Assembly (NCBI GenBank): GCA_038889235.1
Contig: JAWAHN010000001.1
Coordinates: 734,499 to 766,498 of the forward strand
Source of the DNA: Candidatus Jordarchaeales archaeon
GTDB lineage: Archaea > Asgardarchaeota > Jordiarchaeia > Jordiarchaeales > Freyrarchaeaceae
Reading direction: 5' to 3'
DNA length: 32,000 nucleotides
In this document: in pieces, positions 1-32,000 of the stretch
Numbering within the stretch: position 1 is the stretch's first letter
Layout of the letters: each line of letters starts with the position of its first letter
Notes under the pieces: generated by a model
The model's database searches: none
What the model saw: only the letters and a program-made list of their open reading frames with translations
What the model was told of the DNA's origin: nothing
Made by a program: the position numbers and the translations under genes

Positions 1-643
1 CGGGCATTTGGAGATTTCCGTGAGTTATTGGATTGTCGATGTCTATCGTAATATGCTTCCATGGTTCATGTGGAATGAAGGCGTCAACATCTTCTTGGTT
101 GGGGAGTAACACTGGTTGAGCCGTGTGGCTTAGGACGAAACCTTCAAGGCAAACCATTACTGGAAGAAGAACCTCTGGGTCCTCTGCTATTTTATATGCT
201 TGAAGAATTGTGTCGAAAGCTTCCTGATGGTTGCTTGTATAAATTTGAATCCATCCTGTATCCCTCTGAGATATCGAGTCGCCATGTTCAGCCCAAATGT
301 TCCAAGGCGGACCTATGGCACGGTTCACTACGGCCATAACTATCGGAAGCCTAGTTGCTGAAGCCCAATGAAGCATTTCGTGCATGTAGGCCAGTCCATG
401 ACTACAAGTGGCTGTAAATGTCCTTACTCCAGCTAAACTTGCTCCTATACATGCCGCCATAGCTGAGTGCTCTGACTCGACAGGCACAAAGACCGCATCC
501 AACTCACCGCTTAGAATGAACTCCGCCAGTTTTTCCACAATCTGAGTCTGGGGGGTTATAGGATAACATGAGACAAAACGCGCCCTAGCCATTTTGACAG
601 CATACGCGACAGCGTGATTCCCCGTCAAAATTAAAGTTTCCAT
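1..643 (-). CDS. porA: Pyruvate/2-oxoacid:ferredoxin oxidoreductase alpha subunit (partial, runs off the window's left edge)
   Basis: Absent from the ORF track. Hand translation from ATG at 643 gives METLILTGNHAVAYAVKMARARFVSCYPITPQTQIVEKLAE...ESEHSAMAACIGAS...TATCSHGLAYMHEM, with the family motifs YPITPQ and ESEHSA. Directly downstream of the gamma-delta gene. Confidence 0.93.
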   Translation of the reverse strand, partial: METLILTGNHAVAYAVKMARARFVSCYPITPQTQIVEKLAEFILSGELDAVFVPVESEHSAMAACIGASLAGVRTFTATCSHGLAYMHEMLHWASATRLPIVMAVVNRAIGPPWNIWAEHGDSISQRDTGWIQIYTSNHQEAFDTILQAYKIAEDPEVLLPVMVCLEGFVLSHTAQPVLLPNQEDVDAFIPHEPWKHITIDIDNPITHGNLQMP

Positions 644-659
644 GAACACACCCCTCTTC

Positions 660-1574
660 CTATTTTTTCTCATCAACAACCATGCGTATAGCCTTCCTCG
701 GACACTCGTTAAAACATACGCCGCAGCCTTTGCAGTAGTCGTAATCTATCTCGGGAAAGCCTTCTTCGTTAACATTTACTGCTGCTTCAGGGCAGTACAT
801 CCAGCAAAAGAGACACTTAGTGCATTTTTCTTTATCAATTACCGGCATATGTGTACGCCAGTCACCTGTTTTACCAATACTTCCTTTACTTGGAGTCGAG
901 ACGGGGACTGGTGGTAGGTCGGTCCAGTGGCGGAATTCAGGTATTCTTTCGGGTCTTGAGGGGGGAACGGGAGGGATGTATTGTTCAGGGGTTATATGAA
1001 CCTTTAACGTGGAATAATAAGCTTTCTCTATGGCTTTCATGTTTTTCTCAACTAACACTGATTCAAAGGACGATTCTACTGCTTTCCTAAGGCCTTTGAG
1101 ACTTATGAGTCCTGTAGCCTTGGCAAATGCACCCAGCATTGGCATAGCTAAAACATATAATCCAGCAGCTTGCAGGCCCAGTTCTAGGCATATTGAGGTA
1201 GCATCAACTACATAGACAAGACATTCCTCTGGTACACGGATAGACGGAATGACTTTTGTGCCAGCAGTATTAATTATAAGGAAGCCACTCTTTTTCAGCC
1301 CACGAATGACAACATTGTTATTTCTGGTTATCATTGAGGGGTCGACTACGACCACGGCGTCCGGTGAGTAAACTTGGGAATGCAGTAAGATAGGCGTACG
1401 GGAAATCCTGTTGTAAGCTTCTATTTGTGCACCTCTCCTCTCGGCTCCAATCCATGGAATGGATTGGACCCCTGCAAAACCTTCATTGAAAGCGGCAATC
1501 GCAAGTATTCTAGATGCTGTGACTACTCCTTGTCCGCCACGGCCATGCCATCTTACTTCGAACATTTCGTGCAT
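660..1574 (-). CDS. 2-oxoacid:ferredoxin oxidoreductase fused gamma + delta subunit
   Basis: N-terminal RWHGRGGQGVVTA gamma domain; C-terminal GKTGDWRT...CTKCLFCWMYCP...CKGCGVCFNECP 2x[4Fe-4S] delta domain. Confidence 0.92.
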   Translation of the reverse strand: MHEMFEVRWHGRGGQGVVTASRILAIAAFNEGFAGVQSIPWIGAERRGAQIEAYNRISRTPILLHSQVYSPDAVVVVDPSMITRNNNVVIRGLKKSGFLIINTAGTKVIPSIRVPEECLVYVVDATSICLELGLQAAGLYVLAMPMLGAFAKATGLISLKGLRKAVESSFESVLVEKNMKAIEKAYYSTLKVHITPEQYIPPVPPSRPERIPEFRHWTDLPPVPVSTPSKGSIGKTGDWRTHMPVIDKEKCTKCLFCWMYCPEAAVNVNEEGFPEIDYDYCKGCGVCFNECPRKAIRMVVDEKK

Positions 1575-1589
1575 ATAGGATCCCTTCTT

Positions 1590-2516
1590 CTAGAAGAAGA
1601 GCGTTTTTCCATCAAGTTCAGCTACTTTTTCAAGCTTCTTGTCGATTATTTCCTGAAGAGACTTTATTTCTTCATCACTCATCCTGCTAAAACGTTCTTG
1701 CGCCCTGATATATTCTCTCACTGGAATACGTTTCTCGGGCTTCTCTATAATGGTTCTGCTCGGCGGGCTTAGGCGGAAAACGCCATTTTCAACTTCGTAT
1801 AAAAGCCACATTCCAGATTGGACAGCCAACCTACCGATTTTAACCGTTAATCCGGTGTCGAAGCGCCATCCCGGAGGACATGGAACTAAGATGTGGATGT
1901 ATCTCATACCTTTAATGTTCTTGGCTTTCTTGGTTTTATTGTAAATATCGATAGGGTATGAAGAGCACGTTGTAGCCACGTAAGGAATCCTGTGAGCAGC
2001 CATGATTAACGCCATATCCTTCTTATTTTCCTTTTTACCCAGAGGAGTTGTTGTGGTCCAGGCTCCTGCAGGTGTGCTCCCGCTTCTCTGCGTTCCAGTA
2101 TTCATGTATGCCTCATTGTCGTAACAGAAGTAAATGTAATCCGTGTTTCTTTCGGCGGTCCCGGAAAGACTTGAAACACCTATGTCTGCTGTCCCTCCAT
2201 CACCAGCCCAACAAACCACCGTAACGTCTTTTTCTCCTCGAGCAGCTAAACCACCCACTATTCCGGATGCAGCAGCAGGTCCTGCTGCGAAAGCCATTTG
2301 GATGTACGGAACGCTTATCGCTGTTCGCGGATAGAGGCCGACATAAACACAACCACAAGAAGCAGGGTTAACTATAACCGTTCTCTTGCCTAAAGCTTTT
2401 AAAATCCACCTTAAAGCCAATGTCGAGCCGCAACCCTGACAAGCAGAGTTACCTGGCAACACATATTCTTCTGGTGCTTCTTGATAGATTTTTCTTGCAG
2501 ACAAACTGTGGTACAC
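1590..2516 (-). CDS. porB: 2-oxoacid:ferredoxin oxidoreductase beta subunit (TPP-binding)
   Basis: ACQGCG, GDGGTADIG, YDNEAYMNTGTQRS and PCPPGW motifs. Substrate (pyruvate vs branched-chain oxoacid) cannot be fixed from sequence alone. Confidence 0.92.
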   Translation of the reverse strand: MYHSLSARKIYQEAPEEYVLPGNSACQGCGSTLALRWILKALGKRTVIVNPASCGCVYVGLYPRTAISVPYIQMAFAAGPAAASGIVGGLAARGEKDVTVVCWAGDGGTADIGVSSLSGTAERNTDYIYFCYDNEAYMNTGTQRSGSTPAGAWTTTTPLGKKENKKDMALIMAAHRIPYVATTCSSYPIDIYNKTKKAKNIKGMRYIHILVPCPPGWRFDTGLTVKIGRLAVQSGMWLLYEVENGVFRLSPPSRTIIEKPEKRIPVREYIRAQERFSRMSDEEIKSLQEIIDKKLEKVAELDGKTLFF

Positions 2517-2725
2517 CCTCTTGAAAAGTTTAGAAAAACGAGAAAAGGGGCTATTTAAAAAAATTATGGGGAAATATTCCTAGCTTGCCTTTGGGAGGCA
2601 CATTAAAACGAGTTGAAATGTTTAAGAGGTTTTGAGCCGAAGAGATAAATTTTTAGAGTTAGCTTCAGTACCTTTTAAAGAGAAAGGAATTTGTCGATTT
2701 GCTTTTTCCGACATGCGAGGTGAAC

Positions 2726-3163
2726 ATGATGAGTACTACTACGTCCGTCAATTTTTTCAAAGATCTGGCAAGCATGGTAGGTAAAAAGGTTAAAGTCAAC
2801 CTCGAAGATGGTAGAACGTACACTGGGAACCTAAGGAGTTATGAAGTCAACACTTTGAGTTTATGCCTAACAGACGCCGAGGATGGTAAAGGGAATACCT
2901 ACAAGAAAGTTTTCATTAAAGGGGACAAAATCGTGGACTTCTTTCAGATAGAAAAAGGAATGGACTTGCGAGAACTTTACATGGAAATTAGCAAAGTATT
3001 CCCTCACGGTGATGTGGAGTTTCTCGAAGATAGTAATGTTATACTCGTACTTAAAAAGGTCAAGGTTACTGAGAGCGGCGTAGAAGGAGAGGGGCCTATA
3101 GCAAGAAGAGTTAAGGAAATATATGATAGGTTTATGACGGAAAAAAGAGCGGACACTTCTTAA
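2726..3163 (+). CDS. Sm-like archaeal protein with C-terminal extension (SmAP3-type)
   Basis: Sm fold (GKKVKVNLEDGRTYTGNL...VFIKGDKI) plus a ~70-aa C-terminal alpha/beta domain. Start moved to ATG 2726 behind a GAGGTGA ribosome-binding site (RBS). Confidence 0.85.
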   Translation: MMSTTTSVNFFKDLASMVGKKVKVNLEDGRTYTGNLRSYEVNTLSLCLTDAEDGKGNTYKKVFIKGDKIVDFFQIEKGMDLRELYMEISKVFPHGDVEFLEDSNVILVLKKVKVTESGVEGEGPIARRVKEIYDRFMTEKRADTS

Positions 3164-3468
3164 TTCTCCAGCGATTCTATAGGGTGCAATCTGAACAATG
3201 CGACAGCAACCCATTTTTTATTCGAGTACAAACTCTCTTTGGCCTTTTTAATGCGAAAACTCATACACTGCTTACATGTAGGATGACGTGGATCTAAAGG
3301 GCCGTCACAAGACGCGCAGTGAAGCATTAAAACATGGTGCTCACCTATCTTTGCTTGCAAAAATTCATCTTCGTCACATTCTGGAGAAAACTCAGGCCAT
3401 ATATCATAAATTTGTGGATCACCGAGAACCTCTTTCAACCTCTTAAAAAAACGTTCAAAACTAACCAT
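3160..3468 (-). CDS. Hypothetical protein with CxxC-x10-CxxC, putative zinc-binding
   Basis: 102-aa ORF with a GGAGG RBS upstream; motif CASCDGPLDPRHPTCKQC. Confidence 0.6.
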   Translation of the reverse strand: MVSFERFFKRLKEVLGDPQIYDIWPEFSPECDEDEFLQAKIGEHHVLMLHCASCDGPLDPRHPTCKQCMSFRIKKAKESLYSNKKWVAVALFRLHPIESLEN

Positions 3469-3669
3469 TGGCCTCCCTTCCCGGGAGATTTTTGGAGAAA
3501 TGGGGGTCTTAAGAAACCTTAAATGTTAGTCTTCTCAAGACAACATCTTGCATGTGTAATGAGCGCATATGTAGACGGACGGGGGCATGTGTAAGCGGAG
3601 CTACGATTGAAAAGGTTTAAATTTGCTTTTTACTCATCTCTGAGTAAAGCTTTCTTTGGAGGTAACGAC

Positions 3670-3930
3670 GTGGAGCCTCACGAGGTTATCAAAGCACCAT
3701 TAGCGACTGAGGCTGCTTTCAGGATGATAGAGAAAGAAAACAAACTAGTTTTTATAGTCGACCGAAGGGCCAACAAGAAAGTCATACGTGCTGCTGTAGA
3801 GAAACTTTACGGAGTAAAAGTTGAAAAGGTTAACACGCTTATAACTCCCAGGGGAGAAAAGAAGGCATTCGTTAAGCTTAAGCCAGAATACAGTGCAGCC
3901 GATTTAGCAACAAAAATGGGATTATTCTAA
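3670..3930 (+). CDS. rpl23: 50S ribosomal protein L23 (uL23)
   Basis: [19 protein letters not shown]...[21 protein letters not shown]. Start moved to GTG 3670 after a GGAGGT RBS. Confidence 0.95.
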
Positions 3931-3944
3931 TCTTCTAGAAGAAT

Positions 3945-4583
3945 ATGCTTATGTCTTCGCATAACATGTACTACTTATTAAACAAACTAAGGGAACTTAA
4001 GGAAAGCAGTGTGAGAGAAATTATTGAAAAAAGAATTAAGGAATTTGAGTCCCTGCCTCCCGAAAAGTGGTTCTCTGAACTTTGCTTTTGTATTCTAACG
4101 GCGAATTCGTCCGCCCAGATAGGTATCAAAGCACAAGAAGTCATAGGAGATGGCTTTCTTTCAATGAGTAAGGAGGAGCTTGCGCTTGTCCTAAAAAAGT
4201 TGGGACATCCGTACTATGTGAAAAGAGCGGAATATATAGTTGAGGCGAGAAAATACAGGGAGATACATAAGATAGTGTCTCAGTTTGGTGATGAGAGACA
4301 GGCAAGGGAGTGGCTTGTTAAGAACATTAAAGGAATAGGGTACAAAGAAGCAAGCCACTTTTTGAGAAATGTAGGTTACAAGAACGTGGCGATAATTGAT
4401 AGACACATACTTAGAGTGATGGTTAGGTACGGATTGATTGAAAAAGTACCTAAAGGACTTACAAAAAAGAAGTATCTCGAACTTGAAAAAATACTTGAAA
4501 GGGTTGCTAGGGAGGCAGGGTTAACATTAGCAGAGCTAGATCTTTACCTTTGGTACATGGACACTGGAAAGGTTCTCAAATAG
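3945..4583 (+). CDS. ogg: 8-oxoguanine DNA glycosylase/AP lyase (archaeal Ogg type)
   Basis: ELCFCILTANS, helix-hairpin-helix IKGIGYKEASHFLRNVG, AIIDRHILR and LDLYLWY motifs. Confidence 0.9.
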   Translation: MLMSSHNMYYLLNKLRELKESSVREIIEKRIKEFESLPPEKWFSELCFCILTANSSAQIGIKAQEVIGDGFLSMSKEELALVLKKLGHPYYVKRAEYIVEARKYREIHKIVSQFGDERQAREWLVKNIKGIGYKEASHFLRNVGYKNVAIIDRHILRVMVRYGLIEKVPKGLTKKKYLELEKILERVAREAGLTLAELDLYLWYMDTGKVLK

Positions 4584-4593
4584 CAACCGTTCT

Positions 4594-5364
4594 TCAAAAA
4601 GTGAGAAGAGTATATGCAATCAAAACAACGGAATACGAGAAAATTAAGGAAAAACTTGTAGATAATTTAGCCGCTTTACGGATTCCAGGCGTTATCAAGA
4701 AAGCTACACCTAGGAGACATACCAACTTAGCTGTTTTGCCAACTTTCCAGAGAAGATATAGGTAGAATTGAGTGGTGGAGAGCTGGAGCACAGGCGGAAG
4801 CGCTGGCATAACGAGTACGCTACTATTGATAGAAGTAATTATTAAGGATACCATCTGACCTAACACTACCAGGACGTATGCGTATCCAACCATAGAGACA
4901 AAAGATTTGAAGCGGACGTCGCGCCCTAGTAATTTGAGGGGAAGCCAATACAGAAAACTGACCAAGAAGAGTTCCAAAAACGCCAAGGAGAGATTGAAGT
5001 AAAATAGGATAATTGGGAGAGAAGAGAGAGAGTCTTTGAAAAAGAGGAAGAAAAGCATATCAGTGAAGAAGATTTTGCCTATCGGAAGTAGGAAGTAAAT
5101 TGTGGAGAGGAAACTGTTTAAAAAGACTACTAACAGTGGACCAAGAAGGTCCGGTGACGATACTATGTCACTGAAAACAACGTTTGGCTTAATCATTCCG
5201 GTGAAAAGCCTATGGTGCACCGAGAGAGGGGTAGCAGGTTTTTCTAATGGTTTTCTTAGAAGAGGGAGCAAGCGTTCAATGATTTCTTCCCCTATTCTAG
5301 CGCCACAATATGGGCAATTGAGTTCGTCTGGCGAAACTTTATTTTTACATTTAGGACACTTCAA
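4594..5364 (-). CDS. Zinc-ribbon + Yip1-family membrane protein
   Basis: N-terminal CPKC...CPYCG zinc ribbon; PDLLGPLL resembles the Yip1 DLxGPL motif; about five hydrophobic segments. Confidence 0.7.
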   Translation of the reverse strand: MKCPKCKNKVSPDELNCPYCGARIGEEIIERLLPLLRKPLEKPATPLSVHHRLFTGMIKPNVVFSDIVSSPDLLGPLLVVFLNSFLSTIYFLLPIGKIFFTDMLFFLFFKDSLSSLPIILFYFNLSLAFLELFLVSFLYWLPLKLLGRDVRFKSFVSMVGYAYVLVVLGQMVSLIITSINSSVLVMPALPPVLQLSTTQFYLYLLWKVGKTAKLVCLLGVAFLITPGIRKAAKLSTSFSLIFSYSVVLIAYTLLTF

Positions 5365-5400
5365 TATTCAGCCCCAGGAGAAATAGTAGGTCATTAAAAT

Positions 5401-6744
5401 TTAAACTATTTCTGTAAGGGAGAGCTTAACATAACCATCATAAGTTAAGGACACAGAAATATGGTAGTATGGGGTCCAAGGTTTAATGCCGCAGACAAGC
5501 GTATAGCCGGCTTCTTCTTGGAACAAGAATATGCGACTTGCTAACCCTTGAACCGCACGCGAAGCCTTTGAACATACACCAACTATACATATATTATCAA
5601 GCGCAAGCGAGTTCAATAAAGAGTATATTAAGGATGAGACTCCACTATTACCCAATGCAACCTCCATGTAATCAAAGTTGAAAAACAGGAGGATGTACTT
5701 CCCCTGTCTCCCTGACAGGAGATCCTTAATATCGCTTGCGATCTTATCTAAATTTAATTCGCCGGAGACTTGAATAGGAAAATACAAGGGGGACATTTTA
5801 AAACAAAGAGGGGGAGGAGTGTGTAAAAGTGGCTCCATGCCTATCGAAAGAACAATTCCTCCGTTATTTATGAAGGACTTGATGATATTTAGAAGAATTA
5901 AGGCACGGATTAATGAGTGAACTTTTACGTCAAAAATCAGGAGATTAAGGCCTTCATTAGACAACCCTCCTAGGAGTCGGTCAAATGATTCTGAACCAAA
6001 GCTTATGAGTTTCTCTCCAAGAACGCCGGTACAAGCACCAGTTTCTAGTGCTAAACCCTGAATTTTATCCAGAATGCTCCTTGGAAGGTTTTCAATATCC
6101 TTCAATGGTCGAGAAAGAGGCAGTAAGCGTCCTCCCAAAATGGTATAGAGAAAGCGTGACTCGCGAATTTTCAGACCACAGAGCTTCTTAACAAAAGCTT
6201 TCCTGATCACTCGTCCATCTTGTTCCTTAACTTCAAGGACGATAACGCCGTCAGCGATTTGCTCTAAGTGCTCGTTTCTTCTAACAGTAACTATGCTACG
6301 AAGACTTGCATGCCTAAGAAATGAGACATAGAGTTCCATGACGGAGACAGGGTCTAAGCCTATTGCGTTAGAAACTCTTTCGAAATCATCAATAAAGATC
6401 AAGGCACTCTTCACTTTCTCGGCCCGCTCGTAGAGGTACCTTAGGAACATAGGAAGGTTTGACCGCAAAACAGCGTCATAGATGTTCTCTTCCTGAGGAA
6501 AAGGAAGATCATTTACATCTATAACCTCACATAAGTAGCGGTTTAAGTCGCTATAGCGGCTAAGCAGAGCAGTACGATCAATTCCACAGGAGACGTAGAA
6601 TCCGCACCCAACATCGCCCACTTCTCTCAGTACTTCAAAACCAAAAGCAGTTTTTCCAGTTCCAGAATCCCCGTAAACAAGCAGGAGGTTATTCCCTTCT
6701 AAACCGAAGAAACTCTTAATAAGTTTAAACAAGGCGTTCACCAA
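5401..6744 (-). CDS. RecA/KaiC-superfamily P-loop ATPase with a degenerate second domain (GvpD/RAD55-like)
   Basis: Walker A GDSGTGKT; Walker B-like LIFIDD; LEQIADGVIVL; the second domain starts SFGSESFDRLLGGL and lacks a Walker A motif. Confidence 0.7.
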   Translation of the reverse strand: MVNALFKLIKSFFGLEGNNLLLVYGDSGTGKTAFGFEVLREVGDVGCGFYVSCGIDRTALLSRYSDLNRYLCEVIDVNDLPFPQEENIYDAVLRSNLPMFLRYLYERAEKVKSALIFIDDFERVSNAIGLDPVSVMELYVSFLRHASLRSIVTVRRNEHLEQIADGVIVLEVKEQDGRVIRKAFVKKLCGLKIRESRFLYTILGGRLLPLSRPLKDIENLPRSILDKIQGLALETGACTGVLGEKLISFGSESFDRLLGGLSNEGLNLLIFDVKVHSLIRALILLNIIKSFINNGGIVLSIGMEPLLHTPPPLCFKMSPLYFPIQVSGELNLDKIASDIKDLLSGRQGKYILLFFNFDYMEVALGNSGVSSLIYSLLNSLALDNICIVGVCSKASRAVQGLASRIFLFQEEAGYTLVCGIKPWTPYYHISVSLTYDGYVKLSLTEIV

Positions 6745-6826
6745 ATCTAAAATTATAACGTGACTGCAAATAAATGCCTGACGCGAAAAATTTGTAAGAG
6801 CATTTTTGAGAAAGTGACACGAAAAA

Positions 6827-6834
6827 TTTAATAA
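6827..6834 (+). promoter_or_regulatory. TATA box of tRNA-Asp gene
   Basis: TTTAATAA preceded by purine-rich CGAAAAA (BRE-like), 26-33 nt upstream of the mature tRNA 5' end. Confidence 0.5.
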
Positions 6835-6859
6835 CCTTTTAAGGTACAGGTTTGCTGTA

Positions 6860-7018
6860 GCCCCGGTGGTGTAGCCACCATAAAGAGGCTGTAACGGCCG
6901 AGCATACGGGACAGTGACAAGCCCCTAATGTCAACGACGGTGGCAGAACTCCCGCGACCCGGGTAGTATATCCATCTGATGGATATACTAGGGATTTCAA
7001 ATCCCGGCCGGGGCGCCA
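6860..7018 (+). tRNA. tRNA-Asp(GUC) with four introns (17/17a, 32/33, 37/38, 53/54)
   Basis: Removing 6877-6894, 6913-6928, 6934-6948 and 6964-6995 gives a 78-nt cloverleaf: GCCCCGGTGGTGTAGCC|CGGCCGAGCATACGGGAC|TGTCA|CTCCCGCGACCCGGG|TTCAAATCCCGGCCGGGGCGCCA. It has a 7-bp acceptor stem, G73, encoded CCA, and the anticodon loop CT-GTC-AC. Each intron forms a BHB or relaxed BHB motif. Confidence 0.88.
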
Positions 7019-7029
7019 CTCCTTTTCTT
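7019..7029 (+). terminator. Pyrimidine/T-rich archaeal terminator after tRNA-Asp
   Basis: CTCCTTTTCTT immediately after CCA; a similar CTTCCTTTTCTC follows tRNA-Glu. Confidence 0.45.
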
Positions 7030-7072
7030 AATCCGTTTCGTTACAATCTCGGCAGTGCAGGTTTACGTAAAT

Positions 7073-7080
7073 TATTTAAG
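7073..7080 (+). promoter_or_regulatory. TATA box of tRNA-Pro gene
   Basis: TATTTAAG 25-32 nt upstream of the mature 5' end. Confidence 0.5.
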
Positions 7081-7104
7081 TTTTGTGATGGGCAAGGTTT
7101 AGTA

Positions 7105-7249
7105 GGGCGGGTGGTCTAGAGCGAGAGCCAGCGGAGAACTTGGTATGATTCCCTCTTTGAGGGAGTAAAACCGGGTTTGGGACCCGGAGGCCCTGGGTTC
7201 AATGCTGTGCATGATTTATGCAGGCGAACAAATCCCAGCCCGCCCACCA
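7105..7249 (+). tRNA. tRNA-Pro(UGG) with three introns (15/16, 25/26, 58/59)
   Basis: Removing 7120-7138, 7150-7169 and 7203-7231 gives 77 nt: GGGCGGGTGGTCTAG|CTTGGTATGAT|ACCGGGTTTGGGACCCGGAGGCCCTGGGTTCAA|ATCCCAGCCCGCCCACCA. The anticodon arm CCGGG-TT-TGG-GA-CCCGG is intact. The 58/59 intron has a perfect GTTC/GAAC central helix. The second intron's boundary is chosen by best BHB fit and could shift by a few nt. Confidence 0.88.
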
Positions 7250-7283
7250 TGCTTATAAAGCATTTTTTGGAGGGAGCTTCGAA

Positions 7284-8849
7284 GTGAAGTTTATGTTGAA
7301 GGGATGCATAGAGCTCAGTGGTAACCTTCCAGAAAATGCTACAAGCGAAATTGAAAAGTTTTTGAGTGACATTTATGGAAAAGTATTCTTGAAAGGTGCT
7401 CCTCAGGGTCGTGAGGAGGAAGGTGCACATTTAACTGCGTGGAGAGTGGAGGGGAATAGGTTTTATGTCGAGATAAAAAGTGGTAGGTATGTGCGTGCAC
7501 ATGTAGCACTCATTAGATTAAGGAACGTATTGGCAGAGTTTTTGGGTTCTAAGTTTGGGGTTGGTGTTAGGTCTTGCAAGGCGCTTGATTACATCTTAGA
7601 ATTTGAGCTCGAAAAGGAGCCTATTGAACCTGTAAGGGTTCTTTTTGCAAGAGACGTGAAGTTTGATGGTAGAAAGGTTACTGTTTCCTTGGAGGAGTTA
7701 GATGACGCTGCTCTAGAAAAGAATTATCCAGATCGCATAATTAACCGCGTACGTGAGAAAGTTTCGAGACAATATGTTTCCGGTAAGAAGGAATTTACTC
7801 GTACTGTTAAACGTAAAGTAAAAGGGTTTGAGCGGTACAGGTTAAACGAGGACCCAACGGATATTGCTGTTAAACTCGGTTGGGTCAAGGAGTACCCTGC
7901 AGCGGGAGTATGGCAAATAATGCCGCCCATGGCCGCATTAATCAGGGCCATGGAAACGTTAATAGTAGAAAGAGTTGCCAAGCCTCTTGGTTTCCAAGAA
8001 GTTATGCTTCCGCGCCTAATCCCACTCGAGGTTGAATACAGAAAGGGGCATTTTGGAATCGCAAACGAGATAATCTGGGCTTGCCCGCCTATCTCCCGAG
8101 ATCCGAAGGACTTTGAAGACATTGTGGATTATGTCGAAATAACCGGCGGGCCGCCACCCCCAGAAATGTTGAAAGAAAAACTTAGACCACCCGTGTACGG
8201 ACTTTCATACGCCCAATGCGAGCCTTTCTACGAAATGTTCCACAAGGAGATAGTGGACTTAGATATTCTCGAAAGAGAGCCTATAATGCTTTTCGACAGG
8301 AACGGTCCAACATACCGATGGGAGAGTGGCGGGATTAGAGGACTTGAGAGGCTTAATGAGTTTCACAGGATAGAGTTTGTTTTTCTCTCAACACCAGAAA
8401 AATGTGTTGAAATAAGGGATGAAGTACTTGAAAAAACTGAGAGACTTGTTGACGAAGTATTGGACTTAGACTACAGAGTGGATGCCACCACAGCAGTGTA
8501 TCTCGAGCACGCGGGGAAAAGCGGTGAGGACGAAGAATATGGAGGATTAGTTAAGACGTACGATTTAACTGTTCTTTTACCTTTCCAGACGAAAAGCAGA
8601 CCGGAAGCTGAGCTTGAAATAGCCAGCTTCCATGTTCACACGGACTTTTATGCCAAACGGTTCAATTTCAAAGACAAAAAGAGAAGGACAGTTTTTACTG
8701 GATGCGCTGGACTCGGCCCGTCTAGGTTCGCCTACGTTTTCCTGGTAAGACACGGATTTGACTTTGAAGAATGGCCTGTCGAGGTTAAAAAGCACATAGG
8801 GGATAGGCTACCCGAGCCACCGCGTATGCTAACATGGCCAAAGAACTAG
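7284..8849 (+). CDS. serS2: Methanogen-type (type 2) seryl-tRNA synthetase
   Basis: N-terminus MKFMLKG, SGRYVRAHVALIRL, and Zn-site motifs YAQCEPFY, RWE..G..R..EF.RIE and TGCAGLG. The ORF-track start (7218) lies inside tRNA-Pro; GTG 7284 follows a GGAGGG RBS. Confidence 0.93.
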   Translation: MKFMLKGCIELSGNLPENATSEIEKFLSDIYGKVFLKGAPQGREEEGAHLTAWRVEGNRFYVEIKSGRYVRAHVALIRLRNVLAEFLGSKFGVGVRSCKALDYILEFELEKEPIEPVRVLFARDVKFDGRKVTVSLEELDDAALEKNYPDRIINRVREKVSRQYVSGKKEFTRTVKRKVKGFERYRLNEDPTDIAVKLGWVKEYPAAGVWQIMPPMAALIRAMETLIVERVAKPLGFQEVMLPRLIPLEVEYRKGHFGIANEIIWACPPISRDPKDFEDIVDYVEITGGPPPPEMLKEKLRPPVYGLSYAQCEPFYEMFHKEIVDLDILEREPIMLFDRNGPTYRWESGGIRGLERLNEFHRIEFVFLSTPEKCVEIRDEVLEKTERLVDEVLDLDYRVDATTAVYLEHAGKSGEDEEYGGLVKTYDLTVLLPFQTKSRPEAELEIASFHVHTDFYAKRFNFKDKKRRTVFTGCAGLGPSRFAYVFLVRHGFDFEEWPVEVKKHIGDRLPEPPRMLTWPKN

Positions 8850-8927
8850 AATAGAAAAGTTGCTAAAGAAGAGGGAGTTAGTAGTCGTTTCTTGATTCGT
8901 AAGGTTGCTTCGGGTTTGGTTCCAGCA

Positions 8928-11759
8928 CTATTCAATGTAAATTCCCGGCTTCAGCGGCTCAGCTACTTTCGCTTTTTCGTGAGTTGATTCTTCAGCAAGT
9001 AAAACTTCCACTTTCGCTTCAAACTCGCGTTCTATGAACGATGAGGCAGATTTTAAGGTATTCAGCTCTTCATCCTGCGTGAGGAATATCGGCAGGGGCT
9101 CTTTCACTAATTTTTCAGCGTACTTGACAGCTTCTTTACCGTGTACTTTTACTTCGGGTATTTGCATCACACGTTTTACAAGCCCTTCTTTCCCTTTAAG
9201 TGATTCTTCTAGCACTCTGTACTTCCAGCGCGGGGCCACGAACAAGGTTATTCGTTTCGGCTTCTTACCAGTTACGCTTATAATTTCCTTTATGTCGTTT
9301 AGCAGGGATTCAAGCAGCATTTCCTTTCCTTCCACAACGTCGTCGAAAAACTCTTCGTTATATTCAGGCCACTTTTCAGTCGCTATAAAGCCTTTTTCGC
9401 CCATTTTTTCCCATATTTCTTCGCATATGTGAGGGATTACGGGAGCCAATAGGATAATCATAGTTCGCACTGCTTCCTTTAATATGTCGCCGTACTCGTC
9501 TGTCCGTTTCATGTACCATCTTATGTCATTCCACAAGTTAAAGAGACACTCTTGTATTGCGGATCTCGTCTTTAAAGACTCGTAGCTTTCAGTCGCAGCC
9601 TTTATTCTTCGGTGCAATCGACTTCTGAGCCACCTGTCGATCTCCCTATTAAGAGGCTTTGTCGGTGGAAGATTCAACACAAACTCGTAGAGTGATTCAA
9701 GGCGTTTTTTAAGTCCTTGAACCTCTTTATCACGCCAGTCAGGGTCGTTTAAGCCTTCAGCAGCGTAAGCTAATCCAATTCTTGTCACGTCAGCACCATA
9801 CTTATTTAGAACTTCGCGTATAGTAATGAAATTCCCCTTAGACTTCGACATTTTTTCTCCTTCTACACGTATCATGCCGTTGACTCCTATTTTGCGGGGC
9901 CACTTGTCTTCTGGCCATATGGCTACGTGGTGAAAGAGGAAGAAGGTGAGGTGGTTGAATATCAACTCTTTGGCAGAAACTCTCAGATCAACGGGATACC
10001 AGTACTCAAACTCGTCACGCATAGCTTCCAAAAGCTCTTTGCTGAGCCCACTTTTAGATGAAACCTCATCGATGCTTCCCTTGTTAAGGAATATATAATC
10101 AAAAACTTCGGGGGAAAGCTTGTTCGCGTCAATATTAAATTCGTTTAAGTATTTCGCCAAAGTGTAGAACGCCATGTATATTGTGGAGTCTGATAGTGTT
10201 TCAACTATCCATTCCGGATCCCATGGGAGCTTTGTCCCTAGTCCCGTCTTACGAACACACGCCTTATCTTCAAGCCAGTCTATAGTGTTCTCGAAAGCGC
10301 TCCGCGCCTCGTCGGGAAGAATAACCATCTTCCTTAAAAGGCGGTAAACTTTCTCTTTCCATTCGTGGTCGGAGTATTTGAGAAACCACTGATTCTCTAG
10401 GATCTTAACTATACATTTCGTGTTACACCTGCATATGACTGTGTCAGCACATTCGTACATAAAGTCAGCTTTATTCTCCGAGATGAAATCTTCAATTAAC
10501 AGTCGTTTAGCTTCCCTGACTGGAAGCCCTCGATACTTGCCAGTATTCTCTTTAAGCACGCCCTTATGGAACTCTTTCTTGTAAATCTCTTTAGTTAGTT
10601 CATCCAACCTTGGATCGAGTTGACTTGTTATTCCCGCATTTTCAACTGCTTCTACCGCCGGATGCTCTCCTAAGCCTTCAGTCTTTATCAAGCTTATAGG
10701 TTTCAACTCTCTGACTATGTCTAACGGGACCCCATATTTTTCGAGGAGTGATGGGTTAGACTTTAACTCCTTTATAGCAGCCCAGTCATATGGAGCATGA
10801 CTAGGAACACTCATAACTACACCCGAAGCATTATCAGGGTCTACGAATGATGCTGGCAGTATTGGCACGGAATTCCCTAAGACAACGTTTCTGCAGAACC
10901 TTCCCACAAGTTTACTTCCCTTAAAGGATTCAATCACTTCAACCTTTTTCCCTTGCGCTCTAAGTTTAGGAACAGCAGACTCGCTTACTATCCATAACTC
11001 ATCATTGTGTTTTACTCGGACATATGAAGCGTCAGGGTTTACCCATATGTTTGTCACACCGAAAACCGTTTCAGGCCTCAATGTTGCAGCCATTAAGTAT
11101 GCGCCGTCTAGCTCGAACTTCAACAAGGTAAACTCGACGTAGGATACGCCTTCGCCAACAAGGCGGTCGTGATCGCCTGTCGGGCTTTCACAGTTTGGAC
11201 ACCAAATGACGGGGTGAGTGCCTAAAGTAACATAACCTAGTTCTCTCAGCTTGAGATACTGCCATTCTATGAAGCGATTATAGCGAGGATCTATTGTTGT
11301 AAATTGACGACGCCAATCAACGGAAAAACCCATTCGCGTAACATCTTCTATGGCTTCGCGACGGTAGTATTCAACTATGTAGTATGGGTCTTTAAACTTT
11401 TCAACTTCTTTTTCGGGAATGCCACTCTTGAGCAAGATGTCAATTTGCTTTTTATCACCCTTTCGAATTCTTTCAGCGACACCAACTATCGGCTCGCCTG
11501 TTGCGTGAAAAGCAAAGGGAAAGAGAACATTGAAGCCTTGCATTCTTTTAACCCGCGCATAAATATCCGCCTTTAAACAAGTGAAGGCGTGCCCCAAATG
11601 TAAAAGCCCATTGAGGTATGGGTACGGAAAGGTTACAAGTAACCCCTTCTCCTTTTTGCCAACTCTCTCGTATTTTGAAGGGGGGTCGGCTTCGAACAAT
11701 CTAGCTTCAGCCCAACGCTTCTGCCATTTTTCCTCGGTAAATTTCCAGTCAACTACCAT
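8928..11759 (-). CDS. leuS: Leucyl-tRNA synthetase (archaeal/eukaryotic type)
   Basis: FPYPYLNGLLHLGH (HIGH), KMSKSKGN (KMSKS), editing domain ATLRPET and ETLSDSTIY. Start moved to ATG 11759 behind a GAGGGGTG RBS. Confidence 0.96.
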   Translation of the reverse strand: MVVDWKFTEEKWQKRWAEARLFEADPPSKYERVGKKEKGLLVTFPYPYLNGLLHLGHAFTCLKADIYARVKRMQGFNVLFPFAFHATGEPIVGVAERIRKGDKKQIDILLKSGIPEKEVEKFKDPYYIVEYYRREAIEDVTRMGFSVDWRRQFTTIDPRYNRFIEWQYLKLRELGYVTLGTHPVIWCPNCESPTGDHDRLVGEGVSYVEFTLLKFELDGAYLMAATLRPETVFGVTNIWVNPDASYVRVKHNDELWIVSESAVPKLRAQGKKVEVIESFKGSKLVGRFCRNVVLGNSVPILPASFVDPDNASGVVMSVPSHAPYDWAAIKELKSNPSLLEKYGVPLDIVRELKPISLIKTEGLGEHPAVEAVENAGITSQLDPRLDELTKEIYKKEFHKGVLKENTGKYRGLPVREAKRLLIEDFISENKADFMYECADTVICRCNTKCIVKILENQWFLKYSDHEWKEKVYRLLRKMVILPDEARSAFENTIDWLEDKACVRKTGLGTKLPWDPEWIVETLSDSTIYMAFYTLAKYLNEFNIDANKLSPEVFDYIFLNKGSIDEVSSKSGLSKELLEAMRDEFEYWYPVDLRVSAKELIFNHLTFFLFHHVAIWPEDKWPRKIGVNGMIRVEGEKMSKSKGNFITIREVLNKYGADVTRIGLAYAAEGLNDPDWRDKEVQGLKKRLESLYEFVLNLPPTKPLNREIDRWLRSRLHRRIKAATESYESLKTRSAIQECLFNLWNDIRWYMKRTDEYGDILKEAVRTMIILLAPVIPHICEEIWEKMGEKGFIATEKWPEYNEEFFDDVVEGKEMLLESLLNDIKEIISVTGKKPKRITLFVAPRWKYRVLEESLKGKEGLVKRVMQIPEVKVHGKEAVKYAEKLVKEPLPIFLTQDEELNTLKSASSFIEREFEAKVEVLLAEESTHEKAKVAEPLKPGIYIE

Positions 11760-11995
11760 TACCAGGAACACCCCTTCTAGGAGGAAACTACTTAGAAAGT
11801 AAGGACACCAACTAGATAAGCATTTTTCACAAAGCCGCATGAAGTTTTTATGTTTTATTCATTTTACGAGAATGTGTTACGTTAGATATATTCCAGAGTC
11901 CGCTTGTACAGGGCGCAAAACCATTTTGAGAAAAACTTTTTAGCTGTTTTTGTTCGATGGTTTCACGAGGTTCCAAACCCCCGAGGTGTTCAAGC

Positions 11996-12190
11996 ATGGT
12001 TAGAGGCAAACTTTCAGAGGACGAGAAAAACATAGTTAAAGAGGTAATGGACGAGTTGGGGCTAAGTGGAGGAAGAATCAAAATGCTTGTAGAGGCAGTG
12101 GGAGTCAGAACAGGTTTCGATAAGAAGAGGATGCGCGTGGCGGTCAAGCGAGCACTAATCGGGGGAGAGCCTACTGTAAGGAAGAAATGA
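11996..12190 (+). CDS. Small basic hypothetical protein (64 aa)
   Basis: ATG 11996 follows a GAGGTG RBS; MVRGKLSEDEKNIVKEVMDELGLSGGRIKMLVEAVGVRTGFDKKRMRVAVKRAL; ends 34 nt before hdrA. Confidence 0.65.
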   Translation: MVRGKLSEDEKNIVKEVMDELGLSGGRIKMLVEAVGVRTGFDKKRMRVAVKRALIGGEPTVRKK

Positions 12191-12224
12191 GAGAAAAACA
12201 GGTTGATTGGAGGTGGTTAAGAAA

Positions 12225-14189
12225 GTGGCTGAAAGAGGAAAGAAGGCAGAGGAGCCGGTCATTGGCGTCTATGTGTGCAAGTGAGGCGTTAACATCGGCG
12301 GAGTCATAGATACAGAAGCAGTGGCAGAGTATGCAAGTAAGCTGCCGAACGTGAAAGTAGCGAAGACATACTCATTCTTCTGCTCTGATCCTGGACAGAA
12401 GATAATAAAAGAGGACATTGAGACCCAAGGAATCAACAGGGTAGTAGTAGCGGCTTGCACGCCGAAAATACATGAGCCAACATACAGGGCATTGCTGCAG
12501 TCGGCGGGATTAAGCCCCTACTATTTCGAAATGGTGAACCTAAGAGAACACTGTTCTTGGGTCCACATGACAGATCCAAAAGCGGCAACAGAAAAAGCCA
12601 AGAAACTTGTAGCTGCAGGCGTGGCAAGAGCTAGACTGCTTGAAGACGTGCCCCAGAAAAAGTTACCTGTTGAACAAGCAGTCATGGTTATAGGCGGAGG
12701 CATAGCTGGTATAAGTGCGGCCCTTAGTGTAGCAAACCACGGGATAAAAGTTTACCTAGTGGAAAAGGAGCCAACCATTGGAGGACTGGCTGTTCGCCTA
12801 GATAGAACTTTCCCAACTGACGACTGTGCTATCTGAATACTGGCGCCGAAAATGGTTGAAGCAGCAAAGCATCCAAACATTCAGATCCTTTCGTACACAG
12901 AAGTTCTTGGAGTAGAAGGGGTGCCCGGAGCATACAAGGTAAAGCTTCTTAAAAAGCCAAGGTATGTGGATGAGAAAAAGTGCACTGGATGCGGCAGCTG
13001 CATGGAAGTCTGCCCAGTTGCAGTACCCGATGAGTTCAACTACGGATTGGGATACAGAAAAGCGATATACATACCATTCCCCCAAGCTGTCCCTAAGGTT
13101 GCACTAATATCGATGGATGACTGCATACAGTGCAAGTCCTGCCAGAAGGAGTGTAAGGCAGGAGCTATAGACTACGAGCAGAAACCGGAGGAAATTGAGC
13201 TAACTGTTGGGAGCATAATAGTTGCCACGGGGTTCGAAATATACGATATAGCTAAGTACGGCGATTACGGCTATGGACGGTTTGAAAACGTCATAACACA
13301 GATTGAACTAGAGAGGATGCTGAGTCCTACGGGACCAACTGGCGGAGCTGTGGTTAGAATTTCAGACAGGAAGCATCCAAAACGCATAGCTATGATTCAG
13401 TGTGTTGGATCTAGGGACATTAAAAGGAATCCTTACTGCTCAGAAGTATGCTGCATGGTCGCAGTCAAGAACGCTAAGATCATAAAACAGGAGAGCCCGG
13501 ATACTGAAGTAATCATCTTTTACATGGACATCAGAGGGATAGATGAAGGGCACGAAGAGTACTATTCGGCTACACGTGAATATGGTGTGATATTTGTGAG
13601 GGGAAGAGTCGCAGAAGTAATAGAAGATCCGGAAACCAAGAATCTCAAGCTTCTCGTTGAGAACACATTGACAGGAGAGCTAATGGAAATTGAAGTAGAC
13701 TTGTTAGTGCTGTCAGCGGCGGTAGTACCTTCTGAGGGAACGAAGAAAATAGCGCAGATCCTGGGGCTCAACAAAAGACCAAGTGGTTTCTTAGCACCAC
13801 AACACGTAGCTTTAAACCCCCAGGAGACGAAAAGCCCAGGAATATACATTTGCGGCGCTGCTTTAGGACCAAAGAACATACCCTATGCCGTTTCGAGCGC
13901 TAGGGCTGCCGCTGCTGCTGCAACGGCATGGGTGCTTTCAGGAGAAGTTTCAGTAGAAATGATGACACCAGAGGTTAACGAAGAACTTTGCGTCGGTTGC
14001 AGAAGGTGCGAAAGAACATGTCCCTTCGGTGCTATAAAGGTCATCGAGGGGAAAGCAGTCGTCAATGATGTGCGATGCAAAGGCTGCGGTTCTTGCGTGG
14101 CGTCATGCCCAGCCCATGCCCTAGACTTACGTTACTACAGAGATAAACAAATAATAGAGGAGCTGAAAGCTGTGATTGAAGCTCACTAA
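12225..14189 (+). CDS. hdrA: Heterodisulfide reductase subunit A, selenoprotein with two Sec (TGA 12282-12284 and 12834-12836), 654 aa
   Basis: GTG 12225 follows a GGAGGTG RBS. One frame reads IGVYVCK-U-GVNIG and FPTDDCAI-U-ILAPKMV, joining track ORFs 12321..12836 and 12852..14189. Both TGAs occupy conserved Cys positions. FAD motif GGGIAG, multiple CxxCxxCxxxCP motifs, and a SECIS-like hairpin downstream. Confidence 0.95.
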
Positions 14190-14274
14190 TTGAGGGGGCC
14201 GATGACCACGCCAGCGAAACCCTTTAAAGGGAGCTGGCGTGGAAGGCACTGGCTAGCGGCCAGGAAACCCTCAA
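14190..14274 (+). promoter_or_regulatory. SECIS element of hdrA (3' UTR)
   Basis: ATGA (14202-14205), then a 10-bp stem CCACGCCAGC/GCTGGCGTGG, a GAAA/A internal loop and a CCC-TTTAAA-GGG apical stem. The whole element is closed by TTGAGGG/CCCTCAA. Confidence 0.85.
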
Positions 14275-14365
14275 TAACTCATCTACTTATACTCATGCGT
14301 AAACACATTGCAAGAGTAAACGTTTTATAATACTGCTTTTGAAAAAGTCCACCGAGGTGTGGCGG

Positions 14366-14782
14366 ATGGATACGCCGAAATTTAGCATAGTGTCTTTCTG
14401 TTGCTGGAAGTGAGGCTACGGTGCCAGCGATCTAACAGGCGTTTCTAGGGTACAATATGACCCTTCGGTGATGATAGTGCGAGTCAAGTGTACTGGAAGA
14501 GTCGATGTTAAACATATCCTGGAGGCAATAAGGCATGGCGTGGATGGCGTCATGGTTGTCGGTTGACACCCAGGCGAGTGCGATTTTGGTGACGGAAACA
14601 TAAAAGCAAGGCAACGAGTAGAGTTCGCAAAGAAAGTGCTTGACAAAGTTGGTCTTGGAGGAGACAGGGTTAACATGTACAATGTCTCAGCCGCCGAGAT
14701 TGGAAAATTCAGAGATGCAATAGTAGATATGGTTGGAAAAATAGAGAAACTTGGTCCAAACCCCCTGAAAGCCAAAAAGTAA
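14366..14782 (+). CDS. mvhD: MvhD/VhuD-type [2Fe-2S] hydrogenase delta subunit, selenoprotein with two Sec (TGA 14411-14413 and 14564-14566), 138 aa
   Basis: Absent from the ORF track. Reads MDTPKFSIVSFCCWK-U-GYGASDLTGVSRVQYDPSVMIVRVKCTGRVD...VMVVG-U-HPGECDFGDGN...GPNPLKAKK. Both TGAs are at conserved Cys positions of the MvhD family; GAGGTG RBS. Confidence 0.95.
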
Positions 14783-14859
14783 CCCACTTTAAAAGCGCAG
14801 GGAATGAGCCTCAGGCCTAAAGCAGGTGCCTGAGGTGACTGGCCCTCGTAAGCGGTGGG
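14783..14859 (+). promoter_or_regulatory. Eukaryote-type SECIS element of mvhD (3' UTR)
   Basis: ATGA 14804-14807 pairs against TGAC 14836-14839 as a tandem G.A/A.G quartet. Helix II is CCTCAGGC/GCCTGAGG, AAA at 14819-14821 lies in the apical loop, helix I is AGGG/CCCT, and the outer closure is CCCAC/GTGGG. Confidence 0.88.
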
Positions 14860-14954
14860 CCAATCACAATTTATATAATTGTAAAATGTTTTCAGGTGTG
14901 ACGAAAAAAGAGAAGGTAAAATGTTAGCGGTCTTGGGTCTGGAGGGTTTCCAAG

Positions 14955-16373
14955 TTGATCGATCTTAGATGGAAAGTTGATGCCATTACCGAAGCTGCGG
15001 ATAGCTTTAGAGTCAGAGCGTTCTTCACTGGTGAAAAAGAGATAGTAGAAGCAGGGAAATTCTCTAAAGAAGAGTACGAGAAATATTTAGACTACCTGCT
15101 AGAGGACGAGTACAGTAGGAGGCTTGTTCTCAGGGTCATTAGGGAAAAAGGAAGTATTACCTTTAACGAAATAGCTCGTGAGCTGGGTATTTCCAGGATT
15201 GAAGTTGCCAGACACGTTGGCTTACTGAGATACGAGGGATTAATCGAGCTTAAGGAAAACGAAGTTGTAGTCGCCAAGAGTGAGGTGTTGCAGAGGACAC
15301 CCTATGAAAAAATAAAGTTCATTGTCGAGGAAGGATTGTGCACTGGGTGCGGCGGATGCATCGCAGCTTGTCCTGTTCGGGCTATAACCTTCGTCAATGA
15401 AAAGCCCGTAATAGACGAAGAGAAGTGCATAGGTTGCGGTATTTGCAACGTTCATTGTCCAAGGACGTTTTTCCCCATGAGCTTTCTCAGGGAGAGTTTG
15501 AAGGGGAGCCCGGTAAACTTAGAAGCAGAAGGTATATCTTTCTTTAGGAAGGCGTATATGGCGCAGACAACTAAGGAAAAGATAAGACAAGTTTGCCAGG
15601 ACGGAGGAATTGTAACATCAATTCTGGCCTATCTTTTCGATAAAGGTATGATAGATTGCGCTATTGGTGTCAAGAAAGTCGATGAGACATGGAAAACGCA
15701 AGCCGTAGTGGTTACCAATATAGAGGAGTTGCTCGAAACTGCAGGCACTAAGTACACGGTAACTCCAACTATTTCGGCACTTGAAGAAGTCAAAAGAAGG
15801 GGATTGAAGAGAGTTGCTGTTGTAGGAGTACCCTGCCAGATACACGCAATCAGGAAGGCAGAAGCATACTCTTCGGAACTTTTGGCCTCACTAGGAAAAG
15901 TGATCGTTTCAATAGGGATATTTTGCATGGAAAACTTTGGGCATGAAACATTGAGAGAAATAGTTGAGGGACGGCTTGGCGTAAAGATCGAAGAAGTAAC
16001 TAAATGTAACATAGACAAAGGTAAGTTCTTCGTTCGTACAAAAAGCGGAGAGGAGAGGTCAATACCAGTTAAGGAGATATCTGAACTTGCACGACACGCT
16101 TGTCATTACTGCCCAGACCTCTCGAACGAGCTTGCAGACATTTCTGTAGGCTCCATCGGGTCGCCAAAAGGTTGGTCAACTGTAATCGTGAGAACTGAGA
16201 AAGGAGAGGAAATATTTGATGGCGCAGTGAAAGAGGGCTATATAACAGTTAATCCACTGCCGAGTGATGGTATGGATCTACTCCAAAAGTTGGCTAGGGG
16301 CAAGAGAAAGAGGAACCTCGAGACATTAAACAAAAGAGCAGAGGAAAGAAAATATGCAACATTAATACTATGA
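14955..16373 (+). CDS. FrhB/FdhB-family F420-interacting oxidoreductase subunit with N-terminal winged-helix region and 2x[4Fe-4S] ferredoxin domain
   Basis: CTGCGGCIAACP and CIGCGICNVHCP; QDGGIVT, AGTKY, VGVPCQ, IGIFCME, CHYCPDL and ADISVGS motifs; residues ~55-100 form an HTH (ITFNEIARELGISRIEVARHVGLL). Confidence 0.88.
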   Translation: MIDLRWKVDAITEAADSFRVRAFFTGEKEIVEAGKFSKEEYEKYLDYLLEDEYSRRLVLRVIREKGSITFNEIARELGISRIEVARHVGLLRYEGLIELKENEVVVAKSEVLQRTPYEKIKFIVEEGLCTGCGGCIAACPVRAITFVNEKPVIDEEKCIGCGICNVHCPRTFFPMSFLRESLKGSPVNLEAEGISFFRKAYMAQTTKEKIRQVCQDGGIVTSILAYLFDKGMIDCAIGVKKVDETWKTQAVVVTNIEELLETAGTKYTVTPTISALEEVKRRGLKRVAVVGVPCQIHAIRKAEAYSSELLASLGKVIVSIGIFCMENFGHETLREIVEGRLGVKIEEVTKCNIDKGKFFVRTKSGEERSIPVKEISELARHACHYCPDLSNELADISVGSIGSPKGWSTVIVRTEKGEEIFDGAVKEGYITVNPLPSDGMDLLQKLARGKRKRNLETLNKRAEERKYATLIL

Positions 16374-16402
16374 ATCATTCCATTTTTAACGGATAAAAAA
16401 AA

Positions 16403-17533
16403 TTAGAAATGTTTAACGATAATGTTTCCTTCATTGTCTTCTAGTGTAACCTGATATTTTTCGGCTTGCACATTGTAATCAAATGATTTTTCTTCGTTGG
16501 GAAGCAATTCGGCTATGCCATAAACATATGGTTTGACTTCAAATAGTTCTTCTTTAATTGCATTCACACGTACCGTGACACCCTTTAGAACTCTGGAAGA
16601 CACATTTTTGACAATGAATTTTACCTTCGAGTCCTCCCTTTTTACTGAAATTACAATGGAGTGGGGGTCTAGCGGTTTAAATGGTTTAGCTTTCTCAGCT
16701 GCTTCCTCAAATATTTTCTCTACTACCCGTTCTTCTGTAACAACATTTATTGGAATCTGGAACATTACGGATTCCCCACTAGTTCTTAGGCATTCTACTT
16801 CAAGATACCACCTGGAATACGCTCCGAACACTAGAGACCAGAAGGTAACCTCTGGAGGTTCCCAGAGATAGTTATAACTCGGCTCCGCATAAGCAGGTAT
16901 CTTTATCGTTACGACGCCTGACCCTGGATTCAATTCCTCAACAGAAAGAACTTTCTCCTTAGGGTGCCTTTTAACGTACGCGCACACAGTCTTGTACCGG
17001 GGACAAGCGCACGTTATGTTAGACTCGTGAATTAGGTCGACCTTCATCGTCCTAACATTTTGTACAGAGTATTTTAGTTTAATTTCTTCTCCTGGTTTAA
17101 AGGTGTCCTTCTCTAAAGAGAAGGACATTCCTTTAATATTCATGGAGACTGGCGTCGCCTCGGCAAAAACCCTGGCTAATAATGTTACGGGTTTTTCAGA
17201 GGATAATCGCCATTCTTCTTCCCGCGTGCCAGGCTTTTTCATGGAGAGTATAGCTCTCAAGAAGTAGCTAACCTTGTTGGGAATTGATGGAACAACGCGC
17301 CTGCTAATTACTAGCTCTCGTGAACGCACATATTCGCCTTTTTTGAGTTCACCTTCGCAGAAGATATTACTGTTAGCTACGGTTAGCTCGTTTCCGCAGG
17401 GAAGTTTTGTGAACAAAGAAATGTTACCGTTCCATATCTCCGTGTCACTGTCTATGTCGAAGACAGCTTTAACTTTTAATGAACCACCTACTTCTGCAAC
17501 GTCCCCCGAAAACAACCTTATCGACATAGCCAT
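16403..17533 (-). CDS. Putative arrestin/Vps26-fold protein with an extra C-terminal beta-sandwich domain
   Basis: Two tandem beta-rich repeats ending in arrestin-like patterns (VVPSIPNKVSYFLRA; AEPSY...SRWYLEVE...FQIPINV; EKDTFKPGEEI). Fold assignment by pattern only. Confidence 0.55.
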   Translation of the reverse strand: MAMSIRLFSGDVAEVGGSLKVKAVFDIDSDTEIWNGNISLFTKLPCGNELTVANSNIFCEGELKKGEYVRSRELVISRRVVPSIPNKVSYFLRAILSMKKPGTREEEWRLSSEKPVTLLARVFAEATPVSMNIKGMSFSLEKDTFKPGEEIKLKYSVQNVRTMKVDLIHESNITCACPRYKTVCAYVKRHPKEKVLSVEELNPGSGVVTIKIPAYAEPSYNYLWEPPEVTFWSLVFGAYSRWYLEVECLRTSGESVMFQIPINVVTEERVVEKIFEEAAEKAKPFKPLDPHSIVISVKREDSKVKFIVKNVSSRVLKGVTVRVNAIKEELFEVKPYVYGIAELLPNEEKSFDYNVQAEKYQVTLEDNEGNIIVKHF

Positions 17534-17559
17534 AACCCAGGAAAGTTTTTAGAGGGAGG

Positions 17560-18474
17560 CTATCTTTCTGCATGCGCTCTTACAACAAGATCTGCAAATA
17601 CTTCCATATCCTTTAACAGTGTTCTTATTTTTTCTTCATCTTCTTCTCTAAGTTTACCAGTCTTCATTATGATGACTGCCAGGATGTACTTGAAGAGATT
17701 CAATATTAACTCCTTACTTCCGTCTATGGGTTTCCCTGTAAAGACTGCTGAGTCTGCCATGAAGAAGTTTTCTCGGAGATTGTTGCAAGCTACAATGAAG
17801 TCCCTTAGGTCAACTCTAAGCTGTAAGCCAGTACTTACTCCCTGAACATTGTGGACGATAACATTACCGGCAGTATCGCTTATAATCACCTTTGCAGGTA
17901 TTTCCGCTAATTGTTTTTGCGCGTTTTCAAGGTGTTTTTGAAGCTCTTCATAATGAGCCACTAAAATATCCCTAAATATTTCAGCGAGCCTTTCTTGCTC
18001 GTAAATAGAAGTTACATAATATTTTGCGCCCCATTCGTCAAATATTTCGCTAAAAATGCGTTTGGCGTCATTCAGGTTTTTCTCTAACAGCTCTTTGGCA
18101 TAATCCTTAGAGTCGTATTTGTGCAAGAAGACGTAAATGGTAGGCTTAATTCCCTCCTTTTTGAAGAACTCTAGGACTTTTTTGAAATAGTTTTTAGCAG
18201 CATCAAATTTCTCTGGACTGTGGAGGTCTATAACAGGGATGAGAATATCTGTTCCAGCAAAGACTTTGGGGTCCTCTAAATACGACTCGATGTATTGTTC
18301 TTGTCCTCCAAAGTCAAATAAGCTAATGTCGAGGCCTAAAAACGGGTGTCGGCGCACTTCGTACATAACTGTGGGAGCAATTCCCTTCGTCTCCTGAGGT
18401 TTTTTACCAGCAAATGTGGTGAGATATATGCTAGTTTTTCCACTACCAGCTAGTCCTATAAGTGATATTTTCAT
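17560..18474 (-). CDS. Rag/Gtr-like small GTPase with C-terminal roadblock/longin-like domain
   Basis: G1 GLAGSGKTS, G2 APTV, G3 DFGGQ and G4 LHKYD (the HKxD form typical of Rag/Gtr). The C-terminal ~120 aa starts VIISDTAGNVIVH and ends in a helix. Confidence 0.8.
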   Translation of the reverse strand: MKISLIGLAGSGKTSIYLTTFAGKKPQETKGIAPTVMYEVRRHPFLGLDISLFDFGGQEQYIESYLEDPKVFAGTDILIPVIDLHSPEKFDAAKNYFKKVLEFFKKEGIKPTIYVFLHKYDSKDYAKELLEKNLNDAKRIFSEIFDEWGAKYYVTSIYEQERLAEIFRDILVAHYEELQKHLENAQKQLAEIPAKVIISDTAGNVIVHNVQGVSTGLQLRVDLRDFIVACNNLRENFFMADSAVFTGKPIDGSKELILNLFKYILAVIIMKTGKLREEDEEKIRTLLKDMEVFADLVVRAHAER

Positions 18475-18539
18475 CCAATTCCCTCCTTTAATTTACCGGC
18501 TTAAAAAAGGAAGAGATGACAGCTTTAAACGTTTCCATT

Positions 18540-20039
18540 TTACTCTTTGCCCTCTGTCTCCTTTTTTCCTCCTTTTTCAAGTTCAGCTAAGGAGAGGCGC
18601 TTTACGAATATCGGACCTCGCTTAGTGGCGACCCTTATCATGTATTCTCTATCATTTGGCATGCGCGGATACCTAAACTCGAGTTCTTCTGAGGGGTGCC
18701 ACATCTCGATGTCGGTCGTCCAAGCATTTGTTTCAAAGAATTCGTCAACATGGGATATCCGTACATTTAAATCGTAAAGAACTTGCCCTGAATTGTTTTG
18801 AAGAATAACTAGAAACTCTTGTCCATTGCTTGTCAATGACGCGTTCGCTATCTTAATTGGGGGTTTAACGGATGGCGCAACAACTTCAACGGCTTCCTTT
18901 TCAAGTGGTATAGGGCCAGCCCGCAATTCTAGTTCGGCCAGCGGCACTCCAGGGACTCTTACAACGTATGTTCGCCGCTTCTTGGTGGTGTAAAGCTGAA
19001 CTTTTTTAATCCTTGCTAGGTTAAGGACGCTTGTAAGACCCTTCCTATCAAGCGGCTCGAGTTCGATGTAACCATTATCCATAGCGTTAAATAAGAGTTC
19101 TAAGGCGATAGGAGATCTCACGAGAACAGTTGAGTATCCTTCAGGAGTGCCAACGCTGCCGACGGATATGTCCGCGTCCTCGGAAGTTAAGTCAGAACAG
19201 AAATAACAACTTGGTGCTCTGTACTTGTCTAACTTGCTCAACGGGTATGATGCCACTTTACCTTCACCGTAGTAAATGTTAAACTTTCCAGCTGAGATAC
19301 TCATCTTCGAAATAGATGCTAAGGGTATGCCCTCTTCTTCTTCGAAGAAGGATTTTAGACCCTCGTATGAAAAGGCATCCATGCAGAACAATCCTATCTT
19401 CAGTATATTTGCCTTCATTAAGAAGCGAAGCATTCCAGCGGGGAACTGGTATATTTTCTTTACTGCAGAAATGTTGCATGGAGTGCCGACAAATGCTAAA
19501 GATTTTAGACCTCGCTTTATAGCGTCAACTAGAGCTTTAACAGTATAGCTGTGCGAATAAACACTGCCAGCACCTTCCAGTATTTCTTCCTCGGTAGTGG
19601 CTATAGTTGCTACAGGTTTCCAAGGCTCTTCTTTACTTTTGTGAGTTACTATTGCTCCGTCAATCAACCCCTCTCTTAGAGCATAGAGAAGCAGTCCAGT
19701 AACTACTCCACCATCCTGCCCGTGAACACCATTGATTTTGCATTTGGCTTTGTAAGCAGATATGAAACACCCTATTAAGTCATTTACATGGGTTTTCGTT
19801 CGGGGGCAAACATTGTAACATACACCACATGCCGTACATTTTCCCTTAAGCGTCGGCTTCCCATTAACCATCTCTAGCGCGTTTTCGGGACAAGATGCTA
19901 CACAGGCTGTGCATTCTGTGCAAACCCCAGAAAGTATAACGTGACTTTGAAGGCGAGAAAAGTTTTCAAACTTTCTCTCTTTCAAAACGCGCTCTGGATA
20001 GAAGTAACTCACCTGCGCTTCTTCGTTGGACAACGACAA
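18540..20039 (-). CDS. Second FrhB-family oxidoreductase (ferredoxin + FrhB) with a ~100-aa C-terminal beta-sandwich appendage
   Basis: CTECTACVASCP, CTACGVCYNVCP, GQDGGVVT, VGTPCN, IGLFCMD, CYFCSDL and DISVGSVG. Residues ~394-494 are homologous to the C-terminus of 27119..28228. Confidence 0.88.
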   Translation of the reverse strand: MSLSNEEAQVSYFYPERVLKERKFENFSRLQSHVILSGVCTECTACVASCPENALEMVNGKPTLKGKCTACGVCYNVCPRTKTHVNDLIGCFISAYKAKCKINGVHGQDGGVVTGLLLYALREGLIDGAIVTHKSKEEPWKPVATIATTEEEILEGAGSVYSHSYTVKALVDAIKRGLKSLAFVGTPCNISAVKKIYQFPAGMLRFLMKANILKIGLFCMDAFSYEGLKSFFEEEEGIPLASISKMSISAGKFNIYYGEGKVASYPLSKLDKYRAPSCYFCSDLTSEDADISVGSVGTPEGYSTVLVRSPIALELLFNAMDNGYIELEPLDRKGLTSVLNLARIKKVQLYTTKKRRTYVVRVPGVPLAELELRAGPIPLEKEAVEVVAPSVKPPIKIANASLTSNGQEFLVILQNNSGQVLYDLNVRISHVDEFFETNAWTTDIEMWHPSEELEFRYPRMPNDREYMIRVATKRGPIFVKRLSLAELEKGGKKETEGKE

Positions 20040-20139
20040 GCTCTTTCACCACCTTAAACCAGAAGGACGCCATAAATTTCAGAAAATATAGACGAGTAAG
20101 TTAGATATAAAAATTATTGAAGGAAGCGCTTTTGCGCCG

Positions 20140-22689
20140 TTAATTGCTCGAGCTGCTTTTTCTCTGCAGAAAGCTTAACATTATTAATGACAGCGTGAAC
20201 ATGCTGAGGAAAACGGGAGGCAGCCAAATGTTTCTCTGAGTAATTATTAGAGGAAGTTCTAGGACTAGTTTGTGCTCGGTGATCAGCAGTGAAACTACAT
20301 CAGACATGTATGTTTCTCCGTTCCCTGTTACAGCTACCGCATAAATGAGTACTCGGTCATCTCTAAGTTTTAGCGTATCAAACTGAAGAGATGCAACGTT
20401 TCCTAGTGAAGTGTTGGTGAAATTTTCTCGATCAGTTACTACCATAATTGTTAAGCTTACGATGTCATAAGGATGCGTTGCTGTAACGTTTAGAGAAACT
20501 GTTTTGCCCTTTTCTACTTTCGTTGGAAGGGTGATGTTAAATTGTGGTGGAGTCGGGGAGTTAGCGAGCCACTTACACAGAGATTTGAATAGTTGAACAT
20601 TATCTTTCTCCAGTATAACATCGTCCTTCAAAAAATCAAGATCCGAAAGGAATGCCACTCTCCCGCGCCCCCAGTTTATGCAAGATCCAACTATTATAGA
20701 TTCTTGAGCGACAATTATGGGTCTTCCACCATCTATTTTCCCATGGTCTTTCAGAAGAACCTCTTTTGCCCTGAACGTTTGAGGGGACTTAATACATCTG
20801 GCGGTTGTAAAGCCTGTTTTGCTGCAAATTGAAAACGACACATTGAAAAGTGATGAGAGGATATTTAGGTATTCCAACGAGTCGGGATCATTTTCTCCTA
20901 TTAGCAAAAGTCCGCCTCCAGACATCACAAAGTCAAGTATCGCACTAACCTCACTTTCAGTGTAGTTCCGTGAGGGACAATATATCACAAGTATGTGAAA
21001 TCCTTCAAGGACTTCTGGTGTCACTTGGCTGTCGTAGAGTGCTTGGAAGTAGAGGAGACTCGCATTTAGTATGGCCCTAAGCTTTGACGTGTTGTTCCAG
21101 AATTCCATGTAGTGGGAGCTTTCATGGTGGTATTCGTCGACAAGTATCCTTATTGGGGTACCGACTACAATGGATGTTTGAGCGGGAGCGAAACCTTCCT
21201 TAGTTACTGTTACGACATATACTCCCTGTTCTGGACATGGAAAGTGTATTTCTCCGTTTTTATCCGTGAGATAGACTCGGTAGTAGTCTCGTCCCTGTAA
21301 ACATACGAGGGCACCACTAACAACACTGCTTCCGTCTGAAACCTTAATTATTGCCCTCTTTCCCGGAGCCAAATTTCCTTCAACTGAAATTTTCAGGTCT
21401 CTCATTGGTCCACAGCATATTGGCACTTCTGGGTCTCCTAGGAGAATGTACTCGACAAACAGTTGAGCGCGATTTACATCGCGCTCAACTAAACTTCTGT
21501 GAGTTAAGTAGAACTCTTTCTTGGACTCGTACAGTGCATACCCCGGACGGTGGGTGAACGGCGGACTTGAACTGAAGAAAAGCTTGAAAAAGAGGTGATC
21601 GAGAAACGTGTCTGCGGCGTCATCAATAGTATCACCGCCAAACGTTATTCTAGTTGGCGCTATAACAGCTATAGCGCCACCGCAAGGGTTTTTCAGTAAA
21701 GCTTCAGCAATGGAGTCACTTGAGTAATCTATGCGTCCTGCTTCACATGCCGATATGAAGAACAGCGGGAGACGAGGGCCATTAGAAAGTCGGGCGGCAG
21801 ACGCTGAGTTTAAGAAAATGGGAAGGTGAGAAGAGCAGTAAAGTGCCGTAGGGCTTCCGTGAGAACATATATCAACTATTGAGGCGCCCCCCTCAACTAT
21901 TTCTATAAAACTCGTGAGGTTGCTAAAATTTCTTTTAGTGTCATAAGCAAGGAGTATCATTTCTAACGGGGGTAGAGGTATGGATCCGACGGATGCAAGC
22001 TTAGCCCTCCACCCTTGAATGTCTTGCAATGAATTTATTTCGCCACCTGCGAGGACAAACTTGTTAAGCCATTCAGTGTTATGCATGTAGAGGTATTTTT
22101 CGTAAGTTAACGTCTTATTTATGAAGACATTTAACTCGTCGGTTGTGGAAACAGGTATCCTTCCCACGTAAAGTTCAGGCATCCAATCTATTTCTCCGGG
22201 CTCACCGTATTCTCCATCCATATCGTTGTCGAATGAGCCGTCGAGAGCAGCGTAGTAGTAGTCCGATGGCACTTTATTAGTACCAATAGTAAAGTTTCTT
22301 ATCGGAACTTTGTCGACGTCTCCTACCAGGAGAACCCATTGTATCCCTTTTGAACGGTATAAGTCTTTTAGAAAGTTACGTATTTTTGAAGCATTATCTT
22401 CTCCTGCATAGTTCTGGTATATGTAGTCGGTAGTGTATATCTCCGTTGGGATGCCTTTATATGTTTTCCATTCGGCGAGTGGAGTAACGGCATTAACCCA
22501 GTTTGAGTCACCTAATATGATCACGTACTTAGTGATGTTAAAAGTTAACAATGCAGGAGTGTATGGAGGGGGGACAGGAGAAAGCTGGTGAAACGAGTAG
22601 ATTTGCAGGGGTTGGTTTGGAACAAGTAAAGATAGCGCAATAAGTGCTAAGAAGAGAGGAAGCCAAGTTTTTTTGTTCGTTTCGAACAC
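20140..22689 (-). CDS. Secreted, membrane-anchored C25 (gingipain-like) cysteine peptidase
   Basis: N-terminal signal peptide; AEWKTYKG, VLLVGD, SDYYYA and LYVGRIP motifs; catalytic SHG and SACE; later GGGLLLIGE domain; C-terminal transmembrane helix with a basic tail. Confidence 0.85.
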   Translation of the reverse strand: MFETNKKTWLPLFLALIALSLLVPNQPLQIYSFHQLSPVPPPYTPALLTFNITKYVIILGDSNWVNAVTPLAEWKTYKGIPTEIYTTDYIYQNYAGEDNASKIRNFLKDLYRSKGIQWVLLVGDVDKVPIRNFTIGTNKVPSDYYYAALDGSFDNDMDGEYGEPGEIDWMPELYVGRIPVSTTDELNVFINKTLTYEKYLYMHNTEWLNKFVLAGGEINSLQDIQGWRAKLASVGSIPLPPLEMILLAYDTKRNFSNLTSFIEIVEGGASIVDICSHGSPTALYCSSHLPIFLNSASAARLSNGPRLPLFFISACEAGRIDYSSDSIAEALLKNPCGGAIAVIAPTRITFGGDTIDDAADTFLDHLFFKLFFSSSPPFTHRPGYALYESKKEFYLTHRSLVERDVNRAQLFVEYILLGDPEVPICCGPMRDLKISVEGNLAPGKRAIIKVSDGSSVVSGALVCLQGRDYYRVYLTDKNGEIHFPCPEQGVYVVTVTKEGFAPAQTSIVVGTPIRILVDEYHHESSHYMEFWNNTSKLRAILNASLLYFQALYDSQVTPEVLEGFHILVIYCPSRNYTESEVSAILDFVMSGGGLLLIGENDPDSLEYLNILSSLFNVSFSICSKTGFTTARCIKSPQTFRAKEVLLKDHGKIDGGRPIIVAQESIIVGSCINWGRGRVAFLSDLDFLKDDVILEKDNVQLFKSLCKWLANSPTPPQFNITLPTKVEKGKTVSLNVTATHPYDIVSLTIMVVTDRENFTNTSLGNVASLQFDTLKLRDDRVLIYAVAVTGNGETYMSDVVSLLITEHKLVLELPLIITQRNIWLPPVFLSMFTLSLIMLSFLQRKSSSSN

Positions 22690-22880
22690 CCCTACGTTAG
22701 AGTTATTTCAAGATTATTGATTTCATTTTAGAACTCCCAAAGAAAAATAAATTTCGCTTTAACTTCTAGGATGTTTAAAAACATTACGTAGCTCTTTCAA
22801 CGTATTATGTGACAAAAAAATTAAAAGCCGCAACTTACTATTGACTAAACTGCTTGCTGTTAAGAGGAGGGAGCAGTTGG

Positions 22881-23735
22881 TTGAGGAAGATTTCCCCGTT
22901 GTATGTCCCGGTGAATGCGACTAGGGAAGAAATAGAGGAACTTTTGCCATGCGAGATCGCCATTATAGGTGGAACCGGAAACTACGATCCGGCGATATTC
23001 TCGGTTACAAAAGAAATCAAAGTGTATACGCCGTACGGGCCGCCTTCAGACAACATAATTGTAGGACTTGTAAAGGGAAGAAAGGTAGCTTTCCTTGCAA
23101 GGCATGGAAGGTATCACACGATACCTCCACATGAAATAAATTATAGGGCAAACATATGGGCGCTGAAGAGTCTAGGCGTGCAAAGAATAATTTCGCCAGC
23201 TGCGTGTGGAAGCTTGCAACCAGAAAAAATAAAGCCTGGAGAGTTTGTTATAGTCGACCAAATCTTTGATAGAACATTCGGGCAGAGGAAGGACACGTTT
23301 TTCGAGGGGGGAGTCGTAGGACATGTGGAGTTTGCGGAGCCGTTCTGTCCCGAGTTAAGAAGAGTAATAATAGAGTGTGCTCGTGAGCTTAACTACAAAG
23401 TGCATGACGGAGGGACTTATGTATGCATAAATGGCCCTAGATTTTCGTCTAGGGCGGAAAGTCTCTTTTATAAGAGCCAAGGATTCTCCGTGGTTGGTAT
23501 GACCGCTTACCCAGAGTGTGTCTTAGCTAAAGAGGCTGAGATATGCTTTGCTACTATAGCTATGCCAACAGACGTCGATGTCTACGGCCTGAGGCCAGTT
23601 ACAGCGGACCAGGTTGCGAAAAGCATGCGCGAAAACATTGATAAAGTAAGAAAGTTAATCGCTAAAGTCATTGAAGCGATACCTAAAGAGAGAAAGTGTT
23701 CATGCGGCAAAGTTTTAGACTTTGCGCTTTACTAA
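22881..23735 (+). CDS. mtnP: S-methyl-5'-thioadenosine phosphorylase (MTAP/PNP family)
   Basis: IIGGTG, FLARHG, NYRANIWAL, GPRFSSRAES, VVGMT and TDVD motifs. Start moved to TTG 22881 after a GAGGAGG RBS. Confidence 0.9.
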   Translation: MRKISPLYVPVNATREEIEELLPCEIAIIGGTGNYDPAIFSVTKEIKVYTPYGPPSDNIIVGLVKGRKVAFLARHGRYHTIPPHEINYRANIWALKSLGVQRIISPAACGSLQPEKIKPGEFVIVDQIFDRTFGQRKDTFFEGGVVGHVEFAEPFCPELRRVIIECARELNYKVHDGGTYVCINGPRFSSRAESLFYKSQGFSVVGMTAYPECVLAKEAEICFATIAMPTDVDVYGLRPVTADQVAKSMRENIDKVRKLIAKVIEAIPKERKCSCGKVLDFALY

Positions 23736-23808
23736 CTCAAAAGCTTTTTAAACACTTCTTCTTTACCACTATTCTGCGTAACTGTTCACTAAAAAAGGGT
23801 GACATTAG

Positions 23809-25589
<1,781 letters not shown>

Positions 25590-25703
25590 TCTAGTCTCTG
25601 GCCTCTTTTCCCCGCCTAAATGGCGAAGTTTTCGGACGTGTAAGCAATTACAAAAACAACGCAGGCAAAAATTCATGAAAAATTTGCCCAAAAAGAAAGT
25701 TAG

Positions 25704-26303
25704 TTAAGTTATTATTTTCCTACGTTTCCTTTCCTTAAAAATAGTGTCTTTCCGCCTGTACAATTTTTTAACCATATTGGGCGACAATTTTGCGAACTTA
25801 AGTAGTTTTATAAAAACAGACTTGTTCGGCTTGGATGACACTTCAAGAGGGAGTGCTTCGTATCCGTCACTCGTAACTCTATAAATGCTGCAACTTTTCC
25901 CATTGATTCCGGACCTTTTATATTCCATCGGGTCGACAATTAGAGCAACCGCGTATGGAAAAAGCGATTGGTAAACGCGTTGAGTTTCAATGTCAGTTAT
26001 CGACATGAAATCTGCGCCCATCCCGGGATGACTATGCCACCATCCAACTATGACACTTTTAACTTCTCCTAGCTTATCTGTTAGTTCAGCCATAGAGCCG
26101 AAATCCAAAACTACACATGTCCTTCTACTTTCTCCACGTACCCAGACGCTATCAACTATTATAACACGGTCGTTCTCCACGCGTCCCAGGAGGAAGCCAG
26201 CTATTTCAACGTCACGGTTATCAAGTGCTGCACGAAGTATTTTAGATAACGCCACTTGAGAAAGGATAACTCTCAACGCCGCCGCCCTCACTAAATGAAT
26301 CAA
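25704..26303 (-). CDS. JAB1/MPN (JAMM) metalloprotease, Rpn11/CSN5-like
   Basis: EIAGFLLG, VGWWHSHPG...MSITD and DIETQ...AVALIVDP. Start uncertain. Confidence 0.85.
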   Translation of the reverse strand: MIHLVRAAALRVILSQVALSKILRAALDNRDVEIAGFLLGRVENDRVIIVDSVWVRGESRRTCVVLDFGSMAELTDKLGEVKSVIVGWWHSHPGMGADFMSITDIETQRVYQSLFPYAVALIVDPMEYKRSGINGKSCSIYRVTSDGYEALPLEVSSKPNKSVFIKLLKFAKLSPNMVKKLYRRKDTIFKERKRRKIIT

Positions 26304-26350
26304 TACATAATTGTTTAACGCTTGTCCACTTAAATTTTTTAAAGCGAAAC

Positions 26351-26358
26351 ATTAATAA
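26351..26358 (+). promoter_or_regulatory. TATA box of tRNA-Glu gene
   Basis: ATTAATAA preceded by GCGAAAC, 30-37 nt upstream of the mature 5' end. Confidence 0.45.
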
Positions 26359-26387
26359 ACGACACTTTTAACCGGAATTACTCGAGT

Positions 26388-26524
26388 GCCTCGGTGGTGT
26401 AGCCACCCTATAGGCTGCAACGGCCAAGCATAAGGGGCTCAAGGTTCATAACCTGCCCACTCGACCCCTAGACCCGGGTTAGTCTTTAAGGACTAAGGGA
26501 ATTCAAATCCCGGCCGAGGCACCA
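26388..26524 (+). tRNA. tRNA-Glu(CUC) with three introns (17/17a, 34/35 inside the anticodon, 53/54)
   Basis: Removing 26405-26420, 26441-26460 and 26479-26501 gives 78 nt: GCCTCGGTGGTGTAGCC|CGGCCAAGCATAAGGGGCTC|TCGACCCCTAGACCCGGG|TTCAAATCCCGGCCGAGGCACCA. The 34/35 intron has a perfect GGGC/GCCC central helix and an AGGTT/AACCT inner helix. Confidence 0.9.
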
Positions 26525-26637
26525 CTTCCTTTTCTCGTAACAAAAGGCTGTCATTAAGTGACATTCCGTTTAACTAATAAATACAGGAAAACATTATTAT
26601 GTGTATTTTGAGGTTAAAATAAGGAAGGGGGCTAACT

Positions 26638-27099
26638 GTGCAAAACGAGAAACGCTCCTTTTCCATTTTGGACATCGCTATGAGAGAAATAGTCACCTGC
26701 AACGAGGACGACAGCTTGAGCAAGGTAGCTCAACTTATGGTCGACAACTGGGTGAGCAGCGTATTTGTTGTTAACCATGAGGGGAAGATCGTAGGAATAA
26801 TAACAGATGGAGCAATATTTAGATTGATAGCAAAAGAAGAAGACCCGCGGAAATATAAAGCCAAAGACATAATGTTTCGTGACATAATTACTGTTAGCGA
26901 AAACGCATCGCTTGATGAAATCAAAGATTTGTTCGAAAAAACTAAGATAAAAAGGGTCGGAGTAGTCGACAAAAATGGAAATATTATCGGAGTAATAAGT
27001 AAGAAATGGATTAATGGATTTAAGAGATATGCGCGCTACTATAACATAGAACTTCAACCCGTATCTTCACCGTCCCAAGACAAAACGGAACAATACTAA
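26638..27099 (+). CDS. CBS-pair domain protein
   Basis: Two CBS repeats (SVFVVNHEGKIVGIITDGAI; RVGVVDKNGNIIGVISK). Confidence 0.88.
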   Translation: MQNEKRSFSILDIAMREIVTCNEDDSLSKVAQLMVDNWVSSVFVVNHEGKIVGIITDGAIFRLIAKEEDPRKYKAKDIMFRDIITVSENASLDEIKDLFEKTKIKRVGVVDKNGNIIGVISKKWINGFKRYARYYNIELQPVSSPSQDKTEQY

Positions 27100-27118
27100 G
27101 GTACATTGAGGGTTAAGG

Positions 27119-28228
27119 ATGGTTGAACGATCGCCAGGCTCCCCGGCTAATGAAGACGTAGAGATGATTTCTCTGGAGAATAGAGAAGGAAGTGATGAAA
27201 CTATTTTCTATACGAGAAGTTTCTTCCCATACGAGTTCGTTGAAATATATTTATGCTGTTTTCACGAGACAAAGGGGCACTTAATACTTTTTGCCATACC
27301 TAACGAGCTGAAGAAAAACAAATCAATCATTAGGCTCCTCCAACGACATCCCGTTTGGTGGTTGGATGCTAACGAATTTAAGGAAAACGTGGATCACATC
27401 GACATGGAATTCGGCGGGAAAGTGTATTCTGCAACGAAATTTACTGCGAAATCCCTTAGGAAAAAAGAGAGAGCGGGTACAATAGAGTCAGAAGAAGTTT
27501 TCGTGCTCATAGTAAGCACTCCCGCTGCTGTAGCAAAACCCCTGGGTGAAGAACTTCTCAAAGTACTAAAAGAGAAAATACAAGAGAAAATGCACGAAAG
27601 CCTTTATATACTTATTTTAGCTGAAGAAGCTAATTTCAAGCCTATTAAAAGCGAGAAAGACAGAGAGATAATAGAGGAGGGCAAACGAGTAACAGCTATG
27701 CTAGAAGAAATATGTGCCTCAGCGATACCTGAGATCTCTCGAAAAATTGTGGAGTCACTTCAGTTTGATGCTGAAAAACAAAAAAGTCTTGTTTACTTTA
27801 TTCTCAGTCAAATTTACAAAGAGCAAAAACCAGTAAGAAGCGTCACTCTCTCTGAAGCGACAACGAAACAGAACCAAGTTGAACTGGTGCGTGAAAACCC
27901 TGTGGAGTTGGAGAGTATAGAGCTTATTGATCACGGGAAAAAACTTAAGATAACAATTAAAAATTCTTCTGAAAAAGGGCTCGAAAACATTAGAATAACA
28001 ATAAGTCACATACAAGATTTCTTTGAAACTTACTCGTGGTCAACTAATGTGGAGTTATGGTTCCCGCTAGAAAGCCTCGTCTTTGTTTTTCCGCGAGTAG
28101 ACAATAATGGAGAGTATATAGTTAAGGTAGAAAATGCGACAAGAAACCTTCTGCTAAAAAGAATATCGGTGAAGGAACTGTTGAAAAAAGGAAAAGGCGA
28201 AGTAGAAAGAATAGAAGACATATATTAG
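27119..28228 (+). CDS. Putative uDENN/longin-like protein with C-terminal beta-sandwich appendage
   Basis: EIYLCCFHETKGHLILFAIP resembles the first strands of uDENN/longin domains (xFD-x3-GP-x5-P). The C-terminal residues 261-361 are ~36/101 identical, ungapped and counted by hand, to the tail of 18540..20039. Confidence 0.55.
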   Translation: MVERSPGSPANEDVEMISLENREGSDETIFYTRSFFPYEFVEIYLCCFHETKGHLILFAIPNELKKNKSIIRLLQRHPVWWLDANEFKENVDHIDMEFGGKVYSATKFTAKSLRKKERAGTIESEEVFVLIVSTPAAVAKPLGEELLKVLKEKIQEKMHESLYILILAEEANFKPIKSEKDREIIEEGKRVTAMLEEICASAIPEISRKIVESLQFDAEKQKSLVYFILSQIYKEQKPVRSVTLSEATTKQNQVELVRENPVELESIELIDHGKKLKITIKNSSEKGLENIRITISHIQDFFETYSWSTNVELWFPLESLVFVFPRVDNNGEYIVKVENATRNLLLKRISVKELLKKGKGEVERIEDIY

Positions 28229-28286
28229 GTTGAGCGCAGAAGCAGATGACAGAAAGATTTTTCTTTAACACAGCGACGGGCGAACG

Positions 28287-29576
28287 CTACATTACCTCAA
28301 GCACTTTTCCTGTTCCTTGGGGAGCTACTATTTCTCCATGTTCCATTACAATAACGCCGTTAACTATCGTTATTTCGGGTTTTCCTTTCGTCTTCCATCC
28401 TTCGAAGGGTGAATATTTGGCCTTCGAATAGAACTTTTCAGGTTTAATTTTATCCTTTTTCTTCAAGTCAATAATAGTTAGATCTGCGTCATATCCTTCC
28501 TCTATTCTTCCCTTGTTTTCAATTCTGAAGAGCCGAGAAGGGTTTTCGGAGAAAACTTCAACTAACTTTTGTAAAGTTATCCTTCCTTTATTAAGTTGAG
28601 TTAACATTAATGGGAGGGTAGTTTCTAGTCCTGGAAATCCTGGTGCCGCTTCATTGAGCCGTGCTTCTTTCTCGTCCTTTAGATGAGGAGCGTGATCACT
28701 TGCAAGCACATCAATTGTTCCATCGTTGAGAGCTGTCCAAAGAGCCTTTATATCCTCGTTACTCCTTAGAGGGGGGAGAACCTTTAAAAGAGAACCCTTT
28801 TTCTCCAGGGCTTCTTGGGATAGCAAAAGGTGGTGGGGGGTTACCTCACATGAAAAATGGGGAAAAAAGAGTTTCATTTTCTTTACAATCTCTATGGTAG
28901 ACTTCGATGTGATGTGGCACAAGTGTAATTGGCAACTCGTTTTGATTGCCATCTCTATGTACAGTAGGGCGGCTGTTGTTTCTATGTAGGAAGAGTGTAA
29001 TTGAAGGAAGCTGCGGGGGGAGTTGTAGGTTTCTTCTACTGGGAGCTCGGGGTGAACGGCCACTGGTTTTCGGTTTAAGGCAGCGGCTTCGAAGAATGAA
29101 CGTAGAAGAGAAGATTTTTCTCTCAAAATTTCAGGGTAAACTTTGAAGGCTATTATGCCTTCGTGGATTATTTCCTTAACTTCTTCGGGTTTATGAGGGA
29201 AGAGAGCATAGAACCCGACGTTAACGACGGATTTCCGGCCGGCAATACGCTTCTTCATTTTTATTACTTCAGCGGAGTCCGTCCTAGGAATAGTGTTTGG
29301 CATATCTAAAACTGTTGTTATTCCACCTGCTGCAGCCGCGCATGTTCCAGTGTAATAATCTTCTTTGTACGTTTGATTTAGATCCCTCAAATGGACGTGT
29401 ACATCTATTAGTCCAGGTAGAACCACCTTATGCCTTGCGTCTACGATTCTTTCTCCAGTGCCTTGGAATTGTTTGCAGACCTTGACTATCCTGCCGGAAG
29501 ATATTACTATTTCTCCTTCCACAATATGCTTTCTCCAGAAGAACCTGGCATTTCGTATCACGAGATCAGGCTGCAA
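28287..29576 (-). CDS. pyrC: Dihydroorotase (cyclic amidohydrolase family)
   Basis: PGLIDVHVHLRD, AAAAGGITTVLDMPNT, CEVTPHHL, KVLPPLR and ASDHAPH motifs. Confidence 0.9.
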   Translation of the reverse strand: MQPDLVIRNARFFWRKHIVEGEIVISSGRIVKVCKQFQGTGERIVDARHKVVLPGLIDVHVHLRDLNQTYKEDYYTGTCAAAAGGITTVLDMPNTIPRTDSAEVIKMKKRIAGRKSVVNVGFYALFPHKPEEVKEIIHEGIIAFKVYPEILREKSSLLRSFFEAAALNRKPVAVHPELPVEETYNSPRSFLQLHSSYIETTAALLYIEMAIKTSCQLHLCHITSKSTIEIVKKMKLFFPHFSCEVTPHHLLLSQEALEKKGSLLKVLPPLRSNEDIKALWTALNDGTIDVLASDHAPHLKDEKEARLNEAAPGFPGLETTLPLMLTQLNKGRITLQKLVEVFSENPSRLFRIENKGRIEEGYDADLTIIDLKKKDKIKPEKFYSKAKYSPFEGWKTKGKPEITIVNGVIVMEHGEIVAPQGTGKVLEVM

Positions 29577-29594
29577 TGCGAGACACCCTAGATC

Positions 29595-30395
29595 TTAAGG
29601 AAGCGAGAACCTGTTAGCCACTAGTCTCGTAAAGTCTGTTTTGGTGATTATTCCAACAAGGCGGCCCTCTTTACTTACTACGGGTGCTGCTTTGATCCGT
29701 TCTTTAACAAATTTTTCAACGGCAGAACTTATCTTTTCATCAGGCAAAAGGGGGGGTATCATTTTCATGACATTTGAGACTTCTATCTGCTTTATGCGTG
29801 TATCTTGATATCTTTCCGGGACGGCGTCGCGAAACTCTGCAAGATACCTTGCAATCATTCCTTCTGTTACGAAGCCGACAAGTTGTCCACTTTCGATGAC
29901 TGGTAAGCTACTTATCCCTTTTTCGAGCATTATTCGTCTAGCATTTGTTATTTTCTCGTAAGGAGGTATCGTTATCGGGTTTGGAGTCATAAGCTGCGAA
30001 ACTGTGATCGTTTTCACCTTCGAACAAAGTTTGGTCATCGTAGACTTTGTAACCAAGCCCACCAATTCGTCTTTCTCTACCACAGGGAGACCCGATATCT
30101 TTTTTTCTATCATTATTTTCGCTGCGTCTACAACATCCAGTTCGGGAGGAATCGTTATCGGATTAAGAGTCATGGCGCTTGAAACATGTATGCTCGACGC
30201 TTGGAGAGTCCCTATTCTACTAGAACCCAACCTGTCAAGTATGTCCCTCTCCGTTAGTATGCCGACAAGCTTCCCGTTATTCAATACTAATAGGCGGGAA
30301 ACTCTGTTTTTCACCATTAACTCTATTGCGAAGGAGAGAGAGGCGTCTTTATCAACAACGATAAGGTCTCTAGTCATAACCTCCTTGACTAACAA
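29595..30395 (-). CDS. Four-CBS-domain protein (archaeal type)
   Basis: Four repeats of the form LPVV/LLVL...LVGxxT. Confidence 0.9.
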   Translation of the reverse strand: MLVKEVMTRDLIVVDKDASLSFAIELMVKNRVSRLLVLNNGKLVGILTERDILDRLGSSRIGTLQASSIHVSSAMTLNPITIPPELDVVDAAKIMIEKKISGLPVVEKDELVGLVTKSTMTKLCSKVKTITVSQLMTPNPITIPPYEKITNARRIMLEKGISSLPVIESGQLVGFVTEGMIARYLAEFRDAVPERYQDTRIKQIEVSNVMKMIPPLLPDEKISSAVEKFVKERIKAAPVVSKEGRLVGIITKTDFTRLVANRFSLP

Positions 30396-30526
30396 GAAAG
30401 TTCACCCTTGTAAGTAAACATTTTTTTCGATATTCCTTGAACAAAGTTTTTATTAAAATCTTTTGAAAGACAACGGACATGTTGTGTTTTTATACGCTTT
30501 GTAAGCAACTCTTAAGGGGAGTATGG

Positions 30527-32000
30527 ATGACCTTATGGTCAAACTATGTCTATGGAGCTTTAATCATAACTTTACTAACCTTCTGTGTTTTATATGTAAG
30601 AGCGAGAAAAACTTATGTGGGAAGTTTCAGTAAGGGGGTGTACTACAAGCACTTTAAATGGGTTTTAGCGGCAGCTCTTAAAGTTGCCTACCTACCTATT
30701 CAAACAGCCCATAAAGGTGACAAGGGAGGCGAGCAGCAGTTCTTCCATCATTTCCAGCATTTTGTATCAATGTGGCAAGAAATAGATGAGGCAAGCTACG
30801 AGTTGAAAGTAACTGGAAAAGAGGTAGCAGTATTCTTCCACATTTTTGGTAAAAGTCTTTCGTTGTCTAGGGCTGCTAAAAAATTAAAGAAAAACATATT
30901 GTCTGTTAAGACGAGTTTAGAGACACGTTTTCCAGGACTTGTTCTTTCACCCATAACGTCAGACGAAGTTAAGGAAGTCTTTAAGTTGCATCATGGAAGA
31001 CCGGTCTCTGCTAAGAAAAAGATATTGAACGTAAAGCTCCCCGACGGAGAAAATAAGATCTGTGTTTTAATGCTTACAAAAAATGTTGATCAGTTCCATG
31101 GTGGGATAAGTCAGATAGATATGCTCGCCAGAAGTCTCATTCAGCTTGACGCTAATGTTAGCTTTGTGGTTTGTTTTAAACCTATAAAGAAAAAGTTTCT
31201 ATTGAAACACAATAAAGATGATCAAGTGCAGGCTGAAAAAGCAACAGGGTTGTGGAATACGTCATGTTACGTATTACTTGAGTTAACTAATGATGATGAG
31301 CTGGAGCTTAAAGTCTTACGACTTAAAAACATTCTATCAACAGTTTTTTCTGGTCCGACAGAAAAACCCGAGATAAAGGTGTTGCGAGGACGTACCTTAA
31401 AGAGAAAATATTATACTCTTTCGATGAGAGGATTTTTAGGAAAATCGTTTGAAATTACAAGCATAAAACTTTCAGCATTGACAGCTTTACCCGGAAAAGG
31501 AGTACCGGGTTTAAACTTAAGGGTCAAACCAGAGTTTAACATACCCCCTGAAAAACTGCTTCAGGGTGACGGTGTAAGAGTGGGATATGTCGTGTTTGAG
31601 GACAAAAAACTTTTCCCGTTTAACCTCAAACTAGAGCAGCTCAGAAAGGGTGTAGCGGTACTTGGAGCCATAGGTAGCGGAAAAACGCGAATGGTTATGA
31701 AGATTGCTAAAGATGTTATCGCCAATCACAAAATACCCGTACTTATATTTGAGAGCAAAGGAGAGTTCGCTTCCCTCATAAAGGAACTACCACCTGACGT
31801 ACTTGCCAAAACAATTATCTTGAGGCCAGGAAGCCCTTACGCGCCCTTAAAAATAAACTTATTTGACCCGGGCGACATGATCCCCGAGGAGTACGCTCGC
31901 CGTCTTTTCGGGTTACTCAGTGCTATTTTTCGTTCCCTGTTTAGAGAGGATAGTGAATTGACGGTTCAAATGGCGAGGGTACTAAACGAAGTACTCTTCG
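30527..32000 (+). CDS. HerA/VirB4/FtsK-like ATPase with N-terminal membrane anchor (partial, runs off the right edge)
   Basis: Absent from the ORF track. Open frame from ATG 30527 (AGGGGAG RBS) to the window end; N-terminal hydrophobic helix; Walker A GAIGSGKT at 31664-31687; LIFESKGEF and LKINLFDP are typical of HerA/VirB4-type ATPases. Confidence 0.8.
   Translation, partial: MTLWSNYVYGALIITLLTFCVLYVRARKTYVGSFSKGVYYKHFKWVLAAALKVAYLPIQTAHKGDKGGEQQFFHHFQHFVSMWQEIDEASYELKVTGKEVAVFFHIFGKSLSLSRAAKKLKKNILSVKTSLETRFPGLVLSPITSDEVKEVFKLHHGRPVSAKKKILNVKLPDGENKICVLMLTKNVDQFHGGISQIDMLARSLIQLDANVSFVVCFKPIKKKFLLKHNKDDQVQAEKATGLWNTSCYVLLELTNDDELELKVLRLKNILSTVFSGPTEKPEIKVLRGRTLKRKYYTLSMRGFLGKSFEITSIKLSALTALPGKGVPGLNLRVKPEFNIPPEKLLQGDGVRVGYVVFEDKKLFPFNLKLEQLRKGVAVLGAIGSGKTRMVMKIAKDVIANHKIPVLIFESKGEFASLIKELPPDVLAKTIILRPGSPYAPLKINLFDPGDMIPEEYARRLFGLLSAIFRSLFREDSELTVQMARVLNEVLF

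Follow-up and report, generated by a model that had tools for sequence, protein, structure and literature searches.

The tRNA genes of the Thermoproteales, whose multiple introns are associated with the names of Sugahara et al. (2007/2008), reportedly have a maximum of three introns per gene.

Genes with four introns have been documented in Asgard archaea by Valentin-Alvarado et al. (2024, Nat Commun, PMC11291895), whose Supplementary Data 4 lists Arg-TCT, Ile2-CAT and Leu-GAG in Freyarchaeia, and Trp-CCA and Lys-TTT in Atabeyarchaeia. Between 92 and 95% of the tRNA genes of these two groups bear introns, and introns overlooked by tRNAscan-SE were added by curation (PMC11291895). In October 2026 a preprint by Goswami, Ghosh and Sinha (bioRxiv 10.64898/2026.10.13.758758) reported, in the part drawn on here, up to five intervening sequences per gene in the Freyrarchaeaceae, Jordiarchaeaceae and Atabeyarchaeaceae. 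About 2.0 intervening sequences per tRNA gene are given for the Jordiarchaeaceae, the focal family, and 1.54 per gene for Pyrobaculum calidifontis. The same part of its Asgard census describes many unannotated inserts in the D-arm, enrichment at bulge-helix-bulge (BHB) boundaries, gains that occurred repeatedly and, in most genomes, a pair of EndA paralogues, and states that none of the inserts has been shown to be spliced. A set order of intron removal has been found in the multi-intron pre-tRNAs of Cyanidioschyzon merolae, where RT-PCR of intermediates placed the 37/38 intron last (Soma et al. 2013, PMC3728597).

The gene model and its counterparts in related genomes

The window analysed here, a stretch of DNA of 32,000 nucleotides, contains at 6860-7018 (plus strand) a 159-nt gene that reads as tRNA-Asp(GUC) in five exon pieces with four inserts. 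It is well supported that the locus is a genuine, conserved aspartate tRNA gene of a Jordarchaeia Asgard archaeon, present in five pieces; the relatives of the source genome are Candidatus Jordarchaeia / Jordarchaeum MAGs. The exons are as follows.

6860-6876, plus strand: exon 1; acceptor 5' strand, U8 G9, D-stem 5' strand and D-loop positions 14-17
6895-6912, plus strand: exon 2; rest of the D-loop, D-stem 3' strand, A26, anticodon-stem 5' strand and C32; invariant in four species
6929-6933, plus strand: exon 3; 5-nt micro-exon UGUCA, comprising U33, the anticodon G34-U35-C36 and A37
6949-6963, plus strand: exon 4; C38, anticodon-stem 3' strand, 4-nt variable loop and T-stem 5' strand; invariant in four species
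6996-7018, plus strand: exon 5; T-loop UUCAAAU, T-stem 3' strand, acceptor 3' strand, G73 and encoded CCA

When the inserts at 6877-6894, 6913-6928, 6934-6948 and 6964-6995 are removed, a 78-nt product results that is called tRNA-Asp(gtc) by ARAGORN. This confirms the initial annotation, which had proposed a 78-nt Asp cloverleaf after excision of 18, 16, 15 and 32 nt, and its count of 81 intron nucleotides out of 159 agrees with the insert lengths. In the ARAGORN model the spliced cloverleaf has a 7-bp acceptor stem, G73 and an encoded CCA (75 nt plus CCA), a 4-bp D stem (GUGU/GCAU) with two G-U pairs, a 5-bp anticodon stem (CGGGA/UCCCG) with the loop CUGUCAC, a variable loop of 4 nt and a T arm CCGGG-UUCAAAU-CCCGG with a 5-bp T stem. 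Compared with intron-free Asgard tRNA-Asp, 70 of 76 aligned positions are identical for locus L009 and 70 of 74 for L012. Exon 1 has a single variable site (C16/U16) among the four species compared below and is otherwise identical, and the 23-nt 3' end formed by exon 5 has the same sequence in tRNA-Asp genes from several other Asgard families.

The insert boundaries can be placed independently of any splicing motif. Alignment of the precursor with L009 (1501-1576, minus strand), which is a compact tRNA-Asp of another Asgard family and has no introns, gives insertion blocks of 18, 16, 15 and 32 nt. Furthermore, an orthologue is present in three genomes of the same genus. That of G003 has all four inserts (18/16/15/31 nt), and those of G002 (15/13/33 nt) and G001 (15/14/33 nt) have three, the 37/38 intron being precisely absent from both. 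Because these two read TGTCA-CTCCCG, with nothing between exon 3 and C38, the third intron is placed at the canonical position 37/38 and C38 belongs to the product. Identity among the four species is 99-100% in the exons, 58-100% in the introns and 60-75% in flanks of 60-80 nt. The model of a tRNA-Asp(GUC) gene with four BHB-type introns, at 17/17a, 32/33, 37/38 and 53/54, is right, and it now has comparative support.

The source genome is about equally distant from G001, G002 and G003 (83-84% identity for a 969-aa protein), and two Jordarchaeum species, the source and G003, have the 37/38 intron that is missing from the other two. The intron may have been present in their ancestor and lost later, or it may have been gained once. 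A donor copy of this intron was not found in a tRNA context elsewhere in the genome with 2 mismatches allowed. The sole match of a metagenome pattern scan was a copy identical to that of G002, and the scan therefore added no diversity. In the sister genus, G004 encodes a four-intron tRNA-Asp as well (C31:3039-3202, 164 nt), with all four motifs at 4/4 central pairs. Its introns occupy positions 17/17a and 32/33, a site in the variable loop and position 58/59, and its 79-nt product is accepted by ARAGORN as Asp(gtc). Since 17/17a and 32/33 are shared, two intron positions are common to the family and the others differ.

Introns 1-3 (window 6877-6948) differ from those of G003 (L002) at only 3 of 49 positions; between the same two genomes, identity is 76% in the adjoining, mostly coding DNA, 60-69% in the flanks and 62% in intron 4. 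This near-identity may mean that such tiny introns are strongly constrained, or that part of the gene was exchanged, and with few free positions it is not clearly significant.

Splicing motifs at the four junctions

The initial annotation had assigned to each insert a BHB geometry with 2+1 nucleotides in either bulge. This 2+1 / 2+1 pattern holds at all four junctions and recurs, including both mismatches, in every orthologue. The introns are listed with their motifs.

6877-6894, plus strand: intron 1 (18 nt), D-loop 17/17a; HBh'-type; central helix GUAG/CUGU, 4/4 with two G-U; bulges CC-A and AA-C; h' 2 bp
6913-6928, plus strand: intron 2 (16 nt), 32/33; relaxed BHB; central helix (C)GGG/CCC(U), 3/4 with a C.U mismatch; bulges AC-A and AA-U; h' 2 bp; no outer helix
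6934-6948, plus strand: intron 3 (15 nt), canonical 37/38; hBHBh' after loss of intron 2; central helix CUGU/GCAG, 4/4; outer helix is the 5-bp anticodon stem; h' 2 bp
6964-6995, plus strand: intron 4 (32 nt), 53/54; central helix CCC(G)/(A)GGG, 3/4 with a conserved G.A next to the bulge; bulges GG-U and AU-U; outer helix 2 bp; h' is an 11-bp intron hairpin

The central helix is complete (4/4) for intron 1 and, with intron 2 removed, for intron 3; introns 2 and 4, with 3/4, belong to the relaxed class. Every one of the four introns is flanked by a helix, h or h' or both, of 2 bp or longer. In G001, a G.U pair of intron 1 is replaced by G-C and a U.G by U-A, preserving the central helix, and the counterpart in G004 has 19 nt at the same position. 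Intron 2 occurs in all four genus members (16/16/13/14 nt) and its G004 version has a 4/4 helix; the central helix of this intron employs the 5' strand of the anticodon stem (G28-G30). Intron 3, which reaches only 3/4 central pairs in the full precursor, is identical in G003 (15/15 nt). The hairpin of intron 4 has 9-11 bp in the four species despite different sequences, with 7 of 11 pairs changed on both sides.

An equally good motif at fixed boundaries occurs at 0.33% of random genome positions for intron 1, 2.3% for intron 2, 0.004% for intron 3 (0.9% in the unspliced context) and 0.00075% for intron 4. Pairing is found in 96.4% of the cells of alignment A1; with slid partners the figure is 36-47%. 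The motif fit at the four junctions is far beyond chance. When the precursor and single-intron intermediates were folded for minimum energy, the BHB motifs did not appear, and at introns 1 and 3 the folds have a continuous helix in competition with the 5' bulge. Since even the mature cloverleaf of this GC-rich RNA was not recovered, the folds say little either way.

It could be argued that only three of the inserts are true introns and that the 18-nt D-loop insert is retained in the mature tRNA as an enlarged D-loop. The 2026 preprint warns, in the part drawn on here, that some D-arm intervening sequences without a canonical motif may not be introns (bioRxiv 10.64898/2026.10.13.758758); moreover, h' of intron 1 measures only 1-3 bp, and the continuous helix that rivals its 5' bulge in the folds is 6 bp long. 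However, the central helix of intron 1 is 4/4 in five of the five genes examined, with one-sided changes that keep the pairing, and the motif falls at the exact boundary set by compact relatives, where it would arise by chance at the 0.33% given above. A retained insert would also part positions 17 and 18, displacing G18 G19 from the D-loop geometry. We regard retention of the insert as improbable, and follow the reading with four introns below.

Putative flanking signals and the only tRNA-Asp found

Two elements flank the gene.

6820-6835, plus strand: putative promoter of archaeal type, with a BRE and the TATA-like TTTAATAA; its centre lies some 30 nt upstream of the 5' end of the mature tRNA
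7019-7029, plus strand: pyrimidine/T-rich run immediately behind CCA; all four species have T-rich tracts after the gene

The promoter-like motif CGAAA(A/G)ATTTAATA(A/G)C lies at the same distance in the source genome and in G003 and G002, and G001 has a variant of it that is shifted; elsewhere in the 60 nt of upstream flank, identity is only 60-73%. Its position and the archaeal consensus suggest that it acts as a promoter, and the run at 7019-7029 is likely to be the transcription stop.

On unspliced DNA, ARAGORN reported no tRNA anywhere in the window, and the Rfam tRNA model matched nothing at the gathering score, nor in a 1.1-kb cut-out with E values of up to 10 allowed. The expectation that standard finders would miss the gene is thus true for ARAGORN and the Rfam tRNA model, and an annotation built on these two would therefore report no Asp decoder. 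Across the whole genome only 14 tRNAs were recovered by ARAGORN with intron search and 12 above-cut-off matches by the Rfam tRNA model, so the genome as a whole is hard for both.

A second tRNA-Asp was not found in the assembly by ARAGORN, the Rfam model or BLAST of the spliced sequence, nor by a scan for GUC anticodon arms or a whole-genome scan for acceptor stem, T-arm and CCA, whose look-alikes were inspected by hand. The initial annotation had named an intact tRNA-Asp(GUC) elsewhere as the mark of a relic; none turned up in this assembly, which is 95% complete. A decaying locus, with the working tRNA-Asp encoded elsewhere, perhaps in the unassembled 5%, is given some room by that figure and by the 8 contigs with some N runs, but it sits badly with exons that are 99-100% identical in four species against 60-75% in the flanks, with conserved promoter-like and T-rich elements, with intron helices preserved through compensatory changes, and with the lack of any other Asp candidate by five search routes. 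Such decay is very improbable in our view. The locus is in all probability a functional tRNA-Asp(GUC) gene, the sole one found, from whose precursor four endonuclease-type introns would be removed, and it supplies the otherwise missing tRNA-Asp of the genome.

Some look-alikes were rejected as Asp. C1:666083-666213 and window 26388-26524 look like tRNA-Glu by hand (acceptor GCCUCGG, A73), C2:40552-40643 looks like Thr(GGU) by hand, and C1:1018102-1018311 has no GUC anticodon loop. The Thr(GGU)-like gene (G000 C2:40552-40643, minus strand) has the acceptor of tRNA-Asp (GCCCCGG/CCGGGGC) but U73 and no encoded CCA, and there is an apparent insert directly after its acceptor 5' strand. G000 C1:1018102-1018311 is a 210-nt tRNA-like gene with acceptor GCCCGGG, G73 and CCA, in which CUCGAGA is consistent with a CGA anticodon loop. 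Other long tRNA candidates in G000 are C1:907829-908038 (210 nt), C1:772863-773032 (170 nt) and C2:433039-433205 (167 nt).

The window itself holds further tRNA genes. One lies 86 nt downstream at 7105-7249 (plus strand, 145 nt), with acceptor GGGCGGG/CCCGCCC, A73, CCA and its own conserved TATA-like element ACGTAAATTATTTAAG upstream, and is consistent with the three-intron tRNA-Pro(UGG) called in the initial annotation. Interrupted tRNA genes with encoded CCA are also found at 24212-24362 and 26388-26524 (both plus strand; 151 and 137 nt). In the latter, tRNA-Glu-like gene, inserts at 17/17a and 53/54 resemble those of Asp in position and 3' ends (…CUGCAA, …AAGGGAA), which suggests either that these introns of the Asp and Glu genes share ancestry or that one motif was recruited by the same exon context in both.

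Proposed order of splicing and comparison with known systems

The genome encodes two EndA genes (PF01974), one at C1:1056164-1056754 and one on C3, and an RtcB (599.9 bits). The best PDB match of the 196-aa EndA is the catalytic subunit in the (alpha-beta)2 enzyme of Aeropyrum pernix (3P1Z_B, 4e-47), and the alignment runs gap-free through the crenarchaeal-specific loop, including a Lys that corresponds to K44 of A. pernix. In the 195-aa paralogue, the catalytic position is not occupied by His. Asgard archaea are known to have an EndA of (alpha-beta)2 type bearing the crenarchaeal-specific loop, which gives a broad substrate range (Kaneta et al. 2018, PMC5829648). From these sequences, the enzyme of the source organism would belong to the (alpha-beta)2 type, its catalytic subunit carrying the broad-range loop.

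The gene would be transcribed from its own promoter into a precursor of about 160 nt with four short introns, whose junctions would fold as BHB or relaxed BHB and be cut by the splicing endonuclease, the exons being joined by RtcB after cleavage. In the anticodon arm, bounds other than those used here (e.g. 38/39 not 37/38, giving A38) or joint excision of the two inserts as one unit can be dismissed, since a 38/39 placement, although it likewise yields a 7-nt loop, has only 2/4 central pairs (hand count) and is contradicted by the intron-less orthologues of G001 and G002, which fix 37/38 and C38, and since a joint motif of the intron 2 5' site and the intron 3 3' site also has 2/4 central pairs (hand count) and would delete the anticodon. 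Skipping of the anticodon exon is not favoured either, because of the same low count in the joint motif.

With separate introns at 32/33 and 37/38, the motifs themselves suggest an order. As long as the intron 2 motif is folded, G28-G30 would be in use and the anticodon stem could not form. Removal of intron 2 would join C32 to U33, free the stem and give the 37/38 motif its fourth central pair (C32-G). Removal at 32/33 and then at 37/38 is the most likely order, because intron 2 borrows a stem strand and because both the full helix and the outer helix of intron 3 need C32 and U33 to be joined. The 5-nt anticodon exon would then stay attached throughout, and simultaneous cutting of introns 2 and 3 would leave it held solely through base pairs with an intron already cut out. 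The order would not have to be strict if the enzyme has broad specificity. We give just under even weight to a more specific proposal, in which the exon UGUCA between the 32/33 and 37/38 introns, with the anticodon on its 5 nt, would be the shortest tRNA exon found documented, the second BHB would be completed only by the first ligation and so enforce a two-step order, and the presence and absence of the 37/38 intron would form a natural pair for its gain or precise loss.

Four introns are neither a record nor unusual here, since four- and five-intron genes are reported in the group and several other tRNA candidates in the source genome are longer than the Asp gene. The idea that a four-intron tRNA might exceed what is described is refuted by Valentin-Alvarado et al. 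2024 (PMC11291895) and by the 2026 preprint, and the known maximum of introns per tRNA is not extended by the Asp gene. It is a clean and comparatively validated case of the kind of heavily interrupted tRNA gene that papers of 2024-2026 describe in Asgard archaea.

The Freyarchaeia and Atabeyarchaeia genes (PMC11291895) are similar: they too are tRNA genes of Asgard archaea, interrupted by many short BHB introns of the non-canonical kind, and several of them have four. The source organism, which is Jordarchaeum-like, belongs to another family and genus than those cases. The tRNA-Asp of Freyarchaeia has only two introns and neither Atabeyarchaeia genome has a listed tRNA-Asp (PMC11291895), whereas there are four introns here. 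BLAST with compact Asgard tRNA-Asp found no tRNA-Asp in two complete Atabeyarchaeia genomes (G021 and G031, where the tRNA hits have the coordinates published for Atabeyarchaeia-1 and -2), whose Asp gene may be so interrupted or divergent as to be still unannotated. By coordinate arithmetic on the table of PMC11291895, some exons between introns in these groups are about 7-9 nt; the 5-nt exon is shorter than any so derived, and thus slightly beyond the documented examples. The Asgard census, in the part drawn on here, starts from genes found by tRNAscan-SE and is sequence-based, as is the description of the present gene (bioRxiv 10.64898/2026.10.13.758758).

The Thermoproteales share non-canonical and relaxed BHB introns that are cut by an (alpha-beta)2 EndA with the crenarchaeal-specific loop, but they have fewer introns per gene and belong to a different phylum. 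The pre-tRNAs of C. merolae likewise have several BHB motifs in one precursor and an order with 37/38 last, as proposed here. These are, however, products of a eukaryotic nucleus, with at most three introns and motifs that fold independently, whereas in the Asp precursor the 37/38 motif is incomplete until the neighbouring intron is removed. What the Jordarchaeum gene adds to the known systems is the presence and absence of a canonical intron within one genus, together with a 5-nt anticodon exon that suggests ordered splicing.

Follow-up and report, generated by a model that had tools for sequence, protein, structure and literature searches.

How is a tRNA put together when its whole anticodon lies on a five-nucleotide exon between two introns, and does one of these introns have to leave before the other can be cut? 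The question is raised by a tRNA-Asp(GUC) gene at positions 6860–7018 (plus strand) of the window, i.e., of the whole 32,000-nt stretch of DNA analysed here. The window belongs to genome G000 (Jordarchaeia, Asgard), whose linked sequencing studies are hot-spring metagenomes, and it was compared with four relatives (G001–G004) and with Freyarchaeum (G006), a member of the same order. The tRNA coordinates of G006 agree exactly with those listed for Freyarchaeum in Supplementary Data 4 of PMC11291895, which puts the window in the sister family within the class, the name of that family being tentative. A preliminary description of the window had proposed a strictly ordered splicing, with the intron at 32/33 removed before the one at 37/38.

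The gene structure was obtained with an intron-aware parser for tRNAs, for which 29 intronless Asgard tRNAs had served as the training set, and with ARAGORN on the spliced sequence, while ARAGORN and Rfam called no tRNA in the unspliced window. Four introns and an encoded CCA (7016–7018) were found, all features being on the plus strand. Exon 1 (6860–6876, tRNA positions 1–17) is followed by the 18-nt D-loop intron 1 at 17/17a (6877–6894), which has a 4/4 paired central helix including two G-U pairs. Exon 2 (6895–6912, positions 17a–32) ends with C32 at 6912 and contains at 6907–6910 (tRNA 27–30) the exon strand of the helix of intron 2, a 16-nt intron at 32/33 (6913–6928). According to the parse, the motif of intron 2 is relaxed: the helix CGGG/CCCT is paired at 3/4 positions with a C27.U mismatch, the inner stem has 2 bp and the outer stem is absent. 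The micro-exon TGTCA (exon 3, 6929–6933) consists of U33, the anticodon GUC and A37, and the canonical 15-nt intron 3 at 37/38 (6934–6948) carries the helix strand GCAG at 6943–6946. Exon 4 (6949–6963, positions 38–53), the 32-nt intron 4 at 53/54 (6964–6995, helix 3/4 with an 11-bp inner hairpin) and exon 5 (6996–7018, positions 54–76) complete the gene, exons 2 and 4 being placed by the parse and exons 1 and 5 also by in-silico splicing. A BRE/TATA-like motif at 6820–6833 (plus strand), approximately 27 nt upstream of the gene, has a similar equivalent at the same place in G001–G004 and, judged by the archaeal promoter consensus, probably acts as the promoter.

In-silico splicing of all 16 intron combinations produced an ARAGORN call only with all four introns removed, namely a 78-nt tRNA-Asp(gtc) with all stems complete and a perfect cloverleaf. 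The bulge-helix-bulge (BHB) helices at the four junctions were paired at 4/4, 3/4, 4/4 (once intron 2 is out) and 3/4 positions. With a strict or relaxed motif at every junction and a canonical cloverleaf as the product, the inserts are, as far as sequence can tell, BHB-type introns. The boundaries at 32/33 and 37/38 are fixed by relatives lacking one or both introns at exactly these sites: both are present only in G000 and G003, the 32/33 intron alone in G001, G002 and G004, and neither in G006. Together, the unique call after full splicing and the boundaries confirmed by relatives argue against a chance pattern. The location of the whole Asp anticodon on a 5-nt exon between the two introns, as given in the preliminary description, was thus borne out by the parse, the in-silico splicing and the relatives, and its coordinates for TGTCA, TGACA (6915–6919) and GCAG proved exact. 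Alternative boundaries of intron 2 were ruled out by the sequence, and a position of intron 4 at 54/55 by G003, where this intron begins with C. Exon skipping from the 32/33 donor to the 37/38 acceptor would have a helix of just 2/4 pairs and would lose the anticodon. No reads covered positions 6500–8900 in four RNA runs of the same hot-spring studies, and none fell on serS either.

The splicing enzymes are present in the G000 genome as two EndA genes (alpha- and beta-like), located in the regions of C1:1056473 and C3:444309, and one RtcB gene. One of the two EndA genes matches beta-subunit models, and by such matches the endonuclease is of the two-subunit type. The Asgard EndA has been described as a two-subunit type carrying a loop (L1) linked to relaxed motifs, and in other archaea the two-subunit endonuclease tolerates relaxed motifs (PMC5829648). 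The intron load of the genome is high: 42 of the 43 tRNA genes recognized by the intron-aware parse contain introns, up to five per gene, as compared to only 14 tRNA genes called by ARAGORN in the whole genome, which means that standard finders overlook most of its tRNAs. The parser favours paired helices, and a small number of its results are uncertain and in need of curation. Five introns were parsed in Arg-GCG (L317; C1:485157-484986, minus strand) and in Ser-CGA (L316; C1:1018102-1018308), the one in the variable arm of the latter being uncertain; the published Asgard tRNA table has at most four per gene (PMC11291895). Three more intron-containing tRNA genes are located in the window: Pro-TGG (7105–7246, three introns), Phe-GAA (24212–24359, four introns and a 7-nt anticodon exon) and Glu-CTC (26388–26521, three introns). 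The 37/38 intron of this Phe gene has adjacent D-box- and C-box-like words, and that of Trp (L321) shows the layout expected of a box C/D RNA. The genes of the Ala-TGC/Ala-CGC pair (C1:1088321 and C1:481105) and of the Gln-TTG/Gln-CTG pair (C1:359467 and C1:443389) are identical, introns included, except for the wobble base, which suggests recent duplication or gene conversion.

The motifs of the 32/33 and 37/38 introns overlap. Because they share A6928 and U33, the two motifs exclude each other and can only be cut one at a time. Constrained folding at 65 °C (an assumed growth temperature), in the absence of the D- and T-arm introns, gave a folding cost of 3.1 kcal/mol for a first cut at 32/33 against 6.3 kcal/mol at 37/38, and for the second cut 3.5 kcal/mol at 37/38 after 32/33 against 7.0 kcal/mol at 32/33 after 37/38; these are nearest-neighbour energies, which take no account of base modifications, tertiary structure or the enzyme. 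Neither a temperature of 37 °C nor the presence of the other introns altered the ranking, which was also the same in G003. Ligation also mattered in the model, since the 37/38 motif cost 7.6 kcal/mol when the 32/33 site was cut but unligated and 3.1 kcal/mol when ligated, a difference overstated by a model without coaxial stacking. Modelled in this way, removal of the 32/33 intron first is supported over removal of the 37/38 intron first. The true preference may be smaller than these figures suggest; introns whose splicing is indispensable include some with costs as high as the 6.3 kcal/mol of the 37/38-first route.

Taken as a whole, the data are best explained, in our opinion with reasonable though far from complete confidence, by a kinetically preferred 32/33-first splicing by EndA and RtcB. 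The tRNA-Asp gene would be an ordinary essential gene in an Asgard archaeon rich in introns; the two-subunit EndA and RtcB would process its transcript, and the 32/33 motif, being cheaper in the precursor, would usually be cut and ligated first. The joining of C32 to U33 would then give the 37/38 intron its complete, strict canonical motif. The order deduced for the cell from this modelling would represent a strong kinetic preference rather than an absolute rule.

A stricter version, in which the 37/38 intron is uncuttable until the 32/33 intron has been cut and ligated, was the one originally proposed for this locus, and it seems unlikely to us. Its direction and the sequential character of splicing agree with the folding costs and with the motif overlap, and the strict motif, with an outer stem of 4 and a 4/4 helix, exists only after the splicing of intron 2. 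Furthermore, folding predicts that splicing in the wrong order ends in a trapped product, and this path may thus have been selected against; a strict order has also been published for nested archaeal introns (PMC3978253, citing Sugahara 2007 and Tocchini-Valentini 2009). It is the word "obligatory" that the data do not support. The GCAG strand had been thought to require the joining of C32 to U33 for pairing; according to the parse and folding, this is true of the full 4/4 helix, but a 3/4 helix forms in the precursor, with an A.G mismatch replacing the C32-G pair and an outer stem of 1 (parse) instead of 4. Stand-alone introns with an equal defect exist in the same genome. In the final context, 67 of the 96 central helices of G000 introns have four pairs and 29 have a mismatch, which in 13 of the 96, including Asp 32/33, affects the outer pair; the Trp 18/19 and Gly-TCC 29/30 introns have a permanent outer A.G mismatch, the former with an outer stem of 0 and an inner stem of 2. 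The folding cost reaches at least 6.5 kcal/mol even in the best context for 12 of the 96 introns. Genes with such weak motifs are presumed to be working because they are single-copy, and if they do work, the 37/38-type motif should be cleavable in the precursor as well, since those stand-alone introns are equally weak.

The sequestration that had been added to the strict model found no support. The micro-exon was suggested to be masked by the complementary TGACA within intron 2, which extends to GTGACA (6914–6919, plus strand), a complement of mature positions 33–38. The match is real, and its chance probability is 1.4% for intron 2 alone, but across all introns it does not exceed expectation: among 107 parsed introns, 3 carry a perfect 5-base complement to the exon sequence that follows, where 1.4 would be expected (P = 0.17), so matches of this type are not enriched genome-wide. 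In folded precursors containing intron 3, TGACA was paired to the exon at 3–12%, and its scrambling in silico shifted the cost of the 37/38 motif by no more than 0.5 kcal/mol, which speaks against sequestration. After a first removal of intron 3, GTGACA was predicted to pair with positions 33–38 at a level of at least 96%, raising the cost of the 32/33 motif from 4–5 to 8–11 kcal/mol (intron 3 and the D- and T-arm introns out). In the kinetic scheme it would be a tolerated complement, which barely affects the precursor and slows the finishing of the rare wrong-order product. Both genomes that have intron 3 carry the complement (as TGATA in G003), and the three that lack intron 3 have none or a shortened one (none in G002, just three pairs in G001), a distribution which fits 32/33-first processing, the two copies in G000 and G003 not being independent. 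An origin of intron 2 as an antisense copy, with 9 of 12 bases matching the reverse complement of mature positions 27–38, is not claimed, because the helix itself demands three of these matches and the others are not conserved in the orthologues.

The opposite possibility, that there is no meaningful order or that the 37/38 intron goes first, with the anticodon stem forming early and a relaxed enzyme cutting the canonical site as a bulge-helix-loop, appears improbable. The anticodon stem was indeed 76–88% formed after removal of the D- and T-arm introns, and it is compatible with a 3-bp 37/38 helix, while the 32/33 motif must open it. Canonical introns were also cut fastest in vitro, although on a different substrate (PMC5829648), and G001, G002 and G004 splice the 32/33 intron out of a continuous loop. 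However, this route is about 3 kcal/mol costlier, and its product resists further splicing: the remaining 32/33 motif costs 7.0 kcal/mol in G000 and 5.6 kcal/mol in G003, in comparison with 2.9–4.1 kcal/mol in the species with intron 2 only.

The comparison with the orthologues indicates that the family has had its 32/33 intron for a long time. Its helix is ACGG/CCGT (4/4) in G004 and CGGG/CCCT in the genus, with a leftover U opposite C27; this is a compensatory change at position 28, in keeping with a BHB motif at this junction, and it accounts for the retained U. Intron 1 (17/17a) is present in G001–G004 and absent in G006. The LeuRS tree placed G000 outside (G001,(G002,G003)) with support values of 98 and 100, in weak agreement with the SerRS and EF-2 trees. 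Nevertheless, Asp introns 1, 2 and 3 are 89, 94 and 100% identical between G000 and G003 (window 6860–6963 versus L002:1544-1647), in contrast to 48–85% for twelve other orthologous introns, including Asp intron 4 (62%). The tract, about 100 nt long, may have been transferred between the two lineages; otherwise its conservation has been unusually strong and intron 3 was lost twice. Intron gain by recombination at tRNA genes has a precedent (PMC3293823). One could go further and see in the intron pair a one-way ratchet, in which, after the gain of the 37/38 intron, the six-base complement dead-ends the wrong-order products and introns 1–3 have moved by recombination between non-sister species; we regard this as a rather doubtful extension. 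With up to 2 mismatches allowed, no other tRNA of G000 contained a possible donor of intron 2 or 3, a class-wide pattern search (mostly noise) gave no Asp gene beyond those of G000–G004, and a metagenome scan recovered one real Asp gene, identical to that of G002. In G003 (L002:1301-1800), the DNA upstream of the Asp-Pro tRNA pair is strongly enriched in A and C, and the DNA downstream in G and T; the G000 window has only a mild skew change there. The SerRS gene at 7218–8849 of the window was closest to the methanogen-type models PRK00960 and TIGR00415, with scores below the cut-offs; the called ORF shares bases with the 3' end of tRNA-Pro, and its true start is probably later. That the Asp gene is non-functional or an assembly artefact is hardly credible: its transcript was not seen and standard finders overlook it, but it is the sole tRNA-Asp gene found in G000 by the intron-aware parse, yields a perfect cloverleaf after splicing, is kept in four relatives in synteny with Pro-TGG and serS, and has an intron 3 identical to that of the independent genome G003.

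The micro-exon layout is a recurring by-product of the high intron density in the class. Internal exons of 5 nt are also present in G000 in Leu-CAG, one Met-CAT and Ala-GGC, and the anticodon is on a 7–8-nt exon in Phe, Ser-CGA and Arg-GCG. In Leu-CAG and Met-CAT the helix changes from 3/4 before to 4/4 after splicing, as in Asp. The Ala-GGC gene (L320; C1:695286-695151, minus strand) has its 5-nt exon between introns at 53/54 and 58/59, the second helix being 4/4 paired before and after splicing, i.e., a micro-exon without structural dependence. In tRNA-His (L315; C3:441898-441751, minus strand; L323–L326), an arrangement read by eye, an apparent 37/38 intron is separated by a 1-nt exon (A38) from a 38/39 intron, the helix of which pairs with the 3' end of the 37/38 intron (4/4 pairs in G004, 3/4 in G001 and G002, and at most 2/4 in the same register in G000 and G003). 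Such a reverse dependence would be a better candidate for a strict order than Asp.

Ordered splicing of nested tRNA introns and four-intron Asgard tRNAs are already published, and the Asp gene brings no new mechanism. Its value is that of a short, defined substrate for asking how a relaxed Asgard endonuclease and RtcB keep a five-base exon, with natural controls in sister species having the 32/33 intron alone. According to PMC3728597 and PMC3978253 (citing Sugahara 2007/2008 and Tocchini-Valentini 2009), it is known for nested archaeal introns that the other introns must be processed before the last motif can form; these pre-tRNAs resemble Asp in that the BHB of the later intron is completed by removal of its neighbour, but in Asp the dependence concerns a single helix pair together with the outer stem, a relaxed motif being possible beforehand. 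The Thermoproteales have a maximum of three introns per tRNA gene (PMC4033280), as opposed to four in the G000 Asp gene. Freyarchaeia and Atabeyarchaeia have introns in 92–95% of tRNA genes, several in more than half of them and up to four; no analysis of splicing order or micro-exons was found in the part of this source consulted (PMC11291895). The tRNA-Asp of Freyarchaeum has introns at 45/46 and 53/54 and, unlike G000, none in the anticodon loop. Its tRNA-Ala(GGC) (L271:3642-3824), with four introns including those at 33/34 and 37/38, is the closer parallel, in that a micro-exon flanked by two anticodon-loop introns holds its entire anticodon; with an exon of 4 nt and a helix going from 2/4 to 4/4 upon splicing, its dependence is stronger than that of Asp. 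This gene and the adjacent Phe-GAA gene were not seen in the published Supplementary Data 4 table of PMC11291895. Finally, in tRNA-Phe and tRNA-Ile of Cyanidioschyzon merolae, RT-PCR shows that the 37/38 intron is removed last and that the order follows motif stability (PMC3728597). The Asp order, predicted from folding, is of the same kind, with the difference that the C. merolae motifs fold independently, while those of the G000 Asp gene overlap.

Follow-up and report, generated by a model that had tools for sequence, protein, structure and literature searches.

The element that follows hdrA in the genome of a Candidatus Jordarchaeales archaeon is most probably the SECIS of hdrA itself, an element of the known eukaryote-like Asgard type which lies in the hdrA 3' UTR, 1 nt past the stop codon, and whose apical closure reproduces the top of the euryarchaeal SECIS. 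The window analysed here is a stretch of 32,000 nucleotides (GCA_038889235.1 JAWAHN010000001.1:734499-766498); positions are counted from its first letter and all features described lie on the + strand.

The hdrA-mvhD locus and its genome

The source genome is a metagenome-assembled genome of 2.14 Mb in 8 contigs, which belongs to the Asgard class Jordarchaeia and originates from a hot spring; the DNA runs containing the stretch are likewise hot-spring metagenomes. For comparison eleven species genomes of the class were used, namely the species of the window, three congeners, a sister genus and six species of a sister family which includes Ca. Jordarchaeum madagascariense and a closed 'Freyarchaeota' chromosome.

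The gene hdrA (heterodisulfide reductase subunit A) occupies 12225..14189 when TGA is translated as U, with GTG at 12225 as the putative start codon. Its two in-frame TGA codons, presumably read as Sec, are located at 12282-12284 (VCK-U-G) and 12834-12836 (DCAI-U) and sit at conserved Cys positions of a product with FAD/NAD and 4Fe-4S domains (Pfam). In the orthologues the DCxIU position is kept in 13 out of 13 and the CxUG position in 12 out of 13 sequences. The following gene, mvhD/vhuD (FlpD family; PF02662, E 2.2e-45), spans 14366..14783 and also harbours two in-frame TGA codons (14411-14413 and 14564-14566). It is followed by a SECIS at 14794..14864, in which an AUGA (14804-14807), a 9-bp stem, an 11-nt loop (CUAAAGCAGGU), a UGA and an accessory hairpin with the loop UAAG can be recognized. 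Each of the two genes of the cluster is thus followed by a SECIS of its own, as an earlier note on this DNA had proposed.

Genes for Sec synthesis are present in the genome: SepSecS was found with 497.6 bits, above the curated cut-off, and selD is also encoded. In total six SECIS-like elements were identified, after hdrA, mvhD, a second mvhD, selD, vhuU and a small unknown ORF. ARAGORN did not find a tRNA-Sec in the genome, and since it called only seven tRNAs and the tRNA genes of the Jordarchaeia lineage are rich in introns, this absence is uninformative.

Secondary structure of the hdrA element

The region 14185-14285 folds with a minimum free energy of -48.4 kcal/mol (z = -5.81), and none of 200 shuffled sequences was as stable. 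The motifs which the earlier note had described at the 3' end of hdrA are all found in this stable fold (z -5.8), at the positions where it had placed them.

In the fold a three-way junction is closed by an outer helix, the 5' strand of which (14189..14196) pairs with the 3' strand CCCUCAAU (14268..14275), and whose first base, 14189, is the final A of the hdrA stop codon. The first arm starts with helix I, the C-stem of a predicted kink-turn, in which GCC (14198..14200) pairs with GGC (14245-14247); this helix comprises 3 bp in the genus of the window and 4 bp in the sister family. The bulged strand of the kink-turn (14201..14205) consists of G-A-U (L1-L3) followed by G14204 and A14205, so that the AUGA motif at 14202-14205 faces AA at 14243-14244, and the non-bulged strand (14243..14247) consists of A14243 (2n) and A14244 (1n) followed by the GGC of helix I. 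Helix II, indicated by fold and covariation, is formed by CCACGCCAGC (14206..14215) and GCUGGCGUGG (14233..14242) and has 10 bp, eight of which are G-C pairs. It carries the GAAA adenine motif (14216..14219), which is a 5' bulge in the window and the start of an open apical loop in the orthologues. The predicted top (14220..14232) is methanogen-like and comprises a ministem of CCC (14220-14222) paired with GGG (14229-14231), the loop UUUAAA and a 3' bulged A (A14232).

The second arm of the junction is an accessory hairpin (hp2) at 14249..14263 with the sequence CUGGCU-AGC-GGCCAG, found in the fold and conserved. Both hp2 and the outer helix lie within the region that the earlier note covered but were not mentioned there; both are conserved.

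Conservation and covariation

A homologous element is located directly 3' of the hdrA stop codon in the three congeners, the sister genus, the six sister-family species and two metagenome contigs. Together with the window this gives a set of 13 hdrA elements, since 12 orthologous elements (eight of them from the sister family) could be added. A covariance model built from the eight sister-family elements alone scores the element of the window with 29.2 bits, corresponding to an E-value of 1.9e-5 in the fetched loci and of 4.7e-4 genome-wide, where it is the sole match. In all 11 species genomes this model has exactly one match, always directly after a Sec-containing hdrA, and it also detects an mvhD SECIS (E 0.003).

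Standard pairs are found in 95.8% of the pair cells of the 13 elements versus 31-50% with slid partners, and the observed covariation score was reached by none of 500 shuffles; these counts come from a model-based alignment, which is biased towards the structure of the model, and each sequence also folds in this way individually. MAFFT alignments (of the two families and of five hybrid tops) put the 3' strands out of register and were not used for pair counts. The earlier note had proposed looking for covariation across the hdrA 3' UTRs of relatives, and it was found: all eight modelled pairs of helix II change on both sides, with 99% of the cells paired in the 13 elements. The outer helix of the orthologues differs in sequence but is found at the same place, and four out of six of its pairs are changed on both sides. 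In hp2 four pairs are invariant and one is compensatory, and the loop AGC is invariant in the hdrA family. According to the earlier note its reading would fall if AUGA or GAA/A were not conserved in orthologous UTRs. The AUGA and the 5' GAAA are conserved, while the full GAA/A motif is not conserved in the 12 orthologues.

The elements following hdrA in a second Asgard class (L012 and L013) were left out of the counts, and the sister-family model misses them. They show the same three-way layout, with AGGA replacing AUGA.

The predicted kink-turn foot

The register of the foot was fixed by anchoring each of the 13 sequences on the invariant G of UGA. This reveals a common layout with a C-stem of 3-4 bp, a 3-base bulge ending in U, a G.A pair, a second purine pair, a variable 3b.3n position and eight Watson-Crick pairs. 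The G (1b) and the A (1n) of the G.A pair are invariant in the 13 elements. The second purine pair is A.G in ten of them and A.A in the window and two congeners; accordingly three of the four species within the genus have A as the 2n base, G being found everywhere else, and one congener has A.G exactly at the place of the A.A of the window. Because the orthologues fix the AUGA_AA register, with G.A followed by A.A, the bulged C which the earlier note had thought necessary for the full quartet is not needed. By its sequence, the foot of the hdrA element can be assigned to the kink-turn layout in the AUGA_AA variant, a variant already published for Asgard hdrA/frhD elements (PMC11227280).

A common plan of the SECIS elements

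The accessory hairpin is not a peculiarity of the hdrA element. It follows all six SECIS-like elements of the genome and is present in 50 of the 54 distinct SECIS-pattern matches in the fetched Asgard loci, 43 of which also have an outer helix enclosing both arms. On 23 Loki-type elements the three-way junction is paired in 93.5% of the cells, with compensatory change in 11 out of 22 pairs. The text of PMC11227280 and of PMC4989117 contains no description of the accessory hairpin or the outer helix.

A model built from these 23 Loki-type elements was used to search 1 kb around both gene ends. It finds the mvhD SECIS with 16.1 bits and the hdrA element (14190-14277) with 14.0 bits, and everything else in the same kilobase stays at or below 3 bits; on the whole genome nothing is significant with this model, so scores of 14-16 bits are informative locally only. 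Rfam assigns no family, and thus no SECIS, to the window at the gathering score. For 14100-14950 with E up to 10, a search including the eukaryotic SECIS RF00031 likewise gives no SECIS and only chance matches to miRNAs and sRNAs. Of the model scoring which the earlier note had suggested, the eukaryotic Rfam model thus gives no match, and our own Loki-type model detects the hdrA element at its locus, with a score that is insignificant genome-wide.

The hdrA and mvhD SECIS elements are of the same Asgard architecture, consisting of a kink-turn, a stem of 9-10 bp, an NNAAAG motif and the accessory hairpin. Therefore the earlier claim that two architectures coexist in this cluster, a purely eukaryote-type one after mvhD and a hybrid one after hdrA, is not supported: the two elements follow a common plan and obtain nearly equal scores with the Loki-type model.

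The closed apical part

In all six SECIS-like elements of the genome the loop begins with an NNAAAG-like sequence, and the five besides that of hdrA are of the open-loop type. The hdrA elements of the sister family have an open loop (CGAAAGCNNUGA). In the genus of the window a small ministem is possible in the hdrA elements, with species-specific pairs in the four species (GCU/AGC, GC/GC, GCC/GGC and CCC/GGG). The AAA of the GAAA is invariant in the 13 orthologous elements, but three G-C pairs together with a 3' bulged A are found in the window only, and its top lies in an 11-nt insertion carried by the window alone among the 13 aligned elements.

To search for such tops a descriptor was derived from the published consensus (a lower stem of 8 bp or more, GAA with up to one additional base, a short loop closed by three S-S pairs, and an A on the 3' side). 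The hdrA element is its sole match in the 2.14-Mb genome, and even when relaxed the descriptor does not match any of the 12 orthologous hdrA elements. Apart from its position and the conserved vhuU cases described below, the lone match carries little weight, because reversed sequences give about 2 matches per 4.3 Mb. With the strictly canonical GAA_A, allowing no extra base, there are 0 matches in the genome. The GAA/A internal loop of the earlier note thus stands as far as its position, the three G-C pairs and the AU-rich loop are concerned, but the 5' bulge is GAAA, of 4 nt, and the canonical GAA descriptor finds nothing.

In 1.6 Mb of fetched loci, the unrelaxed descriptor, with its one additional base allowed, finds only the hdrA element of the window and four vhuU SECIS elements of the sister family. 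These vhuU elements (4 out of 4 sister-family species) consist of (U)UGA, a 10-bp stem, GAAA, CCC, a 6- or 9-nt loop, GGG, A, the return strand and GA, and their (U)UGA doubles as the vhuU stop codon. Among the four, the lower stem changes in a compensatory way and the loop varies in sequence and length, with CCC/GGG and the bulged A being kept. Open loops characterise the vhuU SECIS both in the genus of the window and in the sister genus. As four sister-family species keep the combination in their vhuU SECIS, the hybrid design recurs in the class Jordarchaeia and is not a coincidence of one sequence. In this sense the description of the hdrA element as a hybrid holds: a eukaryote-like foot is combined with a top fitting the euryarchaeal consensus (10-bp G+C-rich stem, GAA(A)/A, three G-C pairs and AU loop).

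By parsimony the closed top of the hdrA element is derived and not ancestral, because it is confined to the lineage of the window and is located in an insertion missing from the other hdrA elements. Being missing from all 12 orthologues, it may be selectively neutral. Since the closed form is derived in hdrA and the sister family has it as a conserved feature of its vhuU SECIS, the Sec machinery of the class seems to accept open-loop and closed tops alike. The GAAA of the window is, by its sequence, homologous to the A-rich motif of all orthologues, and this homology suggests a link between the GAA adenines of methanogens and the eukaryotic AAR motif.

Thermoadaptation was considered as a cause of the closed top and rejected: conserved closed vhuU tops occur in genomes not recorded as originating from hot springs, while the hot-spring genome studied here has open tops in all its SECIS-like elements except that of hdrA.

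Archaeal and eukaryotic SECIS elements have long been described as unrelated. We would put forward, as a tentative and rather doubtful generalisation, that the apex of hdrA and vhuU SECIS orthologues alternates between two forms, an adenine-rich loop left open and a methanogen-style top that is closed, with no change in the kink-turn foot beneath, and that this has happened at least two independent times, once in the hdrA of the window and once in the vhuU of the sister family. Provided that the open and the closed form both work, the methanogen GAA_A adenines could be the eukaryotic AAR, held ten pairs above the kink-turn. Archaeal and eukaryotic SECIS would then be one design, from which the euryarchaeal form could have arisen by closure of the loop and a later loss of the need for the foot.

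Spacer and transcription

Each of the 11 Jordarchaeia genomes has a SECIS belonging to hdrA itself. The spacer between hdrA and mvhD of the window has 176 nt. In the same genome a second Sec-containing hdrA-mvhD pair is separated by 12 nt and has a single SECIS after mvhD, which indicates that the dedicated hdrA element goes with the long spacer. The fetched Loki-type loci have hdrA-vhuD spacers of 25-40 nt with no element inside. A single SECIS after vhuD is also known for the Loki hdrA-vhuD pairs (Mariotti et al. 2016, PMC4989117), and almost all Asgard pairs of hdrA with vhuD/frhD share one SECIS (Huang, Xiao & Zhang 2024, PMC11227280).

Between the element and mvhD a block, GAGTAAAYGTTTTATAATAC...GTCCACCGAGGTG, is conserved in the four congeneric species, unlike the variable part of the spacer that precedes it. 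This block includes a candidate archaeal TATA box for mvhD, TTTTATAATA (14323..14332), and a Shine-Dalgarno-like GAGGTG. It seems therefore that mvhD could be transcribed on its own, and hdrA probably has its own SECIS because many hdrA transcripts would not reach the SECIS of mvhD.

In metatranscriptome RNA libraries one contig from a 96%-identical relative covers 12230-14377, that is hdrA, the element and the spacer up to the start of mvhD. A second contig, also from a 96%-identical relative, covers 14401-14983, and nothing was found on 11900-12229. No indel is reported for the RNA contigs within 14194-14292. The contigs break at 14377/14401 with a depth of 21.9 versus 11.1, although assembled contigs cannot show transcript ends. 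Such data agree with the view that the hdrA RNA includes the element.

Proposed function and alternative explanations

In eukaryotes the kink-turn of the SECIS is bound by an L7Ae-domain protein and the AAR motif is required; SBP2 is not known from archaea. By analogy the kink-turn foot of the hdrA element would recruit a kink-turn-binding factor and the adenines would contact the Sec-specific elongation machinery, whereby EFSec would supply Sec-tRNA at both hdrA UGA codons. These codons lie 1.9 and 1.4 kb before the element and are presumably decoded as Sec via it. The parts that matter would be the kink-turn and two or three adenines ten pairs above it, and the closed top would hold these adenines in a defined bulge, either improving function or being tolerated. 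The adenines of the hdrA element would be counterparts of the eukaryotic AAR and likewise of the two invariant GAA adenines of the methanogen SECIS, which has a structure-dependent KTL motif (PMC11881835).

Several other explanations have to be weighed against a SECIS of hdrA with a derived top. The earlier note had taken the element for a possible structural intermediate. A true evolutionary intermediate would be a relic of the transition between the Asgard/eukaryote-like and the euryarchaeal SECIS. Its hdrA-SECIS-mvhD-SECIS layout and its hybrid fold would then go back to an ancestor in common with the hdrA/vhuD elements of the Methanococcales. In methanococci each gene has its own SECIS, a layout which resembles the one found here and differs from the shared SECIS of Loki. 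The fold also has every feature listed for the methanococcal hdrA/vhuD elements (short extra stem, AUGA versus [G/A]A, 10-bp stem, GAA_A and three S-S pairs), and it was proposed that methanogens acquired genes together with their SECIS from Asgard archaea (Huang et al., PMC11227280). However, the closed hdrA top is without counterpart in the three congeners, the sister genus and the eight sister-family elements, which by parsimony makes it derived, and the 5' bulge is GAAA, not GAA. We therefore consider an ancestral hybrid improbable. As an evolutionary relic the intermediate is not supported, given that none of the 12 orthologues combines a 3' bulged A with a three-G-C ministem and that the 11-nt insertion is restricted to the window. 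The element might also work in the methanogen mode, with the GAAA/A bulge and the G-C clamp as functional core and a dispensable AUGA/AA foot, and indeed its top fits the minimal functional methanogen SECIS, which comprises a basal stem, a KTL with two adenines, an apical G-C clamp and an AU-rich loop of 4-6 nt (PMC11881835). This we regard as more improbable still, as the foot (G.A, C-stem and AUGA) is the most conserved part across the 13 hdrA elements, the 3' bulged A required in the methanogen element (PMC11881835) is missing from 12 of the 13, and a like foot carries an open loop in the five further SECIS-like elements of the genome.

The chance that the spacer element serves mvhD, in addition to or instead of hdrA, by acting from the 5' side on the UGA at 14411, which it precedes by 137 nt, is slight and hardly differs from that of the methanogen mode. 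A SECIS function in the 5' UTR is known from Methanococcus (PMC11881835), and the RNA contig continues from hdrA through the spacer into mvhD. On the other hand mvhD has its own complete SECIS directly after its stop codon in all relatives, and the conserved TATA-like box is located between the element and mvhD, so that the element, if this box is a promoter, would lie outside an mvhD transcript. Least probable of all is that the structure is not a SECIS but another 3'-end structure, such as a terminator, a stability element or a protein-binding regulatory RNA, which merely happens to follow hdrA. A highly stable structure at the end of a gene, pyrimidine-rich tracts behind the element in the congeners and the fact that no SECIS library model is significant genome-wide could be explained in this way. 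But all SECIS hallmarks are present at the correct spacing, the accessory hairpin and the NNAAAG motif are common to the elements after mvhD, selD and vhuU, the single copy per genome is found only after a Sec-containing hdrA (11 out of 11 genomes), and the hdrA-derived model recognizes the mvhD SECIS as well (E 0.003).

Significance of the locus

In comparison with the papers cited here, three points are new: a dedicated hdrA SECIS throughout Jordarchaeia, Asgard elements in which the AUGA frame occurs together with a purine bulge and three S-S pairs, and evidence of an interchange of open and closed tops among orthologues. This corrects a generalisation, because the hdrA of Jordarchaeia does not share the SECIS of its neighbour, and the working model of the Asgard SECIS gains an accessory hairpin and a three-way junction. 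The locus bears on the relationship between the archaeal and the eukaryotic Sec signal. Close relatives offer a natural series of an open loop, a ministem and a full methanogen-like top on a conserved kink-turn foot, and it shows that the methanogen form can be reached from the Asgard form by a short mutational path, in the direction proposed by Huang et al. (PMC11227280). The homology of the adenines between the SECIS types can be tested with the existing Methanococcus maripaludis reporter (PMC9622424, PMC11881835). Should the closed top turn out to be neutral and merely decorative, what is left is the well-supported annotation of a known element type.

Comparison with known SECIS types

The hdrA element is a member of the Asgard eSECIS-like family. 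For type II of this family limits of 7-15 bp for the upper stem, 4-12 nt for the bulge, 2-8 bp for the ministem and 2-6 nt for the loop were given (PMC11227280), and with an upper stem of 10 bp, GAAA plus A, a ministem of 3-4 bp and a loop of 6 or 4 nt the element lies within all of them. With the Asgard eSECIS-like type II elements, or lokiSECIS (PMC11227280, PMC4989117), it shares the location in the 3' UTR directly after a selenoprotein gene, the AUGA before and the [G/A]A after the stem, and the adenines at the top of the stem. It differs in that hdrA has its own element here, whereas the published pairs (almost) always share one after the second gene, and its stem has 10 bp versus 9 bp in Loki. 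Furthermore, its bulge and ministem also satisfy the euryarchaeal consensus, although the AUGA frame, a purine bulge and three S-S pairs together were reported as not found in Asgard archaea (Huang et al., PMC11227280).

The methanococcal hdrA/vhuD SECIS elements are known to carry an AUGA_[G/A]A frame (PMC4989117, PMC11227280). Compared with the hdrA and vhuD elements of Methanococcales and Methanopyrus ([A/G]UGA_[G/A]A frame), the hdrA element shows the same short extra stem, AUGA versus purine-A, G+C-rich stem of about 10 bp, purine bulge with two adenines, single 3' A, three G-C pairs and short AU-rich loop, and there is one SECIS per gene in both cases; this is a likeness to the published description and not one seen in an alignment. 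Unlike these elements it has GAAA instead of GAA in the 5' bulge and sits in the Asgard three-way junction. Moreover, what the hdrA orthologues conserve is the foot and not the top, the reverse of the situation in methanogens. Therefore the element is not a strict member of the euryarchaeal type: stem, G-C pairs and AU loop agree with it, but the bulge (GAAA) and the conservation (0 out of 12 hdrA orthologues) do not.

With the eukaryotic type II (form 2) SECIS, RF00031, the element shares the kink-turn core with AUGA, the adenines in a 5' bulge below a ministem, the location in the 3' UTR and presumably the action over kilobases. Unlike the eukaryotic elements it is not recognized by the Rfam model (E up to 10), and it differs from them in the shorter helix II of 10 bp, in A.A instead of A.G at the second sheared pair and in a base that forms a three-way junction and not a plain helix I. 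Finally, as far as the sequence alone allows a comparison, the foot resembles the kink-turn and k-junction motifs known as L7Ae-type sites: a C-stem, a 3-base bulge and a G.A pair followed by a second purine-purine pair lead into a Watson-Crick stem. The second pair of the window is A.A, differing from the canonical tandem of sheared G.A/A.G pairs, and the short C-stem of the hdrA element ends, as in k-junctions, on a three-way junction.

Kink-turn hairpin within a three-way junction

A second, accessory hairpin stands beside the kink-turn arm in the SECIS elements of hdrA and mvhD in the window, at 14249-14263 in the former and at 14839-14862 in the latter. Such a hairpin, of 4-8 bp and with (A/U)GC in its loop, lies directly 3' of almost every Asgard SECIS-like match in the loci examined (about 50 elements in loci L014-L060 and L125-L144). 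In most of these matches an outer helix encloses both hairpins, and in the Loki-type elements, i.e. Asgard SECIS resembling lokiSECIS, this helix is conserved in sequence as CCGAAA...UUUCGG. Because the accessory hairpin and the kink-turn hairpin share an enclosing helix, the latter represents one arm of a three-way junction. As far as the SECIS literature was available to us, its text, figures aside, contains no description of such a junction in Asgard elements.

The top of the window's hdrA element (GAAA, CCC...GGG, A), together with the 10-bp stem below it, is also present in the vhuU SECIS of four species from the sister family, the next family of Jordarchaeia, which holds Ca. Jordarchaeum madagascariense (L208:1804-1855 and L211:1805-1856, plus strand; L209:1400-1451 and L210:1400-1454, minus strand). 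In these four species the vhuU stop codon UGA itself forms part of the element as its kink-turn core. The vhuU SECIS of the window's genus and of its sister genus have an open loop.

Expression of hdrA and mvhD

Between hdrA and mvhD of the window, four species of the genus share a conserved block at 14300-14365; 5' of this block the spacer is variable. The block includes TTTTATAATA (14323-14332) and a GAGGTG preceding the mvhD start codon, and is a candidate mvhD promoter. An RNA-library contig starts at 12230, 5 nt past the predicted GTG start of hdrA (12225), and nothing from this library lies on the upstream stretch 11900-12229. This start hints at an hdrA mRNA that is leaderless or has a very short leader.

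Further selenocysteine codons and hdrA-mvhD pairs

In the window's own genome, the stretch L200:1900-2350 (C1:85200-85650 of genome G000) contains an ORF of about 110 aa with one in-frame TGA (..VYSURGS..) and, 3' of it, a SECIS-like element (AUGA at C1:85547) that also has an accessory hairpin. The ORF has no Pfam match and may encode a small selenoprotein outside the listed families.

An HdrA with TGA at both positions known from the window's hdrA is encoded in a MAG from groundwater whose title is 'Methanobacteriota archaeon' (L197; G061:C147:7417-12333), and an MvhD with two TGA codons begins about 10 nt after this gene. Either selenocysteine use extends beyond the archaeal lineages given in reviews or this MAG is mislabelled.

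The hdrA-mvhD spacer of a second Asgard class also contains a three-way structure (L012:1382-1476 and L013:1382-1476, both minus strand); its loop is rich in A, and AGGA replaces the AUGA of the other elements. Neither copy is matched by the covariance model of the sister-family hdrA elements. The window's genome harbours, outside the window, another hdrA-mvhD pair (L116; C1:439866-441715) that contains selenocysteine codons; it has a spacer of 12 nt and one SECIS, 3' of mvhD. This arrangement matches the shared SECIS of the Loki-type.

Follow-up and report, generated by a model that had tools for sequence, protein, structure and literature searches.

The window analysed here is a stretch of 32,000 nt from a Candidatus Jordarchaeales archaeon. 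It contains three co-oriented open reading frames on the minus strand, separated by gaps of 65 and 26 nt in the ORF listing, that encode an FrhB-type Fe-S flavoprotein (P0001), a Rag/Gtr-type GTPase (P0002) and an arrestin/Vps26-fold protein (P0003). This layout is as the earlier note described it, and the reported convergence of the three genes on an hdrA-mvhD-frhB cluster also holds, provided that TGA is read as selenocysteine. The features of the locus are:

16395-16402, minus strand: T8 run, archaeal terminator-like, from sequence reading only
16403-17533, minus strand: P0003, 376 aa, arrestin/Vps26-fold protein with appendage (structure model, Foldseek, Atlas and HMM)
16406-16657, minus strand: appendage copy 2, P0003 aa 293-376 (HMM detection)
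16982-17011, minus strand: invariant C-x-C-x6-C motif of P0003 (C175, C177, C184)
17560-18474, minus strand: P0002, 304 aa, Rag/Gtr-type GTPase (Pfam, phmmer and Foldseek)
18475-18539, minus strand: FrhB-to-GTPase spacer, 65 nt, containing a TATA-like TTTAAAG box, a T6 run and the ribosome-binding site AGGAGG
18540-20039, minus strand: P0001, 499 aa, FrhB-type protein with appendage (Pfam, NCBIfam and alignment)
18570-18866, minus strand: appendage copy 1, P0001 aa 392-490, Ig-like beta-sandwich of CARDB/DUF11 type
19044-19754, minus strand: FrhB_FdhB_N and FrhB_FdhB_C core, P0001 aa 96-332
19797-19931, minus strand: ferredoxin-type 2x[4Fe-4S] domain, P0001 aa 37-81 (Fer4 family matches)
20083-20113, minus strand: candidate promoter of the unit, AT-rich TATA-like boxes picked out by eye in the sequence
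20140-22689, minus strand: Peptidase_C25-like protein, 849 aa (Pfam 2e-61), with a GIFT/DUF4350-like region
26638-27099, plus strand: CBS-pair protein, 153 aa (Pfam CBS 1.4e-27)
27119-28228, plus strand: third appendage-bearing protein, 369 aa, with appendage copy 3 at the C-terminus

The TATA-like boxes lie inside the 100-nt gap 5' of the FrhB-type gene, and the T8 run starts immediately past the stop codon of the arrestin-like gene. The start codon of P0001 is TTG and is preceded by a ribosome-binding-like site, GGTGGTGA. At 56 other loci the FrhB-to-GTPase spacer is 44-137 nt (median 81) with zero overlaps, and it has a run of five or more T residues in 16 of the 56. Since the spacer always falls within 44-137 nt and a T-run is frequent, separate transcription of the two genes is possible; the spacer may hold an internal promoter or a partial terminator. 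The Peptidase_C25-like gene is co-oriented and 100 nt 5' of the FrhB-type gene. It is found at the same position in 9/9 Jordarchaeales-type loci and in zero others.

P0001 consists of a 2x[4Fe-4S] ferredoxin domain, an FrhB flavin/[4Fe-4S] core, a flexible linker and the C-terminal appendage. Pfam matches are Fer4 (positions 37-81), FrhB_FdhB_N (8e-23) and FrhB_FdhB_C (3e-42). The ferredoxin domain has eight cysteines (C40, C43, C46, C50, C68, C71, C74 and C78), all invariant, and the FrhB core has four cluster cysteines (C188, C219, C278 and C281) and a GQDGG motif at positions 107-111. Across 24 orthologs neither the 12 cysteines nor the GQDGG motif varies, which implies purifying selection on the redox core. 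The closest PDB relatives are FrhB of Methanosarcina barkeri (6qgr_B, E 5e-51, ~45% identity by hand count on the printed alignment), 8riu_B, a 370-aa FrhB-family chain (1.9e-50), and Fsr (7e-44). An NCBIfam FpoF-type model covers positions 33-346, and P0001 scores under the NCBIfam cut-offs for both FrhB and FpoF. The presence of cofG, cofE and cofD above their cut-offs in the same genome makes F420 a plausible cofactor. No FrhA is above the cut-off in the genome, and no Fpo or sulfite-reductase partner was found near P0001. The intact catalytic core is no less consistent with a functioning enzyme than with a dedicated sensor.

P0002 has a G domain (positions 1-173) and a roadblock C-terminal domain (positions ~194-302), which are conserved to the same degree. 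The G motifs are G1 GLAGSGKT (7-14), G3 DFGGQ (54-58), G4 HKYD (118-121) and G5 TSIY (155-158). The Pfam match is to Gtr1_RagA (1.3e-22, 80.8 bits with a cut-off of 22). In a phmmer search of the PDB, LokiRagO, RagA and Gtr1 outrank RagC/D and Arl8, and Foldseek with the P0002 model gives full-length matches to RagA, Gtr1, RagC and the Asgard RagA-like crystal structure 8yl2. Orthologs across Asgards show 55-89% identity. The unit holds one Rag-like gene only, and a heterodimer partner is not evident in it.

P0003 displays two beta-sandwich lobes (positions 1-265), a disordered linker (270-284) and the appendage. No Pfam family is over the cut-off, with Arrestin_C at 0.075. The AlphaFold model has a pLDDT of 84; its Foldseek matches are VPS26C, VPS26A/B and arrestins (E 5e-12 to 1e-8, TM up to 0.58 by target), and the Atlas structure search gives ARRDC3-like, Spo0M/arrestin and Vps26 matches (TM 0.5-0.66). 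Among 20 homologs with identity down to 27%, cysteines are 4 of 17 invariant columns, the fourth being C46 (encoded at 17396-17398). They may bind a metal or an Fe-S cluster, or act as redox-active thiols. The earlier note had assigned an arrestin fold to this protein, an HKxD G4 motif and a C-terminal roadblock to the GTPase, and retained ferredoxin and FrhB-cluster cysteines to P0001; the structural matches, the HKYD motif with the Pfam match, and the ortholog alignment bear out all of these.

A tethered beta-sandwich of ~100 aa closes P0001, P0003 and the 27119-28228 product. The tails of P0001 and P0003 match by BLASTP with an E value of 1e-5, and the P0001 tail has 36% identity over 103 aa with the third tail (E 2e-22), in agreement with the common appendage proposed earlier. 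Exactly three ORFs in the whole 2.14-Mb genome carry a copy, and three per genome is also the modal count among sampled Asgard genomes. The top Atlas matches to copy 1 are tails of 344-346 aa Asgard proteins (TM 0.85-0.88), followed by GH2, DUF11 and CARDB sandwiches. A profile of the appendage gives 137 matches among 1.84 billion cluster representatives; counting recognisable architectures only, these are 37 third-carrier, 17 arrestin-like and 8 FrhB proteins, and the weak end consists of CARDB repeat proteins. The appendage is thus rare and specific to proteins of the GTPase neighbourhood, and almost absent elsewhere. No eukaryotic Rag-pathway component matched it in any search made.

The ~260 N-terminal residues of the third carrier belong to no named family. 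A longin identity, as in a longin-type GAP, has no backing from Pfam, PDB-profile or hhalign comparison, and the sole Atlas lead is an NPR2-bearing cluster (0.86). The CBS gene is 19 nt 5' of the third carrier gene and is syntenic in Jordarchaeia, in Helarchaeota-labelled genomes and in family f21. In P0183 the third carrier and its appendage are fused to four CBS domains, and the same long form is found at locus L069. The CBS and third carrier genes (26638-28228) are part of the system beyond the initially recognised trio; in relatives, one gene string includes them and the GTPase.

Gene-neighbourhood conservation across Asgards had been set beforehand as a test of the proposed unit, and the neighbourhood proves strongly conserved. 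The FrhB-appendage gene is co-oriented with the GTPase ortholog and directly 5' of it in 27 of 30 loci and in 69 of the 76 named species loci that are informative, the latter from records titled Jordarchaeia, Freyarchaeota, Helarchaeota and Promethearchaeota/Loki or labelled Hermod-, Thor- and Odin-. At 21 loci the arrestin-appendage gene is the immediate neighbour, and at 32 others it is no more than 6 kb away; in many Loki-type genomes the arrestin-like and third carrier genes are kilobases off or on other contigs. A co-oriented string of CBS, third carrier with appendage, (CBS or C25 peptidase), FrhB with appendage, GTPase and arrestin with appendage is common to Jordarchaeales and Helarchaeota-labelled genomes. 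Three genomes of one lineage (G138, G118 and G106) have no FrhB-appendage gene. In its place an NfnB/GltD-like protein (Fer4_20 and Pyr_redox_2) carries the appendage and adjoins the GTPase, the CBS gene and the third carrier, which represents a non-orthologous replacement. Of the 151 Asgard genomes sampled, 40 have the GTPase ortholog, 45 the appendage and 39 both; as the genomes are kin, these counts do not amount to a statistical test. Both are found in the same five families, and 21 other families are without either. Family f13 keeps the FrhB-appendage gene with no detectable GTPase ortholog and no other carriers nearby, a pattern implying that the flavoprotein is able to function without the GTPase switch.

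A conserved functional module is well supported, and the best reading is that these genes form its core, that it is specific to Asgards and that a single Rag/Gtr-type GTPase stands at its centre. What is observed is the folds, the residues that bind cofactors, the common domain, the gene order and the co-occurrence. The module has four to five parts: an Fe-S flavoprotein, the Rag-like GTPase, the arrestin/Vps26-fold protein, an unnamed protein of ~340 aa, and CBS domains, which often precede the unnamed part or are fused to it. The flavoprotein would serve as the electron input, usually an FrhB type oxidising F420H2 and, in one lineage, an NfnB/GltD type oxidising NAD(P)H. As a common docking domain, the appendage would bring its three carriers together, either on the GTPase as a hub or on each other. 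The flavoprotein may report how reduced the F420 (or NAD(P)H) pool is, the CBS protein may report adenine-nucleotide state, and both would act on whether the Rag-like switch is GTP- or GDP-bound; redox sensing would in this way be handed to the GTPase, with the arrestin-like protein as an adaptor or output. We infer that the proteins bind, which way the signal flows and what the output is, and a TOR-like kinase or other output is not evident in the neighbourhood. The probability of this explanation as a whole, a GTPase-centred module with a docking appendage, in which redox and nucleotide state are read into the switch, is about 50%.

The signal could also run the other way, with the GTPase upstream and the flavoprotein as its target. 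The third carrier and CBS proteins would then set the GTP-bound Rag-like protein, which would dock on or release the FrhB/NfnB-type module and gate F420H2 or NADPH electrons into a partner. Such control would be like that of Rac-GTP, which turns on the NADPH oxidase flavocytochrome in eukaryotes. P0001 keeps every cofactor ligand and, at ~45% identity to a working FrhB, has the character of an enzyme rather than of a degenerate sensor; the recruitment of two different dehydrogenase modules with one appendage would be expected of interchangeable catalytic clients; and the hdrA-mvhD-frhB cluster, within 6 kb in 12/80 loci and also present in the window, is a possible electron acceptor system. 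However, the conserved core encodes no electron acceptor, family f13 keeps the flavoprotein without the GTPase, and the sensor model fits the same data. This direction is rather unlikely, though it is the strongest of the alternatives.

A role in assembly or localisation is less probable still. No metabolic signal would then be read; the GTPase, the arrestin-like adaptor and the third carrier would bring a soluble redox enzyme to a particular place or build it there, for instance on a membrane patch, in a protrusion or within an Hdr-type complex, and the four-cysteine site of P0003 would be structural (zinc). In eukaryotes Vps26 and arrestins serve as adaptors, and small GTPases, those of Rag type included, position complexes. 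The tethered appendage is similar to interaction domains of the ear/GAE type: Pfam GAE_BBS1 scores 0.015, under the cut-off, and CARDB/GAE-type hits stand at the weak end of the profile search. Yet no membrane anchor, lipidation motif or transmembrane partner is seen in the conserved core, and the fused or adjacent CBS domains point to ligand sensing. It is very improbable that the genes are neighbours by descent only, working independently with a generic beta-sandwich that has no common partner. Vertical inheritance alone can preserve gene order among relatives, the loci are kin and not independent, and the spacer may bear its own promoter; but the pair is kept at 42-45% (FrhB) and 55-59% (GTPase) identity while the surrounding genes differ, the appendage is essentially confined to this neighbourhood, a different enzyme with the same appendage occupies the same place, a CBS fusion is known (P0183), and presence and absence of the GTPase and appendage coincide at family level.

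The sensing module preferred here has partial counterparts among known systems. The phagocyte NADPH oxidase, which is activated by Rac-GTP and assembled by adaptor proteins, is an analogue in working, as it combines a small GTPase and a flavoprotein with a reduced nicotinamide-type donor, but the protein families are unrelated and have no homology to the Asgard module. The modelled two-lobed fold of P0003 is like that of Vps26 (retromer/retriever), the alpha-arrestins TXNIP and ARRDC3, and prokaryotic Spo0M-type proteins; unlike these, P0003 is without Pfam arrestin or Vps26 membership and has an extra tethered beta-sandwich and four invariant cysteines. TXNIP, itself of arrestin fold, engages a redox protein via cysteines. 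Earlier Asgard arrestin-domain proteins (Lokiarchaeote CR_4, Hermodarchaeota) reportedly have N- and C-terminal domains in separate genes, apparently unlike P0003. FrhB, FpoF and the N-terminal half of Fsr share the ferredoxin domain and FrhB core of P0001 with all cluster cysteines, but P0001 bears the C-terminal appendage and its gene is coupled to a GTPase gene. MglA/MglB likewise pairs a prokaryotic switch of the Ras superfamily with a roadblock-type domain; P0002, in contrast, is assigned to RagGtr and not MglA, and the partners differ.

The eukaryotic Rag/Gtr hub (RagA/C or Gtr1/2, with Ragulator/EGO, GATOR1/SEACIT and FLCN-FNIP) resembles the module in the G domain and roadblock, in the DFGGQ, HKxD and TSI[WY] motifs, and in the non-catalytic proteins of adaptor type and the module for ligand sensing (CBS in the Asgard case) that surround the GTPase. 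It differs in that P0002 has no Ragulator, GATOR or TOR homologs in its neighbourhood; its neighbours, all appendage-tagged, are an Fe-S flavoprotein of F420/NADPH type, a protein with an arrestin fold and an unnamed third one. P0002 shares family and architecture with the described Asgard RagGtr GTPases (8yl2 LokiRagO, 8zla/9m28 LokiRagM; PMC10933270; Vargova et al. preprint, 10.1101/2024.02.28.582541), and 8yl2 is its top PDB match by sequence (E 9e-21) and fold. The identity to 8yl2 is ~27%, compared with 55-60% for Loki-type orthologs, so the crystallised proteins are paralogs of P0002. The literature searched makes no mention of FrhB, F420 or arrestin beside this ortholog group. In MK-D1, small-GTPase genes are generally outside operons with regulators (Tran et al. 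2024, PMC10933270); the P0002 ortholog group, in contrast, does keep a conserved neighbourhood, and this gene module connects a switch of eukaryotic style with redox metabolism, the mechanism being a proposed one.

The three genes of the unit lie on the minus strand and are separated by gaps of 65 and 26 nt, exactly as the earlier note had described. Two of the products, and a third protein encoded some distance away, carry at the C-terminus a tethered beta-sandwich of about 100 aa, here termed the appendage. The unit (coordinates from the ORF listing) and the neighboring genes are as follows.

18540-20039, minus strand: P0001, FrhB-type flavoprotein with appendage, 499 aa
17560-18474, minus strand: P0002, Rag/Gtr-type GTPase, 304 aa
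16403-17533, minus strand: P0003, arrestin/Vps26-fold protein with appendage, 376 aa
20140-22689, minus strand: Peptidase_C25-like (gingipain-type) protein, 849 aa, co-oriented and ending 100 nt upstream of the P0001 gene
12207-14189, plus strand: HdrA, 660 aa, complete only when two in-frame TGA codons are translated as selenocysteine
14339-14782, plus strand: MvhD, 147 aa, likewise whole only if two TGA codons are read as selenocysteine
14955-16373, plus strand: second FrhB paralog, with an N-terminal winged-helix (HTH_24/MarR-like) region followed by the ferredoxin and FrhB core
26638-28228, plus strand: gene pair for a CBS protein and the third appendage-bearing protein (the third carrier), about 7 kb from the unit and inverted in the present genome

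The hdrA-mvhD-frhB cluster on the plus strand is convergent with the unit, as had been noted. Under translation table 11 the hdrA gene appears as two ORFs (12321-12836 and 12852-14189). BLAST alignments of the second FrhB paralog with three Loki-type loci (L033, L035 and L047) begin at residues 2-8, inside the N-terminal region. It is unusual for a redox module to carry a DNA-binding domain. The Peptidase_C25-like protein also has weak matches to GIFT/DUF4350 and CarboxypepD_reg. A tyrosyl-tRNA synthetase gene is located at 24495-25589, near the Rag-like gene, and is also within a few kb of it in five loci of one genome family (L038, L040, L041, L042 and L053, family f21). This linkage may be ancient or due to chance. 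By its homologs with named sources, the genome belongs to the Asgard lineage Jordarchaeia/Freyarchaeota.

P0002 belongs to the Rag/Gtr family, as determined by profile, PDB and fold rankings. Its Pfam score is 80.8 bits to Gtr1_RagA (PF04670, cut-off 22) compared with 40.8 to Arf and 28.6 to Ras, and the fit is far better than to Arf, Ras or Roc. A ranking of PDB sequences places 8yl2 (LokiRagO), RagA and Gtr1 first, followed by RagC/D and then Arl8. The motifs are G1 GLAGSGKT (7-14), G3 DFGGQ (54-58), G4 HKYD (118-121) and G5 TSIY (155-158). In 41 orthologs the residues G7, G10, G12, K13, T14, D54-Q58, H118, K119, D121, T155, S156 and Y158 are invariant and I157 is nearly so; the HKxD form of G4, in place of NKxD, is thus maintained throughout. 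The structural model displays a G domain and an alpha/beta C-terminal domain (aa 194-302), and Foldseek aligns the whole length, about 300 columns, with RagA, Gtr1, Gtr2 and 8yl2, an Asgard RagA-like crystal structure. Together these establish the C-terminal roadblock fused to the G domain. The roadblock is conserved to the same degree as the G domain, with mean majority fractions of 0.76 vs 0.74. Members of the Rag/Gtr family dimerize through the roadblock domain, and the dimer is a heterodimer in eukaryotes. The unit has one Rag-like gene, and other GTPase ORFs of about 300 aa are present elsewhere in the genome. A phmmer search gave no paralog of P0002, but its standing as the only small GTPase of the genome is rejected by 13 Ras-type and 12 roadblock matches. 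No recognizable component of Ragulator/EGO, GATOR1, FLCN or TORC1 is encoded in the window.

P0001 has both FrhB family domains, FrhB_FdhB_N (PF04422, 8e-23) and FrhB_FdhB_C (PF04432, 3.3e-42), and a 2x[4Fe-4S] ferredoxin domain when analyzed by Pfam. Among solved structures, those nearest to P0001 are true F420-reducing hydrogenase beta subunits. The PDB sequence search gives M. barkeri FrhB (6qgr_B) with E 5e-51 and about 45% identity, counted on the printed alignment, followed by the 370-aa FrhB-family chain 8riu_B (E 1.9e-50) and F420-dependent sulfite reductase (E 7e-44). Positions C188, C219, C278 and C281 align with the cysteines of the FrhB [4Fe-4S] cluster of the M. barkeri protein. 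The retention of cluster cysteines proposed earlier holds across 24 orthologs down to 41% identity, where eight ferredoxin and four FrhB-cluster cysteines are invariant, as is the GQDGG motif. P0001 scores below the NCBIfam equivalog cut-offs (211 vs 331.5 bits and 251.7 vs 269; TIGR03289 / PRK09325) and below that for FpoF. No FrhA in the genome is above the cut-off (best match 168.8 bits vs 392.5). Because of these two properties, P0001 is classed as a stand-alone module of FrhB type, distinct from the subunit of a hydrogenase. The genome has cofG, cofE and cofD above their cut-offs, which makes F420 a plausible substrate. The level of identity to FrhB, the invariant GQDGG motif and the F420 biosynthesis genes are indirect signs that P0001 may bind FAD and F420.

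The model of P0003 (pLDDT 84) has two beta-sandwich lobes in tandem and, beyond a disordered linker, a small third sandwich. Foldseek aligns the lobes with VPS26C, VPS26A/B and arrestins (E 5e-12 to 1e-8, probability 1.0), and in the ESM Atlas they match ARRDC3-like, Spo0M-type and Vps26 clusters with TM 0.5-0.66. In Pfam there is no match to Arrestin_N/C or Vps26 above cut-off; the only hit is to Arrestin_C (E 0.075, 13.8 bits vs 27.7). P0003 is therefore classed as an arrestin-fold protein and not as a family member. Pfam, PDB, Foldseek and model evidence thus bears out the identities first assigned to all three proteins. Comparison of 20 P0003 homologs, down to 27% identity, leaves only 17 invariant columns, four of which are cysteines: C46 in the N lobe (17396-17398, minus strand) and C175, C177 and C184 in the C lobe, which form a C-x-C-x6-C motif (16982-17011, minus strand). 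Model confidence is lowest at this cysteine region. Given the redox context, it is a reasonable inference from the sequence that the four cysteines form a metal or Fe-S site or are redox-active thiols.

The sharing of the appendage, also proposed in the earlier note, is confirmed by tail alignments and by a genome search. The tails of P0001 and P0003 align with E 1e-5, and that of P0001 is 36% identical over 103 aa to the tail of the third carrier (27119-28228, 369 aa; E 2e-22). A small HMM of the appendage finds exactly three ORFs in the 2.14-Mb genome, i.e., these three. The appendage in P0001 and P0003 is preceded by a linker of low confidence or flexible appearance. The fold resembles the Ig-like sandwiches of CARDB, DUF11 and GH2 (Atlas TM 0.64-0.77), and its nearest structural neighbors are the tails of Asgard proteins of 344-346 aa (TM 0.85-0.88). 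In the window proteins the appendage stays below the cut-off of every Pfam model. A word-indexed search for homologs of the isolated appendage region recovered four proteins only. In an exhaustive search, a profile of 28 copies was compared with 1.84 billion cluster representatives. This gave 137 matches, of which 37 have the architecture of the third carrier, 17 are arrestin-like, eight are FrhB proteins and one is a fusion; the rest are short fragments or weak matches on CARDB repeat proteins. With so few recognizable architectures, the domain is nearly private to this set of proteins.

The fusion, P0183 (641 aa; also found at L069 2251-4182), is a natural one that joins four CBS domains to the third carrier and its appendage. 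This fusion ties the third carrier to the CBS component, whose gene in the present genome (26638-27099) is just upstream of the third-carrier gene. A profile of 33 homologs of the third carrier finds nothing among PDB sequences, no Pfam family recurs in the 33, and hhalign against the GTPase alignment, roadblock domain included, gives a probability of 0.1. Profile, Pfam and hhalign checks leave a longin/uDENN-like or NPRL2-like assignment unsupported. The only lead is an Atlas feature match of 0.86 to a cluster with NPR2 in 19% of its members.

Orthologs of the GTPase (E <= 1e-30) are found in 40 of the 151 Asgard genomes sampled, all within five families. Conservation of the gene neighborhood, which the earlier note had named as a check on the unit, is evident in two sets of loci. 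The gene for FrhB with appendage is immediately upstream of the GTPase and on the same strand in 27 of the best 30 loci, and in a set of 80 further named-species loci it is directly upstream in 69 of the 76 that have enough upstream sequence. The arrestin-like gene directly follows the GTPase in each of the 11 genomes that belong to the same order as the window, as well as in several more; in the set of 80 it is adjacent in 21 and within 6 kb, though not adjacent, in 32 more. The third carrier (14/80), CBS (13/80), HdrA (12/80) and the C25 peptidase (9/80) are also present within 6 kb. The nine C25 loci are of Jordarchaeales type (L055-L063); the peptidase gene lies between the third carrier and FrhB with appendage in all nine, an arrangement absent from the other lineages. 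The gene directly upstream of FrhB with appendage encodes a HEAT-repeat (PBS-lyase type) protein in some Loki-type loci (L033 4577-6184).

Jordarchaeales and Helarchaeota-labelled genomes have in common a co-oriented string of CBS, third carrier with appendage, a C25 peptidase or second CBS protein, FrhB with appendage, GTPase, and arrestin-like protein with appendage. Identities between the present genome and Loki-type sequences are 55-59% for the GTPase, 42-45% for FrhB with appendage, about 30% for the arrestin-like protein and 22-32% for the third carrier. With identities this low and the order kept, the arrangement has survived deep divergence. Of the 151 genomes, 45 have the appendage, among them 39 of the 40 with the GTPase; both occur in the same five families and are absent from 21 others. 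Because the genomes are kin, this match is a pattern and not a statistic.

The one genome with the GTPase only (G019) has it split into two overlapping frames by an apparent frameshift (L054 7803-8790), and no appendage-bearing gene is found anywhere in that genome; the module may be decaying as a whole. Family f13 (L051 and L052, closed genomes of about 2.8 Mb) is the exception: it keeps FrhB with appendage, and no Rag ortholog, arrestin-like gene or third carrier is found within 8 kb or detected in the genome. Three f21 genomes (L039, L040 and L042) have no FrhB with appendage. There the appendage is borne by an NfnB/GltD-type flavoprotein (Fer4_20 + Pyr_redox_2), preceded by NuoE-like, NuoF-like, NuoG/Fdh-like and NfnA-like genes (L039 9271-15802), and the cluster adjoins the GTPase, a CBS gene and the third carrier. 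These genomes have no arrestin-like protein with appendage but do have two third-carrier paralogs. That another electron-input enzyme occupies this place with the same appendage would be difficult to account for if there were no common partner.

Sequence reading of the intergenic regions shows an AT-rich 100-nt gap with TATA-like boxes upstream of the FrhB gene, a TTTAAAG box, a T6 run and a strong AGGAGG site in the 65-nt gap before the GTPase (18475-18539), no obvious signal in the 26-nt gap before the arrestin-like gene, and a T8 run after the stop codon of the latter. The spacer between FrhB and GTPase is always 44-137 nt in 56 other loci (median 81), and the gap between GTPase and arrestin-like gene is tight in the same comparison (median 27 nt). 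The first spacer may hold a conserved regulatory element or internal promoter. Judged from these signals, a single transcript of the three genes is plausible and an internal GTPase promoter equally possible. A scan for sigma-70 promoters and intrinsic terminators, a method not applicable to archaea, gave counts at the level of shuffled sequence.

That the genes represent a conserved module whose products function together is well supported; how it works is what we infer, and the interpretation in the earlier note is supported in part. The three appendage-bearing proteins would dock through the appendage on a common partner, most simply the GTPase. The flavoprotein would report the redox state of F420 or NAD(P)H, and the adenylate state would be reported by the CBS protein. 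Prediction of a complex between full-length FrhB with appendage and the GTPase gave a median score of 0.21 vs a mark of 0.32, in a run made without controls, a value that bears on binding in neither direction. The reverse direction, in which the GTPase would gate electron flow as Rac does for NADPH oxidase, fits the intact catalytic core of the flavoprotein just as well, and the recurring hdrA-mvhD-frhB neighbors are compatible with it too. A purely localizing or assembling role for the module is a third option. Ligand sensing is favored because CBS domains are both adjacent to the module and fused to one of its components.

In its full form the sensing interpretation holds that the module is a surviving archaeal Rag-centered sensor of metabolic state. 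A single Rag-type GTPase would integrate F420/NAD(P)H redox charge, entering via the appendage-docked Fe-S flavoprotein, and adenylate charge, entering via CBS, with output via the cysteine-bearing arrestin/Vps26-like adaptor. The appendage would be a previously unnamed docking domain, and the whole would correspond in prokaryotes to the Rag nutrient sensing of eukaryotes and might be its forerunner. The probability of this reading is estimated at about one in four.

The known signature proteins of Asgard archaea include Rag-like GTPases, roadblock proteins and arrestin-domain proteins, and two Loki Rag-like paralogs have already been crystallized. The roles of Asgard Rag-like proteins are reported as unknown, and small-GTPase genes of MK-D1 are generally outside operons with regulators (Tran et al. 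2024, PMC10933270). No link of Asgard Rag-like, roadblock or arrestin-domain proteins to FrhB, F420 or an arrestin-fold neighbor was present in the texts searched, which do not cover every journal and among which the paper on 8yl2 was not found. What is new is a Rag-type GTPase module with an unprecedented set of partners, including redox enzymes and a private docking-type domain. These unusual conserved partners of the GTPase ortholog group make its role accessible to experiment through specific questions: whether an archaeal Rag reads or gates redox metabolism, whether the appendage is a docking code, and whether a metal cluster is bound by the arrestin-fold protein. Should the coupling prove real, an Asgard Rag would for the first time have a concrete functional context. 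In eukaryotes Rag GTPases are the amino-acid and nutrient switch, and such a coupling would suggest that the link of this switch to energy and redox state is older than its link to lysosomal amino-acid sensing.

Follow-up and report, generated by a model that had tools for sequence, protein, structure and literature searches.

The tRNA genes of Freyarchaeia and Atabeyarchaeia are heavily interrupted, 92–95% of them carrying introns (PMC11291895), and a recent preprint that covers Jordiarchaeia puts the share of such introns missed by tRNAscan-SE at about 30% (bioRxiv 10.64898/2026.10.13.758758). In the Thermoproteales, the accessible parts of two earlier accounts name the intron positions 20/21, 22/23, 25/26, 29/30, 30/31, 45/46, 53/54, 56/57, 59/60 and 3/4, and 34/35 is not named in those parts (Kanai 2015, PMC4390854; Yoshihisa 2014, PMC4090602). 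On the enzyme side, Asgard archaea are reported to possess an (alpha-beta)2 EndA with an L1 loop that has been tied to a broad substrate range (Kaneta et al. 2018, PMC5829648).

We describe here a tRNA-Glu(CUC) gene from a hot-spring Asgard archaeon, Candidatus Jordarchaeum. It lies in a stretch of 32,000 nt, called the window below, where it adjoins a TrpRS gene (window 24495-25589) whose product is 81-84% identical to proteins of Candidatus Jordarchaeia, Jordarchaeum and Jordarchaeales. It is the sole Glu(CUC) gene found in the genome, and in all probability it is functional, with three BHB introns that are removed by protein enzymes and a CUC anticodon that is assembled by splicing. In what follows we set out the anatomy of the gene and its spliced product, the conservation and covariation of its anticodon intron and the splicing enzyme genes of its host.

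Anatomy of the gene and its spliced product

The gene occupies window 26388-26524 (+), counted from acceptor base 1 up to and including the encoded CCA; its 137 nt exceed the length of a class-I tRNA by about 60 nt. The acceptor strands mark its ends, with GCCUCGG at the gene start and the complementary CCGAGGC near the end, followed by A73 and the encoded CCA. Three introns lie in between, at precursor positions 18-33, 54-73 and 92-114. The features are as follows, with H the central helix, h′ the intron-side helix, h the outer exon helix and an arrow at each cut.

26352-26359 (+): candidate TATA-like box (TTAATAAA), 29-36 nt upstream of the gene, read by eye
26388-26404 (+): exon 1, tRNA positions 1-17: acceptor 5′ strand, U8-G9, D-stem 5′ strand and start of the D-loop
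26405-26420 (+): intron 1, 16 nt, in the D-loop; weak BHB, H 4/4 including one G-U, h′ 2 bp, h 1 bp
26421-26440 (+): exon 2, remainder of the D-arm, anticodon-stem 5′ strand, C32, U33 and C34
26441-26460 (+): intron 2, 20 nt, in the anticodon between C34 and U35; HBh′, H GGGC with GCCC, bulges UC↓A and AC↓U, h′ AGGUU with AACCU, loop CAU
26461-26478 (+): exon 3, U35, C36, G37, A38, anticodon-stem 3′ strand, 4-nt variable region and T-stem 5′ strand
26479-26501 (+): intron 3, 23 nt, in the T-arm at 53/54; BHB, H 3/4, h′ 6 bp, h 2 bp
26502-26524 (+): exon 4, T-loop UUCAAAU, T-stem 3′ strand, acceptor 3′ strand, A73 and encoded CCA
26526-26535 (+): T-rich stretch directly 3′ of CCA, a possible archaeal terminator, read by eye

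A putative counterpart of the TATA-like box, TTAATAAAC, stands at the same distance upstream of the ortholog in genome G003. When the three introns are taken out, a regular cloverleaf of 78 nt remains, which ARAGORN calls tRNA-Glu(ctc) and whose anticodon loop reads CUCUCGA. The highest BHB score of the whole precursor is shared by the anticodon intron and the T-arm intron; shifting the cut of the latter one or two bases downstream gives an identical product. The D-loop intron has a weak motif, with a BHB score of 16 that falls under several decoy sites in the precursor, and its boundaries are drawn mainly from the gap-free match of the spliced product to intron-less Glu genes.

Other tRNA genes of this genome are interrupted as well. 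The tRNA-Asp(GUC) gene at window 6860-7018 (+) has four introns, in the D-loop (6877-6894), at 32/33 (6913-6928), at 37/38 (6934-6948) and in the T-arm (6964-6995), and its spliced 78-nt product is called Asp(gtc) by ARAGORN. The D-loop and T-arm introns occupy the same sites as those of the Glu(CUC) gene and resemble them. In the unspliced form, both introns of its anticodon loop receive poor BHB scores, which suggests ordered splicing. A further tRNA-like segment, at G000:C1:1074120-1074300 (+) in the source genome, contains inserts that appear to part its acceptor-stem strands from the body; these may be introns, one site being at or close to 7/8 and another in the T-stem or acceptor stem.

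The intron within the anticodon

The anticodon-stem strands AGGGG and CCCCU are separated by 27 nt. A 7-nt loop remains after any of eight possible 20-nt excisions, each of which we scored for a BHB. The motif is present in just one of the eight, 26441-26460, where the exon stops at C34 (26440) and restarts at U35 (26461). This confirms an intron within the anticodon at 34/35, as an earlier note on this DNA had proposed with coordinates that prove exact. An excision that would yield Val(CAC), with the cut after A (26441), was also considered and was rejected with 1/4 central pairs. In the 34/35 motif, G29-G30-G31-C32 pairs with the GCCC of 26455-26458 at all four positions, each a G-C pair, and the two 3-nt bulges, U33-C34↓A on the 5′ side and A-C↓U35 on the 3′ side, lie on opposite strands, each cut after its second base. 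The intron helix of 5 bp closes on its CAU loop. Among 20,000 shuffles of the 27 nt, 84 equalled the observed BHB score.

The outer helix, on the other hand, consists of the single pair G28-C36, followed by the mismatches A27.G37 and A26.A38. The strict hBHBh′ class has at least 2 bp in each flanking helix, and here h′ has 5 bp and h has 1 bp; the HBh′ class of the Marck and Grosjean nomenclature, as applied in 10.64898/2026.10.13.758758, comprises motifs with four central pairs and an intron-side helix of at least 2 bp. With an outer helix of 1 bp, the motif thus belongs to HBh′ and not to strict hBHBh′. Its earlier description as a perfect BHB is therefore too strong. In the RNAfold minimum free energy (MFE) structure, the 3′ side has a 1-nt bulge in place of the three.

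Since the intron splits the anticodon, CUC is absent from the gene as contiguous DNA and would be formed only upon ligation. The unspliced loop reads CU-CAA-G, as had been noted, and the CAA arises because the intron begins with A-A.

Glu identity of the spliced tRNA

The spliced product aligns without gaps with the intron-less 78-nt Glu(CUC) of another family in the same phylum (L019/L049). When the anticodon is masked and the product is set against the compact tRNA complement of that genome, the number of identical bases is 66 for Glu(CUC), 64 for Glu(UUC) and 63 for Asp, as against at most 56, with gaps, for class-II Leu tRNAs. The long variable arm of class-II Leu tRNAs is also missing, the variable region being 4 nt.

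We located Leu and Glu genes in the source genome by motif and blastn-short searches. A genuine class-II Leu(CAA) gene, with loop CUCAAGA, a long variable arm and A73, stands at G000:C1:991156-991299 (+), and genes for Leu UAG, CAG, GAG and UAA are present too. Two Glu genes, the CUC gene and a UUC paralog, were found by blastn-short and exon-by-exon searches, which returned no second Glu(CUC) gene in a genome that is 95% complete and thus leaves some room for another. The earlier note had named these points among its checks. The ARAGORN call, the masked-anticodon similarity, the gap-free alignment and the finding of a separate Leu(CAA) gene but no second Glu(CUC) gene together support both the Glu(CUC) identity that it assigned and its proposal that the anticodon identity is created only by splicing.

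Some neighbouring observations came out of the same searches. The Leu(CAA) gene is interrupted by introns beside the anticodon stem, within the variable arm and within the T-loop, and it lacks an encoded CCA. A third Glu-like match, at C1:443xxx, is Gln(CUG) and was set aside. So was C1:648534-648680 (G000), which has a Leu-like T-arm and acceptor stem yet is a Ser gene, with G73 and a GGA or UGA anticodon.

Conservation among Asgard families

In a search of 40 relatives for the Glu(CUC) gene, full-length orthologs came from the same genus and family, and matches elsewhere were partial and centred on the anticodon arm and its intron. The 34/35 intron is present in 19 distinct Glu genes, both CUC and UUC, from five GTDB families (f1, f2, f3, f15 and f20); the Glu(UUC) paralog of the source genome (G000:C1:666083-666213) is one of the 19. 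Families were counted only after inspection of the flanks, and a loose IUPAC pattern run over 301 genomes gave chiefly chance matches, at a level comparable to the reversed control.

All four positions of the central helix are paired in 19/19 genes, and one gene shows a compensatory change, with C at exon position 31 and G as its intron partner, so that G-C becomes C-G. The intron-side helix varies between 2 and 6 bp, with A-U, G-C and U-A as alternatives at the same position. Of the 57 cells that make up its first three base pairs, 55 are paired; when partners are shuffled, the count averages 43 and never exceeds 50. Every one of the 19 genes has the bulges U-N34↓A (5′) and A-N↓U (3′), with an invariant A both as the opening base of the 3′ bulge and as the intron's share of the 5′ bulge. 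Intron length ranges from 16 to 30 nt, and in 18 of the 19 genes the outer helix is a single base pair. Intron-less Glu genes are known in other families (L015, L019-L022), and the 34/35 intron is thus not universal in the phylum.

Read without splicing, positions 34-36 spell CAA in the majority of CUC genes and CAU in one of them; in the UUC genes they spell UAG or UAU. The likeness to Leu(CAA) is therefore a by-product of the first bases of the intron and is not conserved; the CAA mimicry appears incidental.

We raise tentatively, as a minority possibility, that the 34/35 intron goes back to one ancient insertion at the same bond of both Glu isoacceptors, that it is among the oldest traceable non-canonical tRNA introns, and that it has perhaps been selected. 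A single insertion may have a range of at least the Jordarchaeaceae, the Freyrarchaeaceae, the f3 lineage and two further Asgard families. Selective reasons may include barring the unspliced precursor from decoding, a modification step at the wobble base or removal of an integration site for mobile elements.

Recognition by tRNA finders and annotation

The native gene receives no call from ARAGORN in bacterial mode and no Rfam match at the gathering threshold or at E<=10. When the D-arm and T-arm introns are removed and the anticodon intron is kept, ARAGORN -i reports Glu(ctc), not Leu, with an intron after base 37 of the sequence, which corresponds to 34/35; f3 orthologs are likewise called Glu with a 34/35 intron. 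The tRNAscan-SE 2.0.12 table of the complete Freyarchaeia genome, on the other hand, lists 1545739-1545581 as 'Met CAT' with an intron at 1545685-1545670 (Valentin-Alvarado et al. 2024 Supplementary Data 4, PMC11291895). These coordinates are those of our Glu(CUC) ortholog L009 in genome G006; two adjacent rows also match tRNA ends at the locus, which identifies G006 as the published complete genome. The tabulated intron has the length of ours and is placed 3 nt downstream, at 37/38, turning CUC into CAU. The table contains no Glu row (PMC11291895), and a BLAST search of G006 for a Glu(UUC) gene did not find one, so it is either missing there or interrupted to a still greater degree.

The earlier note had expected automated annotation to label the gene Leu(CAA). 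An error of the same type has indeed befallen the Freyarchaeia ortholog, there as Met(CAT), but for the present gene ARAGORN and Rfam are silent, and ARAGORN, where it does respond, gives Glu and not Leu; the claim is thus only indirectly supported. Because neither ARAGORN nor Rfam sees the gene and a published table gives its ortholog as Met(CAT), statements on codon usage, tRNA complements or 'missing' tRNAs in these lineages need BHB-aware curation.

Over the whole source genome, ARAGORN -i returned 14 tRNAs only, several of them wrong, and such output is too faulty to serve as a tRNA inventory. Two of its calls, at G000:C1:481105-481197 and C1:1088321-1088413, are given as tRNA-Leu(taa) and are really near-identical tRNA-Ala(UGC) genes with G3:U70 and the loop UUUGCAC, in both of which the D-arm intron was mistaken for extra structure.

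Alternative readings of the locus

One alternative placement is the canonical 37/38 site. Excision of 26444-26463 does give the loop CUCAAGA and the anticodon CAA, as predicted, and ARAGORN accepts the resulting molecule as Leu(caa); the excised length is unchanged, the loop has 7 nt, and tRNAscan-SE chose the analogous placement in Freyarchaeia. The gene would then encode a class-I tRNA with a Leu anticodon on a Glu body, a recoding or mistranslating tRNA. We find this scarcely credible: 0/4 central pairs form at that site, which is without a BHB as had been stated, the anticodons of the orthologs would disagree (CAU, UAG and UAU), a long variable arm is missing from the Glu(CUC) body, the genome already has its Leu(CAA) and it would be left without Glu(CUC). 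The bond itself might instead be 33/34. C34 is the same base as the last intron base, C, so that 33/34 notation is also possible in the Glu(CUC) gene and the two placements are indistinguishable there, and the 1-nt bulge of the MFE structure could itself be the conformer that the endonuclease cleaves; either way the same product would arise through another bond. The 33/34 placement, though, has 3/4 H pairs only and no h′, and orthologs whose 3′ bulge reads AA↓U are compatible with 34/35 alone, which solely gives them the correct loop. We therefore rate a different bond as very improbable.

One could also take the gene for a decaying pseudogene or an unspliceable relic, in which case tRNA-Glu(UUC) would be the only reader of GAG codons. 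The gene does escape the standard finders, and of its three motifs one is weak and another relaxed. Against this, each of the four exons aligns gap-free with intron-less Glu genes, the helices show compensatory changes over five families, a TATA-like box is kept upstream, and most tRNA genes of the source genome look alike in this respect, so that decay seems highly unlikely.

Proposed splicing route

A functional gene spliced at 34/35 calls for a suitable set of enzymes. The genome encodes two EndA proteins, 196 and 195 aa long, and the two Pfam EndA domains occur in both of them; their genes lie at G000:C1:1056164-1056754 and C3:444282-444869. The first protein most resembles the catalytic chains in the heterotetramers of Aeropyrum pernix and Pyrobaculum aerophilum. 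The second, a paralog with 33% identity to it, has no His at the aligned YxxG...H site, which fits a role as the structural beta subunit. RtcB is encoded as well (E 1.6e-180), and the predicted alpha-like and beta-like EndA genes and RtcB that BHB splicing requires are thus all present.

Transcription would yield a 137-nt precursor with three BHB-type introns. In this precursor, G29-G31 and C32 would find their partners in the GCCC close to the 3′ terminus of intron 2 and not in the mature stem. The 4-bp central helix of the HBh′ motif would result, and the bonds to be cut, one following C34 and the other following the final base of the intron, would each lie in a 3-nt bulge, the two bulges being on opposite strands. 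The (alpha-beta)2 splicing endonuclease, with its two types of subunit, would cleave both bulges and RtcB would join C34 to U35, after which the anticodon stem could refold with C39-U43 to present the loop CUCUCGA. We infer that cleavage and ligation take place at these predicted bonds. The central helix takes three bases of the mature anticodon stem, so the splicing fold and the mature stem are alternatives, and refolding would be needed after ligation. The 1-bp outer helix and the 1-nt 3′ bulge given by RNAfold suggest that cleavage at the 3′ site needs an enzyme of relaxed specificity. A search of metagenome contigs for the spliced-junction pattern did not find it; tRNAs are seldom assembled in such contigs.

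Comparison with known systems

The Glu(CUC) gene is a well-supported case of a kind already published, that of heavily interrupted tRNA genes. Within the portions of the literature consulted, where the position string '34/35' is not searchable, there is no mention of an intra-anticodon intron in tRNA-Glu or of its conservation across Asgard archaea. Knowledge of the splicing mechanism is unchanged by it. Its practical value lies in annotation, since the position of the intron defeats or misleads tRNA finders. It is also a clear case, conserved over several Asgard families, in which the identity of a genetic-code adaptor is not contiguous in DNA, and it adds a dated marker to the debate on the origin and persistence of tRNA introns. 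Asgard archaea are the prokaryotic group nearest to eukaryotes.

The closest described cases are those of the same lineage. As in the Asgard surveys (PMC11291895; 10.64898/2026.10.13.758758), several non-canonical BHB introns occur per gene, D-arm introns are overlooked by annotators and motifs of the HBh′ class are counted as canonical; neither survey, however, treats tRNA-Glu or an intron inside the anticodon. The Thermoproteales belong to a different phylum, and there too, in the parts of the accounts consulted, a Glu tRNA with three introns is described, the pre-tRNA-Glu(UUC) of Pyrobaculum calidifontis, together with relaxed BHB motifs and a broad-specificity (alpha-beta)2 endonuclease as proposed here (Kanai 2015, PMC4390854; Yoshihisa 2014, PMC4090602). 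With the canonical 37/38 hBHBh′ intron the Glu intron shares the 4-bp helix, the two 3-nt bulges, each 3′ of a helix strand and cut after its second base, and, on our reading, the enzymes. In contrast to the canonical intron, however, its site lies 3 nt upstream, so that the anticodon itself is split, its outer helix is cut down to 1 bp, and its central helix borrows G29-G31 of the anticodon stem, making the splicing motif and the mature stem mutually exclusive.
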